Of a stretch of DNA of 64,000 nucleotides, positions 1-64,000 are shown one piece after another (position 1 is the first letter of the stretch; each line of letters opens with the position of its first letter). The position numbers and the translations under genes are program-made. The stretch lies in NCBI GenBank assembly GCA_029239235.1, contig JAQZBD010000010.1:3716-67715 (forward strand), read 5' to 3'. This DNA is from Herbinix sp. Its GTDB lineage: Bacteria > Bacillota > Clostridia > Lachnospirales > Lachnospiraceae. The notes below the pieces were generated by a model that searched no databases, had not been told where the DNA came from, and worked only from the letters and a program-made list of their open reading frames with translations.

Positions 1-535
1 CGCCATCAACAACTTCCCTTGCCACCGGCTCACATATCACGGATGTATATTTAAATTCCATCGGATCTTGTTCCGGTCTTGTGAAATCCTTATTATAGCC
101 CACGGGAATCATATCATGAGAATAGTCATTAACAATCCAGGAACAATCTGATTTAATAACTTCTCCCTCGATAAATACACAGGGTAAGCCCTCCATATTC
201 GCTACAATAATATCGATGGTAACCTCCTTGGCAGGACAGGTAATGATTTCTCCAAATCGATATTTCTTTTCAATCCACTTAGGATAAGGCGGTCTTGTCC
301 CATCCGGTCCCAAGGGTGGCTCCCACTTTACATTTACATGTCCTAGTCCTTTTGCACTTGCAATAAATTGCGTATCTTCCTTCAAATTATATTTGTTTGA
401 AAACTTTATGCTATGTCTGAACTCCGCAATCTTCCAATATGCAGGCCAGAAAAAACCTCTCTCTTCTCTATCAAAGTTCTGTTTCATACCATGATAAATT
501 TCAAAATCTCCCGGATACCAAATCCAATTTGCCAT
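1..535 (-). CDS. N-terminal part of a glycoside-hydrolase-like protein (rhamnosidase/trehalase-like); the 3' end lies beyond the left edge of the window
   Basis: Absent from the ORF track because it runs off the window edge. Hand translation of the minus strand from ATG at 535-533 gives MANWIWYPGDFEIYHGMKQNFDREERGFFWPAYWKIAEF... and stays open to base 1. It lies directly downstream of the GH78 gene, after a terminator-like hairpin. Confidence 0.6.
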   Translation of the reverse strand, partial: MANWIWYPGDFEIYHGMKQNFDREERGFFWPAYWKIAEFRHSIKFSNKYNLKEDTQFIASAKGLGHVNVKWEPPLGPDGTRPPYPKWIEKKYRFGEIITCPAKEVTIDIIVANMEGLPCVFIEGEVIKSDCSWIVNDYSHDMIPVGYNKDFTRPEQDPMEFKYTSVICEPVAREVVDG

Positions 536-680
536 TACAAACCATACCTTTCTTGGCACTGCTAACTTTGAGTCGCAGTCCGATTTTTATAAAGTACTTT
601 AGAAAACATTTCGCTTTTTAAAGATTTATCTTCCTACTGCCACAACCGGGCTCTTCTCTTACTATCAAAATTATAACAAT

Positions 681-705
681 AAAAGCAGGGCGCTGACAGC
701 GCCCT
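681..705 (-). terminator. Rho-independent terminator downstream of the GH78 gene
   Basis: Hairpin agggcgc-tgaca-gcgccct (687-705). On the minus strand it is followed by a T-rich tail (complement of aaaagc/ttataacaat). Confidence 0.6.
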
Positions 706-836
706 AACTCATATCTTCCAGACAAAACCACGCCCAAAATCAAGTTACTTAAATTATTTTTATATATTCATCCCTTAGAACTATCTATATCAGTTTCTGT
801 CTGCGCCTTGACTTTTTCACCAAGAACTTTCCATGC

Positions 837-3635
837 TTATACGATGGTTTTCAATTTCAAATCAATCTCCTCTAACAACTCCTTCGGAATCGGCTTCGGC
901 ATATATTTTAGAAGATCATACAAGCTTGCCTTGTACATATCCTTCGGTAACTTAGTAAACATCGGATTAACCTCCAGCAGCACCGCCTTCGTCGCATCAT
1001 AGGCCAGTAATTCACCAATACTTAATTGTAAGGAGTAAACTTTTCTCATAAGTTTTGTCGTAGCGTATTCGATATGATAAGTTCCACTTTCCAGAATACA
1101 CTGATAACCGTCTCCCGACTTTTCAAGCTTATTAAACATGGAGTTATCCTTCTGTTCATAGATATCCTCTGGTGCATAAGGTAAGGTCAGATATGCTGTG
1201 CCACCAAAGGGCACGGTAATATCCAGGCTTAATCCAAAGCTTGGTGTTATTTCCCACTTGCTCTTATATACACCAATAGGGGAATCAAAGGCAGCTTCCG
1301 CTTTCTTTAACCTATAATCCGGCTTTGGTACCAGCTTTACCTCCCGGAAGCCCGGCTTTGACAGAATTGGATTAATACCTGCCACATGCCGGTACATCCA
1401 TTCTACAATAGAGCCGTAGGAATAGTGATTCAGAGAGTTCATCCCTGTTGAGCTGAAGTTCCCATTTTGGTCGAGAGAATTCCATCGCTCCCAGATGGTG
1501 GTTGCGCCAAGCTTTACCGCATATAACCACCCTGGGTAATCCTCGTTCACTAATAGGGTATAGGCGATCTCATTCATTCCATTCTCAGAAAGCACATTGC
1601 ATAGTAAAGGCGTTCCAACAAAGCCTGTTTCTAATTTAAATCCATTTATTTTAAAATCCTTAAGGAGATCCTCTACGATCCGTCGCTTATCCATGGCAAT
1701 GTCAAAGTTGAGTGCGGTCACATATCCGGTTTGAGTCGTAATGCAGGGTCTTCCTGTTGCTGAGAAATATTCCTGCTTCAGCTCCAGTAATAAATTCTTT
1801 GCTCTCTCCTCATATAGTTTTTCATCCTCTGCTTTGCCTAGGATTTCACCTGCCTTTGATACCAGCAGGGTTGAGTAATAGTAATACAGTGTTGCAATAT
1901 ATCCGGTATCCGTGGCTCCAATAGGTGAATCCGGATCCTTCGAATCAAGTGCCAGCCAGTCACCATAGTGGAATTTCTTTCTCCACTGCCACTCTTCACC
2001 GTTCGTTTTTCTTATATAGTCTACCCATGCCTTCATGCTGTCATATTGCTCTTCTAAGATTGTTTTGTCACCATAGAATTGATACACCACCCATGGAATT
2101 ATGGTTGCTGCATCTCCCCATACCGCACTGGTTCCCTGCTGCCCGCAGGCAGGAATAACATCAGGTACGGCACCAGCTCTTAACTTCTGCTCTTCATACA
2201 TATCATAAAGATATTTCTTATAGAAGGCATAGCTATCCATCTGAAAGCAAGCAGTTGGCGCAAATACCTGGGCATCCCCAGTCCATCCCAGACGCTCATC
2301 TCTTTGAGGGCAATCCGTTGGAACATCCAGAAAATTGCTCTTCTGACCCCACTTTGCATTGAGTATCAACCGATTCACCAAGGGGTGATCCGTTTCAAAG
2401 CTTCCTGCCTCCTCCAGATCAGAATAGAGAACTAAGCCCGTGTAATCCTCTATCGAAAAATTAGTGAAGCCCTCCAGCTTAACATATCGATAACCATAGA
2501 AGGTGAAGTGAGGTCTGACGATTTGCTGAGTTCCATCAGATATATATGTATACTCCGCCTTTGCTGTTCTTAAATTCGTGTTATAAAAACACCCCTCCTG
2601 AAGCTCCTCACCAAAATACAGCTTGACCTGATTACCCCTCGGTTCCTGTACCCTCAGGCTAAACCACCCACTATGATTCTGTCCCAGATCAAGAATGGTT
2701 TCTCCCTTTGGAGATGTGATTAAATTGACAGGCTTTATCGTCTCCTTTACCTTGATGGGAAGGCTGAGACGTTCTGTAAGTCTAGCCATTCGCTTCTCAT
2801 ATAGCTTTATAGGATGTACTGTTGAATCTTCCAAGGTTTCATCATAAACCTCGCCATCATAAATTGTGCTGGCTGTAATCTTACTCTTTCTGGCCTGCCA
2901 GCTTTCATCGGATATGATGAGCTCAGTTTTGCCATCCACATATTCTATTTTTAACTCACTGATTAATGTAAAGGTATCACCATATAACCCTTTATCTGCA
3001 TCAGTTGGATTATTCAGTCCAAAACGTCCCTTATACCAACCGTTACCAAGAAGTACATCAAGCTGTATCGTATCCTCTGTCAGCAGATCTGTTATATCAT
3101 AGGTCTGATACTGAATCCAGGCATCATAATTATTGTAATAAGGCGTCAGGCATTCCTCGGATATTTTCTTCCCATTAATATATGCCTCGTATAGACCTAG
3201 CCCTGAGATATAGAGTCGGGCTTTCTTCACCTTTCCTTTTAGTTCAAAGCATTTAAAGAAGTAAGGATGAGTTCCTACATTTAAATCAGAGCTAATCCAT
3301 TTACCACTCCACTCCTCCTGCCCCTTACCGGTTTCAAACCAGGCCACCTGACTTTTCGTGGTTTCCCCCTCATCCGTGGTTACGGTTACCGTCCAGTAAT
3401 ATCTAGTACATGGTTCCAATTCCATTGGCACGGTATAGGAAATACTATCGATCTCCTTGGATTCTCCGCTATCATAGACCGGTTGTGACATATCAGGATC
3501 AAGGGATACTATAACCCTTGCCGATATTTGTTTTTTCCCTTTCGCATCGATTACCTTATAAGAAAGTACCGGTTTCGTTATCATAAATCCTAGGGGATTA
3601 ACGACATGATTCGTTTTCATTTGAATTATTTCCAT
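837..3635 (-). CDS. alpha-L-rhamnosidase, glycoside hydrolase family 78
   Basis: A 932-aa ORF. The motif block VPTDCPQRDERLGWTGDAQVF and the overall length and layout are typical of bacterial GH78 rhamnosidases. A GGAGGG Shine-Dalgarno lies 6 nt before the ATG at 3635. Confidence 0.9.
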   Translation of the reverse strand: MEIIQMKTNHVVNPLGFMITKPVLSYKVIDAKGKKQISARVIVSLDPDMSQPVYDSGESKEIDSISYTVPMELEPCTRYYWTVTVTTDEGETTKSQVAWFETGKGQEEWSGKWISSDLNVGTHPYFFKCFELKGKVKKARLYISGLGLYEAYINGKKISEECLTPYYNNYDAWIQYQTYDITDLLTEDTIQLDVLLGNGWYKGRFGLNNPTDADKGLYGDTFTLISELKIEYVDGKTELIISDESWQARKSKITASTIYDGEVYDETLEDSTVHPIKLYEKRMARLTERLSLPIKVKETIKPVNLITSPKGETILDLGQNHSGWFSLRVQEPRGNQVKLYFGEELQEGCFYNTNLRTAKAEYTYISDGTQQIVRPHFTFYGYRYVKLEGFTNFSIEDYTGLVLYSDLEEAGSFETDHPLVNRLILNAKWGQKSNFLDVPTDCPQRDERLGWTGDAQVFAPTACFQMDSYAFYKKYLYDMYEEQKLRAGAVPDVIPACGQQGTSAVWGDAATIIPWVVYQFYGDKTILEEQYDSMKAWVDYIRKTNGEEWQWRKKFHYGDWLALDSKDPDSPIGATDTGYIATLYYYYSTLLVSKAGEILGKAEDEKLYEERAKNLLLELKQEYFSATGRPCITTQTGYVTALNFDIAMDKRRIVEDLLKDFKINGFKLETGFVGTPLLCNVLSENGMNEIAYTLLVNEDYPGWLYAVKLGATTIWERWNSLDQNGNFSSTGMNSLNHYSYGSIVEWMYRHVAGINPILSKPGFREVKLVPKPDYRLKKAEAAFDSPIGVYKSKWEITPSFGLSLDITVPFGGTAYLTLPYAPEDIYEQKDNSMFNKLEKSGDGYQCILESGTYHIEYATTKLMRKVYSLQLSIGELLAYDATKAVLLEVNPMFTKLPKDMYKASLYDLLKYMPKPIPKELLEEIDLKLKTIV

Positions 3636-3990
3636 ACTATTCCCTCCATTACCTTTCCTTTTTCCTTCTTCTAAAAAATATTAACTCCACATTATGTTTT
3701 CGTGAATTCTTGTTCAATTTTATAATGTATAACTCTATTTTACATAGAAGGGAAGGTGAAAACTATGTACGAATCAGCCATATGAAATTTGCTTTTTCAG
3801 ACATTCCTTTTCCAAATTGCTTTTTCTCCTGAGGAATGTTAGTATAGTAGAATATTTACACATTATAACAGGAGCATGATTACCATGTCATGCTTTGGCT
3901 TAAGCAGTCGTCAGTATTTATTATTTGATTCATTAATGGAAAGGAAATGTAGGCGAATCCCCTGAGGTTTCAATTGCATAGGATACCGTC

Positions 3991-5046
3991 GTGAGTAAAT
4001 TTGATATAGAGAAAGAACTGCAGTTATCTCTAATAGAAGAAATGATGAAAATATTCTATTTACAATTAATGAACCCCCATGCCGATCATAAGTTACCATT
4101 ATTTCTTACTGAAAGCTCCGCAAAGGAATATGGGCATATCTATAAAAATGTAGGCGCTCCTCCTTCTCTAGATCAACTGGATACTTATACCGAGGAAGCC
4201 TACATCCCCGCCGGCAGTGACGTATCCATTATTAAACATAGCCGCTACTCTCCTGCCAATTTTCATTCCCATGACTTCTTTGAAATACTTTGTGTCCTGC
4301 ATGGAAGCTGTACCAATTATATCTCCTCCCATACGCTGGAGATGAAGGAAGGTGACATTTGTATCATCGCTCCAAAGACACTGCATTCCCTTCGTGCCTA
4401 TCAGGATGATTTCGTAGGTTTTAATCTCCTGCTCCGCAGCAGTACCTTTGATAAAGCTTTTTTTGGAACCTTGGCTGAAAAGGACATCCTTGCAAGCTTT
4501 TTTTCCAAAACCCTATATGGAACGGATATTGAGGAATCTTATATTCTATTTCATACTTTGGGTGACGAAGAGTTGAAGGGTTATATTATTATGGTGCTAG
4601 AAGAGTACTTTGGAACCCGAAGCTATAAAGAACGGATGCTTAATTCCATTCTGAACATGTTCTTTATAACCCTATTAAGAAATCATGAAAAGGCTGCTAT
4701 TACCCCTCATCCGGAGGGAAAAGAGCCTGACAAGAAAATCATATCCATATTAAATTATATACAAAATAATTATAAAACCGTATCCATGCCTGAGCTTTCA
4801 ACGAAGTTTAATTATAGTGAACGTCATATCACCCGGCTTCTTAAGGAATATACCGGTGATACTTTTTTGGAAATATTACAAAGAACTAGAATTCAAAAAG
4901 CTGCTAACCTTTTAACAAATCCGGATTTAACCATTCAAGATATCATTGAACTGATCGGATACACGGACATTAGTCACTTCTATCGGGTTTTCCGAAAATA
5001 TTATCATATGACACCCATCCAATACCGGGAAAACAGTCTCCCTTGA
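3991..5046 (+). CDS. AraC family transcriptional regulator (cupin sensor domain plus C-terminal HTH)
   Basis: C-terminal AraC-type double HTH (SMPELSTKFNYSERHITRLLKEYTGDTF ... IQDIIELIGYTDISHFYRVFRKYYHMTPIQYR) and a cupin-like HSHDFFEILCVLHG segment. Transcribed divergently from the GH78 gene. The start is uncertain: the GTG at 3991 has no clear SD. Confidence 0.85.
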   Translation: MSKFDIEKELQLSLIEEMMKIFYLQLMNPHADHKLPLFLTESSAKEYGHIYKNVGAPPSLDQLDTYTEEAYIPAGSDVSIIKHSRYSPANFHSHDFFEILCVLHGSCTNYISSHTLEMKEGDICIIAPKTLHSLRAYQDDFVGFNLLLRSSTFDKAFFGTLAEKDILASFFSKTLYGTDIEESYILFHTLGDEELKGYIIMVLEEYFGTRSYKERMLNSILNMFFITLLRNHEKAAITPHPEGKEPDKKIISILNYIQNNYKTVSMPELSTKFNYSERHITRLLKEYTGDTFLEILQRTRIQKAANLLTNPDLTIQDIIELIGYTDISHFYRVFRKYYHMTPIQYRENSLP

Positions 5047-5125
5047 AGAGCTTCTTGCTTGTATGTTATTCTTATGAATACATATTAAAAAAATAATAAT
5101 TCCAGACTGATCCAATTCACACAAA

Positions 5126-5188
5126 TGATAAGAGCGGTTTGAAACTTTTATTGATTAACTCATTGAAAGTTTCGCACCGCTCTTATCA
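5126..5188. terminator. Long hairpin between convergent genes (AraC, MCP), likely a bidirectional terminator
   Basis: tgataagagcgg (5126-5137) pairs with ccgctcttatca (5177-5188). There is an inner stem tgaaacttt/aaagtttcg. Confidence 0.6.
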
Positions 5189-5216
5189 CTATTTATACTA
5201 ATTTACAATTTCTTTA

Positions 5217-7388
5217 TCACACCTTAAACTTCTCAACCGCATCTACAAGCACACTTGAATGATTGTTAAGATTGTCTGCTGATTTATTCAGGATCTCAAC
5301 AGAGGTCAGCTGATCAGTTGCTGTCTGATTCACCGTATTTGAGGATGCTGCAATCTCTTCCAATACAGCAGAGATACTCTCAATTGCACCCAAGGTACTA
5401 ACCCTTGCCTCTTCGATGTTGTCCACATTTTCAGAAATTTGTTTTAAGTATACAACTAGATCCTCTACGCTTTCATTAATTGTTTTGTAGGATTCAGTTG
5501 TATTCTTTACCGCACTTTCCTGCAAACGCATTACCGTTTCTGCTTGTCTTGCGGTTGTTACCGCGCTTTCCGTATCCTTTTGAATTCCCTCAATGATAGC
5601 CTTAATATTGTTAACTGAATCCTTCGATTGGTCAGCTAAAGCTCTGATCTCACTGGCTACTACGGCAAAGCCCTTGCCCGCCTCACCGGCTCTGGCTGCT
5701 TCGATGGATGCATTTAAGGATAATAGATTCGTTTGGTTCGCTATCTCATTAATTACATTAATAATCTTATTAATTGATGTAGACTTTTTCTCCAGACTCT
5801 GGATTTCCTCAATAATATCTGCACAAATTCTTGTTGTCTCAATGGTTTGCTTGTTCAAATCATCCGTAGTAATGGTACCCTGCTGTACATTTCTCTTTGT
5901 ACTCTCGGCAATTTGACTGATTTCCTTAGTATTATCACTAACCAGTACTATCTTCTTTGACAAATTATCCATCTGACTTAAGCATTCTTCTGCATCCTTT
6001 GCCTGCTGCATTACACCTGATTCAATTTCGTTCATTGCAACTGAGATTTCCTCTGTTGATTTTAAGAAATTCTTTGAAGTTCCGGTCACATTCTCAGAAG
6101 ACAAGGACACTTCCGTACTTAGCTGCTTCACCTGCTGAATTAAATTTTTCATATTGGAGAAGGTATTTTGAATCTCTTCCACCAGTATCTTGAATTCATC
6201 CGTACGCTTGGTATTAAAGTCAACAGTTAAATCACCCTTTGCCGCAATTTTTAGATTTGCGATGATGCTCTTGATGACCTTAGCAATTCCTGCAGAAATT
6301 GAAATTGCTGTGCCTGCTGCTACTATGATAGAAATTAAAACTACGACTATGGTTGTAGCCTTGATGCTGTCTGCCTGACTCACGATAGTAGCTCTTGGCA
6401 CTAATCCACAGATGATAGCTCCGCTATCCCCTATTTTGGAATACATAAACATATAATCCTGACCCTTGTATTCTACTAACTCGGATTTTTTCATCTCCTC
6501 AGAAGCAATTGCTTTCTTGTAAAACTCCTCATCTGTAAATACCGGCTCAGCCTCGTTATCGGAATCTGACGCTGCTTGTGTTACCTTATCGCCATCTGTG
6601 GTATTTGTCGGCATAATTTCCTTCCCATCGGGAGTTACCATGCACAAAAGACCATCAAACTCAAGGTTATTTAATACCTCTTTTACTGCATCCATCTTCA
6701 CATCAATAATAAGAATCGCATTTGTTCCTGGAATCATACGAACCATTCTCATAGCATATTCATCTGAGTTTACGGATAAATGCTCATCCAAATAAGCATC
6801 GCTGCCGATCCATGTGACCTTCATCTTATTTTCTTTGACACTCTTTCCAAAGTCTGTTTCTAAAAATCCCGCATAGGAATCCGGATTAGTGGTGGAAAGT
6901 GTAGAAACTGGAGTATACCGATCAGATAAAACAAATAAGTCTCCAATAAATTTATCTGTCATTTTCTTCGCTGTAAATTGGTTACTAATATCTGTTAACA
7001 TGGAACTCTTCTCAATAACATCATTGTCGTAGAACCCTACGAAAAATTTCTTTAGTGAGGCATCATTACTATACTGATTGCCTGTTGCTTTAATGGAATC
7101 AAAGCCAAAGCTTAAATAATCTCCCGCCATATCTAAGGCTTGACTAGTTGACTTTTCATAGCTGGAAGTAATACCGCCGGAAGCTTGCTGAAACGATACC
7201 ACACCTAGTATTATAATAAATACGACTGGTACCATAAATGCGGCTATCAGGCGAACACGAATCGTCCTGAATAGTTTATTATCCATCAACTTATGTAACC
7301 ACTGCTTTCCTTTCTTAATTGCTTTTTTGTTCTCCATACCCTGAACAGTTTTTCGCAATTTAACTAGACCATTGCCTGTTTTCTTCAT
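5217..7388 (-). CDS. methyl-accepting chemotaxis protein
   Basis: A 723-aa ORF with two TM segments flanking a periplasmic-type sensor domain, a HAMP-like region, and the highly conserved MCP signalling hairpin NQTNLLSLNASIEAARAGEAGKGFAVVASEIRALA. An AAGGAGG SD precedes the start. Confidence 0.92.
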   Translation of the reverse strand: MKKTGNGLVKLRKTVQGMENKKAIKKGKQWLHKLMDNKLFRTIRVRLIAAFMVPVVFIIILGVVSFQQASGGITSSYEKSTSQALDMAGDYLSFGFDSIKATGNQYSNDASLKKFFVGFYDNDVIEKSSMLTDISNQFTAKKMTDKFIGDLFVLSDRYTPVSTLSTTNPDSYAGFLETDFGKSVKENKMKVTWIGSDAYLDEHLSVNSDEYAMRMVRMIPGTNAILIIDVKMDAVKEVLNNLEFDGLLCMVTPDGKEIMPTNTTDGDKVTQAASDSDNEAEPVFTDEEFYKKAIASEEMKKSELVEYKGQDYMFMYSKIGDSGAIICGLVPRATIVSQADSIKATTIVVVLISIIVAAGTAISISAGIAKVIKSIIANLKIAAKGDLTVDFNTKRTDEFKILVEEIQNTFSNMKNLIQQVKQLSTEVSLSSENVTGTSKNFLKSTEEISVAMNEIESGVMQQAKDAEECLSQMDNLSKKIVLVSDNTKEISQIAESTKRNVQQGTITTDDLNKQTIETTRICADIIEEIQSLEKKSTSINKIINVINEIANQTNLLSLNASIEAARAGEAGKGFAVVASEIRALADQSKDSVNNIKAIIEGIQKDTESAVTTARQAETVMRLQESAVKNTTESYKTINESVEDLVVYLKQISENVDNIEEARVSTLGAIESISAVLEEIAASSNTVNQTATDQLTSVEILNKSADNLNNHSSVLVDAVEKFKV

Positions 7389-7951
7389 TGTTCATCCTCC
7401 TTGTTTCTTACTGGTTCTAAAAAGAACCCCTCTTCCCCTTTGTAAAGCCTCTCTCGATTCATGTAGTAGTATTAATGACCGCCTCGAAATTAATAAACGT
7501 CAATAACGATTCATATTTTATAGGAAATACATAAAAAAATCAATATATTTTTGTAATTTATTTACATATTTCACTTGGAAATCTAACTTATTATTTTACG
7601 AAATTTACTAAATATTTTTGTGCATATTACCCCAGCCATGATTTTATTACATCAATTTGAACAAATATTTACATCCTCTCAGAGTTAAAAATACAATTCT
7701 TCCCACATGGTTAACAACATTCTACGTTGTATTTTCACAACGTGAATTAAAATAATATCTATTAACACTATTATGGTATATCAGCTTTATCTCCGAGCAC
7801 AATCATTGACATTTATGATAGTCTATTTCTTATTATATAATATTTTTTGCATATTTTCAACAAAATAACTTAATTTTCAACCTTATTACCTATAAGATAA
7901 ATTTCAATTGCATAATGCTGTTTCACTAAAAACATTTTAGAACAAAAGAAT

Positions 7952-7983
7952 CAGAGCCCACTCACTTAAGTGAATAGGCTCTG
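7952..7983 (-). terminator. Terminator after the MarR-like gene
   Basis: cagagcc (7952-7958) pairs with ggctctg (7977-7983). On the minus strand it is followed by attcttttgttc. Confidence 0.55.
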
Positions 7984-7998
7984 TCTTATACTTTTATC

Positions 7999-8778
7999 CT
8001 AATTATGATCATGATGCTCATGCTTTCCATGTTTGCGATTTCCATGTCCGTGCCTTCCATGTCCAGATTTCCCATCCTCGCAATGATCATTGCCGCATTT
8101 TAATTCTTTTGCTGTTACAAAGATTTCTTCCCAACTGGTTACTAATTTTGATAATAATGCCTTGAGACTTTCCTGTTCTTCTTCACTAAGAGCTTGCAAT
8201 AGCTGAGCCTCACCCAATTCAGATCTTTGACTAATCTCATTTAGCTTTTCCCGCCCAAGTTCAGTCAATCTTAATTTTGTCATTCTCTTATCAGCATTAT
8301 CTTTAATTCTATCCAGATAACCTTTGCTTTCCATTTTGATTACAATCTCGCTCATAGATCCTGATTTGATTTCCAACTGCTTCTGAACATCTTTTTGGCT
8401 TAATTCTTCATTGTCTTTGAGGATTCTCAAAATCTTTTCCTGCCCTCGCTTGCCCCCACGTTTGTGATGCATGAAATGTCCCGCCTTACTGATCAAAGCA
8501 AGTAATTCATTTTCCTGACAAGCCTCCAACTCTACGAACCCATGTCCTCTATGCCTGCCCTGATGTTCTTTATGTTCTTTATGTTCTTTATATTCTTTAT
8601 ATTCTTTATGCTGCTCTTTTTGATGTTTACCCATAGTTACCTCCTTGGAAGCTATTAACTCTATCTCATATTTATTTTCTGTAGATTTAAAATAAGCTCG
8701 TCCCTTTTTACAATGCAGGTCGTCTACCGGACAATGCCTTTTACACAAATCACATCTTTCTTTCACATTATTACCCAC
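7999..8778 (-). CDS. MarR-family winged-helix regulator with an N-terminal Cys4 motif and two His-rich tracts
   Basis: Central MarR-type wHTH (ILRILKDNEELSQKDVQKQLEIKSGSMSEIVIKMESKGYLDRIKDNADKRMTKLRLTELGREKL). The N-terminus has CDLCKRHCPVDDLHC. His-rich tracts are HQKEQHKEYKEYKEHKEHKEHQGRHRGHG and, at the C-terminus, GHGRHGHGNRKHGKHEHHDHN. The ORF opens at GTG 8787, but the AAGGAG SD is best spaced (8 nt) for the GTG at 8778. Confidence 0.8.
   Translation of the reverse strand: MGNNVKERCDLCKRHCPVDDLHCKKGRAYFKSTENKYEIELIASKEVTMGKHQKEQHKEYKEYKEHKEHKEHQGRHRGHGFVELEACQENELLALISKAGHFMHHKRGGKRGQEKILRILKDNEELSQKDVQKQLEIKSGSMSEIVIKMESKGYLDRIKDNADKRMTKLRLTELGREKLNEISQRSELGEAQLLQALSEEEQESLKALLSKLVTSWEEIFVTAKELKCGNDHCEDGKSGHGRHGHGNRKHGKHEHHDHN
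8563..8607. repeat. 9-bp in-frame microsatellite (5 units) inside the MarR-like gene
   Basis: atgttcttt x3 then atattcttt x2. These encode the (K-E-H/Y)n tract. Confidence 0.9.
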
Positions 8779-8958
8779 AAGAACCACTCCTTTCGATTTG
8801 TGCTAAGGATAACCCTATTATTATCTGTATTTGCCAAAAGTGTCTTGAAATAATAATATCTCCTCTCCTCGGAATTGTCAAGGTACCTTGCATTATTTCA
8901 TCTACAGTTTTAGGCTATTATTAGCCAATCAAAAGATGTAGCGATAAGAAGATTGGTT

Positions 8959-11900
8959 CTATTTTATCAGAGTCAAATTACTTCCATCTAGCTTCTTTGT
9001 TATCACTATTTTCTTTTCAATACGCTCCTTCAACTCACTCACATGTGAAATGATACCTACGTACCGATTACCCATGGTCAGTGTATTCAGCGTTTCGATA
9101 GCCTGCTCCAGCGAATTACTATCTAGGGAACCAAAGCCCTCATCAATGAACATAGCATCCACCTGAATGCCTCCTGCAAAATTCTGAATAACATCCGATA
9201 AACCTAAGGCGAGTGACAGAGCCGCTTTAAAGGATTCCCCACCTGATAGAGATTTTATGGATCTCGCTTTTCCTGTATAATAATCCATAACCTCCAGATC
9301 TAGCCCGGCGGAGCTTCTTAAGTTTGTTGGATCTTCCTTTCGCATTAGTGCAAACTGACTGTTCGACATCTTGTAAAGACGCTTGTTTGCTTCATTAATA
9401 ATGCTATTAAAGTAAAATGCCTGCACATACTGCTCAAAAGCAATCTTTGCCTTTCCTGCAAGCTCTCCATTCGCCGTCTTAGATAATTCATTCACCAGAA
9501 GAAATTCTTTTCTAAGACTCTCCTGTTCCTGATAGGTTCCACAAGTATTCTTTAAGATTTCTTCATTCACCTTACGCCGGCTATAAATATTTTGCAGTCT
9601 GACCTCACTTTCCTGCTTTTGCAAATCTAGCTCTTCCTGCTCCTTGGAAAGAGCGGTCAACTCCAGCTTTTCTTTCCCCAAAGTCTCCTGTGTGAGGCGT
9701 TTTAAATTCTGCTCTACTGTACTGCGACTCTTGTGATAGGCATCAAGTCTATGCTGATTTTCCTCCAGCTCTTCCTCTGTCATTAAGCTAGCTTTATATT
9801 GTTCATAATCAGCAAATCCACAAGCTTCTAGCTTCGCTTTCCATTTTTCCTTTTCCTCTTTCTCTTCCTTTTCCTTCTCCCCCTGTTTCATCTCATTATC
9901 GGCAAGGACTGCTTTTAATTTTCCAAGTCTCGTTTCACCAGTGCGGAAGTTAACCTCCGCCTGATGTAACGCCTCCTGTAATTCAGTGTATTTCCTGTGG
10001 TCAGTTATTAAAGCCTGCTCTGCTTCATCCTTTGTGGAATATAACAAATCTCCTCGTAGTGTTGTCAGCTGACCTTCCAACATACTAAGCTGATTTACGA
10101 CAACGCCTTTACCCTCTATTTTTTCTTGATACAATTTCTCTTTTTGCTCTAACTCCTCAGAGATCTTCTGCAGCCTGATGGCGCATTGCTCTTTTTGCTG
10201 AAGCTTCTCCTGTAAATTATGAACTTTTTTCTGAAGCTCATTTGCAGCTCTTTCCTCTTCCTCCAGTCTTTGCTTGACCTGAACAGGAATATTATCAAAA
10301 GAATCAAGCTCCTCCATTTGAAGCCCAGTTATTTTTAGCTCTGTTATTATTAGCTTATCTGCCTTAAACTCTTCTATTTTTAACTCTTCAATCTTAAACT
10401 CTTCTAGCGCCTCTGCTATTTCCTTTTTAAGCTGGCTTTGAAACAGCTGGATTTTAGTTATTTGATTTCTGCAATTACTGCTAGCCTCCGCCATCTTATT
10501 CTGCAGTTCTTCCCGCTTGGTACCTGCTTGTTTTAACTGTTCCTCACTGGGTGCTTCATTCGTAAGCAGCGCCTTCTGAGGGTGTTCCTTTGATCCGCAG
10601 ACCGGACAGGGTTGTCCCTCTACCAGATTCCCTGCTATGATCCCTGCCTGTTCACGCAAGAACTGATGCTCCAGCTTAAGATACTGCTCGTTCTGGCTGT
10701 TGTATTGCAGCTGCACCTGTGTAAATTCTATTTGCAGTTGTTCCAACAGAGCTTTCTCTGATATCAATTTCCCATTCTGAGCTAGGATATCTTTATATTT
10801 TGCTATTGACTTACGCTTTTGCTCCAACTGATTACTGTAATCCACCAGATCACGATCAACGTTACAGTAAGAATCCTGTTCCCTCGTCTTCTCCTCCCGT
10901 TTAGCGGCTAGTATTTTATTTTGCTCTTCGAGATTCTTAAGTTCCTGTTCTAACTGCTCTTTTGAAACAAATGCTTTTTTATATTTTGCTTTCAACTCTT
11001 CAACTGCATCATATTTTATTCTGTCATCTTCCTGACGCTTAATTCTGATATTAAGTTCATTAATTTCCGGACAAGTGGCTTCTTTTTCTTCCCATATTAC
11101 CTTGAGTTCGGATAGTTCTTTCGTTATTTTCTCTTCTTCTTGTTGCTGCAGTTCAATTGCAGCTTTCAGCTTCTGAAGCTCTAACCGGATGCGCTGATAG
11201 GACTCTTCTGCCGGTCGTACTGTATAGAAAGCTTTCCTGCCCTCCTGAATTAAATTCTCTATTCGCTTCATCTCTGTTTCATGAGATAACAACACCTGAT
11301 GCTGCTCTTTGGCCTGCTCAAGCTCCAGAAATGCCTGATTTATCTTCTGTGCTGATGTGTATTCTGCCGCCTTTTTCTTGATTTCTTCGGAAATAGTATG
11401 ATTTACTCCCTGTTCTTGTTCAAATAAAAGTACGTCCTTTTCAATCAGGTTCGTCAGCATTTCCAAAATGTTATCCACCTGATTGATGTCCGGTTTGGAC
11501 TTCCACTCATTAATCACGGACGATGAAGTATCCTCATTATCACAGTTAATGCCTTTTAAAAATTGAAGGATACTCTTGTCCAGGTCTTCACAGCGATATT
11601 TTAGATTATTTGACATGAACTTCAATTTCTTTTGTATTTCTTCAAATATCTGTGTTCCAAAAACCTTTCGAAAGATTGTACCTCGCTCATTGCTATCTGC
11701 TGTCAAAAGCTGAAGAAATTCTCCTTGCGCTATCATTGCTATCTGCTTATATTGTCTCCAATCAATCCCAAGTAAATCAATGATTGCCGTTGTCACCTTG
11801 GAGCTTCCGGCAATGATAGAGCCGTCCGGCATAATCAGCGTTGCATCTGCTTTTTCCATGGTTGTTCCAGTGCTCTTTAATTTGCTACGTTCATAGGCAG

Positions 11901-12186
11901 GATTTCTTGTCACCTGGTAGCTTTTCGCCTTATGCAGGAAGGTCAATTCTACAAAGGTCTTATCTTCACCTTCGGCATAATCACTGCGAAAACAATCGGG
12001 TGTACGATTCTCACCACTGGCATTTCCGAATAACGCATAGGATATGGCATCAAAAATAGTTGTCTTGCCAGCTCCCGTATCCCCGGTCAGCAAAAACAAT
12101 CCACTCTCACCAAATTCATCAAAGGGTATTTCTACCTTCTTACAAAAAGGTCCAAAGGCATTTAGAACAAGCTTTCTTGGCTTCAT
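8959..12186 (-). CDS. sbcC: SbcC/Rad50-family DNA double-strand-break repair ATPase (exonuclease subunit SbcC)
   Basis: A 1075-aa ORF. It has N-terminal Walker A LLTGDTGAGKTTIFDA, a long coiled coil with a central zinc hook CPVCGS, C-terminal signature LSGGESFKAALSLALGL and Walker B MFIDEGFGSLD. It overlaps the sbcD stop by 4 nt. Confidence 0.93.
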   Translation of the reverse strand: MKPRKLVLNAFGPFCKKVEIPFDEFGESGLFLLTGDTGAGKTTIFDAISYALFGNASGENRTPDCFRSDYAEGEDKTFVELTFLHKAKSYQVTRNPAYERSKLKSTGTTMEKADATLIMPDGSIIAGSSKVTTAIIDLLGIDWRQYKQIAMIAQGEFLQLLTADSNERGTIFRKVFGTQIFEEIQKKLKFMSNNLKYRCEDLDKSILQFLKGINCDNEDTSSSVINEWKSKPDINQVDNILEMLTNLIEKDVLLFEQEQGVNHTISEEIKKKAAEYTSAQKINQAFLELEQAKEQHQVLLSHETEMKRIENLIQEGRKAFYTVRPAEESYQRIRLELQKLKAAIELQQQEEEKITKELSELKVIWEEKEATCPEINELNIRIKRQEDDRIKYDAVEELKAKYKKAFVSKEQLEQELKNLEEQNKILAAKREEKTREQDSYCNVDRDLVDYSNQLEQKRKSIAKYKDILAQNGKLISEKALLEQLQIEFTQVQLQYNSQNEQYLKLEHQFLREQAGIIAGNLVEGQPCPVCGSKEHPQKALLTNEAPSEEQLKQAGTKREELQNKMAEASSNCRNQITKIQLFQSQLKKEIAEALEEFKIEELKIEEFKADKLIITELKITGLQMEELDSFDNIPVQVKQRLEEEERAANELQKKVHNLQEKLQQKEQCAIRLQKISEELEQKEKLYQEKIEGKGVVVNQLSMLEGQLTTLRGDLLYSTKDEAEQALITDHRKYTELQEALHQAEVNFRTGETRLGKLKAVLADNEMKQGEKEKEEKEEKEKWKAKLEACGFADYEQYKASLMTEEELEENQHRLDAYHKSRSTVEQNLKRLTQETLGKEKLELTALSKEQEELDLQKQESEVRLQNIYSRRKVNEEILKNTCGTYQEQESLRKEFLLVNELSKTANGELAGKAKIAFEQYVQAFYFNSIINEANKRLYKMSNSQFALMRKEDPTNLRSSAGLDLEVMDYYTGKARSIKSLSGGESFKAALSLALGLSDVIQNFAGGIQVDAMFIDEGFGSLDSNSLEQAIETLNTLTMGNRYVGIISHVSELKERIEKKIVITKKLDGSNLTLIK

Positions 12187-13325
12187 ACTCTTCCCTCCGA
12201 ATCATTTAAAAGTTTCAGCATAACCTCTCTTTGCAGCTCTGATAAAGGATTATTATTCTGATTCATAAAGAACTCCTCGAATAACTCCAGAGGTGATTTT
12301 TGCTCCACCATCTCTGCTGCCAGCTTCAGATTTTCCTGATAGACCGACTTACTATTTTCAAAATCCAATCGCATAATATTTGGATAGACACTTCTGAGTT
12401 TTCCGATTGCATCGTAGATCTCTTCCTCATCTGTTAGAATTGCATGGATGTAGTCCTGGGTATTTGCCTGGCAATAGAATTTATGATCGGTCAGAGCGGC
12501 AATCGGCCCCTTAATCTGCCTCATATCCCTTATGGGAATTAAGGGAAGCTTGGTTATCTCTAACTGTCCCTTCTCCATCAGCGTGACCATAGTAACACTT
12601 TTCGTATGATTTGCTTCCGAAAAGGAATACTTAAGCGGAGAGCCTGAATAACGGATCGTGTCCCTTCCTATCCTTTGTGCCCCATGGAGGTGACCCAGAG
12701 CAACATAGTCAAAAGCTTCAAAAACCGCCGTATCTACATTGTCCAAACCTCCTACCGATATCTGCTCTGAATCACAGCGTTCCGGCTCCGTCTCACCACT
12801 CGTGATGAATTGATGTGCCACCAGAACATTTCTACTATGCTCATCTATCTCACTATGCTCCATTATTGCTGCCACTGCTTCCTGATAAGTATTAACGCCC
12901 GGGAAATAGCGGTTCACCATAGCAGGCTTAACAAAGGGGAGGAGATAAATATTCACCTCTCCCAACTCATCCTGCAATGTTACCTTTTCTAACTCCCCCT
13001 GAAAGGTACCCACAATATGAATACCATTCTGTCCCATGATCTTTCCGCCATAATTAATTCGCTCACTGGAATCGTGGTTTCCACTCACCATAAAGATATC
13101 AAGCTGCTTACTATGTAATTGAGTTAAAAATCGATCAAATAACGCGACTCCCTCCTCTGTTGGTATACTTTTGTCATAGATATCACCTGCAATCAGGATA
13201 CCATCCGGCTTCTGCTCATCTACTATGCTTAAGAACTGTTGCAGAATATATTCCTGGTCTTCGATCATGGAAAATTCATTGACTCGTTTGCCAATATGTA
13301 AATCAGCCGTATGTAATAGTTTTAT
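12183..13325 (-). CDS. sbcD: SbcD/Mre11-family nuclease; apparent non-canonical ATA start
   Basis: Calcineurin-like phosphoesterase motifs are present (GDIYD, SGNHD, GHLH). The first metal motif, IKLLHTADLHIGK, lies upstream of the first ATG (13268). That frame is open only back to 13343 and contains no ATG, GTG or TTG. An AAGGAGG SD (13340-13334) sits 8 nt before the ATA at 13325. Confidence 0.85.
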   Translation of the reverse strand: MKLLHTADLHIGKRVNEFSMIEDQEYILQQFLSIVDEQKPDGILIAGDIYDKSIPTEEGVALFDRFLTQLHSKQLDIFMVSGNHDSSERINYGGKIMGQNGIHIVGTFQGELEKVTLQDELGEVNIYLLPFVKPAMVNRYFPGVNTYQEAVAAIMEHSEIDEHSRNVLVAHQFITSGETEPERCDSEQISVGGLDNVDTAVFEAFDYVALGHLHGAQRIGRDTIRYSGSPLKYSFSEANHTKSVTMVTLMEKGQLEITKLPLIPIRDMRQIKGPIAALTDHKFYCQANTQDYIHAILTDEEEIYDAIGKLRSVYPNIMRLDFENSKSVYQENLKLAAEMVEQKSPLELFEEFFMNQNNNPLSELQREVMLKLLNDSEGRV

Positions 13326-13512
13326 AACAACGACCTCCTTTGTTTAGATTATTCTAGCCTAAGGTAATTTAGACCTATTTTCGACATCTCATCTGTACAT
13401 CTCCCATAAAAAGTATTAAAATGCTATTTATCAACAGGAGCTTTCAATTACTACCCGTAGTAATAATATAGATCCATTAACTGAAAGATAAGAAAGTGAG
13501 GCTTGTAACGAG

Positions 13513-14061
13513 ATGGGGCATTTTGGTACAAAGAAACAGCCAGATTTTAATACTTCTGAAGAAATAATTTTAAAAGAAATGCATCGATTTACTGATTCTG
13601 CCGAAGAATTGTTAAATAGCAATACGCAAAAACATTCTTATACCATGCTTATCTTTGATGTCACTCTCCTGGGCGGAGCCAGCGAATCTTGCAGCTTGTC
13701 AGCTTTTAGAGATTTAATTAGCTATATCGGCAGCATGCTAAAAAATTATGTCCCAGAACCGAATCTATTCTGTCAAATTAATTCGAATACCTTCGCCATT
13801 CTAATGAAAGATTGTAAAGCCGTCGACGTAGCACTTTTAGCAATCAGCCTCACAGAAGAAGCAAATCAGTTCCATCCTGGTTCCATGGTTAAATTAACCT
13901 TTGGTTCCTGTCTGGCAGATCGCAGAAAGATCGATATCATTGCACTCTGCAGACAAGCTTATTATGCAAAAAACACAATTACAGATCAGAACCACCAAAT
14001 TCTAGCAGATTATAATGAATTAGAGAGCTACAACAATAAATTTGGAGCCACAACAAAGTAA
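13513..14061 (+). CDS. stand-alone degenerate GGDEF-like domain protein (hypothetical)
   Basis: A 182-aa ORF. Its layout mimics a diguanylate cyclase core (LIFDVTLL..., ...LISYIGSMLKNYVPEPNLFCQINSNTFAILM..., LCRQAYYAKNT), but the GGDEF signature is replaced by NSNTF. Confidence 0.45.
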   Translation: MGHFGTKKQPDFNTSEEIILKEMHRFTDSAEELLNSNTQKHSYTMLIFDVTLLGGASESCSLSAFRDLISYIGSMLKNYVPEPNLFCQINSNTFAILMKDCKAVDVALLAISLTEEANQFHPGSMVKLTFGSCLADRRKIDIIALCRQAYYAKNTITDQNHQILADYNELESYNNKFGATTK

Positions 14062-14197
14062 AAACATCAATAGGTTATAACTTGTGAATTCGCTGACATA
14101 GAATCCATACATATAAAAAACAGTACCTTCGTTCAATGTCAGCGAAATATCTGTAACAAACATCGGCTTATGTTAAATCCTACCGCATTGTAATCAA

Positions 14198-14821
14198 CTA
14201 CCTAATAAAGTTCGTTCTTGCTCTTTCTTCCTGCTCCGGCAGCTCGATTCCCGCCTCTTTACCAGCCTGGATTGATTTTAGAAGCCAGGCCATATTTCTT
14301 CCAAGCACTCTCATAACCTGCATTCCTTCTAGATCCTGCCTAACCTCATCAGGCGTATTCCCATGCACCATATTCCAATACTGGGAAGATACCAGTGGCA
14401 TATTAGAGATTGTAAAGTATTTATTCAACTGCTCAAAGGCAGATGTTGCACCGCCACGACGACAGCTAACGATGGCTGCACCCGGTTTATAAGCAAGTGA
14501 TCTGCCACCTGCGTAGAAAAGTCTGTCTAAAAATGAGGTCACAGCACCTGAAGCAGCCGCATAATGAACGGGAGAGCCAACAATAATACCATCAAACTCT
14601 TTCACTTTTTCAATTCCAACATTAACGACATCATCATTAAAGATACATCTGCCGGAAGTATAACATCCTCCGCAAGCGGTACATCCCCGAATCGGATCCT
14701 TTCCAAGTTGAAAGATTTCTGTCTCGATATTTTCTTTTTCTAATTCTCCGGCTATTTCACATAGTGCCGTATAAGTACATCCCTTCGCTTTGGGACTTCC
14801 GTTGATTAATAAAACCTTCAT
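14198..14821 (-). CDS. flavodoxin-fold NAD(P)H-dependent FMN reductase / iron-sulfur flavoprotein (Isf-like)
   Basis: The N-terminus MKVLLINGSPKAKGCTY is typical of the FMN reductase family. A compact cysteine cluster CTACGGCYTSGRC (CX2CX2CX5C) resembles the one in Isf proteins. Confidence 0.8.
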   Translation of the reverse strand: MKVLLINGSPKAKGCTYTALCEIAGELEKENIETEIFQLGKDPIRGCTACGGCYTSGRCIFNDDVVNVGIEKVKEFDGIIVGSPVHYAAASGAVTSFLDRLFYAGGRSLAYKPGAAIVSCRRGGATSAFEQLNKYFTISNMPLVSSQYWNMVHGNTPDEVRQDLEGMQVMRVLGRNMAWLLKSIQAGKEAGIELPEQEERARTNFIR

Positions 14822-15011
14822 TCTTTCACCTACACCTTTCTATGTTTGATTCCCTATTCATAAAAGAATAAGCTGAAATAAGCAGGGTCAACTCAAGCTA
14901 GCATTTCAACCCTTAATACTTATTAATTGTAAACCTAATTACTAACTATATCTAATATATAATATAAGAGTCAAAAAAGATAGAACTTTCTATTACTCTT
15001 ACTTTCATATC

Positions 15012-15752
15012 TTAGAATTTATTATGATCTGTATCTCGTTGGTTCTTAGGATTAGAAAAATAGAGATGAAAATTTGTATATCTGTTTAATGAATTATGAT
15101 CCGCCTTAATAAACTCCCAGGTTTCATCATATTTGCCCTGAACCGCAAAATCCGTATGCAGGAGAAATTTTAGAAACGCCTGTGGATTATTACCATAGGT
15201 TTTATCAAAGGAATGGGCATACTTGTATTTATCCCGTTCTACAAGATTGCTATTATTATGCATAATATGATCCAGGTTGCAGGAGAAGTAATACACACTA
15301 TATGGGATCGTTTTCCATACCCGATTTATGTCGATCAGTTTATCAAGAATTTCAGCTTTTTGATGATTTCGGGTAATAATCGCTTCTACATTGTTGGAAT
15401 ATATATGGTCCTTTGAATAATAAGGTCTCTGTGGTTTTGATGGGTCACTCGGCGTATCTGCTCTTTTTAAACTAACATGATCATCCGAAATATAAGCTCC
15501 ATCCATATCTACCAGATGTACTACTTCCAGGAAATCACTCGCCCGAAAGGTTCTTGATGCATAGCCTCTTACGATATCCCCTATTTTAGCAGCTGCGTTC
15601 GATAAGGTAACACCTTTTCTGGTTGTAATATCTCCGCTTAAAACTGCAAATTCCACCTGGTTGTCATTTAATAGTTTACTTAGTGTATAAGCCAGACAGG
15701 TCTGTTCTGTAATTCCTTCAACGATAAAAAGTATTATTTTTCTACTCGCCAT
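15012..15752 (-). CDS. TOPRIM-like (RloB/DUF4276-like) putative nuclease, partner of the upstream ATPase
   Basis: A 246-aa ORF. N-terminal IILFIVEGITEQ (conserved Glu) plus VHLVDMDGAY (DxD) give a TOPRIM acidic pattern. SCNLDHIMH resembles the RloB-type C-terminal motif. Its start overlaps the ATPase stop by 11 nt. Confidence 0.65.
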   Translation of the reverse strand: MASRKIILFIVEGITEQTCLAYTLSKLLNDNQVEFAVLSGDITTRKGVTLSNAAAKIGDIVRGYASRTFRASDFLEVVHLVDMDGAYISDDHVSLKRADTPSDPSKPQRPYYSKDHIYSNNVEAIITRNHQKAEILDKLIDINRVWKTIPYSVYYFSCNLDHIMHNNSNLVERDKYKYAHSFDKTYGNNPQAFLKFLLHTDFAVQGKYDETWEFIKADHNSLNRYTNFHLYFSNPKNQRDTDHNKF

Positions 15753-17163
15753 CTACGTCACCTGCAATTCTAAAGGAATGACTGATCGAATAGCTATTTG
15801 TTGGCTCATAGATATTTTCTCTCTGTCCTCCCAGTATGATGTCATGAAAATATACATCTCGCAGATTATTATTCGTTTTCACATTAGCCAATCTCATGTA
15901 ACGGTTCATAGGATTGGTTGTTGTAAAAAGAATGGAATTCTTATTCAAGGTTTCTAAGGGACGTAAATTATGAGAGGTAAAGATCAACTGCCCTCTTCCT
16001 GTGTCGTGAATGACTTTCAGAATTTCACCCAGTAAATATTCATAGACACCTGCATCCAGCTCATCAATTGCCAAGGTCATGGAAGGGTTATTATACATTG
16101 CAATCAGCATGTGCAGTATGGAAATAATCTTTTTAATTCCCTCGGATTCATATCGTAACGGAATTTTTCGATGATTCCTGACCGAAACTAATTCAATATT
16201 TACCCCTTCCTCCCCATCCTTCATGGTCTGTTTTCCCATATTGACAACCTGCACTTCTAATCCGGGTATGATCTCCATTAAGACAGTATTCATCACATTA
16301 ATAACTTTATTTACAATATCATATACTGCTGTGGGAACAACGGTTGATGTATCCAGTCTAAGTAGCATATTTGCTGTCGTTGCCGTCCCATTCTTATCAA
16401 TTCTATAACTGAAGGGCAAGGCTATATTCATTGCAATCAGTCCCGAATTACGATTACTGATCACGTATAAATTATTCCGCCCATAGTTGAATAAGGCTGA
16501 AATAATTTCCTTATAGATGGGCATCTTGCAATGCTTAATTATTTGCTTCTGTGTATCGGATAAAAAGAGAAAGGAGGTTGATTGCTTAATTGCTATCTTC
16601 TTTGCAACGATCAATTCACTCATCACCTCTGGTTTACCCATTGTCATTTCCCGAAGGGTTGTATTAGGTTTAAAGATTTTCTTCTCATTCGCGTCGTATT
16701 CTATCAAGGTACGCAAAGAAGTCCATCCCCCGTTCTCTAAGCTGGCATATTTTATCTTTTCTGATGATACATACACTGGGATAAAATCTTCATTGTGCTC
16801 ATCCCACTCATCCTTATAGCGCTTCGATATAGAAAACTCATATATCACCTTATATATATTAAATTCGTCTGACTCATCCTTAATGATAAAATCAAATCGA
16901 AAGCTGGATTGTTCTTTCCCTTTTGTAATGTAATTGCTTACCTCTGATGAAATTCTCTTTCCGGATAAGAGCGAACTGAGTATAAGCAGCGCATTCATAA
17001 ATGTTGTTTTTCCAGAACCGTTTTGTCCATAGATTCCAAGAATATCAGAAGAATGATCCAGTATGTCATTTTTTATACCACATGGCATTTTAAATGCACC
17101 ATGCTCTACATTTTGTAAGTTATTTATTTCTGCATATTGTATTCTAACAATTTTATTATCCAT
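15742..17163 (-). CDS. ABC/SMC-fold AAA_15/AAA_21-like ATPase (OLD/AriA/AbiLi-like), not a transporter
   Basis: A 473-aa ORF. Motifs are Walker A GIYGQNGSGKTTF, signature-like YESEGIKK, Walker B LAIDELDAGV and H-loop IFTSHN, with a ~300-aa insert between Walker A and B. A GGAGGG SD precedes the start. No permease is nearby. Confidence 0.75.
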   Translation of the reverse strand: MDNKIVRIQYAEINNLQNVEHGAFKMPCGIKNDILDHSSDILGIYGQNGSGKTTFMNALLILSSLLSGKRISSEVSNYITKGKEQSSFRFDFIIKDESDEFNIYKVIYEFSISKRYKDEWDEHNEDFIPVYVSSEKIKYASLENGGWTSLRTLIEYDANEKKIFKPNTTLREMTMGKPEVMSELIVAKKIAIKQSTSFLFLSDTQKQIIKHCKMPIYKEIISALFNYGRNNLYVISNRNSGLIAMNIALPFSYRIDKNGTATTANMLLRLDTSTVVPTAVYDIVNKVINVMNTVLMEIIPGLEVQVVNMGKQTMKDGEEGVNIELVSVRNHRKIPLRYESEGIKKIISILHMLIAMYNNPSMTLAIDELDAGVYEYLLGEILKVIHDTGRGQLIFTSHNLRPLETLNKNSILFTTTNPMNRYMRLANVKTNNNLRDVYFHDIILGGQRENIYEPTNSYSISHSFRIAGDVDGE

Positions 17164-17410
17164 GAGAAATCCCTCCTAGTTAACTATAGTATAACCAGCT
17201 TAACAGAAAATAACAATTCCAATTTTATGTTTCGATACATTTTGTATCGTTTTTATTCGTGTTCTTGATTATACTTAATTAAATCCAGAAAATAATAACC
17301 TTTTACTTCAAAAGGAGCCTATTGCTAAATTTATAAACTAAAAAAGACACTAGACATCCGGTATATTAGGTAGGATATCGTGCCTTTGATCGTTGTATCA
17401 ATATTTATAA

Positions 17411-17440
17411 AAGAAAAAACCCTTGAAAATCAAGGGTTTT
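17411..17440 (-). terminator. Rho-independent terminator of tRNA-Gln
   Basis: cccttga-aaa-tcaaggg, extended by A/T pairs. On the minus strand it is followed by ttttttctt. Confidence 0.8.
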
Positions 17441-17442
17441 AA

Positions 17443-17514
17443 CAGGGCTACAAGGATTCGAACCTTGAGATGCTGGAGTCAGAGTCCAGTGCCTTACCGT
17501 TTGGCGATAGCCCT
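17443..17514 (-). tRNA. tRNA-Gln (anticodon CTG)
   Basis: The minus strand reads AGGGCTATCGCCAAACGGTAAGGCACTGGACTCTGACTCCAGCATCTCAAGGTTCGAATCCTTGTAGCCCTG. It folds with a 7-bp acceptor stem, anticodon stem CTGGA/TCCAG, loop CT-CTG-AC, T-arm CAAGG-TTCGAAT-CCTTG and discriminator G. CCA is not encoded. Confidence 0.92.
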
Positions 17515-17558
17515 ATTTCATTTTGTTCTCGTAACCGCTTACGTCAGCCACGAATGAT

Positions 17559-17587
17559 ATTATAACAAATAGACTTGTACATTTCAA
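17559..17587 (-). promoter_or_regulatory. sigma-A type promoter for tRNA-Gln
   Basis: The minus strand has TTGAAA, a 17-nt spacer, then TATAAT (complements of 17582-17587 and 17559-17564). This sits about 40 nt upstream of the tRNA 5' end. Confidence 0.7.
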
Positions 17588-17766
17588 GCATAATTTTCAT
17601 CTTTTTTCAATTTTTTTTAAAAATATTTTCAATTAGCCCATTTTATACTCTTTTTCAACTCATTGCACCATATATTATAATCCCATTAGCTGAGTATTAT
17701 TCTTCAAAGAATACCTTAACTCTCCTTTTTCAGACCCAGCCCCGGGATATTATCTAAGACTCATTT

Positions 17767-18945
17767 TCACTCTTCGGCAATAAAGCTATTCTCCATTGTA
17801 ATAATACACTGGTGCCTGGAATCTTCCTTACGCAACTCATCTACAATGCTGGAGAGAAGCTTTTGCTTCATATCCTTTGAATAAGAATACGGTACTACGA
17901 GATCAAAGATTAAGTTAATCTGATGCTCACCATTGACCAGGCGAAAGTCATGGATCGTAGCCTTAGGCTCCAAGGCTCTGATAACCTCCAGCACGTTACT
18001 CTTCTTACGATCTACCATCTCATTATTCACTTCAATAGGATCCATATGGATGACCAGAAAGATATCCGTCTGCTTTCGCACATCTCGCTCAATTCGATCT
18101 ATGGTTTCATGAGCTGTTTCAAAATTAATATTATTCGGTACCTCAGCATGGATGGTTGCCATTCGGTGGGTGGGTCCGTAGTTATGAATAATCAAATCAT
18201 GGGTACCGACAATTCCTTCATAGCTTTGCACCATCTTTGTGACCTTTTCATACTGATCACGGTCAATTGCTTCCCCTAGCAAGGGCTCCAAAGTATCCTT
18301 CGCAATATTAAAGCCCGCCAGCATAACGAAGATAGATACTAAAAGACCGATATATCCATCGATATTTAATCCGGTAACTCCGGAGATAATCGCTGAAATA
18401 ATCGTTGCCAAGGTAACAATAACATCATTTCTTGAATCTGCAGATGTTGCTATCATCACCGTTGATTTAATTCTCTTCCCCAGCTTACGGTTAAATAGCA
18501 TCAGCCATACCTTTATTAACACCGATACACACAAAAAGATAATCAGGATCAGGTTAAATTCAATTGCTTCCGGATGAAGCACCTTATCGATAGCACTTTT
18601 AAATAATGTGAAACCCACCTGTAATATCAGAAAGGCAACTGCCAGTGCCGAGATATATTCAAATCTTCCATGTCCAAAAGGGTGCTCCTGATCCGCCGGT
18701 CTCTCTGCCAGCTTCACGCCGATGAAGCTAATAATTGAAGATGCCGCATCGGATAGGTTATTAAAGGCATCGGCCATAATTGATATACTATTAATTACTA
18801 TCCCGATTGTCATCTTAACAGCAAATAATATTACATTACAGAAGATTCCGACGATGCTTGATAAGATGCCATAGCTGGTTCTCACCTTGCGGTTTTCTAC
18901 ATTTTTATAATCCTTAACAAATCGCTTTACTAGAAATTCTGTCAA
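17767..18945 (-). CDS. cation diffusion facilitator (CDF) family metal efflux transporter
   Basis: A 392-aa ORF with six TM segments, the characteristic SIMADAFNNLSDAASS and HPFGHGRFE motifs, and a C-terminal cytoplasmic domain. TTG start. Confidence 0.88.
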   Translation of the reverse strand: MTEFLVKRFVKDYKNVENRKVRTSYGILSSIVGIFCNVILFAVKMTIGIVINSISIMADAFNNLSDAASSIISFIGVKLAERPADQEHPFGHGRFEYISALAVAFLILQVGFTLFKSAIDKVLHPEAIEFNLILIIFLCVSVLIKVWLMLFNRKLGKRIKSTVMIATSADSRNDVIVTLATIISAIISGVTGLNIDGYIGLLVSIFVMLAGFNIAKDTLEPLLGEAIDRDQYEKVTKMVQSYEGIVGTHDLIIHNYGPTHRMATIHAEVPNNINFETAHETIDRIERDVRKQTDIFLVIHMDPIEVNNEMVDRKKSNVLEVIRALEPKATIHDFRLVNGEHQINLIFDLVVPYSYSKDMKQKLLSSIVDELRKEDSRHQCIITMENSFIAEE

Positions 18946-19193
18946 TTAACTTATGCTCCTTCCTTGCTCTTCCTGTATCCTCATAACGGAAAATACTGGC
19001 ATATACTCATTTTAACATAATCTAAAAACAAATCAACGGCAAAGTAAATACCATCTATAAAATAATGGGCGTTCTTATACAGCTTCACTTACTATGAATG
19101 AAAATATTTTATCAATAAGCAGGATCCCCTTGTTTTGAGACGACAAATATAGCATAATAGTATTACACTACACTAAAACAGGAGGGGATTTTT

Positions 19194-21041
19194 ATGAAAC
19201 TCGCGATCCTCCATTTTCGAAGAAAATTACGTTTCCAAAGCAGTCCAATGTTTCTGATAGATACCTTTTATAATCTAATACTGATTCTGCTCATAATGCC
19301 TCTGTTTAATGCAGCCTTCAAACTAGTTTTAATGACCTCGAAACAAAGTTATATTACCTCTCAGAATATTACCAGCTTTTTAAAATCTCCTTCCGCCTGG
19401 GTCTTTGTTCTGACTTTATTAATTACGCTTGCACTTTTTCTGTTTACAAAAGTATCCTCGTTAACTTATTACTGCAATACAGAGGGCATGATAAAGCTTT
19501 CTAGGATACATCACATTCTGACCTTTGGATTAAAAAATGTGTATCGCAACTTGAGAAAGGGCAATATAGCGCTTTTATTCTTTACTCTACCTTTTTATAT
19601 TTATACCTGTCTACCGTTAATCATAGGCGTTATGATACAATTTGATATTGGGCATCTGCGTAATTCTCAGGCGCTGCTGTATAAAGGTACTCTGATTCTT
19701 GGTTTTCTTCTAATCAGTTTCTTTTGTATACCCGGCGTTTTTGCATTAAATTATTGCATCAAGGAAGGCTGTCGTTTTATCGATGGATTACAGAAGGTAA
19801 GGTCTGCCCTAAAGGGTAATTATAAAAAGATTTTATTTTCCTACCTCAGAAGTAATTTGATTCTTTTTATTGCTTACCTTTTATTTTATTATACACTGTT
19901 ATTCCTGGTCTCCTTCGTCGTCTATTTGTTTTCTGCCAGGGTGTTAGCAGTGGCTGTTTTTCTTACGACTTATCCGGTTATAAATCTTTATGCAACCTTA
20001 TTATTTAGCATGATTACTTTTGTCTATAATGTAAACTTAAGCACCACACAATTCCATGATTATATGGAGATTGCCGGCCATGGTACACTTGATGAGATAA
20101 AAATCCCCTCCCGACCACGCCAATCCAGAACAAAGAGGCAGCTTATACTACTCAACACTACCTTTATTTGTTTATTTTTAGCAAGCCTATTAAACTTCTA
20201 CCTAACCCTTCATAATAGCTCTCTTGCCATTAGTGATGCCTTTCAGGGAACCCAAATTTCATCCCATCGAGGCAACTCACACATTGCACCGGAAAATACC
20301 ATACCCGCATTGGAACAAGCCATTATTGCCGAATCCGACTATGCTGAAATCGATATCAGGCAGACAAAGGATCATATTCTAGTTCTGATGCATGATTCAA
20401 ACTTAAAGCGTACCTCCGGAGTGAATCAATATCTCAGTAATATGACTTATACCCAGTTAAATGAGCTGGATGTCGGCTCTTGGTTCGGTAAGGATTTTCT
20501 TAACACAAAAATCCCCACCTTGGAGGAAACCTTAGAACACTGCAAAGGGCGAATTAAATTAAATATAGAGCTAAAGATAAGCGGAGCAGAGACAGACGTG
20601 GAGCAGCAGCTGGTTGACTTAATTGTTAAATATAATTTTGAGGATCAATGCGTGATATCCTCTTCTAAATATTCTTCATTAATTAAGATAAAAGAAATCA
20701 ACCAGAACATTAAGACCGGATATATTCTATCCGCTGTCTACGGTAATTTCTATAGTACAGAATATCTTGATTTTTTTAGTATTCGTTCCAACTATATTAA
20801 TAAGAGTGTCGTTGACAATGTACATGCCGCCGGTAAGGAAATCTATGCCTGGACCGTGAATAACACCAGTGAGCTGCTGCGCATGAAGTCCCTTGGTGTT
20901 GACTGTATTATCACTGATAATCCAACCCATGCAAGAGAAATCATTTACCGAGACAATACAAACGCCACCTTTATCCAACTGATTAAACAAATGTTTAACA
21001 CCCGTTCCAATTACCAGGCAACCCAATTTATTAAATATTGA
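19194..21041 (+). CDS. membrane-anchored glycerophosphodiester phosphodiesterase (GDPD) family protein
   Basis: A ~340-aa polytopic N-terminal domain followed by a GDPD catalytic domain (SSHRGNSHIAPENTIPALEQA, AEIDIRQTKDHILVLMHD, IKLNIELK, IYAWTVN). AGGAGGGG SD. Confidence 0.88.
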   Translation: MKLAILHFRRKLRFQSSPMFLIDTFYNLILILLIMPLFNAAFKLVLMTSKQSYITSQNITSFLKSPSAWVFVLTLLITLALFLFTKVSSLTYYCNTEGMIKLSRIHHILTFGLKNVYRNLRKGNIALLFFTLPFYIYTCLPLIIGVMIQFDIGHLRNSQALLYKGTLILGFLLISFFCIPGVFALNYCIKEGCRFIDGLQKVRSALKGNYKKILFSYLRSNLILFIAYLLFYYTLLFLVSFVVYLFSARVLAVAVFLTTYPVINLYATLLFSMITFVYNVNLSTTQFHDYMEIAGHGTLDEIKIPSRPRQSRTKRQLILLNTTFICLFLASLLNFYLTLHNSSLAISDAFQGTQISSHRGNSHIAPENTIPALEQAIIAESDYAEIDIRQTKDHILVLMHDSNLKRTSGVNQYLSNMTYTQLNELDVGSWFGKDFLNTKIPTLEETLEHCKGRIKLNIELKISGAETDVEQQLVDLIVKYNFEDQCVISSSKYSSLIKIKEINQNIKTGYILSAVYGNFYSTEYLDFFSIRSNYINKSVVDNVHAAGKEIYAWTVNNTSELLRMKSLGVDCIITDNPTHAREIIYRDNTNATFIQLIKQMFNTRSNYQATQFIKY

Positions 21042-21140
21042 CCTACTTTGGCAAATGGCCTATCTACCAGCGTATATGTTGAACAACTAGGTGGGCATAG
21101 ACAGGTAAGTGGGTAAGTGGCTGCTTTTTTGCCAAAATAG

Positions 21141-21194
21141 AAAGTGCTGCATCAATATGGAGAACCTTTCGGACTCCTTTTGAAACAGCACTTT
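21141..21194. terminator. Hairpin between convergent GDPD and alcohol dehydrogenase genes
   Basis: aaagtgctg (21141-21149) pairs with cagcacttt (21186-21194). Both flanks are T-rich or A-rich. Confidence 0.5.
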
Positions 21195-21198
21195 AATT

Positions 21199-22368
21199 TT
21201 ATAATGCTAATCGATAGATTTGTTCTGCTTCCCAGCTTGATATCTTCATAAAGCTTCCGATGGCATATTGTTCACCAACACCAAGCTTTTTCACCATTTC
21301 AGGAATATCCTCTTCTTTCGCTCCAAGTTCACCAAAAGTGATGGGCATACCGATGGAGGTCAAGAACTGCTTAAAGCGCTGAATTCCTTTTCTTGCAGTT
21401 TCCTCCGGATTAGCAAAATTCATATCAATCCCCCAAACTCTAACTGCGATCTGAGCAAAGCGGTTGATGTCGTGCTTTAATACATATGTCATCCAGGCCG
21501 GGAAGATTACTGCAAGTCCAGCTCCGTGTGCTACATCATACAGTGCGGATAATTCATGCTCCAGCACATGGCTTGTCCAATCCTGTTCTCGTCCGACTCC
21601 CACCAGATTGTTATGGGCTACCATGCCCGCCCACATAATATTTGCACGGGCCTCATAGTTATTAGGGTCTTCAATTACTCTTGGAACCTCTTTCACCATG
21701 GTTAACAGGATTGCTTCACATAAACGATCCGTAACCTCTACTTCCTTTGTATTTGTAAAATACCGTTCAAATACATGAGCCATAATATCAGTTGCTCCTG
21801 CTGCCGTCTGATAGGCAGGCAAGGTCTGTGTCAGCTCCGGATTCAGAATTGAGAATACAGGTCTTATCGCTTCTCCGCTGGCGCCTCGTTTTAACATTCC
21901 TTTTTCTAAGGTAATTACAGAATCCCCAGAACCTTCACTTCCAGCTGCTGCAATTGTTAAGATCGTCCCTACTTTGAGTGCCTGTTCAATAGGCTTACCT
22001 TCGTAATAATCCCAAAAGTCTCCTTCGTACACGGCACCTGCTGCAATTGCCTTTGCAGAGTCAATGGCACTTCCTCCGCCAACTGCAAGAACGAAATCAA
22101 TTCCTTCCTTTCTGCAGATATCAATTCCCTCATAAACCAAACCGCTTCTTGGATTAGGCAGTACTCCTCCAAGCTCAACATATTCTATCTTTTCTTCCTC
22201 CAGAGAGGTCTTTACTTTATCCAATAAACCGGAACGAACTACAGAGCCTCCGCCATAGTGGATCAGTACCTTTGTTCCTCCAAAGCGTTTCACATAATGC
22301 CCTGCTTCTTTCTCTGTATCCTTGCCAAAGGCAAAATAAGTGGGACTATAAAAAGTAAAATTCTTCAT
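21199..22368 (-). CDS. iron-containing (group III) alcohol dehydrogenase, butanol-dehydrogenase/YqhD-like
   Basis: A 389-aa ORF with GGGSVVRSG and AVGGGSAIDSAKAIA nucleotide-binding motifs and the His-rich metal site region HVLEHELSALYDVAHGAGLA. Confidence 0.9.
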   Translation of the reverse strand: MKNFTFYSPTYFAFGKDTEKEAGHYVKRFGGTKVLIHYGGGSVVRSGLLDKVKTSLEEEKIEYVELGGVLPNPRSGLVYEGIDICRKEGIDFVLAVGGGSAIDSAKAIAAGAVYEGDFWDYYEGKPIEQALKVGTILTIAAAGSEGSGDSVITLEKGMLKRGASGEAIRPVFSILNPELTQTLPAYQTAAGATDIMAHVFERYFTNTKEVEVTDRLCEAILLTMVKEVPRVIEDPNNYEARANIMWAGMVAHNNLVGVGREQDWTSHVLEHELSALYDVAHGAGLAVIFPAWMTYVLKHDINRFAQIAVRVWGIDMNFANPEETARKGIQRFKQFLTSIGMPITFGELGAKEEDIPEMVKKLGVGEQYAIGSFMKISSWEAEQIYRLAL

Positions 22369-22591
22369 ACTGATATTAATTTCCTTTCCATATGTGTTTT
22401 AATTAATTCTTAGAATATAGTTTCAAACTATATATTTTTATTGTAGCCGATTTCCTAATATTTTTCTATGACAATCTGTTATATTTAGCCTCTTTTTCAA
22501 TCTTTTTCTAGGCATGCATAAACGATTTCTTGACCCATTGTAAAAATAATTAGAACCTGATTAAAACCGTATTAAATAAAGGTCAACTCTG

Positions 22592-22620
22592 TTGACATTG
22601 CCTCTGGATACCGTTATATT
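22592..22620 (+). promoter_or_regulatory. sigma-A type promoter upstream of the YbjQ-family gene
   Basis: TTGACA (22592-22597), a 17-nt spacer, then TATATT (22615-22620), about 35 nt before the GGAGG SD and ATG at 22656. Confidence 0.6.
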
Positions 22621-22655
22621 GAAGGAAACACATACACAGCTTATGGAGGATAAAT

Positions 22656-22976
22656 ATGATAATTACAACTACCCCTTCCGTTGAGGGAAGACAGATTTCA
22701 GACTATCTTGGTGTAGTATTTGGAGAGGTAATCTCCGGTGTTAATTTTATTAAGGATTTTACTGCTGGCTTATCCAACTTTTTTGGCGGACGTTCCGGCA
22801 CCTATGAAGAAGAATTAATTAACGCCAGAGAGCAGGCTTTACAGGAGATGCAGCAGAGAGCCTATCAAATGGGCGCTGATGCGGTTGTCGGTGTCGACAT
22901 AGATTATGAGGTTCTTGGAGCAGATAATGGAATGCTTATGGTGACTGTTTCCGGTACAGCAGTAAGACTTCGATAA
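22656..22976 (+). CDS. YbjQ family protein (UPF0145)
   Basis: A 106-aa [29 protein letters not shown] ... [24 protein letters not shown] is the typical YbjQ pattern. Confidence 0.85.
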
Positions 22977-23013
22977 ACGAGCCGAAAAATCAAGTAAAAA
23001 CTTATTAAAACTC

Positions 23014-23062
23014 AAAAAGTAGCTGTATGCCAACTTATGATTGGATCGTACAGCTACTTTTT
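23014..23062. terminator. Bidirectional terminator between the YbjQ gene (+) and a CPBP gene (-)
   Basis: aaaaagtagctgta (23014-23027) pairs with tacagctacttttt (23049-23062). Confidence 0.7.
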
Positions 23063-23078
23063 ACTAATTCCCTTCTCT

Positions 23079-24062
23079 TTAGCTTACTGTCACATAAATG
23101 ATCATAACTAAGCAGCTCAAAAAATAGAGAATCATACCCGGGTTAAAGAAAAAAGAAGCTGTCTTCATGACCGGCTGATATTTTTCTAACTTTAGCTTTT
23201 TGAAATTTAAGATTGAGAAAACAACTCCCAATGTTATTGCAGTAATTATCCATAAAAAGATTAGACCTATAAAAATAAATTTCCCATTCGTAAGCACCGG
23301 TGCCATTATGGATGAACTAAAATTAATCATCATATGAAGTAATATGGCATACTTAATCGTATTTGTCTTTAATACTACATAGGCGAAGATAAAGCCCAGA
23401 ACCGATGCATAAAAGAATTGCGACAGGTTCATATGGAATAATCCAAAGGCAACGCCTGTAATTAGAATCGCCGGTTTTTCACCAAAACGGCGTACCTTGT
23501 CAAGCAGCAGCTTTCTAAATATTAACTCCTCAATAATGGGAGCAACGACTGCTGCATATAATAAGGTTATAAAGAAGTTACCTCCAAGTATGGCATCTGC
23601 AACTGGATTAACTAACTCCTCTCCTTTGATTAATGATATCAGTACGGTTAAAACAGTACTAAGTAAGTTTGTAAAATACATAGCCATATAGCTGATGAAG
23701 AATATCATTAGGAATCTTGAGGGCTTTAATTTTACCACCTCACCCTTTGGAGAATCCGGTATTTTACGCATCAGCACATGATAAACCGGAAACCCTATTC
23801 CCACAATCGAGATTGCAGTTAATGCCCATACATACCAATTCGTATCTACGATCTGAGGCGCTGTACTTCTTACAAGGACATCCAGAAGAGTCTGCACCCC
23901 CAGAACTACCAGAGACAAAATGAATAGGGAAAAGCCCGCACGGCTTACTATCTTTTTAGGTGCAATTCCAATCATTTGAAAATCATTATAGTTCCCTTCG
24001 TTAATCTGCTTCTCATAGCCCCCATTGGATGGCTCCTTATATTCTAGATTATCTTGCTCCAA
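23079..24062 (-). CDS. CPBP (CAAX/Abi) family intramembrane glutamic endopeptidase
   Basis: A polytopic 327-aa ORF with the three CPBP motifs: IIEELIFRKLL, FGLFH and HMMINF. TTG start with an AAGGGGGA SD. Confidence 0.85.
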   Translation of the reverse strand: MEQDNLEYKEPSNGGYEKQINEGNYNDFQMIGIAPKKIVSRAGFSLFILSLVVLGVQTLLDVLVRSTAPQIVDTNWYVWALTAISIVGIGFPVYHVLMRKIPDSPKGEVVKLKPSRFLMIFFISYMAMYFTNLLSTVLTVLISLIKGEELVNPVADAILGGNFFITLLYAAVVAPIIEELIFRKLLLDKVRRFGEKPAILITGVAFGLFHMNLSQFFYASVLGFIFAYVVLKTNTIKYAILLHMMINFSSSIMAPVLTNGKFIFIGLIFLWIITAITLGVVFSILNFKKLKLEKYQPVMKTASFFFNPGMILYFLSCLVMIIYVTVS

Positions 24063-24088
24063 GCCAAAGTCCCCCTTTTGTTCTATAT

Positions 24089-25300
24089 TTACTCAAGTCC
24101 ATATTTTAATAACGTGATTGCGTCTTCCCATCTACCTGCTGAAGTTGAATCTAAGATAGCGCAAACCACCTTACGCCCCCCTTCTTCTGCTGCAGCAACT
24201 AAACATCTGCCGGCTAAAGAGCTTGTTCCCGTCTTTAAACCGATTGCATTTGAATAAAATTGACCGCTGTACTGGGTAATTAATTTATTCGTACTCTTCC
24301 AGGTTACATCCTCTCCACTAATGAAACGATTGCGTCCTGTACTTTTCTGTGTAATTTCTGTAATGGTACTATTTTTAGCTGCCGCTGCTCCAATTAAACA
24401 CATATCATAGGCAGTTGTATATTGCCCAATCGCATCATAGCCGTCGGGTGTCTTAAAGCAGGAGTTCTTCACCCCAAGACTGGCTGCTTCTTCATTCATA
24501 AGCTGAACAAATTCCGATACTGCCTGCTCTTTGGTTGCTTCAGGATTGTCCAAGGCTTTTCTTCCAACATAGGCTGCTATCGTATATGCAGCATCGTTTC
24601 CAGAGGGTAACAGCAATCCTTCTAATAAATTATGAAGGGTAAGAACTTCTCCTTCCTCCAAATAAGCTCTTGTAGAGTCTGACGCGATCATGGTTATCTC
24701 ATCGCCCACTGCCACTTGCTCCTCCAACTCACACCAGCTTAGCGCTACCAGTGTGGTTAATAATTTTGCGGTACTTGCAGGAAACTTAGCTTTTACTGCA
24801 TTTTTATAGTACAATACCTCTAAGGTTTCTGCATCCATTAAAATAGCGGCCTCCGCATCAATGGATAAGCTTGGATTATCGATATCCAATGCTGCCTCCA
24901 GTTGACTGTCTAATTTCATATCAGGAATATAGGATTGGTAGTCCACCAAACTACTATCAACGATTAATTCCGGTGCTTCCACAGGATTCATCGCTGTACT
25001 GAAGGTGTTTTCCTCTTCCGTTGCTATCTCAGAACTTGGTTGGTTTGAATTTTCGGAAGCTATTTCAGAAGAGCTATCCTTTGTTATATCCAAAGAATCT
25101 TCTTGCGACACATCTGAATCAGCAGAATCTGCAATCTCTGTCAATGCCTCCGCTGAATCAAGCACATCTACGTTACTTTCGTTTGTATAATCTTTTGTAT
25201 CGGTATGGTCTTGTAATGACAAATAATGTGCACTCATGAATAAGACTGCTGTAACCACTACGGCAAATAGAATTAACCCCAGTAAACTCTTCTTGTTCAT
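24089..25300 (-). CDS. D-alanyl-D-alanine carboxypeptidase (S11, PBP5-like) with an acidic Ser/Asp/Glu-rich linker
   Basis: N-terminal signal/TM segment and active-site motifs ASTAKLLT (SxxK), LPSGND (SxN) and KTGT. The ATG at 25300 is better spaced from GGAG than the TTG at 25303. Confidence 0.88.
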   Translation of the reverse strand: MNKKSLLGLILFAVVVTAVLFMSAHYLSLQDHTDTKDYTNESNVDVLDSAEALTEIADSADSDVSQEDSLDITKDSSSEIASENSNQPSSEIATEEENTFSTAMNPVEAPELIVDSSLVDYQSYIPDMKLDSQLEAALDIDNPSLSIDAEAAILMDAETLEVLYYKNAVKAKFPASTAKLLTTLVALSWCELEEQVAVGDEITMIASDSTRAYLEEGEVLTLHNLLEGLLLPSGNDAAYTIAAYVGRKALDNPEATKEQAVSEFVQLMNEEAASLGVKNSCFKTPDGYDAIGQYTTAYDMCLIGAAAAKNSTITEITQKSTGRNRFISGEDVTWKSTNKLITQYSGQFYSNAIGLKTGTSSLAGRCLVAAAEEGGRKVVCAILDSTSAGRWEDAITLLKYGLE

Positions 25301-25392
25301 CAATTTCTCCGTTCCACCGCAGTTTAAGCGGCAATGCTACTCCTAATATTTAAAATACCTCATTTCATCTTCTTGATGGGCATGAGTGAAAT

Positions 25393-25420
25393 GGGGACGT
25401 TCGATTCCATTAACGTCCCC
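25393..25420. terminator. Hairpin downstream of the LiaF-like/DUF4097 pair
   Basis: ggggacgtt (25393-25401) pairs with aacgtcccc (25412-25420). A T-rich tail is on the plus side only, so the orientation is ambiguous. Confidence 0.45.
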
Positions 25421-25506
25421 ACTACTTTTCTCTTATTTTAATATTTGTATTCAAAGATTGCAACATTTTTCATAACATTTTCTTATTAGAACGGATCCTT
25501 GATCTG

Positions 25507-26355
25507 CTATTGTGTGATCTCAATTGTAACATTTCCTACTCCGCCGTCGATATCAATCGAATTTGGTGAGTTATTGTTATTTTCATATTCACTGGAGATC
25601 TTCTCTCCGTTTAAGCGAATATTTCCTACCCCAGCGTCTACCTTAATATTATAATCATCCATATCTCCCGCCAGCTCTAAGGTAACATCTCCAACGCCGC
25701 AATCAAATTTGTTCTTACCAAGAAGGGTACCGTTAACGGTAAGGTTACCGACTCCACAATCAAAATCAGAATCCTCAAAGCTCACCTTCTCTAAATTCAC
25801 ATTACCAACACCACCATCTACCTTAACTTTCTCAGCAGCAATATTAGATCCATTGATATTACCGGCACCGGCTGATAACATCAAATATTGCGTTTGTACA
25901 CCATCAATATTGACATTTCCGGCACCTGAATCCAGTATTATATCTTCAGCAATAAAATCCTTTGGCAGATAAACAGTTATTTGTGAATTAGGATTATTAA
26001 TTCCATTAAAACGGAACCATAGGAATTTAATATTTTGACTATTGTCTAGGACTTTTAAGGTTCCTTCCTTTGTCAACTTAGCCTCAAAGTTTCTCGATAC
26101 ATTTTCTGCCTCCACCTTGAAGGAATCTCCCTCAAGTATTGTTAGCTTTCCGGTCGAATTATTTACCTCCAGGCTGCTTACATCTGTAAAAACCTCCGAG
26201 AAATCAATAGATTTTTCCTTATTCATTGACAAGCCACCGGATACAACTGAAGCTATAATCACCCCCACATTAATAATGGCTGATATGATTACGACTGCTA
26301 AGAAAATAGCAAATCCAATGGCTATATACTTAATGGTTCGTTGAAAGCTGTTCAT
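25507..26355 (-). CDS. DUF4097-type beta-strand-repeat protein (LiaG-like), membrane anchored
   Basis: N-terminal TM segment followed by repeated G(A/V)GN(I/V/L) units (SGAGNVNIDG, AGAGNINGS, GGVGNVNLE, CGVGNLTVNG, CGVGDVTLE, AGVGNIRLNG, GGVGNVTIE). It overlaps the upstream gene's stop by 4 nt. Confidence 0.8.
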   Translation of the reverse strand: MNSFQRTIKYIAIGFAIFLAVVIISAIINVGVIIASVVSGGLSMNKEKSIDFSEVFTDVSSLEVNNSTGKLTILEGDSFKVEAENVSRNFEAKLTKEGTLKVLDNSQNIKFLWFRFNGINNPNSQITVYLPKDFIAEDIILDSGAGNVNIDGVQTQYLMLSAGAGNINGSNIAAEKVKVDGGVGNVNLEKVSFEDSDFDCGVGNLTVNGTLLGKNKFDCGVGDVTLELAGDMDDYNIKVDAGVGNIRLNGEKISSEYENNNNSPNSIDIDGGVGNVTIEITQ

Positions 26356-27167
26356 TTGATATCAATCCCCCCAAACATGCAGGTGGAGTTAAGATAGATT
26401 GTCGGAGCTCCCGGCTGAGCATATTGATTCGACTTATTGCTTACACCACCAAAAATAGGTACGTTATTCACTTTTAGATTAACGCCTGCCGGAAGATAAA
26501 TGTCAATACCGCCAAAAATTGCAGTAGCATTTATTTCTACATCATTCGTAATCTGTGCGTCACGTAAGTCAAGAACCAAAGCACCAAAGATTGCATTTAA
26601 GACAGTACCCCCGAAGTAATCTGTAGCATGGATGCGGTTACTGCTAAAAGTAGCACTATAGTCTGATTTTGCCGCTCCGGTAAAGGTTTGACCATTCCCT
26701 CCCTGGAAGTCATTATTCTGATTCACAGATCTTGGTCCCTTCCGGAACATGTTTTGGAACATGATACGGATACCGATAAATACCAAGATCGCAGGAATGA
26801 TTAATTCCCAAACACTGAATCTTAGTTTCACATTGCAGGATACAAACAGAAGCACGCCAAAGATAAAGCCCATGGTAGAAGCAACTCCAAAACCACTCTG
26901 AATCATACTAATAAAGCAGGGTATAATAATGAAAAAGGTCCACCATCCATTAAAAAAAAGATTGAAGTCCCAAAGATTAAGAACATTTCCTGCTATTCCG
27001 ATGCCGACAATGACAAAAAACAGTCCCCATAAAGCATTTGTTAATTTATTTTTCATATCTCCTCCAATCCGGTGTCCGCATACTATCTTGTTAATCGAAC
27101 GCCGCAGCTTATGCTGATTCCCAGACACGTTGCCCAGGATAATATTTCTGTCATAATCATACTTCAT
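26352..27167 (-). CDS. LiaF-like (cell-wall-active antibiotic response, DUF2154-type) membrane protein
   Basis: Four TM segments followed by a C-terminal domain with IFGGIDIYLP / IFGGVSNK / MFGGIDIK repeats. There are two candidate starts. The ATG at 27167 has no SD, but it adds a PspC-like KLRRSINKIVCGHRIGG stretch. The ATG at 27056 is preceded by GGAGGAGAT. Confidence 0.75.
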   Translation of the reverse strand: MKYDYDRNIILGNVSGNQHKLRRSINKIVCGHRIGGDMKNKLTNALWGLFFVIVGIGIAGNVLNLWDFNLFFNGWWTFFIIIPCFISMIQSGFGVASTMGFIFGVLLFVSCNVKLRFSVWELIIPAILVFIGIRIMFQNMFRKGPRSVNQNNDFQGGNGQTFTGAAKSDYSATFSSNRIHATDYFGGTVLNAIFGALVLDLRDAQITNDVEINATAIFGGIDIYLPAGVNLKVNNVPIFGGVSNKSNQYAQPGAPTIYLNSTCMFGGIDIK

Positions 27168-27274
27168 GTTATACTTTTTCGCAATATCATAGCGGAAACT
27201 CTAATCTTATTTTAACTTTTCTCCTATTAGGAGACGCTAGTGTGGTGTTGTCTGCTTACGAGGGTGGTAGCACT

Positions 27275-28990
27275 CTAGGCTCTAGGGCTTTCCGCCCGCA
27301 GCTCTATAAATAAATTATATATGTCCAAAATACCATAGCCCCAGTCCTGATTAGGGTAGGTAAGATTGGGATTTCGCCTTGCTCCCCGGATTAGCAGCTT
27401 CTTAACCTCTGGGGTATCTATTCCCAGATAGTTCCCCCGCACAATCCCCCACTCCAATACCATGGCTGCAATTCCTGTTGTATGGGCAGCTGCTATACTT
27501 GTTCCGGTAACCATAGTAAATCCCCGATCCAGGGTTGGTGCCATAATATTAACACCCGGAGCAGCAAGCTCTGGCTTTATGATATTGGTACTGGTGTAGC
27601 CCCTGCTTGCATTCGTATATAAATTGTTATTATCCGGATTATAAGCGGTTACTGTAATAGGCTCCTGTACATTTCCCGGAACCGTAATTGTCGTATAGGG
27701 ATTCGATTGCGTAAAATAGGTATTATCGGATATAAATCCGGATATCGGAAGCCACACATGAAAGGCTCCTCTCAAATCACCTCTGCCATAAACCTGAAAC
27801 CTCCAGATTCCAGCGGTTGGTTTTCGAAAACGGAATACGATAACCTGTTCCCCTGTCGTCCCTTCCACCAACTGATAATCCAAAGTAATCTGGGTTTGCT
27901 CAAAAACAAAGGATATCTCCCTGCTCACCCTAAGGGTAGGTGTGATTCTTGGGACATATTCCCCCGTAGGTGATAATATATCTACCGAATAAATGCTGGG
28001 AATCCTTCCCCACAGCTCCATGATAAAGCCCAGCTCATTATCACCTACATTCAGCTCCATGGTTGAATAGCCTATGGTTGGATCTATCTCCGCAAAGAAA
28101 TGTCTTCTAGCCGTTCCTTCATTCCCCGCCGCAATATTAAATACCACTCCTGGAAAATTGCCTCCTACGGTTAATAGATTTCCCAGATTTCCTCTACCGG
28201 TATGACTGCCTAAGGAATTACCAATTCCAAGGCAGATCGATACTGGTTTACCCTGCCTTCTCGCCATATCAACCACATACTGAATTGCCCACATGACATC
28301 ATTTTCCTGATAGCAGGGTACCCCTGGCGGGACAACATAAAAATTACGCAAAATTTCTTTTATCTGCTTTAGTTTAACTACTATAATCTCTGAATCCGGA
28401 GCAACTCCGCTAAAATTCTGATCCGGCACCTCTCCTCCTGCCGCCACACCAGCCAATATGGTTCCATGCCCGATCTCGTCTCTGCTAGGAACAATTTCTA
28501 AAGGATTTTCACTTTGAAGAGCTCTATTAATTTCTTCTGCAGAATACTGAGTTCCATACCAAAAACCCTGCGGAAAATTTGGACTGTCAATACTCTGATC
28601 CCAGATGGATATAATTCTTGTTGTTCCGTCTGCATTTTGAAATATCGGATTCATATAATCAATACCGGTGTCAATGATTGCTACGATAGTACCCTGCCCC
28701 CTAAGATTCAACGTAGGCACTCTTCGGACACGATTCACACCGGAGGCCTCCAGGCTTCGGGTAGAGGTTAACCCAAAGTAAGAGGGTATGATGGAATAAC
28801 CAAACTCGCTAATGGTATTGACTGTCAGCTCGGAGGCAGGCATATATGCTACTGCATATCGTAAATTCATAATTTGGAACGTTGCATTAGGAAAGCTAGC
28901 AAAGATAGCTTCATTTCCGCTATAATCTATTATGAAATCCACAAAATCATTGCTGATAATTTTATATCTTTCTTCTGCGGTCATATCCAT
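27275..28990 (-). CDS. S8 (subtilisin-like) serine peptidase without a signal peptide, Csp-like; paralog 1
   Basis: A 571-aa ORF with the catalytic triad in context: VAIIDTGIDY (Asp), IGHGTILAGVAAG (His), VTGTSIAAAHTTGIAA (Ser). The N-terminus is non-secretory. It is collinear with and similar to the adjacent paralog. Confidence 0.85.
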   Translation of the reverse strand: MDMTAEERYKIISNDFVDFIIDYSGNEAIFASFPNATFQIMNLRYAVAYMPASELTVNTISEFGYSIIPSYFGLTSTRSLEASGVNRVRRVPTLNLRGQGTIVAIIDTGIDYMNPIFQNADGTTRIISIWDQSIDSPNFPQGFWYGTQYSAEEINRALQSENPLEIVPSRDEIGHGTILAGVAAGGEVPDQNFSGVAPDSEIIVVKLKQIKEILRNFYVVPPGVPCYQENDVMWAIQYVVDMARRQGKPVSICLGIGNSLGSHTGRGNLGNLLTVGGNFPGVVFNIAAGNEGTARRHFFAEIDPTIGYSTMELNVGDNELGFIMELWGRIPSIYSVDILSPTGEYVPRITPTLRVSREISFVFEQTQITLDYQLVEGTTGEQVIVFRFRKPTAGIWRFQVYGRGDLRGAFHVWLPISGFISDNTYFTQSNPYTTITVPGNVQEPITVTAYNPDNNNLYTNASRGYTSTNIIKPELAAPGVNIMAPTLDRGFTMVTGTSIAAAHTTGIAAMVLEWGIVRGNYLGIDTPEVKKLLIRGARRNPNLTYPNQDWGYGILDIYNLFIELRAESPRA

Positions 28991-29001
28991 GCCCCTCCCT
29001 T

Positions 29002-30717
29002 CTATTGTGAAGAACGCAGGATATCGAAGATATTAAATGCATCCAAAATTCCATATCCCCAATCTCTATTTGGGTATGTAATGTCAATATCTCTTCGAGC
29101 TCCCCGAATCATAAATATTTTCATGTCGACTGAATTCATATTTGGCTGTCTTCCCATAACAACTGCCCATTCCAGTAAGAGAGCCGCTATTCCTGTTGTA
29201 TGCGCTGCTGCTGCACTGGTTCCAGTGACAGCTAAAAATCCCTGATCTATAGAGGGAGCTATAATATTTACCCCAGGAGCTGCTACCTCCGGCTTAATTG
29301 TACCAATTCTACTGAACCCCCTGCTTGCCGAGACATACAGGCTGTCATCCACCGAATTATAGGCTGTAACTGTAATGGGTATTTCGGAATTACCTAAGGA
29401 TTGAATTGTAATATAAGGATCAGAACGGAGGAAGAAGGTATTATCTGAGATAAAACCTGTCATTGGGAGCCATATATTAAAGCCAACATTCAAATCCGCC
29501 CTGCCATAGACATTGAATTTCCAGATGCCCTGGGATGGTCTTCGAAAACGCATGAAGATCAGCTGGTCAGAGCTTTGAGACTCGACCATCTGATAATCGA
29601 TGACAATTACAGTTTCTTCAAATATAAAGGAAATTGTCCGGGTCTCATCAAGGACTGGGATGATTCGAGGAACAAACTCACCGGAGGGTGACTGTATATC
29701 GATGGAAAACACTCCCGGAGAATCCCCCCAAAGCTCCATACTAAAGCCTGTTTCTCCCTCTCCAACTGACAATTCAACTGTATCATATCCGGTTGCAGAA
29801 TTTATTCTCCCATAATAGTGTCTTCTGGCATTTCCCTCATTACCCGCGGCTACGATCACACCAGTTCTCGGCCTCTGTGCCACCAAGGACAAATACCCGC
29901 TGAGTGTTCCCCTTCCATCATGTGCTCCAAAGGAGCTTCCCACTCCAATACAAATTGCTAGTGGTCTATTTAAACTAGCTGCAACGGAAGTCAGGTATTC
30001 TAATCCAAAAATAAGATCATTTTCCTGATAGCAGATCACATTTTCCGGAACAAGAAAAAACTGCTTTAAGTATCTTTTCGCTGGCTTTAGCTTAACCACC
30101 ACCAGCTCTGCCTCCGGGGCTACTCCATAGAAATTATTATCCGGCACCTCATTACCGGCGGCTATACCGGCAAGCATGGTACCATGGCCAATTACATCTG
30201 TTGTGGGCACAATCTCCAGAGGGTTCTCACTCTGCAGGGCCGTATTAATCTGTTCCCTATCATATTCAGTCCCATAGAAAGTATTGGGGGGGAAATGATG
30301 ATCATTGATGGTCTGATCCCAAATTGATACTATCTTTGTTGTATTATCCGCATTCTTAAATACCGGATTGGTATAATCAATTCCCGAATCTATAATGCCA
30401 ATTAAGACTCCTCTGCCTCTTAAATTCAGACTAGGGATATTTCGTAACCTCAAAATTCCCGACGCTTCTAAGCTCTCCCTGCTAATCATTCCATATAAGG
30501 TCGGCATTACGGCATATCCCAATTTTACAATGGTATTATCATTTATCTGAGTCACAGGAACATGTACGATTGCATCAAAAAAATTAATGAAATGCACCGT
30601 GGCATCCTGGAATTGTTGAAAGACAGTCTCATCCCCATTATAGTTGATGAGCAAATCCGCATAATCCTCGCTCATGATTCGCTGACGATCCTGCGGTGAC
30701 ATCTCATGGTTCATCAT
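29002..30717 (-). CDS. S8 (subtilisin-like) serine peptidase without a signal peptide, Csp-like; paralog 2
   Basis: A 571-aa ORF with IGIIDSGIDY, IGHGTMLAGIAAG and VTGTSAAAAHTTGIAA. It has the same length and motif order as 27275-28990, from which it is separated by 11 nt. Confidence 0.85.
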   Translation of the reverse strand: MMNHEMSPQDRQRIMSEDYADLLINYNGDETVFQQFQDATVHFINFFDAIVHVPVTQINDNTIVKLGYAVMPTLYGMISRESLEASGILRLRNIPSLNLRGRGVLIGIIDSGIDYTNPVFKNADNTTKIVSIWDQTINDHHFPPNTFYGTEYDREQINTALQSENPLEIVPTTDVIGHGTMLAGIAAGNEVPDNNFYGVAPEAELVVVKLKPAKRYLKQFFLVPENVICYQENDLIFGLEYLTSVAASLNRPLAICIGVGSSFGAHDGRGTLSGYLSLVAQRPRTGVIVAAGNEGNARRHYYGRINSATGYDTVELSVGEGETGFSMELWGDSPGVFSIDIQSPSGEFVPRIIPVLDETRTISFIFEETVIVIDYQMVESQSSDQLIFMRFRRPSQGIWKFNVYGRADLNVGFNIWLPMTGFISDNTFFLRSDPYITIQSLGNSEIPITVTAYNSVDDSLYVSASRGFSRIGTIKPEVAAPGVNIIAPSIDQGFLAVTGTSAAAAHTTGIAALLLEWAVVMGRQPNMNSVDMKIFMIRGARRDIDITYPNRDWGYGILDAFNIFDILRSSQ

Positions 30718-30801
30718 TCCAATTTACTTCCTTTGTTTTGTCAATTCATTATATGCGGAAGGCATAAATTATTATTCAATATACTGTACTCATCTTTTAT
30801 A

Positions 30802-30829
30802 CAAGTGAATCAGCTAACTGATTCACTTG
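30802..30829 (-). terminator. Strong hairpin downstream of rplT (terminator-like)
   Basis: caagtgaatcag-ctaa-ctgattcacttg, a 12-bp stem. There is no clean U-tract on the minus strand, so it may act as a terminator or as an RNA stabiliser. Confidence 0.5.
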
Positions 30830-30844
30830 CTATCATTAAATTTA

Positions 30845-31201
30845 TTAAGCTAACTTAGATTTAGCAACTTCTGCAAGGGATGCGAAGCCAGCTGCATCAT
30901 TGATAGCCATTTCAGAAAGCATCTTTCTGTTGATTTCGATATTAGCTAACTTTAATCCATACATTAATTTGCTGTAGGATAAGCCGTTCATTCTTGCTGC
31001 CGCATTGATTCTGGCAATCCATAACTGTCTGAACTGTCTTTTTCTTTCTTTTCTACCAGCGAAAGAAGATGTTAACGCTCTCATTACTGATTGCTTTGCA
31101 ACTCTATATTGTTTTGATCTGGCTCCTCTGTAACCTTTTGCCAGCTTTAAGACTTTATTATGTCTTTTCTTAGCGTTCATTCCGCCTTTGATTCTTGCCA
31201 T
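30845..31201 (-). CDS. rplT: 50S ribosomal protein L20
   Basis: A 118-aa [40 protein letters not shown] is a canonical L20 sequence. Confidence 0.97.
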
Positions 31202-31228
31202 GTTCTATTCCTCCTTATCACCAATATC

Positions 31229-31426
31229 TTAAAGATATGGTAAGATTTTCTTCATGTTCTTAATGTTAGTCGCATCCGTCATAGTTGCTTTTCTGAGGTT
31301 TCTCTTTCTCTTAGCGGACTTCTTTGTTAAGATATGACTCTTGTAAGCCTTCATTCTCTTTAATTTTCCTGTTCCAGTTACTTTGAAACGCTTAGCTGCT
31401 GCGCTACTTGTTTTTAACTTCGGCAT
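31229..31426 (-). CDS. rpmI: 50S ribosomal protein L35
   Basis: A 65-aa [27 protein letters not shown] is a canonical L35 sequence. Confidence 0.97.
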
Positions 31427-31510
31427 GATATTTCCTCCTTAATGATTGATACAGCCTGGTGGTATAGGAACTTGTCCTGAAACCTTCCGAATGCTGCCAT
31501 ATTTAGTATT

Positions 31511-32017
31511 TTAACGTTTTTCTGATAAGAACATAATCATACTTCTTCCTTCGAGCTTTGCCGGTTTGTCTACTACAGCGATATCCTCGAGCTTAGCATA
31601 GAAAGTATCCAGAATAACTTTAGAAGAAGATGTATGAGCCATCTCTCTGCCACGGAAACGTAATGCAACTTTAACTTTATCACCATTCGTTATAAACTTA
31701 CGTGCCTGGTTTGCCTTCGTATTTAAATCGTTATCATCAATATTTGGAGATAAACGTATTTCCTTCACTTCGGTAACCTTCTGTTTCTTTTTGGCTTCCT
31801 TATCTTTTCTCGCTAATTCGTATTTGTATTTACCGTAATCGATAATCTTGCAAACTGGTGGTTTCGCTGTCGGAGCAATTTTGACTAAGTCAAGATTGGC
31901 GTCCTTTGCTAATTTCATTGCATCTTTTGCAGACATAATACCAAGCTGCTCTCCGCTTTCACCAATCAGGCGAACTTCTTTGTCCCTGATCTGTTCATTA
32001 ATCATTAAATCGCTAAT
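31511..32017 (-). CDS. infC: translation initiation factor IF-3, probable ATT start
   Basis: INEQIRDKEVRLIGESGEQLGI ... KVALRFRGREMAH is a canonical IF-3 sequence. GGAGGTG lies 9 nt (counted from the GGAGG core) before the in-frame ATT at 32017. The first ATG (32005) is 21 nt from the SD. The ORF-track start at 32056 lies upstream of the SD. Confidence 0.9.
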   Translation of the reverse strand: MSDLMINEQIRDKEVRLIGESGEQLGIMSAKDAMKLAKDANLDLVKIAPTAKPPVCKIIDYGKYKYELARKDKEAKKKQKVTEVKEIRLSPNIDDNDLNTKANQARKFITNGDKVKVALRFRGREMAHTSSSKVILDTFYAKLEDIAVVDKPAKLEGRSMIMFLSEKR

Positions 32018-32160
32018 AGTACTGCACCTCCATAGGTTATATACAAGAGATATCATCTCTTCGATTCCCTTGTCATAAATTAATATGTTACCGGGACTTA
32101 CTGCATTCCTGCAGATCTTGTGAATTTTCTTTCACCTCTATCATGCAAGTGTCATTGCAT

Positions 32161-32191
32161 TAAAAAAGGTGGATAATAAGATTATCCACCT
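32161..32191 (-). terminator. Rho-independent terminator upstream of the infC leader
   Basis: aggtggataat-aag-attatccacct (32167-32191). On the minus strand it is followed by tttttta. Confidence 0.8.
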
Positions 32192-32197
32192 GCAAGC

Positions 32198-32479
32198 TCA
32201 ATCACATATTATCTTTTCATTAGATAATATTCCGTATGCTTTAACCCGGTCACGATAAACATTGTTTATGCTATGGGTGAGAGATGGATTCTCTTCTTCG
32301 TCATGTAAATATTGCCACGCAATACTCACAGCTAAATCATTGTAACATAGTATCAAAATATTGTCAACGGTATTTTCTAATAAATCATTATGATTTTTGA
32401 CATTTTTGACGCTTTGAATCATAATATAAACTTTGTGATTTCTGCTTGCCAGCCTAATTAACTTACCCTCTTTTTGCAA
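32198..32479 (-). CDS. hypothetical small protein (uncertain whether real)
   Basis: A 93-aa ORF that overlaps the end of the ECF S-component gene by 17 nt. Its stop lies 7 nt before a strong terminator. No recognisable motifs. Confidence 0.35.
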   Translation of the reverse strand: MQKEGKLIRLASRNHKVYIMIQSVKNVKNHNDLLENTVDNILILCYNDLAVSIAWQYLHDEEENPSLTHSINNVYRDRVKAYGILSNEKIICD

Positions 32480-33074
32480 AAATATCTAAAGCTTTAGAAA
32501 TGGCTCCGCCTGCCACCAAATTAACACCTGCTTCAATCAGAAAATTAAAACTAACTAAAGCAATGACAAAAGTAAGCGCATTCGTCGCTCCGGTCGTTGA
32601 TACCATACCTTGAATAAAATCAGTATTATAAAAAAACAGCACCAAAGTTGACATAAACAATATTGTATTAAGTAAAGATCCGGTGAAACATGTCACTGCA
32701 TAAGAAAACACCTTGGTTTTATCTACCTTTTTCAAAAGCACAAACAAAATTCCAGACAGCCACCCCATTAAAATACGAGGCACCAGACATAAGATAAAGG
32801 TCAATATTGGATTTATACCCAGTAAGGCTACACCAAAAGGATCTATGCCAAAGCACTGGATAAAGCTCGTAATACCAAATACACCGCCAAGAATTGCTCC
32901 GCTTGTCGGTCCAAGTACAATAGCACCTACGGTAACCGGAATTACAATGAGTGAAATACTAAGAGCCGGGGTTCTAATATACCCAATTGGTGTAAAAGCC
33001 ATAAGAATAATAATTGCAGTAAATAATGCCAGTTGCACCATCCTCATGGTGCGAAAGTTAGTTGTTGTATTCAT
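32463..33074 (-). CDS. ECF transporter S component (substrate-capture subunit; substrate unknown)
   Basis: About 200 aa with six TM segments and a Gly-rich, RibU/PanT-like pattern (LIVIPVTVGAIVLGPTSGAILGGVFG). GGAGG lies 5 nt before the ATG at 33074. The ORF-track ATG at 33086 is itself part of that SD. Confidence 0.8.
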   Translation of the reverse strand: MNTTTNFRTMRMVQLALFTAIIILMAFTPIGYIRTPALSISLIVIPVTVGAIVLGPTSGAILGGVFGITSFIQCFGIDPFGVALLGINPILTFILCLVPRILMGWLSGILFVLLKKVDKTKVFSYAVTCFTGSLLNTILFMSTLVLFFYNTDFIQGMVSTTGATNALTFVIALVSFNFLIEAGVNLVAGGAISKALDIFAKRG

Positions 33075-33210
33075 ATTTTCCTCCATTCTGCCGCTTCGCG
33101 GCGACCAATATGCAACTCGCTACTTTGTAGTATTGGACAAATTGCTTCTGAATAATATAATCTTCAACAATATGGCTTATCTAGCCCATTAATTACCTTG
33201 CTTTTGGACA

Positions 33211-33320
33211 ATAAAAAAACACCTAAGCCAAGAATACCGATCTTGAAATGATCCTGGGGCAGGTGCTACGAGATTAGTGTGTTAAGCAGCCTCACGGCTA
33301 AATGGGTCGTTACTAATCGT
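33211..33320 (-). promoter_or_regulatory. Structured leader with terminator-like 3' hairpin upstream of the ECF S-component gene (possible riboswitch, class not recognised)
   Basis: On the minus strand, the P1-like stem acgattagt pairs with actaatc(tc)gt and encloses agcc-GUGA-ggcu (a GNRA tetraloop). This is followed by cacctgcc...caaga-tcggtat-tcttg-gcttaggtg and a T7 run. It sits about 130 nt before the start codon. Confidence 0.35.
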
Positions 33321-33577
33321 TTATTAAACTAAATAAGCTTTATGTTAGAAAAACCTTTTTAGTTCTTGCCTTCCATTCCTATTGGTCAAGACTATGTATT
33401 CGGTAATTCATATGAATCCTTGCCATACCATGCTTTCTTCTTTTAGCCCCTAAGGTACCTTAGAATCTGCATATTGGTATATTGACCAAATTAGTATGGA
33501 TCTATGATACATGAATATTGTTTATTATTCAGTTGTATCTGTATCATAAATGATTCAAACACAAAAATCAATAGTTA

Positions 33578-33973
33578 TTAAATTGAAATATTTATTTCTC
33601 TTTTCCTGATATAAACCAGGGCATCATTTCTTGTTGTGAATCTCATGATCGGAACACCATGATATCCATCATTTTGAACCTCCTTTTCCAGACGTTTTAG
33701 TTGCATCTGGGTTACTGTTCGCTTATGAACTACAGCAATTCTCTCTGTTTTAAGAACACATTCCCTTGTGATGTTTTTCATAAGTCTTGCATTCTCTTGT
33801 GATAAAGGATCCATTCTTTCAAGCAATGAAATCAATGCCATTGATTTTGGGGGAAATTGATTTAGAACATCATTAATTTCTTTATCAAATGAATCCAATT
33901 CCTCTCTTTCCATCTTGCCCTTGATTTCAAGCATAATTAACTTCTTCTCCTGGTCCACTTTAATTCGGTACAT
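33578..33973 (-). CDS. hypothetical protein (131 aa, soluble)
   Basis: A GAGGAG SD precedes the start. No motif recognised. It lies downstream of the CPBP pair on the same strand. Confidence 0.6.
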   Translation of the reverse strand: MYRIKVDQEKKLIMLEIKGKMEREELDSFDKEINDVLNQFPPKSMALISLLERMDPLSQENARLMKNITRECVLKTERIAVVHKRTVTQMQLKRLEKEVQNDGYHGVPIMRFTTRNDALVYIRKREINISI

Positions 33974-34106
33974 AATAGTTCACTCCTCGAGTATTTTACT
34001 AAAATAGGACTTAAAGCCTATTCCGAGGGGGATATTATGTTAGAATTGTGGCAAAAGAACGTCATTAGGTGTAAATTCCCAGTAATTCATTCAATTCATA
34101 TTCATT

Positions 34107-34916
34107 TTATAATTCTTTATCCTGATACTTGGTAATTATAAGAATATTTTGTAATTTAAGCACATTCATTGGTTTAATTGCAATAATTGCAGTGATTATG
34201 AGTATAAATCCTATGATCAACATGAAATAATAACTAAATGTCGACTCCGGAAGAAGCATCATTAAAAATGCACTCGCGTTTACCATCATATGGAGTAGAA
34301 TAGGTGCATAAATGGTCTGAAACTTTTGATTGATTAGTCCAAGGATAAATCCCAACCCAGCCGCATAAATTCCTTGAACAAAGTTACCATGATAAATTCC
34401 AAATAAGACCGCCTGCAAAATATTCGCTATTAAAAAGGGAACATACCTGTTAGCCATATGGAGCGTAACGCCACGAAAAATTAACTCTTCTGTGATTGGT
34501 GCAACGATTACTGTAACAAGCACCACTACAATAGGGCTACCCGATAAAATCGTACTTATTGTATTTCCGTATTCATTAAAAGCTTTTGGGAAGTACTCCG
34601 TTAATATACTAAGTATACCTGAAACAAATAATTGACAGCCCAGAGCCAGACAAACGAATTTATATATATTATTAATTTTAAGCACATGTGTTAGTTTTCC
34701 TCTGATTTCCCCGAAAACTTCAATACGATACCAGAATATAAATACAAAGCCACTACTCATTACTGCTAATGCAGAAAACAAATAGTTCACTTCCTCCGTA
34801 AGAGGCCTTGAAATTATTGTGTTCGCCATGGTTAAAACTGTGATTGCTATTAATTGTACTGCAATTGCTGCCAATGGCGGCATGATCGCTACCATACCCT
34901 TTAAGTATTTCTTCAT
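34107..34916 (-). CDS. CPBP (CAAX/Abi) family intramembrane glutamic endopeptidase
   Basis: Polytopic, with the motifs ITEELIFRGV, FGIYH and HMMVNA. Confidence 0.85.
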   Translation of the reverse strand: MKKYLKGMVAIMPPLAAIAVQLIAITVLTMANTIISRPLTEEVNYLFSALAVMSSGFVFIFWYRIEVFGEIRGKLTHVLKINNIYKFVCLALGCQLFVSGILSILTEYFPKAFNEYGNTISTILSGSPIVVVLVTVIVAPITEELIFRGVTLHMANRYVPFLIANILQAVLFGIYHGNFVQGIYAAGLGFILGLINQKFQTIYAPILLHMMVNASAFLMMLLPESTFSYYFMLIIGFILIITAIIAIKPMNVLKLQNILIITKYQDKEL

Positions 34917-34950
34917 TCTTCTATTATCAAGCCCCTTGTTAATTCATGGC

Positions 34951-35856
34951 TTATCCTTCACTTACTATATTTTTATTCCTTTGTCCGGTTAGTCCCACTT
35001 TGGAAACCCACCATAAACCAAGCGCTAGAATCATTCCTCCAAGCACCATATAACCAATGAACAAAATCATATTCTCCGGCATTATCATTACGTAGCTGAG
35101 TGCATTGAACATCATATGAAGAACGATCGAGGCTTTGATACTCTTAAATTTATAAGCAACATAGCCTAGGATCAAGCCGGCTGGAAATGTATATACGCTT
35201 TGCACAATATTCATATGAAAGATCGCGAATAAGATTGCCTGAATCAGAATAGCAGCACCTGCAGGTGCTATTTTCTGCGCCTTTTTCATGATAACACCTC
35301 GGAACATTAATTCCTCTGAAAATGGTGCCAATATCACTGTAGTAACAAATATAATAATTACATTCCCATACATAAACTCTTCCATCAGCTCATTATAATC
35401 TTCCATGATTTTTTCAAAATGAGGTAGAATCAATTCCATACAACTTCCAATGACAATCTGACACCCAAGAGCAACAAGTGCAAGGAAGAAAATATTTTTA
35501 AAGGTAAAAAGTCTGATTTCAACCTTTCTGAAAGGATTCCCACCTTCTCCAAACATATTCTCCTTTTGAAGCATGGAACGATACCAGAAAAAGAACAGAC
35601 AAATCCAGATTATTGGAATCAGTGCCGTAAATACATCCGTTAATGGCTGTATATATTCAATGATTTTATATCCCGAATATTCTAATAAGCTTAGCATCTC
35701 AAGGACGGTTCTATCCCTCGAAGGTGTAATGATGAAATAAGCACCATAAACACTCTGAAAATAGATAAAAACACTTACAATTCCAATATAAAAAGGAATC
35801 AACAATGCTACTACAGCCGGCCATAAAATAGCAAGAAATCCACGGATCTTACTCAT
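34951..35856 (-). CDS. CPBP (CAAX/Abi) family intramembrane glutamic endopeptidase
   Basis: Polytopic, with the motifs FSEELMFRGV, FAIFH and HMMFNA. GAGGAG SD. Confidence 0.85.
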   Translation of the reverse strand: MSKIRGFLAILWPAVVALLIPFYIGIVSVFIYFQSVYGAYFIITPSRDRTVLEMLSLLEYSGYKIIEYIQPLTDVFTALIPIIWICLFFFWYRSMLQKENMFGEGGNPFRKVEIRLFTFKNIFFLALVALGCQIVIGSCMELILPHFEKIMEDYNELMEEFMYGNVIIIFVTTVILAPFSEELMFRGVIMKKAQKIAPAGAAILIQAILFAIFHMNIVQSVYTFPAGLILGYVAYKFKSIKASIVLHMMFNALSYVMIMPENMILFIGYMVLGGMILALGLWWVSKVGLTGQRNKNIVSEG

Positions 35857-35959
35857 AATTTCTCCTCATCTCTTTGTCATATATAATGTCTTACTATACA
35901 GCACCTACAGAAAAAATACCAGTTGAATATCATCTTAATCTTACTTTAATTTTAATAAC

Positions 35960-36205
35960 TCACAATTCTGATATATTCGTCAAATCAACATATATAATAA
36001 TAAAAATCAAAGCTGCGCCAATAAAACATATTCCTATCTTACCACCAATCATATATTGGTCTCCAGAAACAAAATATGGTAATACTATCGCTGCACAAGC
36101 ACAACCTACAAAAGATAGAGTCCCTCCCAGGAATGCCTTCTTCATCTTCTTCTTGCTTTTTCTTTTTAACATGTACAGTCTTCTCTCTTCTATCCTTGAT
36201 GTCAT
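35960..36205 (-). CDS. small membrane protein (81 aa; basic N-terminus, 2 TM)
   Basis: Lys-rich N-terminus followed by two hydrophobic segments. It lies in line with the CPBP genes. The start is uncertain (M1 or M12). Confidence 0.5.
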   Translation of the reverse strand: MTSRIEERRLYMLKRKSKKKMKKAFLGGTLSFVGCACAAIVLPYFVSGDQYMIGGKIGICFIGAALIFIIIYVDLTNISEL

Positions 36206-36215
36206 ATTTTTTTCA

Positions 36216-36527
36216 TCATATAACCTTATTTTTGAATTCGTAAAAAACTGATAAAATATAAATCACATCCCCTATTAATATAGTTATTAGTAAGGTATTT
36301 GGGTATGGAGTACTTTCAAAATTTTCTTTCTCTTTGAAATTAGGTACCTCTTTTGTTCTCATAAAATTCAATAACAATAGCATAAAAACACATAGCAAAA
36401 AGAAGAATTTATCCGTAATTCCACCCAATATGTCTAAACATCGAAATACAATTATCGATATGAAACAAATACTTGTGAATATAAATAGTAGATTATACTT
36501 CTTTCGTTCCATCATAGTTTTATTCAA
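36216..36527 (-). CDS. small membrane protein (103 aa, 3 TM)
   Basis: TTG start with a GAGGAG SD. It has three hydrophobic segments and is the first gene of the apparent CPBP operon. Confidence 0.5.
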   Translation of the reverse strand: MNKTMMERKKYNLLFIFTSICFISIIVFRCLDILGGITDKFFFLLCVFMLLLLNFMRTKEVPNFKEKENFESTPYPNTLLITILIGDVIYILSVFYEFKNKVI

Positions 36528-36932
36528 ATCAACTCATCTCCTCTGGTTAGTTGTGTCTGCATCTGCAATATGGCGACTCCTCTAATCATACACAAAATAT
36601 TCGTTTTGGTAGCGTGATGTCATAAAATGCAATTTTATTGCAATAACTTGCAAATATTCATAGCTTTCATAGCTTAAGGCATACTTAAGGTAGATTAGTA
36701 GATTAGTTTATTGTAAAATTAGGTATCGACTTATTTATTGTGTACTTCCTTATTTTAGACATATATTTAAGAGATATTTTATAATTAATTTCTTTTTTTC
36801 CAGGGATTATTGTGATAAACTATTTCTTAGTTACTTTTTCAACAAAATGAACTCAGACGGCAGCTTAACAGGTTCTTTGCTATGTTATGTTACTCTTCTG
36901 ATTATTATAGTAAACAAAAGTGAGGTTTTTTT

Positions 36933-37634
36933 ATGCCGAAACAGTCGCGACTGGAGGAGCCAGTCACTATTTATCAGCCTCGAGAGCTTCCCTCCGAGAA
37001 GGAAAAACTTAAGAATATGTCTACACAAGAGAAAATTAATTATCTTTGGGAATACTATCGGCTTCATGCCTTGGGAGGAATTTTAACAATTGCGGCAATT
37101 ATTTATGTTATTTATCAAATTGTGACTCCTAACATTAGTACTCAGTTTTATGCAGCCATTATTGATAGCTCACTTTCAACCGACGCTGTAGAAACATATA
37201 CAGAGGATTTCTCTGATTATTTGGAGCTTAACCCAAAGCTAGAAGATATCCAGATCAACGATACCTTTTATTTGAACAGTGGCAGTAATTATAATATTCA
37301 GCAGGCTTTAACCGCTTATATTGCAGCCCGCGAGGTAGATGTTATTATTGCCCCGGAATCTCAGTTTTTGAGCTACGCGCAGAATGATTATTTTACAAAG
37401 CTTTCAGAGGCACTGCCTACCGATATCTACAGCTCCTTGACAGATCGTTTTGTTCTGTCTTCAACTACAGAAGATTCGGAAAAGAATGCCTATGGAATAT
37501 ACTTAAATGACTCAGATTTATTTAAGGATGTAACCTATGATGGGGAACCCTATGTACTTGGAATCCTTGCAAACTATCCCCACGAAGAAAATACCATTGA
37601 ATTTATCAATTACTTATTTAGAGACTTGAAATAG
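36933..37634 (+). CDS. hypothetical single-pass membrane protein with an extracytoplasmic domain
   Basis: A 233-aa ORF with a GTGAGG SD and one TM segment (LHALGGILTIAAIIYVIYQIV). It is followed by a strong terminator. Confidence 0.65.
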   Translation: MPKQSRLEEPVTIYQPRELPSEKEKLKNMSTQEKINYLWEYYRLHALGGILTIAAIIYVIYQIVTPNISTQFYAAIIDSSLSTDAVETYTEDFSDYLELNPKLEDIQINDTFYLNSGSNYNIQQALTAYIAAREVDVIIAPESQFLSYAQNDYFTKLSEALPTDIYSSLTDRFVLSSTTEDSEKNAYGIYLNDSDLFKDVTYDGEPYVLGILANYPHEENTIEFINYLFRDLK

Positions 37635-37649
37635 AGATAATCCTTTTGC

Positions 37650-37680
37650 AAAAGAGCTCTGGCAATGCCAGAGCTCTTTT
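37650..37680. terminator. Rho-independent terminator (symmetric A/T flanks)
   Basis: aaaagagctctggca-a-tgccagagctctttt. Confidence 0.85.
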
Positions 37681-37777
37681 GTCTTCTTATCTATCTTAAG
37701 CCATTAACAGGCTTTCATTTACAACTTACTATTCAGACACTAACTTGGATAATAAACCACGGAAACAAACAAAGTAT

Positions 37778-38860
37778 TTATTTTGCAGTTATATAGCCCT
37801 GAGCTTTTAATAATTCGGCTGTCAAGACAGAACCTCCTGCAGCTCCACGAACTGTGTTGTGAGAAAGGCCAACAAATTTGTAATCAAATACCCTGTCTTC
37901 TCTTAACCTGCCAAAGCAAACGCCCATTCCATTCTCTCTGTCACGGTCAAGCTTTGTCTGAGGACGATTATCTTCCTCAAAATATTTAATGAACTGCTTC
38001 GGAGCACTTGGCAATTCAAGCTCTTGAGGAATTCCCTTAAACTCAGCCCAAGCCTTTATGATTTCTTCTTTCGTAGGCTTCTTCTCAAAGCTAACGAACA
38101 CTGCTGCCGTATGTCCGTCCGTTACCGGAACACGGATACACTGTGTTGTAATCATTGGCCCCTCTGCCTTTACGATCTGACCGTCCTCGACCTTACCCCA
38201 GATACGTAATGGCTCCTGCTCGCTCTTCTCTTCTTCACCACCAATGTAAGGAATTACATTGTCCACCATCTCAGGCCAGTCTGTAAAATTCTTACCCGCA
38301 CCGGAAATAGCCTGGTAGGTTGTTGCAACTACAAGCTTAATTCCAAACTCTCTAAGAGCATGAAGCGCAGGTGTATAGCTTTGGATAGAACAGTTTGGCT
38401 TTACTACAATAAAACCTCTCTGTGTTCCAAGACGCTTTCTTTGATCTGCAATTACCTCTAAATGTTCCGGATTTAATTCAGGTACAACCATAGGTACATC
38501 TGGAGTCCATCTATGAGCACTGTTATTGGAGACTACCGGGGTCTCTGCTTTCGCATATGCTTCCTCGATGGTCTTAATTTCATCCTTTGTCATATCTACA
38601 GCGCTGAACACAAAATCCACGTCCGCGCTTACTGCCTCGACGTCGTTTACGTTCATTACGACTAATTTCTTAATGTTCTCTGGCATAGGAGTTGCCATCT
38701 TCCAACGGTTTCCGACTGCCTCTTCATATGTTTTACCAGCACTTCTGGGACTTGCTGCAACTGTAACTACTTCAAACCAAGGATGGTTTTCCAATAAAGC
38801 GATAAAACGCTGTCCAACCATTCCTGTTCCACCAAGGATACCAACTCTTAACTTGCTCAT
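37778..38860 (-). CDS. asd: aspartate-semialdehyde dehydrogenase
   Basis: MSKLRVGILGGTGMVGQRF gives the NAD(P) Rossmann motif, and VKPNCSIQ contains the active-site Cys. A GGAGG SD precedes the ATG at 38860; the ORF-track start at 38893 is upstream of it. Confidence 0.92.
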   Translation of the reverse strand: MSKLRVGILGGTGMVGQRFIALLENHPWFEVVTVAASPRSAGKTYEEAVGNRWKMATPMPENIKKLVVMNVNDVEAVSADVDFVFSAVDMTKDEIKTIEEAYAKAETPVVSNNSAHRWTPDVPMVVPELNPEHLEVIADQRKRLGTQRGFIVVKPNCSIQSYTPALHALREFGIKLVVATTYQAISGAGKNFTDWPEMVDNVIPYIGGEEEKSEQEPLRIWGKVEDGQIVKAEGPMITTQCIRVPVTDGHTAAVFVSFEKKPTKEEIIKAWAEFKGIPQELELPSAPKQFIKYFEEDNRPQTKLDRDRENGMGVCFGRLREDRVFDYKFVGLSHNTVRGAAGGSVLTAELLKAQGYITAK

Positions 38861-39019
38861 CTTAATTCCTCCACCTGTTCTTGTATGGCACACATTTGTC
38901 TTTTCTGTAAATATACTATACGCGAAATTCAGAAAAAATCAACAGCTTTTTCATATTTTTATAGAATTTTGTTAACATCTCATAGATTAATACTATTTGC
39001 ATACCGACTTTTGGTTATT

Positions 39020-39988
39020 TTAAACATGGTTTTGATACTCTTTCAGCAGCTGTCTGAGATCCTCCATATTCTCTATCTCATTGACCCGGTTCCTTAATTT
39101 GGCTGAACCGGGATAACCTGTTGTATACCAGGCTACATGCTTTCTCATTTCTCGAATACCGGTAAACTCTCCCTTGTATTCCACAGACAAAGCACCGTGA
39201 CGCAGAATCATCTCCGTTACCTCGTCGAAACTTGGCTTCGGTAATAGAATTCCATCTCTCAGATATGTTTTGATTTGCTCAAAGATCCAAGGATTCCCAC
39301 GAGTTCCTCTTGCCATCATAATTCCATCACAGTGGGTTAGTTCGATCATCTTCTTTGCATCCTCGGGAGTAAAAATATCCCCGCTTCCGATGACCGGAAT
39401 AGTCAATGCCTCTTTAACGGCTCTGATTACCTCCCAATCTGCCTTACCGCTGTAATATTGTTCCCTGGTTCTGGCATGGACTGCAACTGCCGCTGCACCG
39501 TTCTCCTCAGCAATTTTAGCCACTTCCACCGCGTTGTTGTCCGTCTCATGGAAACCCTTTCGAATTTTTACCGTAAGGGGCTTATTGATTGCAGAAGACA
39601 CCATTTTTACGATTTCACCTATTAATTTAGGATTCTTCATCAGGGAGGAACCCTCTCCGTTATTAACCACCTTCGGAACCGGGCAACCCATATTTATGTC
39701 CAGAATATCAAAATTACGGTGCTCAATTCGCTTTGCCGTCTCACTCAAAATAATAGGATCGGCTCCAAAGAGCTGTAATGCCACAGGCCGCTCTGTCTCA
39801 TGGATTTGAAGCAAGCTTTCCGTGTTTTTATTATTATACTGAGTCCCCTTTGCACTTACCATCTCTGTATAAACTAAGTCTGCACCCTTCTCTTTACACA
39901 ATAAACGAAAAGGCAGGTCTGTTACTCCTGCCATGGGGCCTAAAAGCAAATTACCTTCTAATTTCACATTGCCGATCTTCAGGCTCAT
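39020..39988 (-). CDS. dusB: tRNA dihydrouridine synthase DusB
   Basis: LLGPMAGVTDLPFRLLC, DINMGCP, VKIRKG and HARTREQ are typical Dus motifs. Confidence 0.92.
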   Translation of the reverse strand: MSLKIGNVKLEGNLLLGPMAGVTDLPFRLLCKEKGADLVYTEMVSAKGTQYNNKNTESLLQIHETERPVALQLFGADPIILSETAKRIEHRNFDILDINMGCPVPKVVNNGEGSSLMKNPKLIGEIVKMVSSAINKPLTVKIRKGFHETDNNAVEVAKIAEENGAAAVAVHARTREQYYSGKADWEVIRAVKEALTIPVIGSGDIFTPEDAKKMIELTHCDGIMMARGTRGNPWIFEQIKTYLRDGILLPKPSFDEVTEMILRHGALSVEYKGEFTGIREMRKHVAWYTTGYPGSAKLRNRVNEIENMEDLRQLLKEYQNHV

Positions 39989-40098
39989 TAGCATCTCTCC
40001 AATATCTTCTCTGTATTAATGAAGCCATGGCATAACGTTCTATTTCACTGTTTGCCATGACTTTTCTCTATTATTATATGCTAGCATTTCGCAATGCG

Positions 40099-40869
40099 CT
40101 ATCTTTTATTCTTGTCATTAATAATCTTAAGACCCTTCAAGGTCAGGTTAGGATCATATACCTCTATGATATCTGTTGCATCGGAAATAATCTTACCAAG
40201 GCCACCCGTAGCAATAACTCTACAGTTTTCAACTCCTGCCTCCTTAAGCATTCTCTTAACGATATACTCTGTCTGGCCAATACAGCCGAAGATGAGACCC
40301 GCCTGCATACTAGTGATTGTATCTTTTGCAAGAATTGTGTCCGGCATTGCAATCTCTATCTCCGGCAGCTTAGCAGTATCTGTCCAAAGGGCATTTGCTG
40401 CAATGCGAAGTCCAGGGCAGGTAACTGCTGCCTGGAAGGCTCCATCCTCCATGATTAGATCATAGGTAATCGCTGTTCCGAAATCGATGACCAAAACAGG
40501 CCCTCCATAGATTTCAAATGCTGCAACCGCATCAACGATTCTGTCTGCACCAACTTCCTTCGGATTCGCCGTAGAAACTTTAATTCCTGTCTTAGTTCCG
40601 GCTCCGACAATCAACGGAGTGATACCCAGATACTTTATGATTCCGGAAGATAAGGAATGCATCAGCTTCGGCACTACAGAAGCAATGATTACATTCTTTA
40701 TTTCCCCAATGCCTATATTTCTTGCCTTTAATAAATCACATAAAATCAGGCCATATTCATCTGAGGTTCGATTTGTGTTTGTAGTCAAGCGAAAGGTCGC
40801 TTTGATATTTGCTTCCTCGAACACGCCTAAGGTTATGTTTGTATTTCCAACATCAACAACTAGTAGCAT
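40099..40869 (-). CDS. coaX: type III pantothenate kinase
   Basis: [17 protein letters not shown] and [11 protein letters not shown] are CoaX signatures. GGAGG SD. Confidence 0.93.
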
Positions 40870-40896
40870 ATTATTCCTCCAATCCCTGCTACATCT

Positions 40897-41247
40897 TTAT
40901 TCCTCACTTAAAAGCTCTGCAGCATCTTCTCCAAGAAAAAACACCTTATAATACATTTCCAGAGCTTCTAAGAGTTCAGCTTTCTCTCTTTGCAGCTGCT
41001 TTATTTTTAATGCACTGCCAATTTCATCGTAGAGATAATCGCTTTCGTTAGAGTCTACCTTAAAGATCAAAGTCCCATCCTCATCAAATTCCAAGGACAG
41101 TACTCCTCCAACGTCCTCTGTAAATAATACAGACATTATTTTTAATTCTTGCTTTATTTGCTCCGGCAGCGTCTTAAAATCATCACTTAGCCAGAATTTC
41201 TGTTCATAAGCGCTGCTTGCACATAAAACCACTTTTTCCTGATACAT
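40897..41247 (-). CDS. conserved hypothetical acidic protein (116 aa)
   Basis: GGAGG SD. No motif assigned with confidence. Confidence 0.6.
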   Translation of the reverse strand: MYQEKVVLCASSAYEQKFWLSDDFKTLPEQIKQELKIMSVLFTEDVGGVLSLEFDEDGTLIFKVDSNESDYLYDEIGSALKIKQLQREKAELLEALEMYYKVFFLGEDAAELLSEE

Positions 41248-41269
41248 TGCACAATATCCTCCACAATTC

Positions 41270-41548
41270 TTAGATATACCGAACTATAATAAATCCCAGA
41301 GCAATTATAATCACTCCAAACATAAGATAACTCATACCTACCGTTCTCTTAGCCGGCTCGCGCCACATAGTCATGCCATTGTTCACATTAATTAAGCCTC
41401 CCGCAAAGCAGGCCGCTAAGATAGCATATCGGCTATTTGGCTTTAGAAAAAAATAAAATAGCGCTACGACTAAAATGATTGACAGTACCGTATTTATCCT
41501 AATGTTCTTATTTATAAGCTTCTCTAACAAATTCTTTCGTTTGTCCAT
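41270..41548 (-). CDS. small membrane protein (92 aa, 3 TM)
   Basis: Three hydrophobic segments; same strand and tightly spaced with its neighbours. Confidence 0.55.
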   Translation of the reverse strand: MDKRKNLLEKLINKNIRINTVLSIILVVALFYFFLKPNSRYAILAACFAGGLINVNNGMTMWREPAKRTVGMSYLMFGVIIIALGFIIVRYI

Positions 41549-41622
41549 TCCTATAACCCCACAGAATTATACAAATTTTTCAGATATGTCAGGCAATGTG
41601 CCAGTAATGTTTGATGCTTGTT

Positions 41623-42558
41623 CTACTTTCCGAGAGTTGCTACCATGACCGCCTTTATTGTGTGCATACGATTCTCTGCCTCGTCAAATACTACATCTGC
41701 AAAATGTTCAAAGATTTCCTCTGTGACCTCTTTTCCTTTTACCGCGGGTAAACAATGAAGGAAAATGGATTCTTCCTTCCCTGTACGAGCCATCAGGGCA
41801 GCGTTCACCTGATAAGGCTTTAAGATTGCAATACGCTCTGCTGCCTTATCCTCTTCTCCCATAGAGCACCATACATCCGTATAAACTGCATCTGCAGCTT
41901 TCACTGCATCTAAATCATCTGATATCTCAATCCGGCTGCCTGATTCCACTGCATAACCCTTGCATAAAGCCACTAAGTCCTCTTCCGGCCATAAAGACTT
42001 TGGTGCAAGAATCGTAAAATGAATTCCCATTTTTGCGGAACCAATCATTAAGCTATTCGCCATATTATTACGACCATCCCCAACATAGACGAGTTTTAGC
42101 CCCTTAAGCTTACCAAACTGCTCTTTTAAAGTCAAGAAGTCTGCAAGAATTTGAGTTGGATGATCCAGGTCCGTAAGACCATTCCAAACCGGAACACCAC
42201 TGTATTTTGCCAGCTTTTCAACCGTATCCTGAGAGAAACCGCGAAACTGAATTCCATCAAACATTCTTCCCAGAACCCTTGCTGTATCCTCCACGCTTTC
42301 CTTATGACCTAATTGAATATCATCCTTGCTTAAGTATTCCGGATGTCCGCCTTCGTCTATACACCCAACTGTAAAGGCACAACGGGTTCTTGTAGAGGGC
42401 TTCTCAAAAATTAAGGCAATATTCTTACCTTTTAAGCTTTCACCTGTAACCCCCTGTTTTTTCTTTGCTTTTAATTCTGCTGCCAGATCAAGTAAATATG
42501 TGATCTCTTCCTCTGTAAAATCCTTTAGTGTTAAAAAGCTGCGTCCCTTTAAATTCAT
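41623..42558 (-). CDS. argF: ornithine carbamoyltransferase
   Basis: STRTR carbamoyl-phosphate motif ([12 protein letters not shown]), HPTQ and HCLP motifs. A GGAGG SD precedes the ATG at 42558. Confidence 0.93.
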
Positions 42559-42858
42559 ATAATCCTCCATTCCTCCGCTTTTTGCGGTAATCAATTATAG
42601 TAATGTATGTTGCTACGTTTTTTATCCTGTTGAAACCTGCCTTTTTTCTTGTCAGGAATGTAACTATCAGAAGCTAAATTAGCTTCTGATAAACAGTGAT
42701 TATTTAAGCTTTGTATCTCGATTATTGGAATCTAGTTCTGTCCGATAATTTGAAAACACACATAACGCATTTATAATTATGCTTTATATGTGTTTATTTA
42801 TACATTATTCTAATTGAGAGGAAATGTCAAGTACATTTATTATAATGGCTTGTTATAA

Positions 42859-43659
42859 TTATCTTCTTCTTTGTCTTGCGGCTTCATACATTAAAATAGC
42901 GGCTGCAACGGCAGCATTTAAAGATTCTACTTTACCTGCCATTGGTATTTTAATTAAACGATCGGCCTTTTCTGAAGCTTCCTTGGATAATCCATTGGCT
43001 TCATTCCCGATTAAAAATGCACAAGGATCTACAAAGCTTCCCTCTGTATCGTATAGCTCTCCCGATAAATGAGCCGCAAAGATAGTAATCTCCTGCTGTT
43101 TTATCGCACTGATTGTCCCAAAAAAATCCTCTGATTGATAAAAAGGCATTCGGTAAATAGAACCCATGGTGGAACGGATTACCTTTGGGTTGTATAAATC
43201 TACGGTTGAGCTGTTACAGATAATTCCGGTCACTCCTGCCCCCTCGGCAGTTCGAATCATTGTCCCTAAATTTCCCGGATCACGGATATCCTCTAATAAC
43301 AAAAGACATGCATTTGGAGTTTTAATCATATACTCCAGGCTATGCTCTGCCTTTTTAACAAGCCCCATAATACCTTGAGGTGTTTTTGTATCTGCCACCT
43401 CCTTGAATACAGAATCAGACACGATCTCATAATCAAAGGACTGGAAGTAATCTGGCTCTTGCACAGTCATTTCTTGATAAAAAGACTCTGACACATATGC
43501 CTTTTTCATAAGTCCTAGTTCTAAGGCCTCTTCAAACATCTTCCAGCCTTCTACAACAAAGACTCCTTGATCGTCCCGCGCTTTGGACTTTTTCTGTAAT
43601 AATGTTAGATTTTTCATCTGAGCATTACTCAAACTGCTGATGATATCTTTATTTTTCAT
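42859..43659 (-). CDS. TrmH/SpoU-family RNA 2'-O-methyltransferase (RlmB-like)
   Basis: SpoU motifs are DPGNLGTMIRTAEGAG, FLIGNEANGLS and IPMAGKVESLNAAVAAAILMYE. Confidence 0.88.
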   Translation of the reverse strand: MKNKDIISSLSNAQMKNLTLLQKKSKARDDQGVFVVEGWKMFEEALELGLMKKAYVSESFYQEMTVQEPDYFQSFDYEIVSDSVFKEVADTKTPQGIMGLVKKAEHSLEYMIKTPNACLLLLEDIRDPGNLGTMIRTAEGAGVTGIICNSSTVDLYNPKVIRSTMGSIYRMPFYQSEDFFGTISAIKQQEITIFAAHLSGELYDTEGSFVDPCAFLIGNEANGLSKEASEKADRLIKIPMAGKVESLNAAVAAAILMYEAARQRRR

Positions 43660-43802
43660 GGCTTAATATTCCTTTATATAATGAAATAATTTCTTCACAT
43701 TAACTAGGTAATCACCAAATGTTCCCTACTCAACTCAAATAAAAAATTTCCTACAACTTTACTATTCATAGGAAGGAATTTGATTAGTCATTAATATACT
43801 AA

Positions 43803-43840
43803 AAACCTTCCCTGTACTTTGGCGAGTCAGGAAGGTTTTT
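43803..43840 (-). terminator. Rho-independent terminator of the prmC-prfA transcript
   Basis: aaccttcc ... ggaaggtt stem with T-rich (minus) and A-rich flanks. It lies distal to the 56-bp repeats. Confidence 0.7.
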
Positions 43841-43870
43841 AGTTTCCACTTAGGTCAACCACCCTGTGGT

Positions 43871-44038
43871 GACCAAGCATTTACTGCTCTGTTAAGTTTG
43901 CCAGCTTTGCTGCTTGGTCCTAAGCCGACCAAGAATTTACTGCTCTGTTAAGTTTGCCAGCTTTGCTGCTTGGTCCTAAGCCGACCAAGCATTTACTGCT
44001 CCGTTAAATTTGCCAACTTTGCTGCTTGGTCGGCTGCA
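43871..44038. repeat. Three tandem 56-bp units; the third is the genuine 3' end of prfA
   Basis: Units start at 43871, 43927 and 43983. Units 1 and 2 differ at 1 of 56 positions. Versus the genuine gene end they carry 3 substitutions in the 39 nt encoding [12 protein letters not shown]. All three are synonymous. Confidence 0.95.
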
Positions 44039-45066
44039 ATTAGGCTGTCTATAATTTCTTCCAGATCACCGTTCATTACTTCTCCGAGCTGATGAACAGT
44101 TAATTTAATTCTATGATCAGTTACACGTCCTTGAGGGAAGTTATAGGTTCTGATTTTCTCAGAACGGTCTCCTGTTCCTACCTGACTCTTTCTTGCTTCC
44201 GCTTCTGCACTCTGTGCCTTTTCCAATTCCAATTCATACAGCTTAGAACGAAGGACACGAATTGCCTTATCCTTATTCTTTAACTGAGATTTTTCATCCT
44301 GACATGAGATAACAATACCAGTTGGGATGTGAGTAAGTCTTACAGCAGAGTCAGTCGTATTAACGCACTGTCCACCATTACCAGAGGAACGGAATACATC
44401 AAACTTACAGTCATTCATATCAAGCTCAACGTCAACCTCTTCTGCTTCCGGCATGATAGCCACGGTAGATGTAGAAGTATGGATTCTGCCGCCTGATTCT
44501 GTCACAGGCACACGCTGAACACGGTGAACACCGCTCTCATATTTTAATTTAGAATAAGCACCTTTACCAATTACCATAAATATTACTTCTTTAAATCCGC
44601 CTATACCATTCTCATTTAAGTTCATCATATCAATCTTCCAACGATAACGCTCTGCAAACATTACATACATACGATATAGCTCAGCAGCAAAAAGAGCCGC
44701 CTCGTCACCGCCGGCGCCACCACGGATTTCAACGATAACATTCTTATCATCATTGGGATCCTTTGGAAGAAGTAAAATCTTCAGCTCTTCTTCGATCTTG
44801 ACAATGTTCTGCTTGCTTTCAGCTAATTCTTCTTTCGCAAGCTCGCGCATTTCCTCATCGCTTTCCTCATCAAGAATTGCCAGGCTATCCTCAATATTGG
44901 TCTGAGTTGCTTTATATTCCTTATATTTCTCAACGATATCGGTCAAATCTGAATGCTCTTTACGAAGCTTCCGGTATCTGGCCTGATCGTTCATGATATC
45001 CGGATTCATCAGCTCCTGTTCTAATTCCTGATAACGAATCAAAATATCTTCCAACTTGTCAAACAT
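43993..45066 (-). CDS. prfA: peptide chain release factor 1
   Basis: [19 protein letters not shown] is the typical RF1 N-terminus. It has the PVT tripeptide ([10 protein letters not shown]) and the GGQ motif ([11 protein letters not shown]). The ATG at 45066 avoids overlap with prmC. Confidence 0.95.
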
Positions 45067-45082
45067 AACAATATTTCCTCCA

Positions 45083-45913
45083 TTATATAAATCTTGCGCA
45101 GACAATGCGATCCAGCCCGCTAAGATCCTTCTTAATTATAATATCCGCATACCCTTCTTTTTCAAGTATATGCTTTACATCATTTCCCTGATCATATCCA
45201 ATCTCAAAGAAAAGGTACCCTTTTTTATTCAGATGTTCTTTCGCTCTGTCCGCAATAACGCGATAGAATTTAAGTCCATCCTCACTCCCGTCAAGTGCTA
45301 AATGTGGCTCATGATCTTTTACCTCCGGCATCAATTCCTCAATCACACTGGTTCGTATGTAGGGCGGATTAGAAACAATAATATCAAAGCTTTTCGTAAT
45401 TTGCTGGAAAAGATCACTTAACTCAAATTCCACCGTGACACTAAGCTTTGCAGCATTCCGTTTTGCAATCGTCAGCGCTTTCTCAGATAGATCCGCTCCA
45501 TATGCACTTTCTAAATTCCCCAGCTTTGCCAGACTGATTATAATACAGCCTGATCCCGTACACATATCAAGCACAGACTTTCCCTTGCAAATCTTAAGTA
45601 TTTCTTCCACTAAAACTTCGGTATCCTGCCGCGGAATTAATACATCCTTACTCACATCAAATTCCAGCCCCATGAATTCCTGGGTTCCTGTCAAGTGCTG
45701 TAAGGGTATATGTCTTGCCCTTTCATCTACATAAGAAAGATAGCGTACCGCTTCCTCTTCCCGCACATCTTCATTCCCGTGTAATAAATAATCTGTTCTA
45801 TTTATATTAAAAACATAAGTCATCAGATACCAAGCATCTAAATCAGCATCCGGGATCTCCTGCTCTAACAGCATCTTCTTTGCTGTCTGCAATAATTCCT
45901 TATAAGTACTCAT
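45083..45913 (-). CDS. prmC: release factor glutamine N5-methyltransferase
   Basis: SAM motif [11 protein letters not shown] and catalytic IVSNPPY. Located immediately upstream of prfA. Confidence 0.92.
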
Positions 45914-45952
45914 GATTATTCTCCATGAACCAGCCAGTAACTATCCATTTTT

Positions 45953-47518
45953 TCATTTATTATGTCCATCAAAGAATTTATCCAAAGCCCTGAGGATCTC
46001 ATCATCCTCTTCCTCCGACTCATCATTTATAATGGGCTTGAAAGGGATTGGGGTAATACCTTGATTCCGATTGTTTTTCTTGTCAAAGGAAGACTCTTTT
46101 GTTGCGGCTGCTTCTTTTATTACAGATGTTTCCTTTATAGCAGTTGTTTCCTTCGTTACAGATGTTTCCTTCGCTACAAGCGCTTCCTTCTTTGCAGGCG
46201 CTTCCTTCTTAGAAGGTGCTTTCTTCTCTACAGGTGCTTCCTTCTTTGCAGGCGCTTCCTTCTTAGAAGGTGCTTTCTTCTCTACAGGCACATCCTTCTT
46301 AACAGGCACTTCCTTCGTTGCGGACGCTTCCTGTTCCGTAGCATTCTTTTCTCTGCGCTTTTGCGTTGTATTCTTTTCTTTTTTCTCTTTCGAATATGTA
46401 TTAATCGAAGTCACCTTATTCGTATTATAATCATTTTTGTGTTTATCATCCATTGTTGATGTCACCAAATACGTTTTCCAATCAAATATCGCACCAACAG
46501 ATTGAATTGCCACTTCAATCATCTCATCGTCCGGTTCCTTGGTTGTCAATCCCTGCATCCATAAACCTGGCAAGCTGAAAGCATATGCCAATCTGCTCTG
46601 GCTCTTTCCGGCAAGGCGAATAAACTCATAACATACGCCTGCTATGATTGGCACCAATAAAACTCTGCTCACGATTCTCATTACCAAATCGTCAACCGGC
46701 AGCAAAATAAAGAAAAACACGCTGATGATAATTACCAATAACACAAAGCTGGTTTCACAACGTTTATGTCGCTTAGATTGTCCCTTAACATTTGCAACCG
46801 TTAGTTCAAATCCTTGCTCCAGACAGTTAATCGCCTTATGCTCTGCACCGTGATACATGGAAACACGCCTAATCTCTGGTATTCTCGCCGCTATTAAGAC
46901 ATAACCGATAAAAATAATAAGGCGCAGCATACCTTCAATGAATGTCAATGTATATTTATTGGGTATAAACCCAGATAACATATTAGTAATTATAATTGGA
47001 AGTACCATAAATAAAGCAACTGACAGCACAATGGAAAGTAATACTGCAAATGCTGTTAGTAGCACATTGCTCTTATCACTCTTTTTATCCACCTTATTTT
47101 CCTTTGTTATCTCGGCTTCAATCATAGCCTCAACTGTATTTTCATCAATAACTTCATCTATTTCAAAATCATCATCATATTCCAGGGAGCTTTTCTCGAT
47201 TTTACTTTTCCCCTTAGATTTTTTTTCTTTCGATTTAATCTCTTCTTCATCATCAAAAAAACTGGCTGAAAAATTCAAACCCTTGACACCGACCACTACC
47301 ACCTGAACAAGGGCAAGCATACCACGAAAGATTGGCAATTTAAACAATTTCACCTTGTCAGAAAAATCAGTATAAGTACTTTTTTCCACCACAATTTCAT
47401 TATTCGGCTTGCGAACTGCCACGGCGTATTCATCTTCATGCTTCATCATAACGCCTTCCATGACAGCCATGCCGCCAATACCTGATGGTTTCATCTTCAC
47501 ACCCAAACCTTTCTTCAT
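45953..47518 (-). CDS. DUF1385 (YqhQ-like) membrane protein with an internal acidic/basic insert and a long Lys/Glu/Ala/Pro-rich C-terminal tail
   Basis: The core GIGGMAVMEGVMMK ... YHGAEHKAINC is typical of DUF1385, and the position upstream of prmC-prfA is the usual Firmicutes synteny. About 160 extra C-terminal residues contain KKEAPAKKEAPVEKKAPS repeats. Confidence 0.85.
   Translation of the reverse strand: MKKGLGVKMKPSGIGGMAVMEGVMMKHEDEYAVAVRKPNNEIVVEKSTYTDFSDKVKLFKLPIFRGMLALVQVVVVGVKGLNFSASFFDDEEEIKSKEKKSKGKSKIEKSSLEYDDDFEIDEVIDENTVEAMIEAEITKENKVDKKSDKSNVLLTAFAVLLSIVLSVALFMVLPIIITNMLSGFIPNKYTLTFIEGMLRLIIFIGYVLIAARIPEIRRVSMYHGAEHKAINCLEQGFELTVANVKGQSKRHKRCETSFVLLVIIISVFFFILLPVDDLVMRIVSRVLLVPIIAGVCYEFIRLAGKSQSRLAYAFSLPGLWMQGLTTKEPDDEMIEVAIQSVGAIFDWKTYLVTSTMDDKHKNDYNTNKVTSINTYSKEKKEKNTTQKRREKNATEQEASATKEVPVKKDVPVEKKAPSKKEAPAKKEAPVEKKAPSKKEAPAKKEALVAKETSVTKETTAIKETSVIKEAAATKESSFDKKNNRNQGITPIPFKPIINDESEEEDDEILRALDKFFDGHNK
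46182..46289. repeat. 54-bp direct repeat (2 copies) within the DUF1385 tail
   Basis: gcttccttctttgcaggcgcttccttcttagaaggtgctttcttctctacaggt recurs with period 54 (46182 and 46236). Confidence 0.9.
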
Positions 47519-47669
47519 ATTTCGGTCATTTTCATGGCCTAGTTCTTTTGTTTCCAGCTACGCTGCTTATTTAGGCTTGTATTAAAAAATAGGCTGAGGA
47601 ACGTATACCTCAACCCAATTTTTCATGTTTCAATTTTCATGCTAAGAAAAGCGAATGCTTTTAAATGAT

Positions 47670-47873
47670 TTATTTGTTTAAACCATACTTACGGTTGAAC
47701 TTATCAATAGCTCCACGAGCAGCAGAAGCTTTAACCTGTCCAGTGTAGAATGAATGACACTTGGAGCAGATTTCAGTATGGATTTCGCTCTTGGTGGATC
47801 CTGTTACAAATTCGTTACCGCAGTTGCAAACAACCTTAGCCTGATGATATTTGGGATGGATTCCTTCTTTCAT
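47670..47873 (-). CDS. rpmE: 50S ribosomal protein L31 (Zn-ribbon type A)
   Basis: MKEGIHPKY..., with CNCG and CSKCH cysteine pairs. Confidence 0.96.
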
Positions 47874-48005
47874 GATTTCACCTCTTTACGATCAATTCGT
47901 TATCTATTGGTCAGAAAATTTCCAATCTAATAAACAGCTTACTAAGTATAGCATAGGTACACATAATATGCAATACCTAAAATCTATTCATAAGGACAAT
48001 CCGGG

Positions 48006-49733
48006 TTAAATAATCTTTGTCTTTTTTATAATTTCAATAAACTCTGTATTTGTTTTTGTTCTTAAAAACATATCAATAATTCTTTCTAACGCTTCCTCAG
48101 ATTTCATTCCGCCAAGTGCCTTACGCATCAGGAAGGTAGCCTCTAATTCCTGCTGTGTCAACAGAAGATCTTCTCTTCTTGTGCTAGATCTTGGAAGGTC
48201 AATTGCAGGAAATATCCTCTTCTCAGAAAGGCTTCGATCAAGAACCAATTCCATATTGCCTGTACCTTTAAACTCTTCAAATACCACATCATCCATCCTG
48301 CTGCCGGTATCAACAAGGGCTGTAGCAAGTATGGTCAAGCTGCCACCCTCACGCATATTTCTAGCTGCTCCAAAAAACTTTTTGGGCATATGAAGTGCTG
48401 CCGGATCCAAACCACCTGACAGGGTACGTCCGCTTGGCTGGACTGTTAGATTATAGGCCCTGGCTAGCCTTGTTATACTATCGAGTAGTATAATTACATC
48501 CTGTTTGTGCTCCACAAGTCGCTTAGCACGCTCGATTACCATCTCTGAAACTCTTTTATGATTATCCGGTAGCTCATCAAAGGTGGAGTAGATTACTTCA
48601 ACGTTATTTCCTTCAATGGACTCCTTTATATCTGTAACTTCCTCCGGACGTTCATCTATCAGTAATATGATTAATTTCATATCTTTATGATTTTTCGTTA
48701 TAGCTTTTGCAATTTGCTTTAATAAAGTTGTCTTTCCTGTCTTAGGCTGAGATACAATCATACCTCTCTGTCCCTTGCCGATCGGTGAAATCAGATCCAC
48801 CATTCTCATGGACACTCCGGAGCCTGGAGTTTCTAGATGAATTCTTTGATTTGGGAATACCGGAGTTAAATCCTCAAATCTCCTCCTCTTCTGCGCCTCT
48901 GATGGATGGAAGCCATTCACTGTTTTTACAAACAACAACGCGCTAAACTTTTCATTCTGGTTTTTGATTCTTGTATTACCTGCAACAATATCACCGGTTT
49001 TTAAATTAAATCTGCGAATTTGAGCCGGAGACACATATACATCATTCTCACCCGGCAAATAATTATCACATCGAATAAATCCATATCCATCCGGAAGTAC
49101 TTCCAGGATACCAACTTTTGTCTCACCACTATCCAACTGCTCCATATCATTGGCAGAGGCTGTTACCTTTCGTTCGCCCTGCACTGCTTGAGCGGAATTT
49201 AATTGTGCCGCATCCATTGGCATCTGAGTTACACTGTCACTGAATTTCACTAACCTTTCCTCTGTTTGGACTGCTTTATCCATTGTATAATTTACTTTAT
49301 CTATCGCAGGATTTATTCGTTCTGCTGTATTAGATCTCTCTACTGTATTAGCTCTCTCTGATATATTCGCTCTCTCTGTTGTTGGATTTACCTTCTCCAT
49401 ACGAGGATTTATATTAATCGATCTCTGATTAAATTTCTCTGTTTTGTGATTTATGTTTTCCGTCCGCGAATTCACTTTTTCCGCTCTTTGATTTGTATCT
49501 TCTGTCTTCTGAATTGTTTTCTCCACCGTCTGAACAGAATTAGATTTTTGCATTTTCGCTGCATCCTTTACAAAATCTGCATTGGGTGCTTCATTTTGCT
49601 TGTCCCCCTCATCAGACTTCTTCAGCAGCTCTATTAAATCGCCTTTCTTTAATGCAGCAATATTCTTTAAGCCCTTTTCCTTTGCTAGTTCTCTTAAATT
49701 AACAAGCGTCATGGAATCATATTGTTTGTCCAT
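48006..49733 (-). CDS. rho: transcription termination factor Rho with a ~170-aa N-terminal insertion domain
   Basis: Rho N-terminal helix bundle (LVNLRELAKEKGLKNIAALKKGDLIELL), cold-shock-like RNA-binding domain (GILEVLPDGYGFIR), Walker A (QPKTGKTTLL) and the C-terminal ATPase core. In between lies a low-complexity insert rich in N, E, R, K and T. Confidence 0.95.
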   Translation of the reverse strand: MDKQYDSMTLVNLRELAKEKGLKNIAALKKGDLIELLKKSDEGDKQNEAPNADFVKDAAKMQKSNSVQTVEKTIQKTEDTNQRAEKVNSRTENINHKTEKFNQRSININPRMEKVNPTTERANISERANTVERSNTAERINPAIDKVNYTMDKAVQTEERLVKFSDSVTQMPMDAAQLNSAQAVQGERKVTASANDMEQLDSGETKVGILEVLPDGYGFIRCDNYLPGENDVYVSPAQIRRFNLKTGDIVAGNTRIKNQNEKFSALLFVKTVNGFHPSEAQKRRRFEDLTPVFPNQRIHLETPGSGVSMRMVDLISPIGKGQRGMIVSQPKTGKTTLLKQIAKAITKNHKDMKLIILLIDERPEEVTDIKESIEGNNVEVIYSTFDELPDNHKRVSEMVIERAKRLVEHKQDVIILLDSITRLARAYNLTVQPSGRTLSGGLDPAALHMPKKFFGAARNMREGGSLTILATALVDTGSRMDDVVFEEFKGTGNMELVLDRSLSEKRIFPAIDLPRSSTRREDLLLTQQELEATFLMRKALGGMKSEEALERIIDMFLRTKTNTEFIEIIKKTKII

Positions 49734-50261
49734 TTATTCAACTCCTTCTGTTCAATTGGATTTATTTTGGGAATATGTTAAGAATTGATTCAGAAATTTA
49801 TTATGAGGGCTACATAGCAGTAACCCTTATTTTCGAAATTAGTAAGCCTAACTCTATAAACTTAGAAGTATAACCTTCATAATGCCTAACATTATACGCA
49901 TTTCGTACGGCTTAATTATACAACAGAAGAATTAGAAAATAAAGTATTTTCTTTGGGCATAGGGCTTTTTCCATGTTTTATACAAATTTACAACCCATCT
50001 TCTAAGCATTTTTATCAGTAAAACAAGGTAATCCGATTTTCGTTTCTTTTAAGTAAACCCATCCTTTGAGAAGTTTATTTGTGCCTAAATCTAATCAAAT
50101 CGCTCTGAATAATTACCATTATTTGTAATTTATTTTTTGTCTAAGTACAAGAAAAAAGTTGGATTTGCTTGATTTACCCTCTTCATAATGATATGATAAC
50201 TGTAAAATAGTGTCTTGGACACTGGATTTTTATACCGCCGATGCGGCAGATGGAGGATATT

Positions 50262-51416
50262 ATGAATGCAAAGGAACAGGCTTTAAAAATGCATGAATTA
50301 TGGAACGGAAAAATTGAAACCGTTTCAAAATGCACTGTAAAAACAAGAGATGATCTAGCTGTGGCCTATACTCCCGGTGTTGCAGAACCCTGCAAAATAA
50401 TCGCCGAGGATCAAGAAGCAGCTTATAAATATACAATGAAATCGAATACAATTGCAGTTATTTCGGATGGTAGTGCTGTCCTTGGTTTGGGTAATATCGG
50501 ACCCTATGCTGCAATGCCTGTTATGGAAGGTAAGGCCGTACTTTTTAAAGAATTCGGTGGAATAAATGCCGTTCCGATTTGCCTCGATACACAGGATACG
50601 CAGGAGATTATAAATACGATTGTTGCAATCGCTCCTGGCTTTGGGGGCATTAATTTGGAGGATATCTCCGCCCCACGCTGCTTTGAAATAGAAGAAAGGT
50701 TAAAAGAGCTTTTACAGATACCTGTGTTCCATGATGATCAACACGGAACAGCGATTGTTGTTTTAGCTGCTGCAATTAATGCACTAAAAGTTACAGGTAA
50801 ATCTAAGGAAGATTGTAGAGTAGTTGTAAACGGAGTCGGTTCTGCTGGCATTGCTATTAGTAAATTACTTTTAACCTATGGTTTTAAAAATCTCCTGCTA
50901 TGTGACAGGTATGGTATTATATCCGAGGACTATCCGGACTTAAACTGGATGCAAAAGCAAATGCTCTCTGTTACAAATCTTGAACATCGAAAAGGCTCCC
51001 TATCTGATGCTTTAAAGGGTGCTGATTTATTCGTAGGTGTATCCGCTCCTAACATAGTTACCAAAGAAATGGTAGCTTCTATGAATCAGGATGCAATTAT
51101 CTTCGCAATGGCAAATCCTACCCCAGAAATTATGCCTGACCTGGCAAAAGAGGCCGGCGCAAAGGTTGTAGCGACAGGCCGCTCAGATTTTCCTAATCAA
51201 GTTAATAATGTTGTGGCCTTCCCCGGTATTTTTCGAGGTGCACTGGAAGGACGTGCTACACAAATTACAGAAGAAATGAAGCTGGCCGCGGCTATCGCAA
51301 TTGCCGGTCTGGTTGATGAAAAAGCTCTAAGTGCGGAAAACATTATGCCGGAAGCCTTTGACCCACGTGTAAGCGACGTGGTTAGTAACGCTGTAAAACA
51401 GTATATTAGAATGTAG
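50262..51416 (+). CDS. NAD(P)-dependent malic enzyme (short bacterial type)
   Basis: LAVAYTPGVAEPC, VISDGSAVLGLGNIGP, FGGINLEDI and NGVGSAGIA motifs. A GGAGG SD precedes the ATG at 50262. Confidence 0.9.
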   Translation: MNAKEQALKMHELWNGKIETVSKCTVKTRDDLAVAYTPGVAEPCKIIAEDQEAAYKYTMKSNTIAVISDGSAVLGLGNIGPYAAMPVMEGKAVLFKEFGGINAVPICLDTQDTQEIINTIVAIAPGFGGINLEDISAPRCFEIEERLKELLQIPVFHDDQHGTAIVVLAAAINALKVTGKSKEDCRVVVNGVGSAGIAISKLLLTYGFKNLLLCDRYGIISEDYPDLNWMQKQMLSVTNLEHRKGSLSDALKGADLFVGVSAPNIVTKEMVASMNQDAIIFAMANPTPEIMPDLAKEAGAKVVATGRSDFPNQVNNVVAFPGIFRGALEGRATQITEEMKLAAAIAIAGLVDEKALSAENIMPEAFDPRVSDVVSNAVKQYIRM

Positions 51417-51423
51417 TGAAGCT

Positions 51424-52377
51424 ATGATATGGGATAATAAACGATATCATTCCTTGGATTATGAACTTAAGAAAAGGTTTGGACAGAAAATATATAAGCT
51501 TTCGTTAAATGGCGGTATGAGTTGTCCAAACAGAGATGGCTCCATAGATTCTCGAGGTTGTATCTTTTGCAGTGAGGGAGGCTCCGGGGATTTTGCGGCA
51601 GATCCGACCCTATCAATTACAGAGCAAATTGAAGCCTCCAAAAGCTTAATAGCCAGCAAACTAAGAGATCCGTCGGGTGCGAAGTATATCGCCTATTTTC
51701 AAGCATTTACCAACACCTATGCCCCTATCTCTTATTTATCAAGCATTTTTTCAGAGGCAATTAATCATCCTGATATCGTAGTTTTATCCATTGCCACCAG
51801 GCCTGATTGTCTTGATGAGAAGGTACTGCACCTTCTTTGGGAGCTGAATCAAATAAAACCAGTCTGGATCGAGCTTGGACTGCAAACAATGCATGAGCAC
51901 ACTGCTGACTTCATTCGACGTGGTTATCCTTTATCTGTTTTTGAAGATAAGGTATATCAACTAAACAAGCTTGGCCTGGAAGTCATTGTTCATACAATAC
52001 TGGGCTTGCCAAATGAATCAAAAGATGATATGTTTAAAACGATAGACTACATCTGTTCTTTACCAATTCAAGGGATAAAGCTCCAATTACTGCATATACT
52101 GAAAGGAACTGATTTAGGTACTATGTATGAGGACGGGTTGTCCCTGGAGAATCTATCCTTAGAGGATTATGTAAATCTGGTCATTTCCTGTTTGGAGCGC
52201 ATACCAGAGATAATGGTTATTCACCGTATTACCGGTGACGGCCCCAAGAAGCTTTTATTAGCTCCCCTATGGAGTACCAATAAAAAGCTCGTTCTTAACA
52301 GTATACATAGCCAAATGAAAGAACTCAGAACTTATCAAGGGAAATATAAGACATCACTGAATGAAACGATTCTATAA
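51424..52377 (+). CDS. radical SAM protein, TIGR01212-like
   Basis: GMSCPNRDGSIDSRGCIFCSEGGSGDFA is the characteristic N-terminal cluster region of this family. Confidence 0.85.
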   Translation: MIWDNKRYHSLDYELKKRFGQKIYKLSLNGGMSCPNRDGSIDSRGCIFCSEGGSGDFAADPTLSITEQIEASKSLIASKLRDPSGAKYIAYFQAFTNTYAPISYLSSIFSEAINHPDIVVLSIATRPDCLDEKVLHLLWELNQIKPVWIELGLQTMHEHTADFIRRGYPLSVFEDKVYQLNKLGLEVIVHTILGLPNESKDDMFKTIDYICSLPIQGIKLQLLHILKGTDLGTMYEDGLSLENLSLEDYVNLVISCLERIPEIMVIHRITGDGPKKLLLAPLWSTNKKLVLNSIHSQMKELRTYQGKYKTSLNETIL

Positions 52378-52431
52378 TGATAGGAATGATATTCCTATCA
52401 TTACACCTAATAGATTGATAAGGAGGTCACA

Positions 52432-52965
52432 ATGCAGTCAGATACTTTTATGTTATATAAATTAATGATTTTGTATATCCTTAGCCGAGTTAACTTCCCA
52501 CTTTCCAATGCACAGCTTACTGCCTTCATCTTAGAAAAGGAATATACTACTTATTTTAATATCCAACGTGCTCTAGCAGAATTAATCGAGGATGCCTTTG
52601 TTGAGATGAAAGCCGTACGAAACAGTACCCTGTATCGTATCACAGATAGCGGATATGAAACACTGCTCTTCTTTGATAATATGATATCCTCAGGAATCAA
52701 AGATGATATAGAAGTTTATCTGCTACAGAATAAATATGAGTTGCAGGAGGAAGTATCCACCCGCTCTGATTTGTATCAGGTCAAAAAAGGTGAGTATGCT
52801 GCACATCTTAGTGTAATTGAACGTGATACCACCATTATTGACTTAACACTAAATGTAACCACCGAAGAAGAGGCAATAAGGATCTGTAATAACTGGAAGG
52901 AAAAAAGCTCCGATATTTATGCTTATCTCATGTCCTCACTATTAGAAAATCGTTATCAGGAATAG
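52432..52965 (+). CDS. DUF4364 family protein (PadR-like wHTH fold)
   Basis: YKLMILYILSRVNFPLSNAQLTAFILEKEYTTYFNIQRALAELIED is the typical DUF4364 N-terminus. Confidence 0.8.
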   Translation: MQSDTFMLYKLMILYILSRVNFPLSNAQLTAFILEKEYTTYFNIQRALAELIEDAFVEMKAVRNSTLYRITDSGYETLLFFDNMISSGIKDDIEVYLLQNKYELQEEVSTRSDLYQVKKGEYAAHLSVIERDTTIIDLTLNVTTEEEAIRICNNWKEKSSDIYAYLMSSLLENRYQE

Positions 52966-52971
52966 ACGAAG

Positions 52972-53020
52972 AACTCCCCTTACACTGTGCTTTTAATAAC
53001 ACAGTTAAGAGGAGTTTTTT
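52972..53020. terminator. Terminator between convergent DUF4364 (+) and engB (-) genes
   Basis: aactcc(cc)ttacactgtg ... cacagttaagaggagtt followed by tttttt. Confidence 0.7.
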
Positions 53021-53021
53021 A

Positions 53022-53633
53022 TTAGGACTGCGTTGTTACCTCAGTTGTTAAGCCGCAGATTTCTTCGATACATGCCCATATTTCTTCTCGCCCCTGCTTC
53101 GTCTCGGCAGAGAACGGAATAATCCTTGTGCCTGAGGCTACTTGCAAGCCTTCTCGTATCATCTTCAAATGCTTGTCCTTTTGGCTTCGATTTATTTTAT
53201 CGAGCTTCGTCGCAATGATAATTGGCTGAAAACCATTATAGACGATCCAGTCATACATACTCTTATCATTTGCTGAAGGTTCATGCCGGATATCAATTAA
53301 TAAGAAGATACAGCGAAGCTGCTTCGACATCTTAAGGTATTTTTCAATCATCTTACCCCATTTTTCTTTGATGCTCAGCGAGACTTTTGCATATCCATAT
53401 CCAGGCAGATCCACATAGTATAATTCATTGTTTATATGATAGAAATTAATCGTTTGTGTTTTTCCTGGTTGTCCAGAGGTTCTGGCTAAGGATTTTCGAT
53501 TCATGAGGGCATTAATCAGGGATGATTTGCCTACATTTGATTTACCTGCAAAGGCCACCTCCGGCTCTTCATTCTCTGGCAGGGTACTAGTTATACCGCA
53601 TACGGTTTCTAATTCTGCACTTTTAATTATCAT
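53022..53633 (-). CDS. engB: ribosome biogenesis GTPase YsxC/EngB
   Basis: G1 motif GKSNVGKSSLINAL, DLPGYGYA and ATKLDK motifs. Located downstream of clpX, as in many Firmicutes. Confidence 0.93.
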   Translation of the reverse strand: MIIKSAELETVCGITSTLPENEEPEVAFAGKSNVGKSSLINALMNRKSLARTSGQPGKTQTINFYHINNELYYVDLPGYGYAKVSLSIKEKWGKMIEKYLKMSKQLRCIFLLIDIRHEPSANDKSMYDWIVYNGFQPIIIATKLDKINRSQKDKHLKMIREGLQVASGTRIIPFSAETKQGREEIWACIEEICGLTTEVTTQS

Positions 53634-53734
53634 CTATATCCCTCACTTTCTAATATCTTGTTCCATCATAATATTATTCATTATTTCTATTATATTTAGA
53701 AGATATAACTTCTATATAATAAATTTAACTTCTT

Positions 53735-53763
53735 TCCATAAAGAAGGGGATGCCGCATATTGC
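53735..53763 (-). terminator. Terminator-like hairpin after clpX
   Basis: aggggatg (53735-53742) pairs with catcccct (53756-53763). The minus-strand tail is tctttatgg. Confidence 0.5.
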
Positions 53764-53785
53764 TCCATCCCCTGTTATTTATTAC

Positions 53786-55081
53786 TTAAGCTATTTCATC
53801 CTTACTTTTTTTACTGGAACGACGTATCATCGGTTTTCTAGCTATCATATCCTCGGACCAGATTACTTCAGGTTTCTCGGTTCCAAGTACCGCCTCTTTT
53901 GTAATAATGCATTTCACTGCTTTTGAATCAGAAGGAATATGATACATAGAGTCCATCATGACTTTTTCCATGATAGCTCGAAGTCCTCTTGCTCCAATTT
54001 TCCTAGTGAAGGATTGCTTCGCAATCTCATTCAGTGCCTCGGCATCAAATTCAAGTTCTACACCATCGAGTTCAAATAGCTTTTTATACTGCTTGGTAAT
54101 CGCATTCTTTGGCTCTGTAAGAATTCTTATTAAAGCCGCTTCGTCCAACATATCCAGTGCAACTGTCACAGGTACACGGCCTACAAACTCAGGAATCAAA
54201 CCAAATTTGATTAAGTCTTGAGGCATCGCCTGACGGAACAATTCACCTACACTGGTTTTATTTTTTTCTGATATTTCAGCATTAAAACCAATGGATTTTT
54301 GTCCAATACGTCCTTCAATAATTTTTTCAAGTCCATCAAATGCTCCGCCGCAGATAAACAGAATATTTGTGGTATCAATCTGGATAAATTCTTGATGGGG
54401 ATGCTTTCTGCCGCCCTGAGGAGGTACAGATGCAACGGTACCCTCCAGGATTTTAAGCAATGCCTGTTGAACTCCCTCACCGGAAACATCTCTGGTAATC
54501 GAGGTGTTCTCTGACTTTCTGGTAATCTTATCGATCTCATCAATATAGATTATACCGTATTGAGCGCGCTCAATATCAAAGTCTGCAGCCTGGATGATCT
54601 TAAGAAGGATATTCTCAACATCTTCACCTACATAGCCTGCTTCCGTCAGTGCAGTAGCATCTGCAATCGCAAATGGAACATTCAATAATTTAGCCAGTGT
54701 CTGAGCAAGATATGTCTTACCGGAACCAGTAGGTCCTATCATCAGAAGATTACTCTTCTGAAGCTCGACATCTAAATCCTTTTCAGCGAGAACTCTTTTA
54801 TAGTGATTATATACCGAGACAGCGAGCACCTTCTTAGCATCTTCCTGCCCAACTACATGTTGGTCTAAGAATGCTTTGATTTCTGCCGGTTTTAATAAAT
54901 TAATATCTGAATTAACAACAGCTTCTCCTTCGAACTCTTCCTCAATGATCTCACTGCATATTTCAATACATTCATCACAGATATAAACACCGGGTCCGGC
55001 AATTAGTTTTCTGACCTGATCCTGAGTTTTATTACAAAAGGAACATCTCAACTGTTTTCTATCATCTACTTTTCCTGCCAC
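53786..55081 (-). CDS. clpX: ATP-dependent Clp protease ATP-binding subunit ClpX
   Basis: N-terminal zinc finger CSFCNK...CDECI, Walker A GPTGSGKT and Walker [13 protein letters not shown] start. Confidence 0.97.
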
Positions 55082-55190
55082 TGCCTACTCACCTCTTCTC
55101 CTAAGTCATGTAAAGTTTGAATGATTCATATTTCTTGTGTAAAGAAGTCCGAAACGAACTCCCTTACACAGTGATGATTTTAACTCACAG

Positions 55191-55772
55191 TTATCTGCTA
55201 GCTAAGATACCATCAATAATTCCATATTCACGAGATTCTTCTGCAGTCATATAATGATCTCTCTCTGTATCTACTTCAATGACTTCCAAAGGTTTTCCCG
55301 TGTTCTTTGCTAAGATTTCGTTTAATTTTTTTCTTGTTTTCAGAATGTTATCTGCAACAATCTTAATGTCAGTTGCTTGACCTCTTGCACCACCGGATGG
55401 CTGATGAATCATTACCTCTGCATTTGGAAGAGCAAATCTCTTGCCCTTGGTACCGCCTGCAAGTAAGAATGCTCCCATACTAGCTGCCATACCGATACAG
55501 ATTGTAGATACATCACATTTGATATAATTCATGGTATCAAAGATCGCCATACCTGCTGTTACAGATCCACCAGGACTGTTAATATAGAAATTAATATCCT
55601 TACCCGGATCCTCTGACTCTAAAAATAATAACTGAGCTACAATAAGGCTTGCTGTAACATCATTTACTTCTTCTCCGAGGAAAATGATTCTTTCCTTTAA
55701 TAATCTGGAATAGATGTCGTAGCTTCTCTCGCCACGACTTGTTTGTTCAATGACATAAGGTACTAAACTCAT
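55191..55772 (-). CDS. clpP: ATP-dependent Clp protease proteolytic subunit ClpP
   Basis: Active-site context [11 protein letters not shown] (Ser) and MIHQPSGG (His). Confidence 0.97.
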
Positions 55773-55810
55773 ACATTTATCCTCCTATTTCTTCTAACCT
55801 TAACGAGAAA

Positions 55811-57097
55811 TTATTTCTCTACTGCCTGTGCAACTACAAAGTCAACTGCCTTTTGAACAGCAACATCTTTCTTAATCTGCTCTTTCTCTTTCTCGCCAAT
55901 TAACTCTTTTAACTTATCTGCTTCCATCTGATACATAGCTGCCATATCAGTAAGCTCTTTCTCTAACTCTTCTTCTGTAACTTCGATATTTTCAGCATTA
56001 ACGATAGCTTCTAACACTAATCTGCTCTGGATTCTCTTAACTGCCTGAGGCTGTAAGCTTTCCATGAACTTCTTAGCATCCATACCGGTAAACTGGAAGT
56101 ACTGCTCAAGAGAAAGTCCCTGGTACTGAATTCTCTGTGCAAAATCTTCTGCCATCTGATTTACCTGGGATGCAACCATCGGCTCAGGAATATCCATTGT
56201 TGCACCTTCGATAATCTTGTCTATAATTTCATTCTCTTTTGCGGTCTTTAATTCTTTTTCTTTGCTTTCCTTAATTGTTGTCTCAATACTTGCTTTATAT
56301 TCAACTAAAGTATCAAATTCAGATACATCCTGTGCAAAATCATCGTCTAACTCAGGAAGCTCTTTTACTTTGATTTCATTGATTTTTACTCTGAACAGTG
56401 CTGGCTTACCTGCAAGCTCCTCTGCCTGGTATGGCTCTGGGAAGGTAACGTTTACATCTACGAATTCACCAACATTTTTACCAATCAATTGATCTTCAAA
56501 GGTATCAATGAAGGAATGGGAACCAATAACGAGTGTATAGTTCTCACCCTTTCCGCCTTCAAATGCCTTGCCATCAACAAAGCCTTCAAAATCAATGATA
56601 GTAGTATCTCCATCTTGAACAGGTCTATCTTCTACAGTAATTGTTCTAGAGTTCTGTTCACGCTCTTTGTCAATCTTAGCTAAGATTTCTTCCTCTGTTA
56701 CTTCTGCTTCCTTCTTCTCTACCTCAATACCCTTGTACTGGCCTAAGGTTACTTCCGGTTTCAGTGCAACTTCTGCTGTGAAGATGAACGCTTTACCCTT
56801 TTCAACCTGAACGATATCGATTTCTGGTCTGGATACGATTTCTAAACCGCTCTCAAGAGCTGCTTTCTCATATGCACCGGGAATTAATTCATTTGCTGCA
56901 TCCTCATAGAAGATGCTGGTGCCATACATTTTTTCAATGATCGCACGAGGAGCCTTTCCTTTACGGAAGCCCTGTACATTAATCTTATCTTTGTTCTTCT
57001 GGTATGCTTTTTGAATCGCACCCTCGAATTCTTCAGCGGAAGCCTCTATTGTAAGCTTTGCCATGTTTTTCTCTAACTTTTCAACCTGTAAACTCAT
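55811..57097 (-). CDS. tig: trigger factor
   Basis: N-terminal ribosome-binding motif GFRKGKAPR, a central FKBP-type PPIase domain, and position upstream of clpP-clpX. Confidence 0.96.
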   Translation of the reverse strand: MSLQVEKLEKNMAKLTIEASAEEFEGAIQKAYQKNKDKINVQGFRKGKAPRAIIEKMYGTSIFYEDAANELIPGAYEKAALESGLEIVSRPEIDIVQVEKGKAFIFTAEVALKPEVTLGQYKGIEVEKKEAEVTEEEILAKIDKEREQNSRTITVEDRPVQDGDTTIIDFEGFVDGKAFEGGKGENYTLVIGSHSFIDTFEDQLIGKNVGEFVDVNVTFPEPYQAEELAGKPALFRVKINEIKVKELPELDDDFAQDVSEFDTLVEYKASIETTIKESKEKELKTAKENEIIDKIIEGATMDIPEPMVASQVNQMAEDFAQRIQYQGLSLEQYFQFTGMDAKKFMESLQPQAVKRIQSRLVLEAIVNAENIEVTEEELEKELTDMAAMYQMEADKLKELIGEKEKEQIKKDVAVQKAVDFVVAQAVEK

Positions 57098-57120
57098 TTT
57101 GTAATTCCTCCTAAGATTCT

Positions 57121-57372
57121 TTGGGAGAATTTATTATCTCTCCAATGTGATGGGGAGATTTCTCCCTGGTAATTTTGGGAGGATTCTTCCTCCCGGTATT
57201 TAAGGGAAAATCTATGATCTCTCCCTTTTCATTCATAACAAGTGAATCAGCTTTCCGGTTCATCTTGCTTGGGAAAGACTCCTCCTTCCCGGTGCTTTCA
57301 GGAGGATTTAGCCCATCCTGAATTTGGAGAGTTTCCTCTCCAATATTATATAATCGGGAGTAATACTCCCTT
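57121..57372. repeat. Array of about eight short GGGAG...CTCCC-type inverted repeats in the tig leader/intergenic region
   Basis: The clearest hairpins are ggaga-N10-tctcc (57124-57143), gggag-attt-ctccc (57153-57166), gggagga-ttct-tcctccc (57177-57194), tggagag-tttc-ctctcca (57325-57342) and gggag-taata-ctccc (57356-57370). Weaker ones start near 57204, 57271 and 57297. Confidence 0.8.
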
Positions 57373-57494
57373 TTATTATGTACAAGTACATTATGTCCAT
57401 TTTAGCAGACATTTCGACAGTAGTATATTATAACATAATTATTCTATAAATGCCAGAATTAATTTTTTGTAACTGCAATGCTGTCCGCTGCTTC

Positions 57495-57526
57495 GGCAAA
57501 CAAAATGAATCAGCAAGCTGATTCAT
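57495..57526 (-). terminator. Rho-independent terminator of glmM
   Basis: atgaatcag-caag-ctgattcat. On the minus strand it is followed by tttgtttg. An extra 13-bp hairpin, ataggattggaac/gttccgatcctat (57537-57570), lies between it and the glmM stop. Confidence 0.75.
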
Positions 57527-57580
57527 CTTGCGCGTTATAGGATTGGAACCAGAATCTGTTCCGATCCTATCGCTGTTATT

Positions 57581-58924
57581 TTATAGCACATGACCCTTTT
57601 CTTTTAATACCTTTACTACACGGTCAACCATAATTTTGCACGTTTCTCCTGTTTCTGCCTCAACCATTACTCTGACTACAGGTTCTGTACCGCTCTCACG
57701 CACTAGAATCCTTCCCTCACTACCCAGCTCTTTTTCTACCTGCCCGACCGCCTCGATCACTGCTTCGTCTTCTCTGGCTTCTTTTTTGTTCTTCACCTTT
57801 ACATTCACAAGAAGCTGCGGGAAGATTGTAATCTCTTTCAGAAGCTCAGACAAAGGAGCTTTGCTTTCTAGCATTACCTCCATTAATTTTAAGGAAGTAA
57901 GAACGCCGTCACCGGTCATCGCATGCTTACTAAAGATAATATGACCGGATTGTTCACCGCCCAAGGCATGCCCATTCGTCATCATATTCTCGAACACATA
58001 TTTATCACCAACTGCAGTTTTTTCATATCGAATACCCTGGCGTTCAAGGGCTTTATATAGTCCCAGATTAGACATTACTGTAGTTACAATCGTATCATTA
58101 GCAAGCTCATTGCGACGTTTCATATAAACACCGCAAAGATATAGGATTAAATCTCCATCTATAATATTGCCCTTTTCATCGACTGCTAAACATCGATCTG
58201 CATCTCCATCATAAGCAAATCCGACATTTAGATTATTTTCAATTACATATTTTTGCAAATATTCAATATGGGTGGAACCACAATCTTTATTAATGTTGGT
58301 GCCATCAGGCTCACTATTGATTACAAAAGTCTTTGCTCCTAAAGCATCAAATACTCCCTTCGCAACGGTTGTCGCTGAGCCATTTGACAGATCAAGACCC
58401 ACCCTCATATCTTTAAATGACCTGGTCGCCAAGGAGATCAAGTATCCGACATAGCGATTTCTTCCAATATAATAATCCACGGTTCTTCCGATATTTTCTT
58501 TCGTAGCTAACGGCAGAGTATCCTTCTCGCTGTCTATGTATTCCTCAATTAAGGCTTCCACATCAGCTTCCAGCTTATACCCGCCGCCGTTAATTACTTT
58601 AATTCCATTATCATAATAAGGATTGTGACTTGCTGATATCATAATACCGCAGTCAAAACCTTCGCTTCGTACTACATAAGAGACACTGGGAGTAGTCGTA
58701 ACATGAAGCAGATATGCATCTGCTCCACTGGCAGTTAAGCCTGCAACCAATGCATATTCAAACATATAGCTTGATCTTCTGGTATCTTTTCCTATCACAA
58801 TATTTGCCTTATGATTCTTACCATAGTAATATCCTAAAAATCTTCCTACCTTATAAGCGTGCTCTACTGTTAGATTCACGTTTGCCTCTCCGCGGAAGCC
58901 ATCTGTCCCAAAATATTTGCCCAT
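57581..58924 (-). CDS. glmM: phosphoglucosamine mutase
   Basis: MGKYFGTDGFRG N-terminus, phosphoserine loop ISASHNP, metal loop DGDADR and GEQSGH sugar-binding motif. Confidence 0.96.
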   Translation of the reverse strand: MGKYFGTDGFRGEANVNLTVEHAYKVGRFLGYYYGKNHKANIVIGKDTRRSSYMFEYALVAGLTASGADAYLLHVTTTPSVSYVVRSEGFDCGIMISASHNPYYDNGIKVINGGGYKLEADVEALIEEYIDSEKDTLPLATKENIGRTVDYYIGRNRYVGYLISLATRSFKDMRVGLDLSNGSATTVAKGVFDALGAKTFVINSEPDGTNINKDCGSTHIEYLQKYVIENNLNVGFAYDGDADRCLAVDEKGNIIDGDLILYLCGVYMKRRNELANDTIVTTVMSNLGLYKALERQGIRYEKTAVGDKYVFENMMTNGHALGGEQSGHIIFSKHAMTGDGVLTSLKLMEVMLESKAPLSELLKEITIFPQLLVNVKVKNKKEAREDEAVIEAVGQVEKELGSEGRILVRESGTEPVVRVMVEAETGETCKIMVDRVVKVLKEKGHVL

Positions 58925-59154
58925 ACTCTATATCCTTTCCTTAAATTATGCTCACTCTATAAAAGTATATGCCTAATAATAACCTACTCATGTTTTTCAC
59001 AATTGTATTTCAATTTATTGTATTCCAAAATATTCATACCTGTTAATTCATGACTATTTTAACATAGAAAAACGATTTATGGAAATAAAATTTTGAAATA
59101 TGTATCGTTCTTATAAAACACTTATACCTGACCATCCTTTATTCCTTTGTTTTT

Positions 59155-59190
59155 TCACAAAATAACAGGAGGCTTATCCAGCCTCCTGTT
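59155..59190 (-). terminator. Rho-independent terminator of the SASP gene
   Basis: aacaggaggc-ttatcca-gcctcctgtt. On the minus strand it is followed by attttgtgaaaaaa. Confidence 0.75.
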
Positions 59191-59203
59191 ACCCTATTAC
59201 TTA

Positions 59204-59428
59204 TTACTGATTGGAACCACCTGACATCTGTTGTTCCTGTTGTCTTATCATACGTTTTACCATTTCACCACCAACAGAACCGTTCTGTTTGCTTGTTAAG
59301 TCACCGTTATAACCCTGTTTTAAAGGAACACCGATTTCGTTAGCAATCTCCATTTTGAAACGGTTAAGAGCTTCTTTTGCCTGAGGCACTTCTACTCTGT
59401 TAGATCCGCTATTATTATTACTTGCCAT
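59204..59428 (-). CDS. alpha/beta-type small acid-soluble spore protein
   Basis: A 74-aa ORF. ALNRFKMEIANEIGV and GDLTSKQNGSVGGEMVKRMI are the two conserved SASP blocks. Confidence 0.93.
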   Translation of the reverse strand: MASNNNSGSNRVEVPQAKEALNRFKMEIANEIGVPLKQGYNGDLTSKQNGSVGGEMVKRMIRQQEQQMSGGSNQ

Positions 59429-59857
59429 ACTGTTTTCACCTCCATTTTATTGGCATCAAAGCAACCAAGTTACAAAATCAGCTGATTGTAGGTTCAGCGG
59501 TTACTTATCTAAGTATTAGTCACCGCGCATGACTTTGTTTTGTATTGCCTGTAATCATATTGTGTACAGAATTTCAAATATTATGATTGGTAATTAATAG
59601 CACTTATTGATTATTTTTTAGCATTATTTCAATAGCTTATTTTTTAATTCTTATGTTAAGATAGGGAATGCAACCATATTCATATATAGTAATACTGCAA
59701 TTGTTTTTACTTATACAGAACAATTTGATCTAGCCCATATACTTTAAGAACTTTACTTGTTACAGGGTTTGCGTTATACTGAAAACAATAGGAAAGGAAC
59801 AACATCATGTTCCTTTCTAACTTTTATTGCAGTGATGGAAAGCGAGGAATTTATAAA

Positions 59858-60892
59858 ATGAAAATAGTAGTATTGGCCGGAGGAACCAGCACAGAAAGAG
59901 ATGTATCCTTATCTACGGGATCAATGATTTACAAAGCGTTAAAAAGCAGAGGACATCAGGCGATTCTCTTGGATGTTTACTTAGGATATGATGGTGATAC
60001 TACCAATGTATTTGATATAGTGAACGATTGGACAGCAAATTTAGGTTCCGTTCGGGAAGATAACCCGGATCTGGAGCAGATTAAAGCCTTAAGAAAAGAT
60101 TCCACCAAAAGCTTTTTTGGCAAAGGTGTTCTGGATATCTGCAGTGCTGCCGATATCGTGTTTATAGCCCTCCATGGTGAAAACGGTGAAGACGGCAAGG
60201 TTCAAGCTGCTTTTGACTTAATGGGAATTAAATATACCGGAACTGATTATGTCAGCAGTGCCATAGCAATGGATAAAGCAATTACAAAGGAGCTTTTTTC
60301 CTTCTATAAAATTCCTACTCCAGAGGGTATTCATGCTAAAAAGGGAGAGACTTTTGAATGGAATCATTACCCTTGTGTTGTTAAGGTTAGCTGCGGTGGC
60401 TCAAGTGTTGGGGTAACCATTGCAAATTCTCCAGGAGAAATGGATGCCAGCCTTAAGGATGCCTTTATCTATGGAAATGAGGTTGTAATTGAACAATACA
60501 TCAGCGGCAGAGAGTTTTCTGTTGGCGTACTGGGTGGTAAGGCTCTTCCTGTCATTGAAATTGCTCCACTCGTTAGCTTTTACGATTATAAGAATAAATA
60601 TCAGCCCGGCAGTACTGTTGAAACCTGTCCGGCCATCTTAGAGGAATCCATTGCACAACAGATGCAAAAAATTGCAGAAGACGTATTCACAGCACTTCGA
60701 ATCAAGACCTATGCCCGTATGGATTTCTTACTCAATGATAGAAATGAGCTTTTCTGTCTTGAAGCAAATACTCTTCCGGGTATGACTCCAACCTCCCTGC
60801 TGCCGCAGGAAGCGAAAGCCGCTGGTATGGATTTTGAAAGCTTATGTGAAAAAATCATAGAACTCTCATTAAAAAAATATGATATTGCATAG
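59858..60892 (+). CDS. ddl: D-alanine--D-alanine ligase
   Basis: MKIVVLAGGTSTERDVSLSTG N-terminus, IALHGENGEDG, ATP-grasp core and the C-terminal EANTLPGMT motif. Confidence 0.93.
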   Translation: MKIVVLAGGTSTERDVSLSTGSMIYKALKSRGHQAILLDVYLGYDGDTTNVFDIVNDWTANLGSVREDNPDLEQIKALRKDSTKSFFGKGVLDICSAADIVFIALHGENGEDGKVQAAFDLMGIKYTGTDYVSSAIAMDKAITKELFSFYKIPTPEGIHAKKGETFEWNHYPCVVKVSCGGSSVGVTIANSPGEMDASLKDAFIYGNEVVIEQYISGREFSVGVLGGKALPVIEIAPLVSFYDYKNKYQPGSTVETCPAILEESIAQQMQKIAEDVFTALRIKTYARMDFLLNDRNELFCLEANTLPGMTPTSLLPQEAKAAGMDFESLCEKIIELSLKKYDIA

Positions 60893-60911
60893 GAAACAGA
60901 CGGAGGCCGGA

Positions 60912-62288
60912 ATGAAAAACATGACTTTGACCCAAATAGCAAATGCTTGTGAGGGCACCTTATATTTAGGAGAGCATCTCTCAGAAAAAGAAATAACCGG
61001 AGCTGTAATTGATTCCAGACTGATCAAGGAGGGATATTTATTTATCGCTGCAGCCGGTGAACGTGTGGATGGCCACGACTTCATCTCCAGTGCCTTTGAA
61101 AAAGGAGCTTTGGCTGTTGTCTGTGAACAGTCTCCCAAAGCTCCTGCAGGTCCCTACATTCTCGTAGATAATAGCTTTACAGCTCTAAAGGAAATCGCAA
61201 AATGGTACCGTATGCAGCTGGATATCAAGGTTGTCGGTATAACCGGCAGTGTGGGAAAAACCAGTACGAAGGAGTTTATCAGCAGTGTCCTGGAGCAAAA
61301 ATATCAGGTATTAAAAACTGTAGGCAATTTTAATAATGAAATTGGTCTCCCCTTAACTATACTAGGTATTAAGGACGAACATCAGATTGCCGTCCTTGAG
61401 ATGGGAATCAGTGATTTTGGGGAGATGCATCGACTTAGTGAAATAGCAAAACCCGATATATGTGTCATTACTAATATCGGTCAGTGCCATCTTGAAAACT
61501 TGGGCTCAAGAGATGGTATCCTAAAAGCAAAGACAGAAATATTTGATTTCATGAGCGAGAGTGGCAGTGTCTGTGTCAATGGCGATGATGATAAGCTAAT
61601 TACGATCAATGACGTAAAGGGTCGTAAACCGCTGCGCTTTGGCTTGGGCTTAGAAAATGATATTTATGCCTCCAATATCGTTACCCACGGATTATTTGGC
61701 AGTACCTGCAAAATACATGTGAACCAAAAAGAATTTGAGACACAGGTTCCTCAGCCAGGGGAGCACATGGTGCTTAACGCTCTTGCAGCTACCGCAGTTG
61801 GTACGCTTCTTGACTTGAACTACACCGAGATCGCTGCTGGAATTTCCTCCGTGAAGGCCTTGGGAGGAAGAAGCAATGTGCTTCGAAATGAAAATTACAC
61901 TATTATCGATGATTGCTATAATGCGAATCCAGTTTCCATGAGAGCTGCCATAGATTTGCTGCTTAAAGCAGATACTAGGAAAGTAGCAATTCTGGGTGAT
62001 ATGTTCGAATTAGGAACTAACGAGAAGGAGCTTCACAAGGGTATCGGTGCCTACGCGACAGACTGTAATATTGATGTCCTGCTCTGTGTAGGTGGTCTCT
62101 CTTCCAATATGTATGAGGGTGCATTATCTGTAAAGCAGGATAGTTCCTCTTCCTTGGAACTAAAACATTTTGAGACAAGGGAAGAATTAATTGAGGCTTT
62201 ACCGCAAATTCTTAAAAAAGATGATACGATATTAGTAAAAGCATCCCATGGCATGGGATTTGAACATGTGGTAAAGGCTTTAATTTAA
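60912..62288 (+). CDS. murF: UDP-N-acetylmuramoyl-tripeptide--D-alanyl-D-alanine ligase
   Basis: GITGSVGKTSTKE P-loop, DDCYNANP, and ddl-murF adjacency. A GGAGG SD precedes the ATG at 60912. Confidence 0.93.
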   Translation: MKNMTLTQIANACEGTLYLGEHLSEKEITGAVIDSRLIKEGYLFIAAAGERVDGHDFISSAFEKGALAVVCEQSPKAPAGPYILVDNSFTALKEIAKWYRMQLDIKVVGITGSVGKTSTKEFISSVLEQKYQVLKTVGNFNNEIGLPLTILGIKDEHQIAVLEMGISDFGEMHRLSEIAKPDICVITNIGQCHLENLGSRDGILKAKTEIFDFMSESGSVCVNGDDDKLITINDVKGRKPLRFGLGLENDIYASNIVTHGLFGSTCKIHVNQKEFETQVPQPGEHMVLNALAATAVGTLLDLNYTEIAAGISSVKALGGRSNVLRNENYTIIDDCYNANPVSMRAAIDLLLKADTRKVAILGDMFELGTNEKELHKGIGAYATDCNIDVLLCVGGLSSNMYEGALSVKQDSSSSLELKHFETREELIEALPQILKKDDTILVKASHGMGFEHVVKALI

Positions 62289-62337
62289 AAATTTTAAACC
62301 AAACATAATTAGAAATCTCAAAAATCTCAGCAAATCT

Positions 62338-62391
62338 CAAAGGGAGACTGCAAAACAATACAAATTCGGATTGTTTTGCAGCCTCCCTTTG
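62338..62391 (+). terminator. Long-stem terminator after murF
   Basis: caaagggag-a-ctgcaaaacaat ... attgttttgcag-c-ctccctttg, about 21 bp of pairing. Confidence 0.7.
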
Positions 62392-62465
62392 CTGTTCTAA
62401 TTCCTGCATACATTTAAAAGCTAGTCATATAATTGTAAAAACTGCTATTTGGAGCAAGTACCTCT

Positions 62466-63782
62466 ATGATGGAGACCATTAAGCTAGTCAACAACTTTCT
62501 TTGGGGCATCCCATTGCCCATCCTTCTGTTTGGAACTCATATTTATTTTACAATACATCTTAAGGGTGTTCAAAAACATATCCCAAAAGCCATTAAATTA
62601 TCCGTAACACCGGATAAAAATGCGGAAGGCGATCTTAGCGGTTTTGCTTCCATGACTGCACTTCTTGCTGCAACAATAGGTACGGGTAATATCGTTGGTA
62701 TCTCCACAGCCGTTGCCTTAGGCGGACCAGGTGCTATTTTTTGGTGCTGGCTCACGGGAATCTTGGGAATGGCAACCACCTATGCCGAATGTTACCTTGG
62801 TGTACTCTATCGTCGAAAAACTTCCGACGGTACCTTTCTCGGAGGACCAATGTATGCTCTTGAGTACGGATTGAATAAGAAATGGCTTGCCGTTATCTTT
62901 TGTATCTTAACTCTCATTGCCTCTTACGGCGTAGGCTGCTCCACCCAGGCACGTGCGGTTACGGAAACCGCTGAAACCTTATGGAACCTCCCCAAATATG
63001 CGAGCGGCATGATCATTGCTGTTCTGGTAGGCTTGGTCATCATCGGCGGCGTTAAATCCATCGGAAAGATATGTAGTAAATTAGTGCCTGCTATGGGTAT
63101 TTTCTATATTATCGCATGTATGATTATACTTGCTGTAAATTTAAAATATATCCTTCCCGCTATTAGTTTGATCTTCCAGTCTGCCTTTCTTCCAACAGAG
63201 CTCCCTGCTGCCGTAGCCGGAGGCTTTATCGGCAGTACAATCCGTTCTGCTGCCCGCTATGGAATAGCCCGCGGTTTATTTACAAATGAAGCAGGTATCG
63301 GCACCGCTGCCATCTCCTCTGCCGGCGCTCAGACTTCTCATCCCTCCAGGCAGGCTCTCATATCCATGAGCGCAACCTTCTGGGATACGGTAGTAATCTG
63401 CGCCGTAACAGGCCTTGTAATAGTTACGAACATTCTTAAAAACCCTGCCTCCATAAAAGGTTATTCTTTTTCTGAGTTTACAACTGCTGCCTTTTCCACT
63501 ATTCCAATGGGAAATATCCTGTTAGGTTTATCCTTGATTGCCTTTGCCACCGCTACCTTAATTGGCTGGTCTTATTTCGGAGAAAAAGCGGTAGAATACC
63601 TATTCGGAAAAAGTGGAATAAGTACCTACCGCATTTGCTATATCGTTATGATATTTGTAGGTTCCATTATGTCAATGGAACTTGTATGGGAGATGACGGA
63701 TTTAGTAAATGCTTTTATGGCAATTCCAAATCTTCTATGCTTATTTCTTTTGAGAAAACAAATTAGGCCGTACCAAAAATAA
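62466..63782 (+). CDS. alanine/glycine:cation symporter (AGCS) family transporter
   Basis: A polytopic 438-aa ORF. SGFASMTALLAATIGTGNIVGISTAVALGGPGAIFWCW and GLFTNEAGIGTAAI are AGCS signatures. Confidence 0.9.
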   Translation: MMETIKLVNNFLWGIPLPILLFGTHIYFTIHLKGVQKHIPKAIKLSVTPDKNAEGDLSGFASMTALLAATIGTGNIVGISTAVALGGPGAIFWCWLTGILGMATTYAECYLGVLYRRKTSDGTFLGGPMYALEYGLNKKWLAVIFCILTLIASYGVGCSTQARAVTETAETLWNLPKYASGMIIAVLVGLVIIGGVKSIGKICSKLVPAMGIFYIIACMIILAVNLKYILPAISLIFQSAFLPTELPAAVAGGFIGSTIRSAARYGIARGLFTNEAGIGTAAISSAGAQTSHPSRQALISMSATFWDTVVICAVTGLVIVTNILKNPASIKGYSFSEFTTAAFSTIPMGNILLGLSLIAFATATLIGWSYFGEKAVEYLFGKSGISTYRICYIVMIFVGSIMSMELVWEMTDLVNAFMAIPNLLCLFLLRKQIRPYQK

Positions 63783-63905
63783 AAGTTTTCCACACAACCG
63801 CTGCATTTTACAAAAGAATTCCACATAATCGTCCTTCGTTGTTTACTAACAATCCTTCGGTCGTAAAGCCGTCGGGTATCAGATATGGGTTATGCTCAAA
63901 TTCAT

Positions 63906-64000
63906 ATTATTTATGATGCTCGAATTGAATTGCCTTTGCAATTTTAGTAGCCTCTGCTTCTCCGGCCAGGCACTCAATAATTGCTAAAGAAAATTCAATT
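63906..64000 (-). CDS. C-terminal fragment of an unidentified protein; the gene continues beyond the right edge
   Basis: Hand translation of the minus strand gives ...IEFSLAIIECLAGEAEATKIAKAIQFEHHK*, with the stop at 63908-63906. It is too short to assign. Confidence 0.4.

Follow-up and report, generated by a model that had tools for sequence, protein, structure and literature searches.

What do the two overlapping genes beside a tRNA-Gln gene in Herbinix sp. encode, and do they form a phage-defence system? ABC-ATPase-plus-TOPRIM modules (OLD, Gabija, PARIS, AbiL) are a growing theme in bacterial immunity; to our knowledge, few of them have a known trigger and substrate. The first-pass annotation of the window (the whole 64,000-nucleotide stretch that was analysed) had proposed such a module at this locus, and the open reading frames, their 11-nt overlap and the nearby tRNA, 278 bp from the gene A ATG, were all confirmed. 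The features are as follows.

14860-15011, minus strand: 3' spacer of the cassette (sequence and window/L021/L022 alignment)
15012-15752, minus strand: gene B, the 246-aa partner and predicted effector (ORF read from the sequence)
15742-15752, minus strand: 11-nt overlap of the gene A stop and the gene B start, ATGGCGAGTAG (sequence read directly)
15742-17163, minus strand: gene A, a predicted ABC-type ATPase of 473 aa (ORF read from the sequence)
17164-17405, minus strand: leader of the cassette (promoter scan, three-way alignment and sequence)
17442-17515, minus strand: tRNA-Gln(CTG) (ARAGORN)

A Shine-Dalgarno sequence (AGGTGA) is located 7 nt upstream of the gene B ATG within the 3' end of gene A, and this internal ribosome-binding site together with the overlap suggests translational coupling. 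The leader contains a promoter-like TTGTTA-17-TATACT at 17216-17188 (promoter scan), a conserved palindrome (CGATACAAAATGTATCG, 17233-17249) and the ribosome-binding site AGGAGGG preceding the gene A ATG at 17163. Three-way DNA alignment revealed that these elements are kept in the related locus L021, in which the pair is present, and missing in L022, in which it is absent. The variable segment has its left breakpoint at ~17405, immediately past the tRNA terminator; on the right, homology to the pair-less relative restarts only ~35 nt upstream of the flavoprotein ATG. Past the gene B stop, the spacer holds a small hairpin and T-run (ATAGAAAGTTCTATCTTTTTT, about 14972-14992), a putative, AT-rich terminator that the terminator scan did not report. 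The tRNA-Gln gene is the sole tRNA gene of the window and adjoins the CDF gene in seven related genomes; the promoter and terminator scans gave it a promoter of its own (TTGAAA-17-TATAAT, 17587-17559) and a terminator hairpin (17440-17416). It is a conserved anchor of a variable slot and lies outside the cassette.

The pair had also been described as more AT-rich than its surroundings. This is clear for both flanking intergenic spacers (GC 0.28) and weak for the genes themselves, whose GC of 0.362-0.364, against 0.402 +/- 0.025 for the 42 other window ORFs, gives a z of about -1.5 to -1.6 and lies inside the range of those ORFs (0.347-0.442). No permease or binding-protein gene adjoins the pair, as had been noted, and neither an integrase nor att-like direct repeats flanking the cassette were found in the window. 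A PADLOC scan of the ten neighbouring proteins returned no defence match besides one marginal match to a CARF model. The latter involves a MarR-type ORF at 7999-8787 (8.8e-6), in which no single stretch passes alone.

Gene A carries the motifs GQNGSGKTT (residues 46-54), ESEGIKK (339-345), LAIDELDAGV (363-372) and FTSHN (395-399), corresponding to a Walker A (46-53), a signature-like S340-x-G342, a Walker B (D367-E368) and an H-loop (H398), with about 285 residues separating Walker A from the signature. Residues K52, S340, G342, D367, E368 and H398 are invariant in 33 homologues. The protein matched Pfam AAA_21 (PF13304) at 59.8 bits and AAA_15 (PF13175) at 44.1 bits, above the gathering cut-offs of 27 and 32.1, respectively, over residues 41-399. 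Its best PADLOC match was AbiLi (PDLC02335; 4.5e-29, 99.5 bits, residues 41-440), and a second AbiLi model matched at 1.3e-5. Pfam SMC_N matched at 1.3e-7, and PDB sequences gave P-loop-level matches only (Rad50, E 0.002; RecF, 0.03). As judged from its sequence, gene A is a soluble ABC-type (SMC/Rad50-like) ATPase of the AAA_21/AAA_15 family and not a transporter component, in agreement with the first reading.

Several other assignments of gene A were rejected. Scores against the NCBIfam models were 27.3 bits for RecF (cut-off 172), 19.5 bits for ABC-F (cut-off 380) and below 20 bits for all transporter-subunit models (cut-offs 130-470), the last reflecting the P-loop only. The related protein P0157 (652 aa), a candidate natural fusion of the ATPase to its partner, is actually an ATPase with an internal duplication.

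Gene B had no match at E<=1 in Pfam, NCBIfam or PADLOC and none in PHROGs, and its family is labelled only 'hypothetical protein' in RefSeq; the earlier failure to place it in RloB, DUF4276 or DUF4435 was thereby borne out for the Pfam models. An exhaustive profile search recovered 1,813 cluster representatives (50% identity) at E<=1e-3. Across 91 homologues, E12, G13, D41, D82, D84, G85, Y112 and K132 are invariant and position 16 is always acidic (91/91). The AlphaFold models (pLDDT 87.9 for the full-length protein and 92.0 for the core alone, the latter built on the deeper 91-sequence alignment) show an N-terminal alpha/beta core (aa 1-165) followed by a five-helix C-terminal region. Within the core, Glu12-Gly13-x2-acidic16 follows strand 1, Gly40-Asp41 follows strand 2, Asp82-x-Asp84-Gly85 follows strand 3, Arg128-Asn129-x2-Lys132 lies in helix 3, and a nearly invariant Ser157-x-Asn159-x-acidic-His162 follows strand 4. 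The motifs initially quoted, IILFIVEGITEQ (6-17), VHLVDMDGAY (78-87) and SCNLDHIMH (157-165) in gene B and those of gene A given above, are present in the translations and are not a product of chance because they are invariant family-wide. Gene B is therefore a member of a large uncharacterised family defined by an invariant acidic cluster and a lysine.

Is gene B a TOPRIM protein? In TOPRIM proteins, a beta-alpha-beta-alpha-beta-alpha-beta core carries a conserved Glu where strand 1 ends and a DxD where strand 3 ends, and these are the catalytic positions. On the predicted strands of gene B, E12-G13 comes directly after strand 1 (6-11/12) and D82-x-D84-G85 after strand 3 (74-82), placing a Glu at the end of the former and a DxD at the end of the latter. 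The PARIS effector AriB carries the same E-x3-D...D-x-E arrangement (E26, D30, D88 and E90; PMC11464382). Among 35 relatives of gene B, Pfam Toprim matched three in the correct register (E 0.04-0.17; residues 8-94 to model positions 2-77), DUF4276 (PF14103) matched six at 12.5-15.1 bits against a cut-off of 30.2 (about 10-95 to 1-75), RloB (PF13707) matched one at E 0.029 (13-97 to 4-77), and OLD-like_TOPRIM matched one at E 0.25 (12-34 to 7-29). The PADLOC families touched were only HEC-01B (seven member-hits), Mad4 (three relatives, best E 0.023), AbiLii (one, E 0.017), PtuB and HNH_I-A (a retron effector model), all of them partner subunits or effectors of ABC-ATPase-type systems. Every match of the gene B family to Toprim, DUF4276, RloB, OLD-like_TOPRIM, Mad4, AbiLii and HEC-01B was sub-threshold. 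The spurious family Uso1_p115_head also weakly matched 7 of the 35, and repeated sub-threshold matches among kin are therefore no proof.

More sensitive comparisons gave little further. Searching PDB sequences with the gene B protein and with the 35-sequence profile HMM retrieved nothing. By hhalign, the gene B family scored a Prob below 0.1% against one RloB protein and of 0.07% against 27 verified RloB proteins; the latter set, harvested beside an AAA ATPase on a Sphingobium plasmid, represents one narrow, GC-rich proteobacterial subfamily (Neff 2.5), so this result is a weak negative. Foldseek yielded no match at E<=1e-3 for the full-length model in PDB and BFVD or for the core-only model in PDB. 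The topoisomerase II TOPRIM domain matched gene B with a probability of 0.89 (E 0.016, 95 columns) and was outranked by generic Rossmann-like folds; AriB (8ux9_A) matched the gene B models at E 0.05-0.08 and TM 0.17-0.26. A divergent TOPRIM-type protein is the best reading of gene B, because strands 1 and 3 end at the Glu-x3-acidic...DxDG residues and most of the weak matches share a consistent register. It draws on motifs and topology, not on statistics. The TOPRIM-like character first proposed for gene B thus stands for the motifs and finds no backing in the profile and fold statistics.

The two genes travel together. A gene A homologue lies directly upstream of the gene B homologue in 9 of 10 distinct contexts and, by annotation, on three further plasmids. 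The genes overlap by 8-20 nt (gene calls) or abut (1 nt, L016/L017) in distant relatives, as compared in L004, L005, L014, L016, L018, L101 and L102. Gene A and gene B identities to their respective homologues run in parallel (82/79, 69/61, 58/53, 45/51, 40/45, 42/35, 39/33 and 35/32%). The pair is thus a co-inherited two-gene unit, nearly always adjacent, usually overlapping and diverging in parallel. Compared with the L004 copy, dN/dS is 0.076 for gene A and 0.090 for gene B; both genes are under purifying selection. Separately, a stand-alone gene B copy is present in a phage contig (L011).

Comparison of the flavoprotein-to-tRNA interval among relatives bore out the expectation that the pair is accessory and not strictly conserved. 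In L022, which has the same gene order, an HD_5 (HD-domain) protein replaces the pair, while sbcCD and all flanks are kept (identities of 92% for the CDF protein, 92% for the flavoprotein and 90% for SbcD). An integrase occupies the slot in L023 and a LytTR two-component pair in L027 and L030. L021 carries the pair, and both there and in the window the slot is chromosomal without a mobile-element gene. Of the 79 related loci listed, 78 lack the pair beside the CDF gene; many of them are on short or non-syntenic contigs. Hence, the pair is accessory at the tRNA-Gln-adjacent slot: relatives whose flanks are 92-93% identical differ in whether they carry it.

Other genomes place the pair among defence and mobile genes. 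It lies directly upstream of hsdR-hsdM-hsdS (L018-20), adjoins PAPS-reductase, DUF4007 and BrxC genes within a Mu/RecT/ParE element (L014), accompanies Abi_C and PHP-AAA_21 genes in a conjugative element (L016), and adjoins a KAP NTPase gene (L005). It also occurs on a phage contig with portal and terminase genes (L013), next to a CI-like repressor gene (L012), on a C. difficile phage-plasmid and on five plasmids; mobile copies are often beside recombinase and ParE/Phd genes. The relatives are from Bacillota and their phages, with at least one labelled Bacteroidales. The accessory distribution and the defence and mobile neighbours are, qualitatively, those of a defence system. Of the original proposal of a defence module, the accessory status and the association with defence and mobile genes elsewhere held up, and the window itself contains no other defence gene.

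Which known system does the pair resemble most? Gene A matches AbiLi of lactococcal AbiL (AbiLi plus AbiLii), whereas gene B is not matched by AbiLii, and tblastn with gene A matched no lactococcal plasmid. Relative to RloA/RloB of Campylobacter type I restriction loci, gene B lacks a Pfam RloB match; compared with the AbiL and RloAB partners it is extended by a helical C-terminal region of 80 aa and carries 35 inserted residues following the DxDG. PARIS (AriA plus AriB) likewise combines an ABC ATPase with a separate small effector bearing E-x3-D...D-x-E/D residues, is carried by phages and satellites, and has two co-evolving genes. However, neither gene B nor its relatives have a DUF4435 or AriB match, gene B is shorter than AriB (246 versus about 300 aa), the 'AriA' PADLOC matches of gene A are to generic AAA_21/AAA_15-length models, and a gene A profile did not retrieve AriA (8UX9) from PDB sequences at E<=1. 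MADS3-4 (Mad3 ATPase plus the DUF4276 protein Mad4) and HEC-01 (ABC ATPase plus TOPRIM partner) have the same two-gene architecture and are the families most often touched, sub-threshold, by gene B relatives; gene A weakly matches mad3 (2.6e-10) and HEC-01A (6e-5). The pair differs from MADS in its NCBIfam MADS3 score (24 bits against 420) and in having no methylation-associated or Hma genes around it. Judged by weak similarity, HEC-01 is the closest analogue to have been tested, and it did not protect E. coli (bioRxiv 10.1101/2024.01.29.577857). Class 1 OLD (P2 Old) and the class 2 protein GajA of Gabija share the ABC ATPase sensor, the TOPRIM-type effector and an abortive-infection logic, but fuse ATPase and TOPRIM in one polypeptide where two genes are found here. 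Gene B has no OLD-like_TOPRIM Pfam match, no GajB/UvrD-like helicase gene lies within 10 kb of the pair, and GajA matches gene A at only 2.2e-4, over the P-loop only.

We favour the reading, with a probability of roughly 0.65, that the pair is a conflict module, self-contained and horizontally mobile, in the class that includes AbiL, RloAB, PARIS, MADS3-4 and HEC-01. It is likely an abortive-infection or defence cassette with an undescribed partner family. The suggestion of a divergent or undescribed variant holds for that family, which the models fail to match; the defence function itself is drawn from context. Such a module would be transcribed from a promoter region of its own, translated in a coupled fashion and followed by a terminator-like hairpin. 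Gene B would be a TOPRIM-type metal-dependent nuclease in which Glu12, the acidic residue 16, Asp82 and Asp84 bind metals and Lys132 and Asp41 assist, and gene A would be the sensor, binding the nuclease stoichiometrically and thereby keeping it inactive. On meeting a trigger from a phage, or an aberrant nucleic acid, the ATPase would change state and free or activate the nuclease, which would then cut host or phage nucleic acid and abort the infection. The best-studied precedent is PARIS, with its sequester-and-release mechanism and tRNA cleavage (PMC11464382), and P2 OLD is reported to be a tRNase in a 2026 preprint (bioRxiv 10.64898/2026.07.10.737580); by analogy with these, tRNA might be the target.

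A role in addiction would assign toxin activity to gene B and antitoxin activity to gene A, stabilising the carrier elements with any anti-phage effect being secondary. Carriers of the pair include large plasmids, a phage-plasmid and elements of prophage-like and conjugative type, on which recombinase and ParE/Phd genes are often adjacent; this and the tight overlap typical of such modules fit this account, and PARIS itself acts as a type II toxin-antitoxin pair (PMC13064643). We nevertheless consider it unlikely as the primary role, given the chromosomal copies in the window and L021 with no mobile-element gene in the slot, the purifying selection that has lasted throughout the divergence of the flanks (dS 1.2-1.6), and the restriction-modification and BREX-like genes that other genomes have immediately next to the pair. 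The two roles are compatible with each other. A housekeeping function in DNA repair or chromosome maintenance, RecF/RecN/SbcCD-like and tied to the sbcCD genes 1.7 kb away, has in its favour the SMC/Rad50/RecF head architecture of gene A and the proximity of sbcD-sbcC. We give it almost no weight: gene A falls far below the RecF, ABC-F and transporter cut-offs (27 bits against 172 for RecF), in other genomes the pair is far from sbcCD and has mobile or defence surroundings, and its distribution is patchy, as the 78 of 79 listed loci indicate within the limits of their short or non-syntenic contigs. A link to sbcCD is rejected because L022 keeps these genes and the flanks without the pair.

Gene B could instead be an enzyme of another kind, such as an SGNH-like or other hydrolase with a non-nucleic-acid target, built on a generic scaffold of Rossmann or flavodoxin type; even then, the module may have a conflict role. 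The best full-length Foldseek matches are GDSL/SGNH hydrolases (3p94, E 2.3e-3; OatA, PatB and CJ0610C), with SGNH and lipase entries in BFVD; the core alone ranks PTS EIIA-Man, the asparaginase N-domain, DJ-1 and RpiB above any TOPRIM protein; Ser157-x-Asn159-x-acidic-His162 and Gly40-Asp41-x-Thr43 loosely recall SGNH blocks; and no TOPRIM-type profile scores above threshold. Yet the SGNH matches vanish with the core alone (TOPRIM proteins still not being on top), and a specific fold is unsupported because all of these fold matches have TM 0.2-0.33 and E>1e-3. The SGNH nucleophile site after strand 1 has no Ser; Glu-Gly-x2-acidic and DxDG, invariant in 91/91, are found instead, and Toprim-type families, matched in the right register, account for most of the weak profile matches. 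This alternative therefore appears improbable. A more ambitious version of the favoured conflict-module reading, which we hold only tentatively, is that gene B represents a new effector family, possibly a new fold variant, of a widespread unnamed Bacillota/phage system distinct from AbiL, PARIS and MADS. That system would have its own trigger and substrate, and the L011 copy hints that phages may also deploy the effector by itself, or a decoy version.

The gene B family is large yet invisible to the 2023 PADLOC models and the current Pfam and NCBIfam copies searched, and surveys relying on those libraries would therefore miss it in Clostridia, Bacilli and phages, including gut and biogas Lachnospiraceae and the C. 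difficile phage-plasmid. Even if the pair does not protect, the locus clearly illustrates a replacement hotspot next to a tRNA gene. Should the pair prove protective against phage, defence catalogues would gain, through a profile of this family, a system that they now miss, and the pair would offer a compact two-gene model of a small ABC ATPase controlling a minimal TOPRIM-like effector.

Two minus-strand genes, encoding an ATPase and a smaller partner, form the candidate cassette, which lies among the following features of the window.

13513-14061 (+), 182-aa ORF between sbcD and the flavoprotein gene
14198-14821, flavoprotein gene, neighbour on one side of the pair
15012-15752 (-), partner ORF, 246 aa
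15742-17163 (-), ATPase ORF, 473 aa
17216-17188, promoter-like site of the cassette, TTGTTA-17-TATACT
17233-17249, perfect palindrome CGATACA-AAA-TGTATCG
17440-17416, strong terminator hairpin of the tRNA gene
17442-17515 (-), tRNA-Gln(CTG), the sole tRNA of the window

All motifs quoted in the first-pass annotation were found in the sequence, and its 11-nt overlap and distance of about 280 bp to the tRNA were measured as 11 nt and 278 bp (from the tRNA end to the ATPase ATG downstream of it). The partner gene starts within the final codons of the ATPase gene, and its ATG is preceded at 7 nt by the ribosome-binding site AGGTGA. The pair had also been described as AT-rich; this held clearly for both bracketing spacers (GC 0.28) and only weakly for the genes, whose GC of 0.362-0.364 is a mild dip from the 0.402 ± 0.025 of 42 other ORFs (z about -1.5), within the normal spread and no outlier. 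Beyond the flavoprotein gene lie the 182-aa ORF and sbcD-sbcC; the other flank carries a CDF transporter and a GDPD-domain membrane protein, and the tRNA gene has its own promoter-like site. PADLOC models gave no convincing match to the neighbours of the pair in the window, the sole one being a marginal CARF match of a MarR-type ORF at 7999-8787 (8.8e-6).

The ATPase exceeds the Pfam gathering scores of AAA_21 (59.8 bits) and AAA_15 (44.1 bits), with the match spanning P-loop to H-loop. A Herbinix sp. metagenome-assembled genome encodes an identical protein (100%). The best PADLOC match of the ATPase is AbiLi (4.5e-29), followed more weakly by ATPase subunits of PARIS-type generic models, MADS3, several PDC/HEC candidates, retron I-B and Septu. 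A housekeeping identity, which would have spoken against a defence role, was rejected because the protein scores far under all curated cut-offs for RecF, ABC-F and transporter ATPases. Searches of PDB sequences with the ATPase or a 33-member profile revealed only P-loop-level similarity to Rad50 and RecF and did not retrieve AriA, GajA or OLD. One homologue, P0157 (652 aa), was considered as an ATPase-partner fusion and rejected; within it the C-terminal third, with signature, Walker B and H-loop, is repeated in tandem almost exactly, through either recent duplication or an artefact of assembly.

Nothing in Pfam, NCBIfam or PADLOC matched the partner at E≤1, PDB sequences yielded no relative even when searched by profile, and PHROGs gave a single marginal match to a family of unknown function (phrog_37070, E 0.0035). 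Even so, the partner is part of a large family: a word-indexed search found 302 relatives, and an exhaustive profile search matched the representatives of 1,813 clusters formed at 50% identity, with 672 reaching E≤1e-30. These relatives are annotated 'hypothetical protein', including by PGAP on RefSeq plasmids. Across 91 diverse members Glu12, Gly13, Asp41, Asp82, Asp84, Gly85, Tyr112 and Lys132 are invariant, and an Asp or Glu occupies positions 16 and 161 in every case; Arg128, Asn129, Ser157, Asn159 and His162 are kept in 88-90.

AlphaFold2 modelled the partner confidently (pLDDT 87.9 for the full length; 92.0 for residues 1-165 with a deeper alignment), predicting a core of beta1(6-11)-alpha1-beta2(32-37)-alpha2-beta3(74-82)-insert-alpha3(122-141)-beta4(149-156). 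In the model, Glu12-Gly13 comes right after strand 1 and Asp82-x-Asp84-Gly85 right after strand 3. These are the sites where the Glu and DxD of TOPRIM domains canonically lie, as reportedly set out by Aravind, Leipe and Koonin in 1998 and restated in PMC12065111. The E-x3-acidic ... D-x-D spacing of the partner mirrors the published AriB residues E26, D30, D88 and E90 of PARIS (PMC11464382). Profile scans of 35 relatives returned weak matches in a mostly consistent register, none of them significant.

Weak profile matches of partner relatives
Toprim: protein residues 8-94, model positions 2-77
RloB: protein residues 13-97, model positions 4-77
OLD-like_TOPRIM: protein residues 12-34, model positions 7-29
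DUF4276: protein residues about 10-95, model positions 1-75

The PADLOC families touched by these relatives (HEC-01B, Mad4, AbiLii, PtuB and the retron effector model HNH_I-A) are exclusively partner subunits or effectors of ABC-ATPase-type systems. Such repeated sub-threshold matches are to be read with caution, given that the unrelated Uso1_p115_head was matched equally often (7/35 relatives, best E 1.9e-4), at residues about 104-168 in the insert/helix-3/strand-4 region, most likely through spurious similarity common to related sequences. Alignment of the family by hhalign to a verified but narrow RloB alignment gave 0.07%. Foldseek identified no structural neighbour at E≤1e-3 for either the full-length or the core-only model: with the former, SGNH/GDSL hydrolases ranked top (TM about 0.3) and topoisomerase II TOPRIM and AriB appeared as weak partial matches only; with the latter, generic Rossmann-like domains led, while AriB ranked 15th and topoisomerase II 31st. 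The models thus neither established nor refuted the TOPRIM fold that the first-pass annotation had looked for in structure prediction. At the level of motif and predicted topology, TOPRIM is the best reading of the partner, with roughly three chances in four of being correct.

The ATPase gene lies directly upstream of the partner gene in 9 of 10 distinct fetched contexts and, by annotation, on three further plasmids; the two usually overlap by 8-20 nt and abut in L016 and L017. Identity to the window copies declines in step for the two proteins, from 82/79% to 35/32% (ATPase/partner), which indicates co-inheritance. Comparison with locus L004 gives dN/dS values of 0.076 (ATPase) and 0.090 (partner), and dS of the pair (1.2-1.6) lies inside the range of flanking genes (0.8-1.8).

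Three loci depart from this arrangement. A 270-aa partner homologue (L011:2568-3380, +) stands alone in the 4.6-kb viral contig IMGVR_UViG_3300001598_002150, directly after two ORFs read by eye as phage tail proteins and with no ATPase gene upstream in the contig; its VEG, HLVDMDGAY and YYFSSNLDH motifs are intact. Possible roles for this homologue are those of a free effector encoded by the phage, of a decoy or anti-defence protein, or of a version under different regulation. At L020:8618-9871 an intact partner accompanies a shortened ATPase gene (417 aa, with no recorded Pfam hit). On a Lachnospira eligens megaplasmid an ATPase homologue of 39.5% identity (L008:6001-7401) is followed by no detectable partner, and an IS256 transposase lies nearby. 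The latter two are decayed or incomplete versions of the pair.

Whether the pair is variably present between the flavoprotein gene and tRNA-Gln, a question raised by the first-pass annotation, was addressed by comparing 80 loci taken from species-representative genomes with the CDF transporter as anchor. Two genomes about equally close to the window differ in this slot.

Identity to the window and slot content
L021: CDF 93%, flavoprotein 93%, SbcD 86%; slot holds the pair
L022: CDF 92%, flavoprotein 92%, SbcD 90%; slot holds a 348-aa HD_5/HD protein, without the pair

Slot coordinates
window 14860-17405
L022:11508-12792
L023:12012-13600
L027:12322-16193

L022 has the gene order of the window (GDPD-CDF-tRNA-Gln-slot-flavoprotein-orf182-sbcD-sbcC). 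In DNA alignments homology ends right after the tRNA terminator (window about 17405) and returns at about 14860, some 35 nt ahead of the flavoprotein start codon. More distant relatives keep tRNA-Gln beside the CDF gene. After the tRNA, L023 carries a tyrosine integrase with a Pol-beta-type nucleotidyltransferase, and L027 and L030 carry a LytTR response regulator with a GHKL kinase. The region that follows tRNA-Gln(CTG) is thus a hotspot of replacement in this lineage, where the pair is an accessory element. No direct repeats or integrase flanking the cassette are left in the window. The palindrome, just upstream of the cassette's promoter-like site, is kept with that site in L021, and both are missing in L022; the palindrome may serve a regulator as operator, or may terminate incoming plus-strand transcription. 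The 182-aa ORF has no precomputed Pfam family on record and no PADLOC match; it is probably a real gene, with no function assigned, because it keeps its position in L021 and L022 (73-80% identity).

Elsewhere, the pair is found immediately upstream of hsdR-hsdM-hsdS (L018-L020), next to a KAP NTPase in Acetivibrio cellulolyticus (L005), beside a CI-like repressor (L012) and on a phage contig with portal and large terminase genes (L013). L014 carries it within a Mu-transposase/primase/ParE-Phd/RecT/YqaJ element, followed by PAPS-reductase, DUF4007 and BrxC/PglY-type genes (L014:15822-20702). In Desulfosporosinus lacus (L016) it resides in a conjugative element and is followed by an 894-aa protein that joins a PHP domain to an AAA_21/SMC-like ATPase, then by Abi_C and DUF4365 (L016:13007-15691 and 15857-16642). 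The neighbour clusters of L014 and L016 may represent additional defence systems of these islands. Further carriers, with recombinases in the vicinity, are a Clostridioides phage-plasmid and plasmids from Bacillus, Lysinibacillus, Paenibacillus and Ruminococcus.

ABC ATPases of the AAA15/21 type with TOPRIM-Old, DUF4435, RloB or DUF4276 partners have already been grouped together (PMC11464382), and the two-gene architecture is thus known and expected. The first-pass annotation could not place the partner in RloB, DUF4276 or DUF4435, and membership tests bore this out, failing for RloB/AbiLii, DUF4276/Mad4, DUF4435/AriB and OLD-TOPRIM alike. The family also has elements of its own: 35 residues inserted behind DxDG, the motif Ser-x-Asn-x-acidic-His, and a C-terminal region made of helices. 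It is undescribed as far as the searched libraries and literature show.

In PARIS, the ATPase assembles with the effector and holds it inactive until a trigger releases the nuclease, which cleaves tRNA (PMC11464382); in P2 OLD, destabilisation of the ATPase-TOPRIM oligomer is reported to open the TOPRIM site and cause tRNA cleavage (bioRxiv 10.64898/2026.07.10.737580, 2026 preprint). The mechanism of AbiL, the closest ATPase match, is itself uncharacterised (PMC13064643), and the similar candidate HEC-01 gave no protection in E. coli (bioRxiv 10.1101/2024.01.29.577857). By analogy with PARIS, the 473-aa ATPase would act as the sensor, complexing the 246-aa partner and keeping it inactive, and a trigger would free the partner, a putative metal-dependent nuclease effector, to cleave its substrate, perhaps tRNA, and cause abortive infection. 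Coupled translation fits a stoichiometric complex of the two proteins. The pair is plausibly a widespread and so far undetected candidate defence module.
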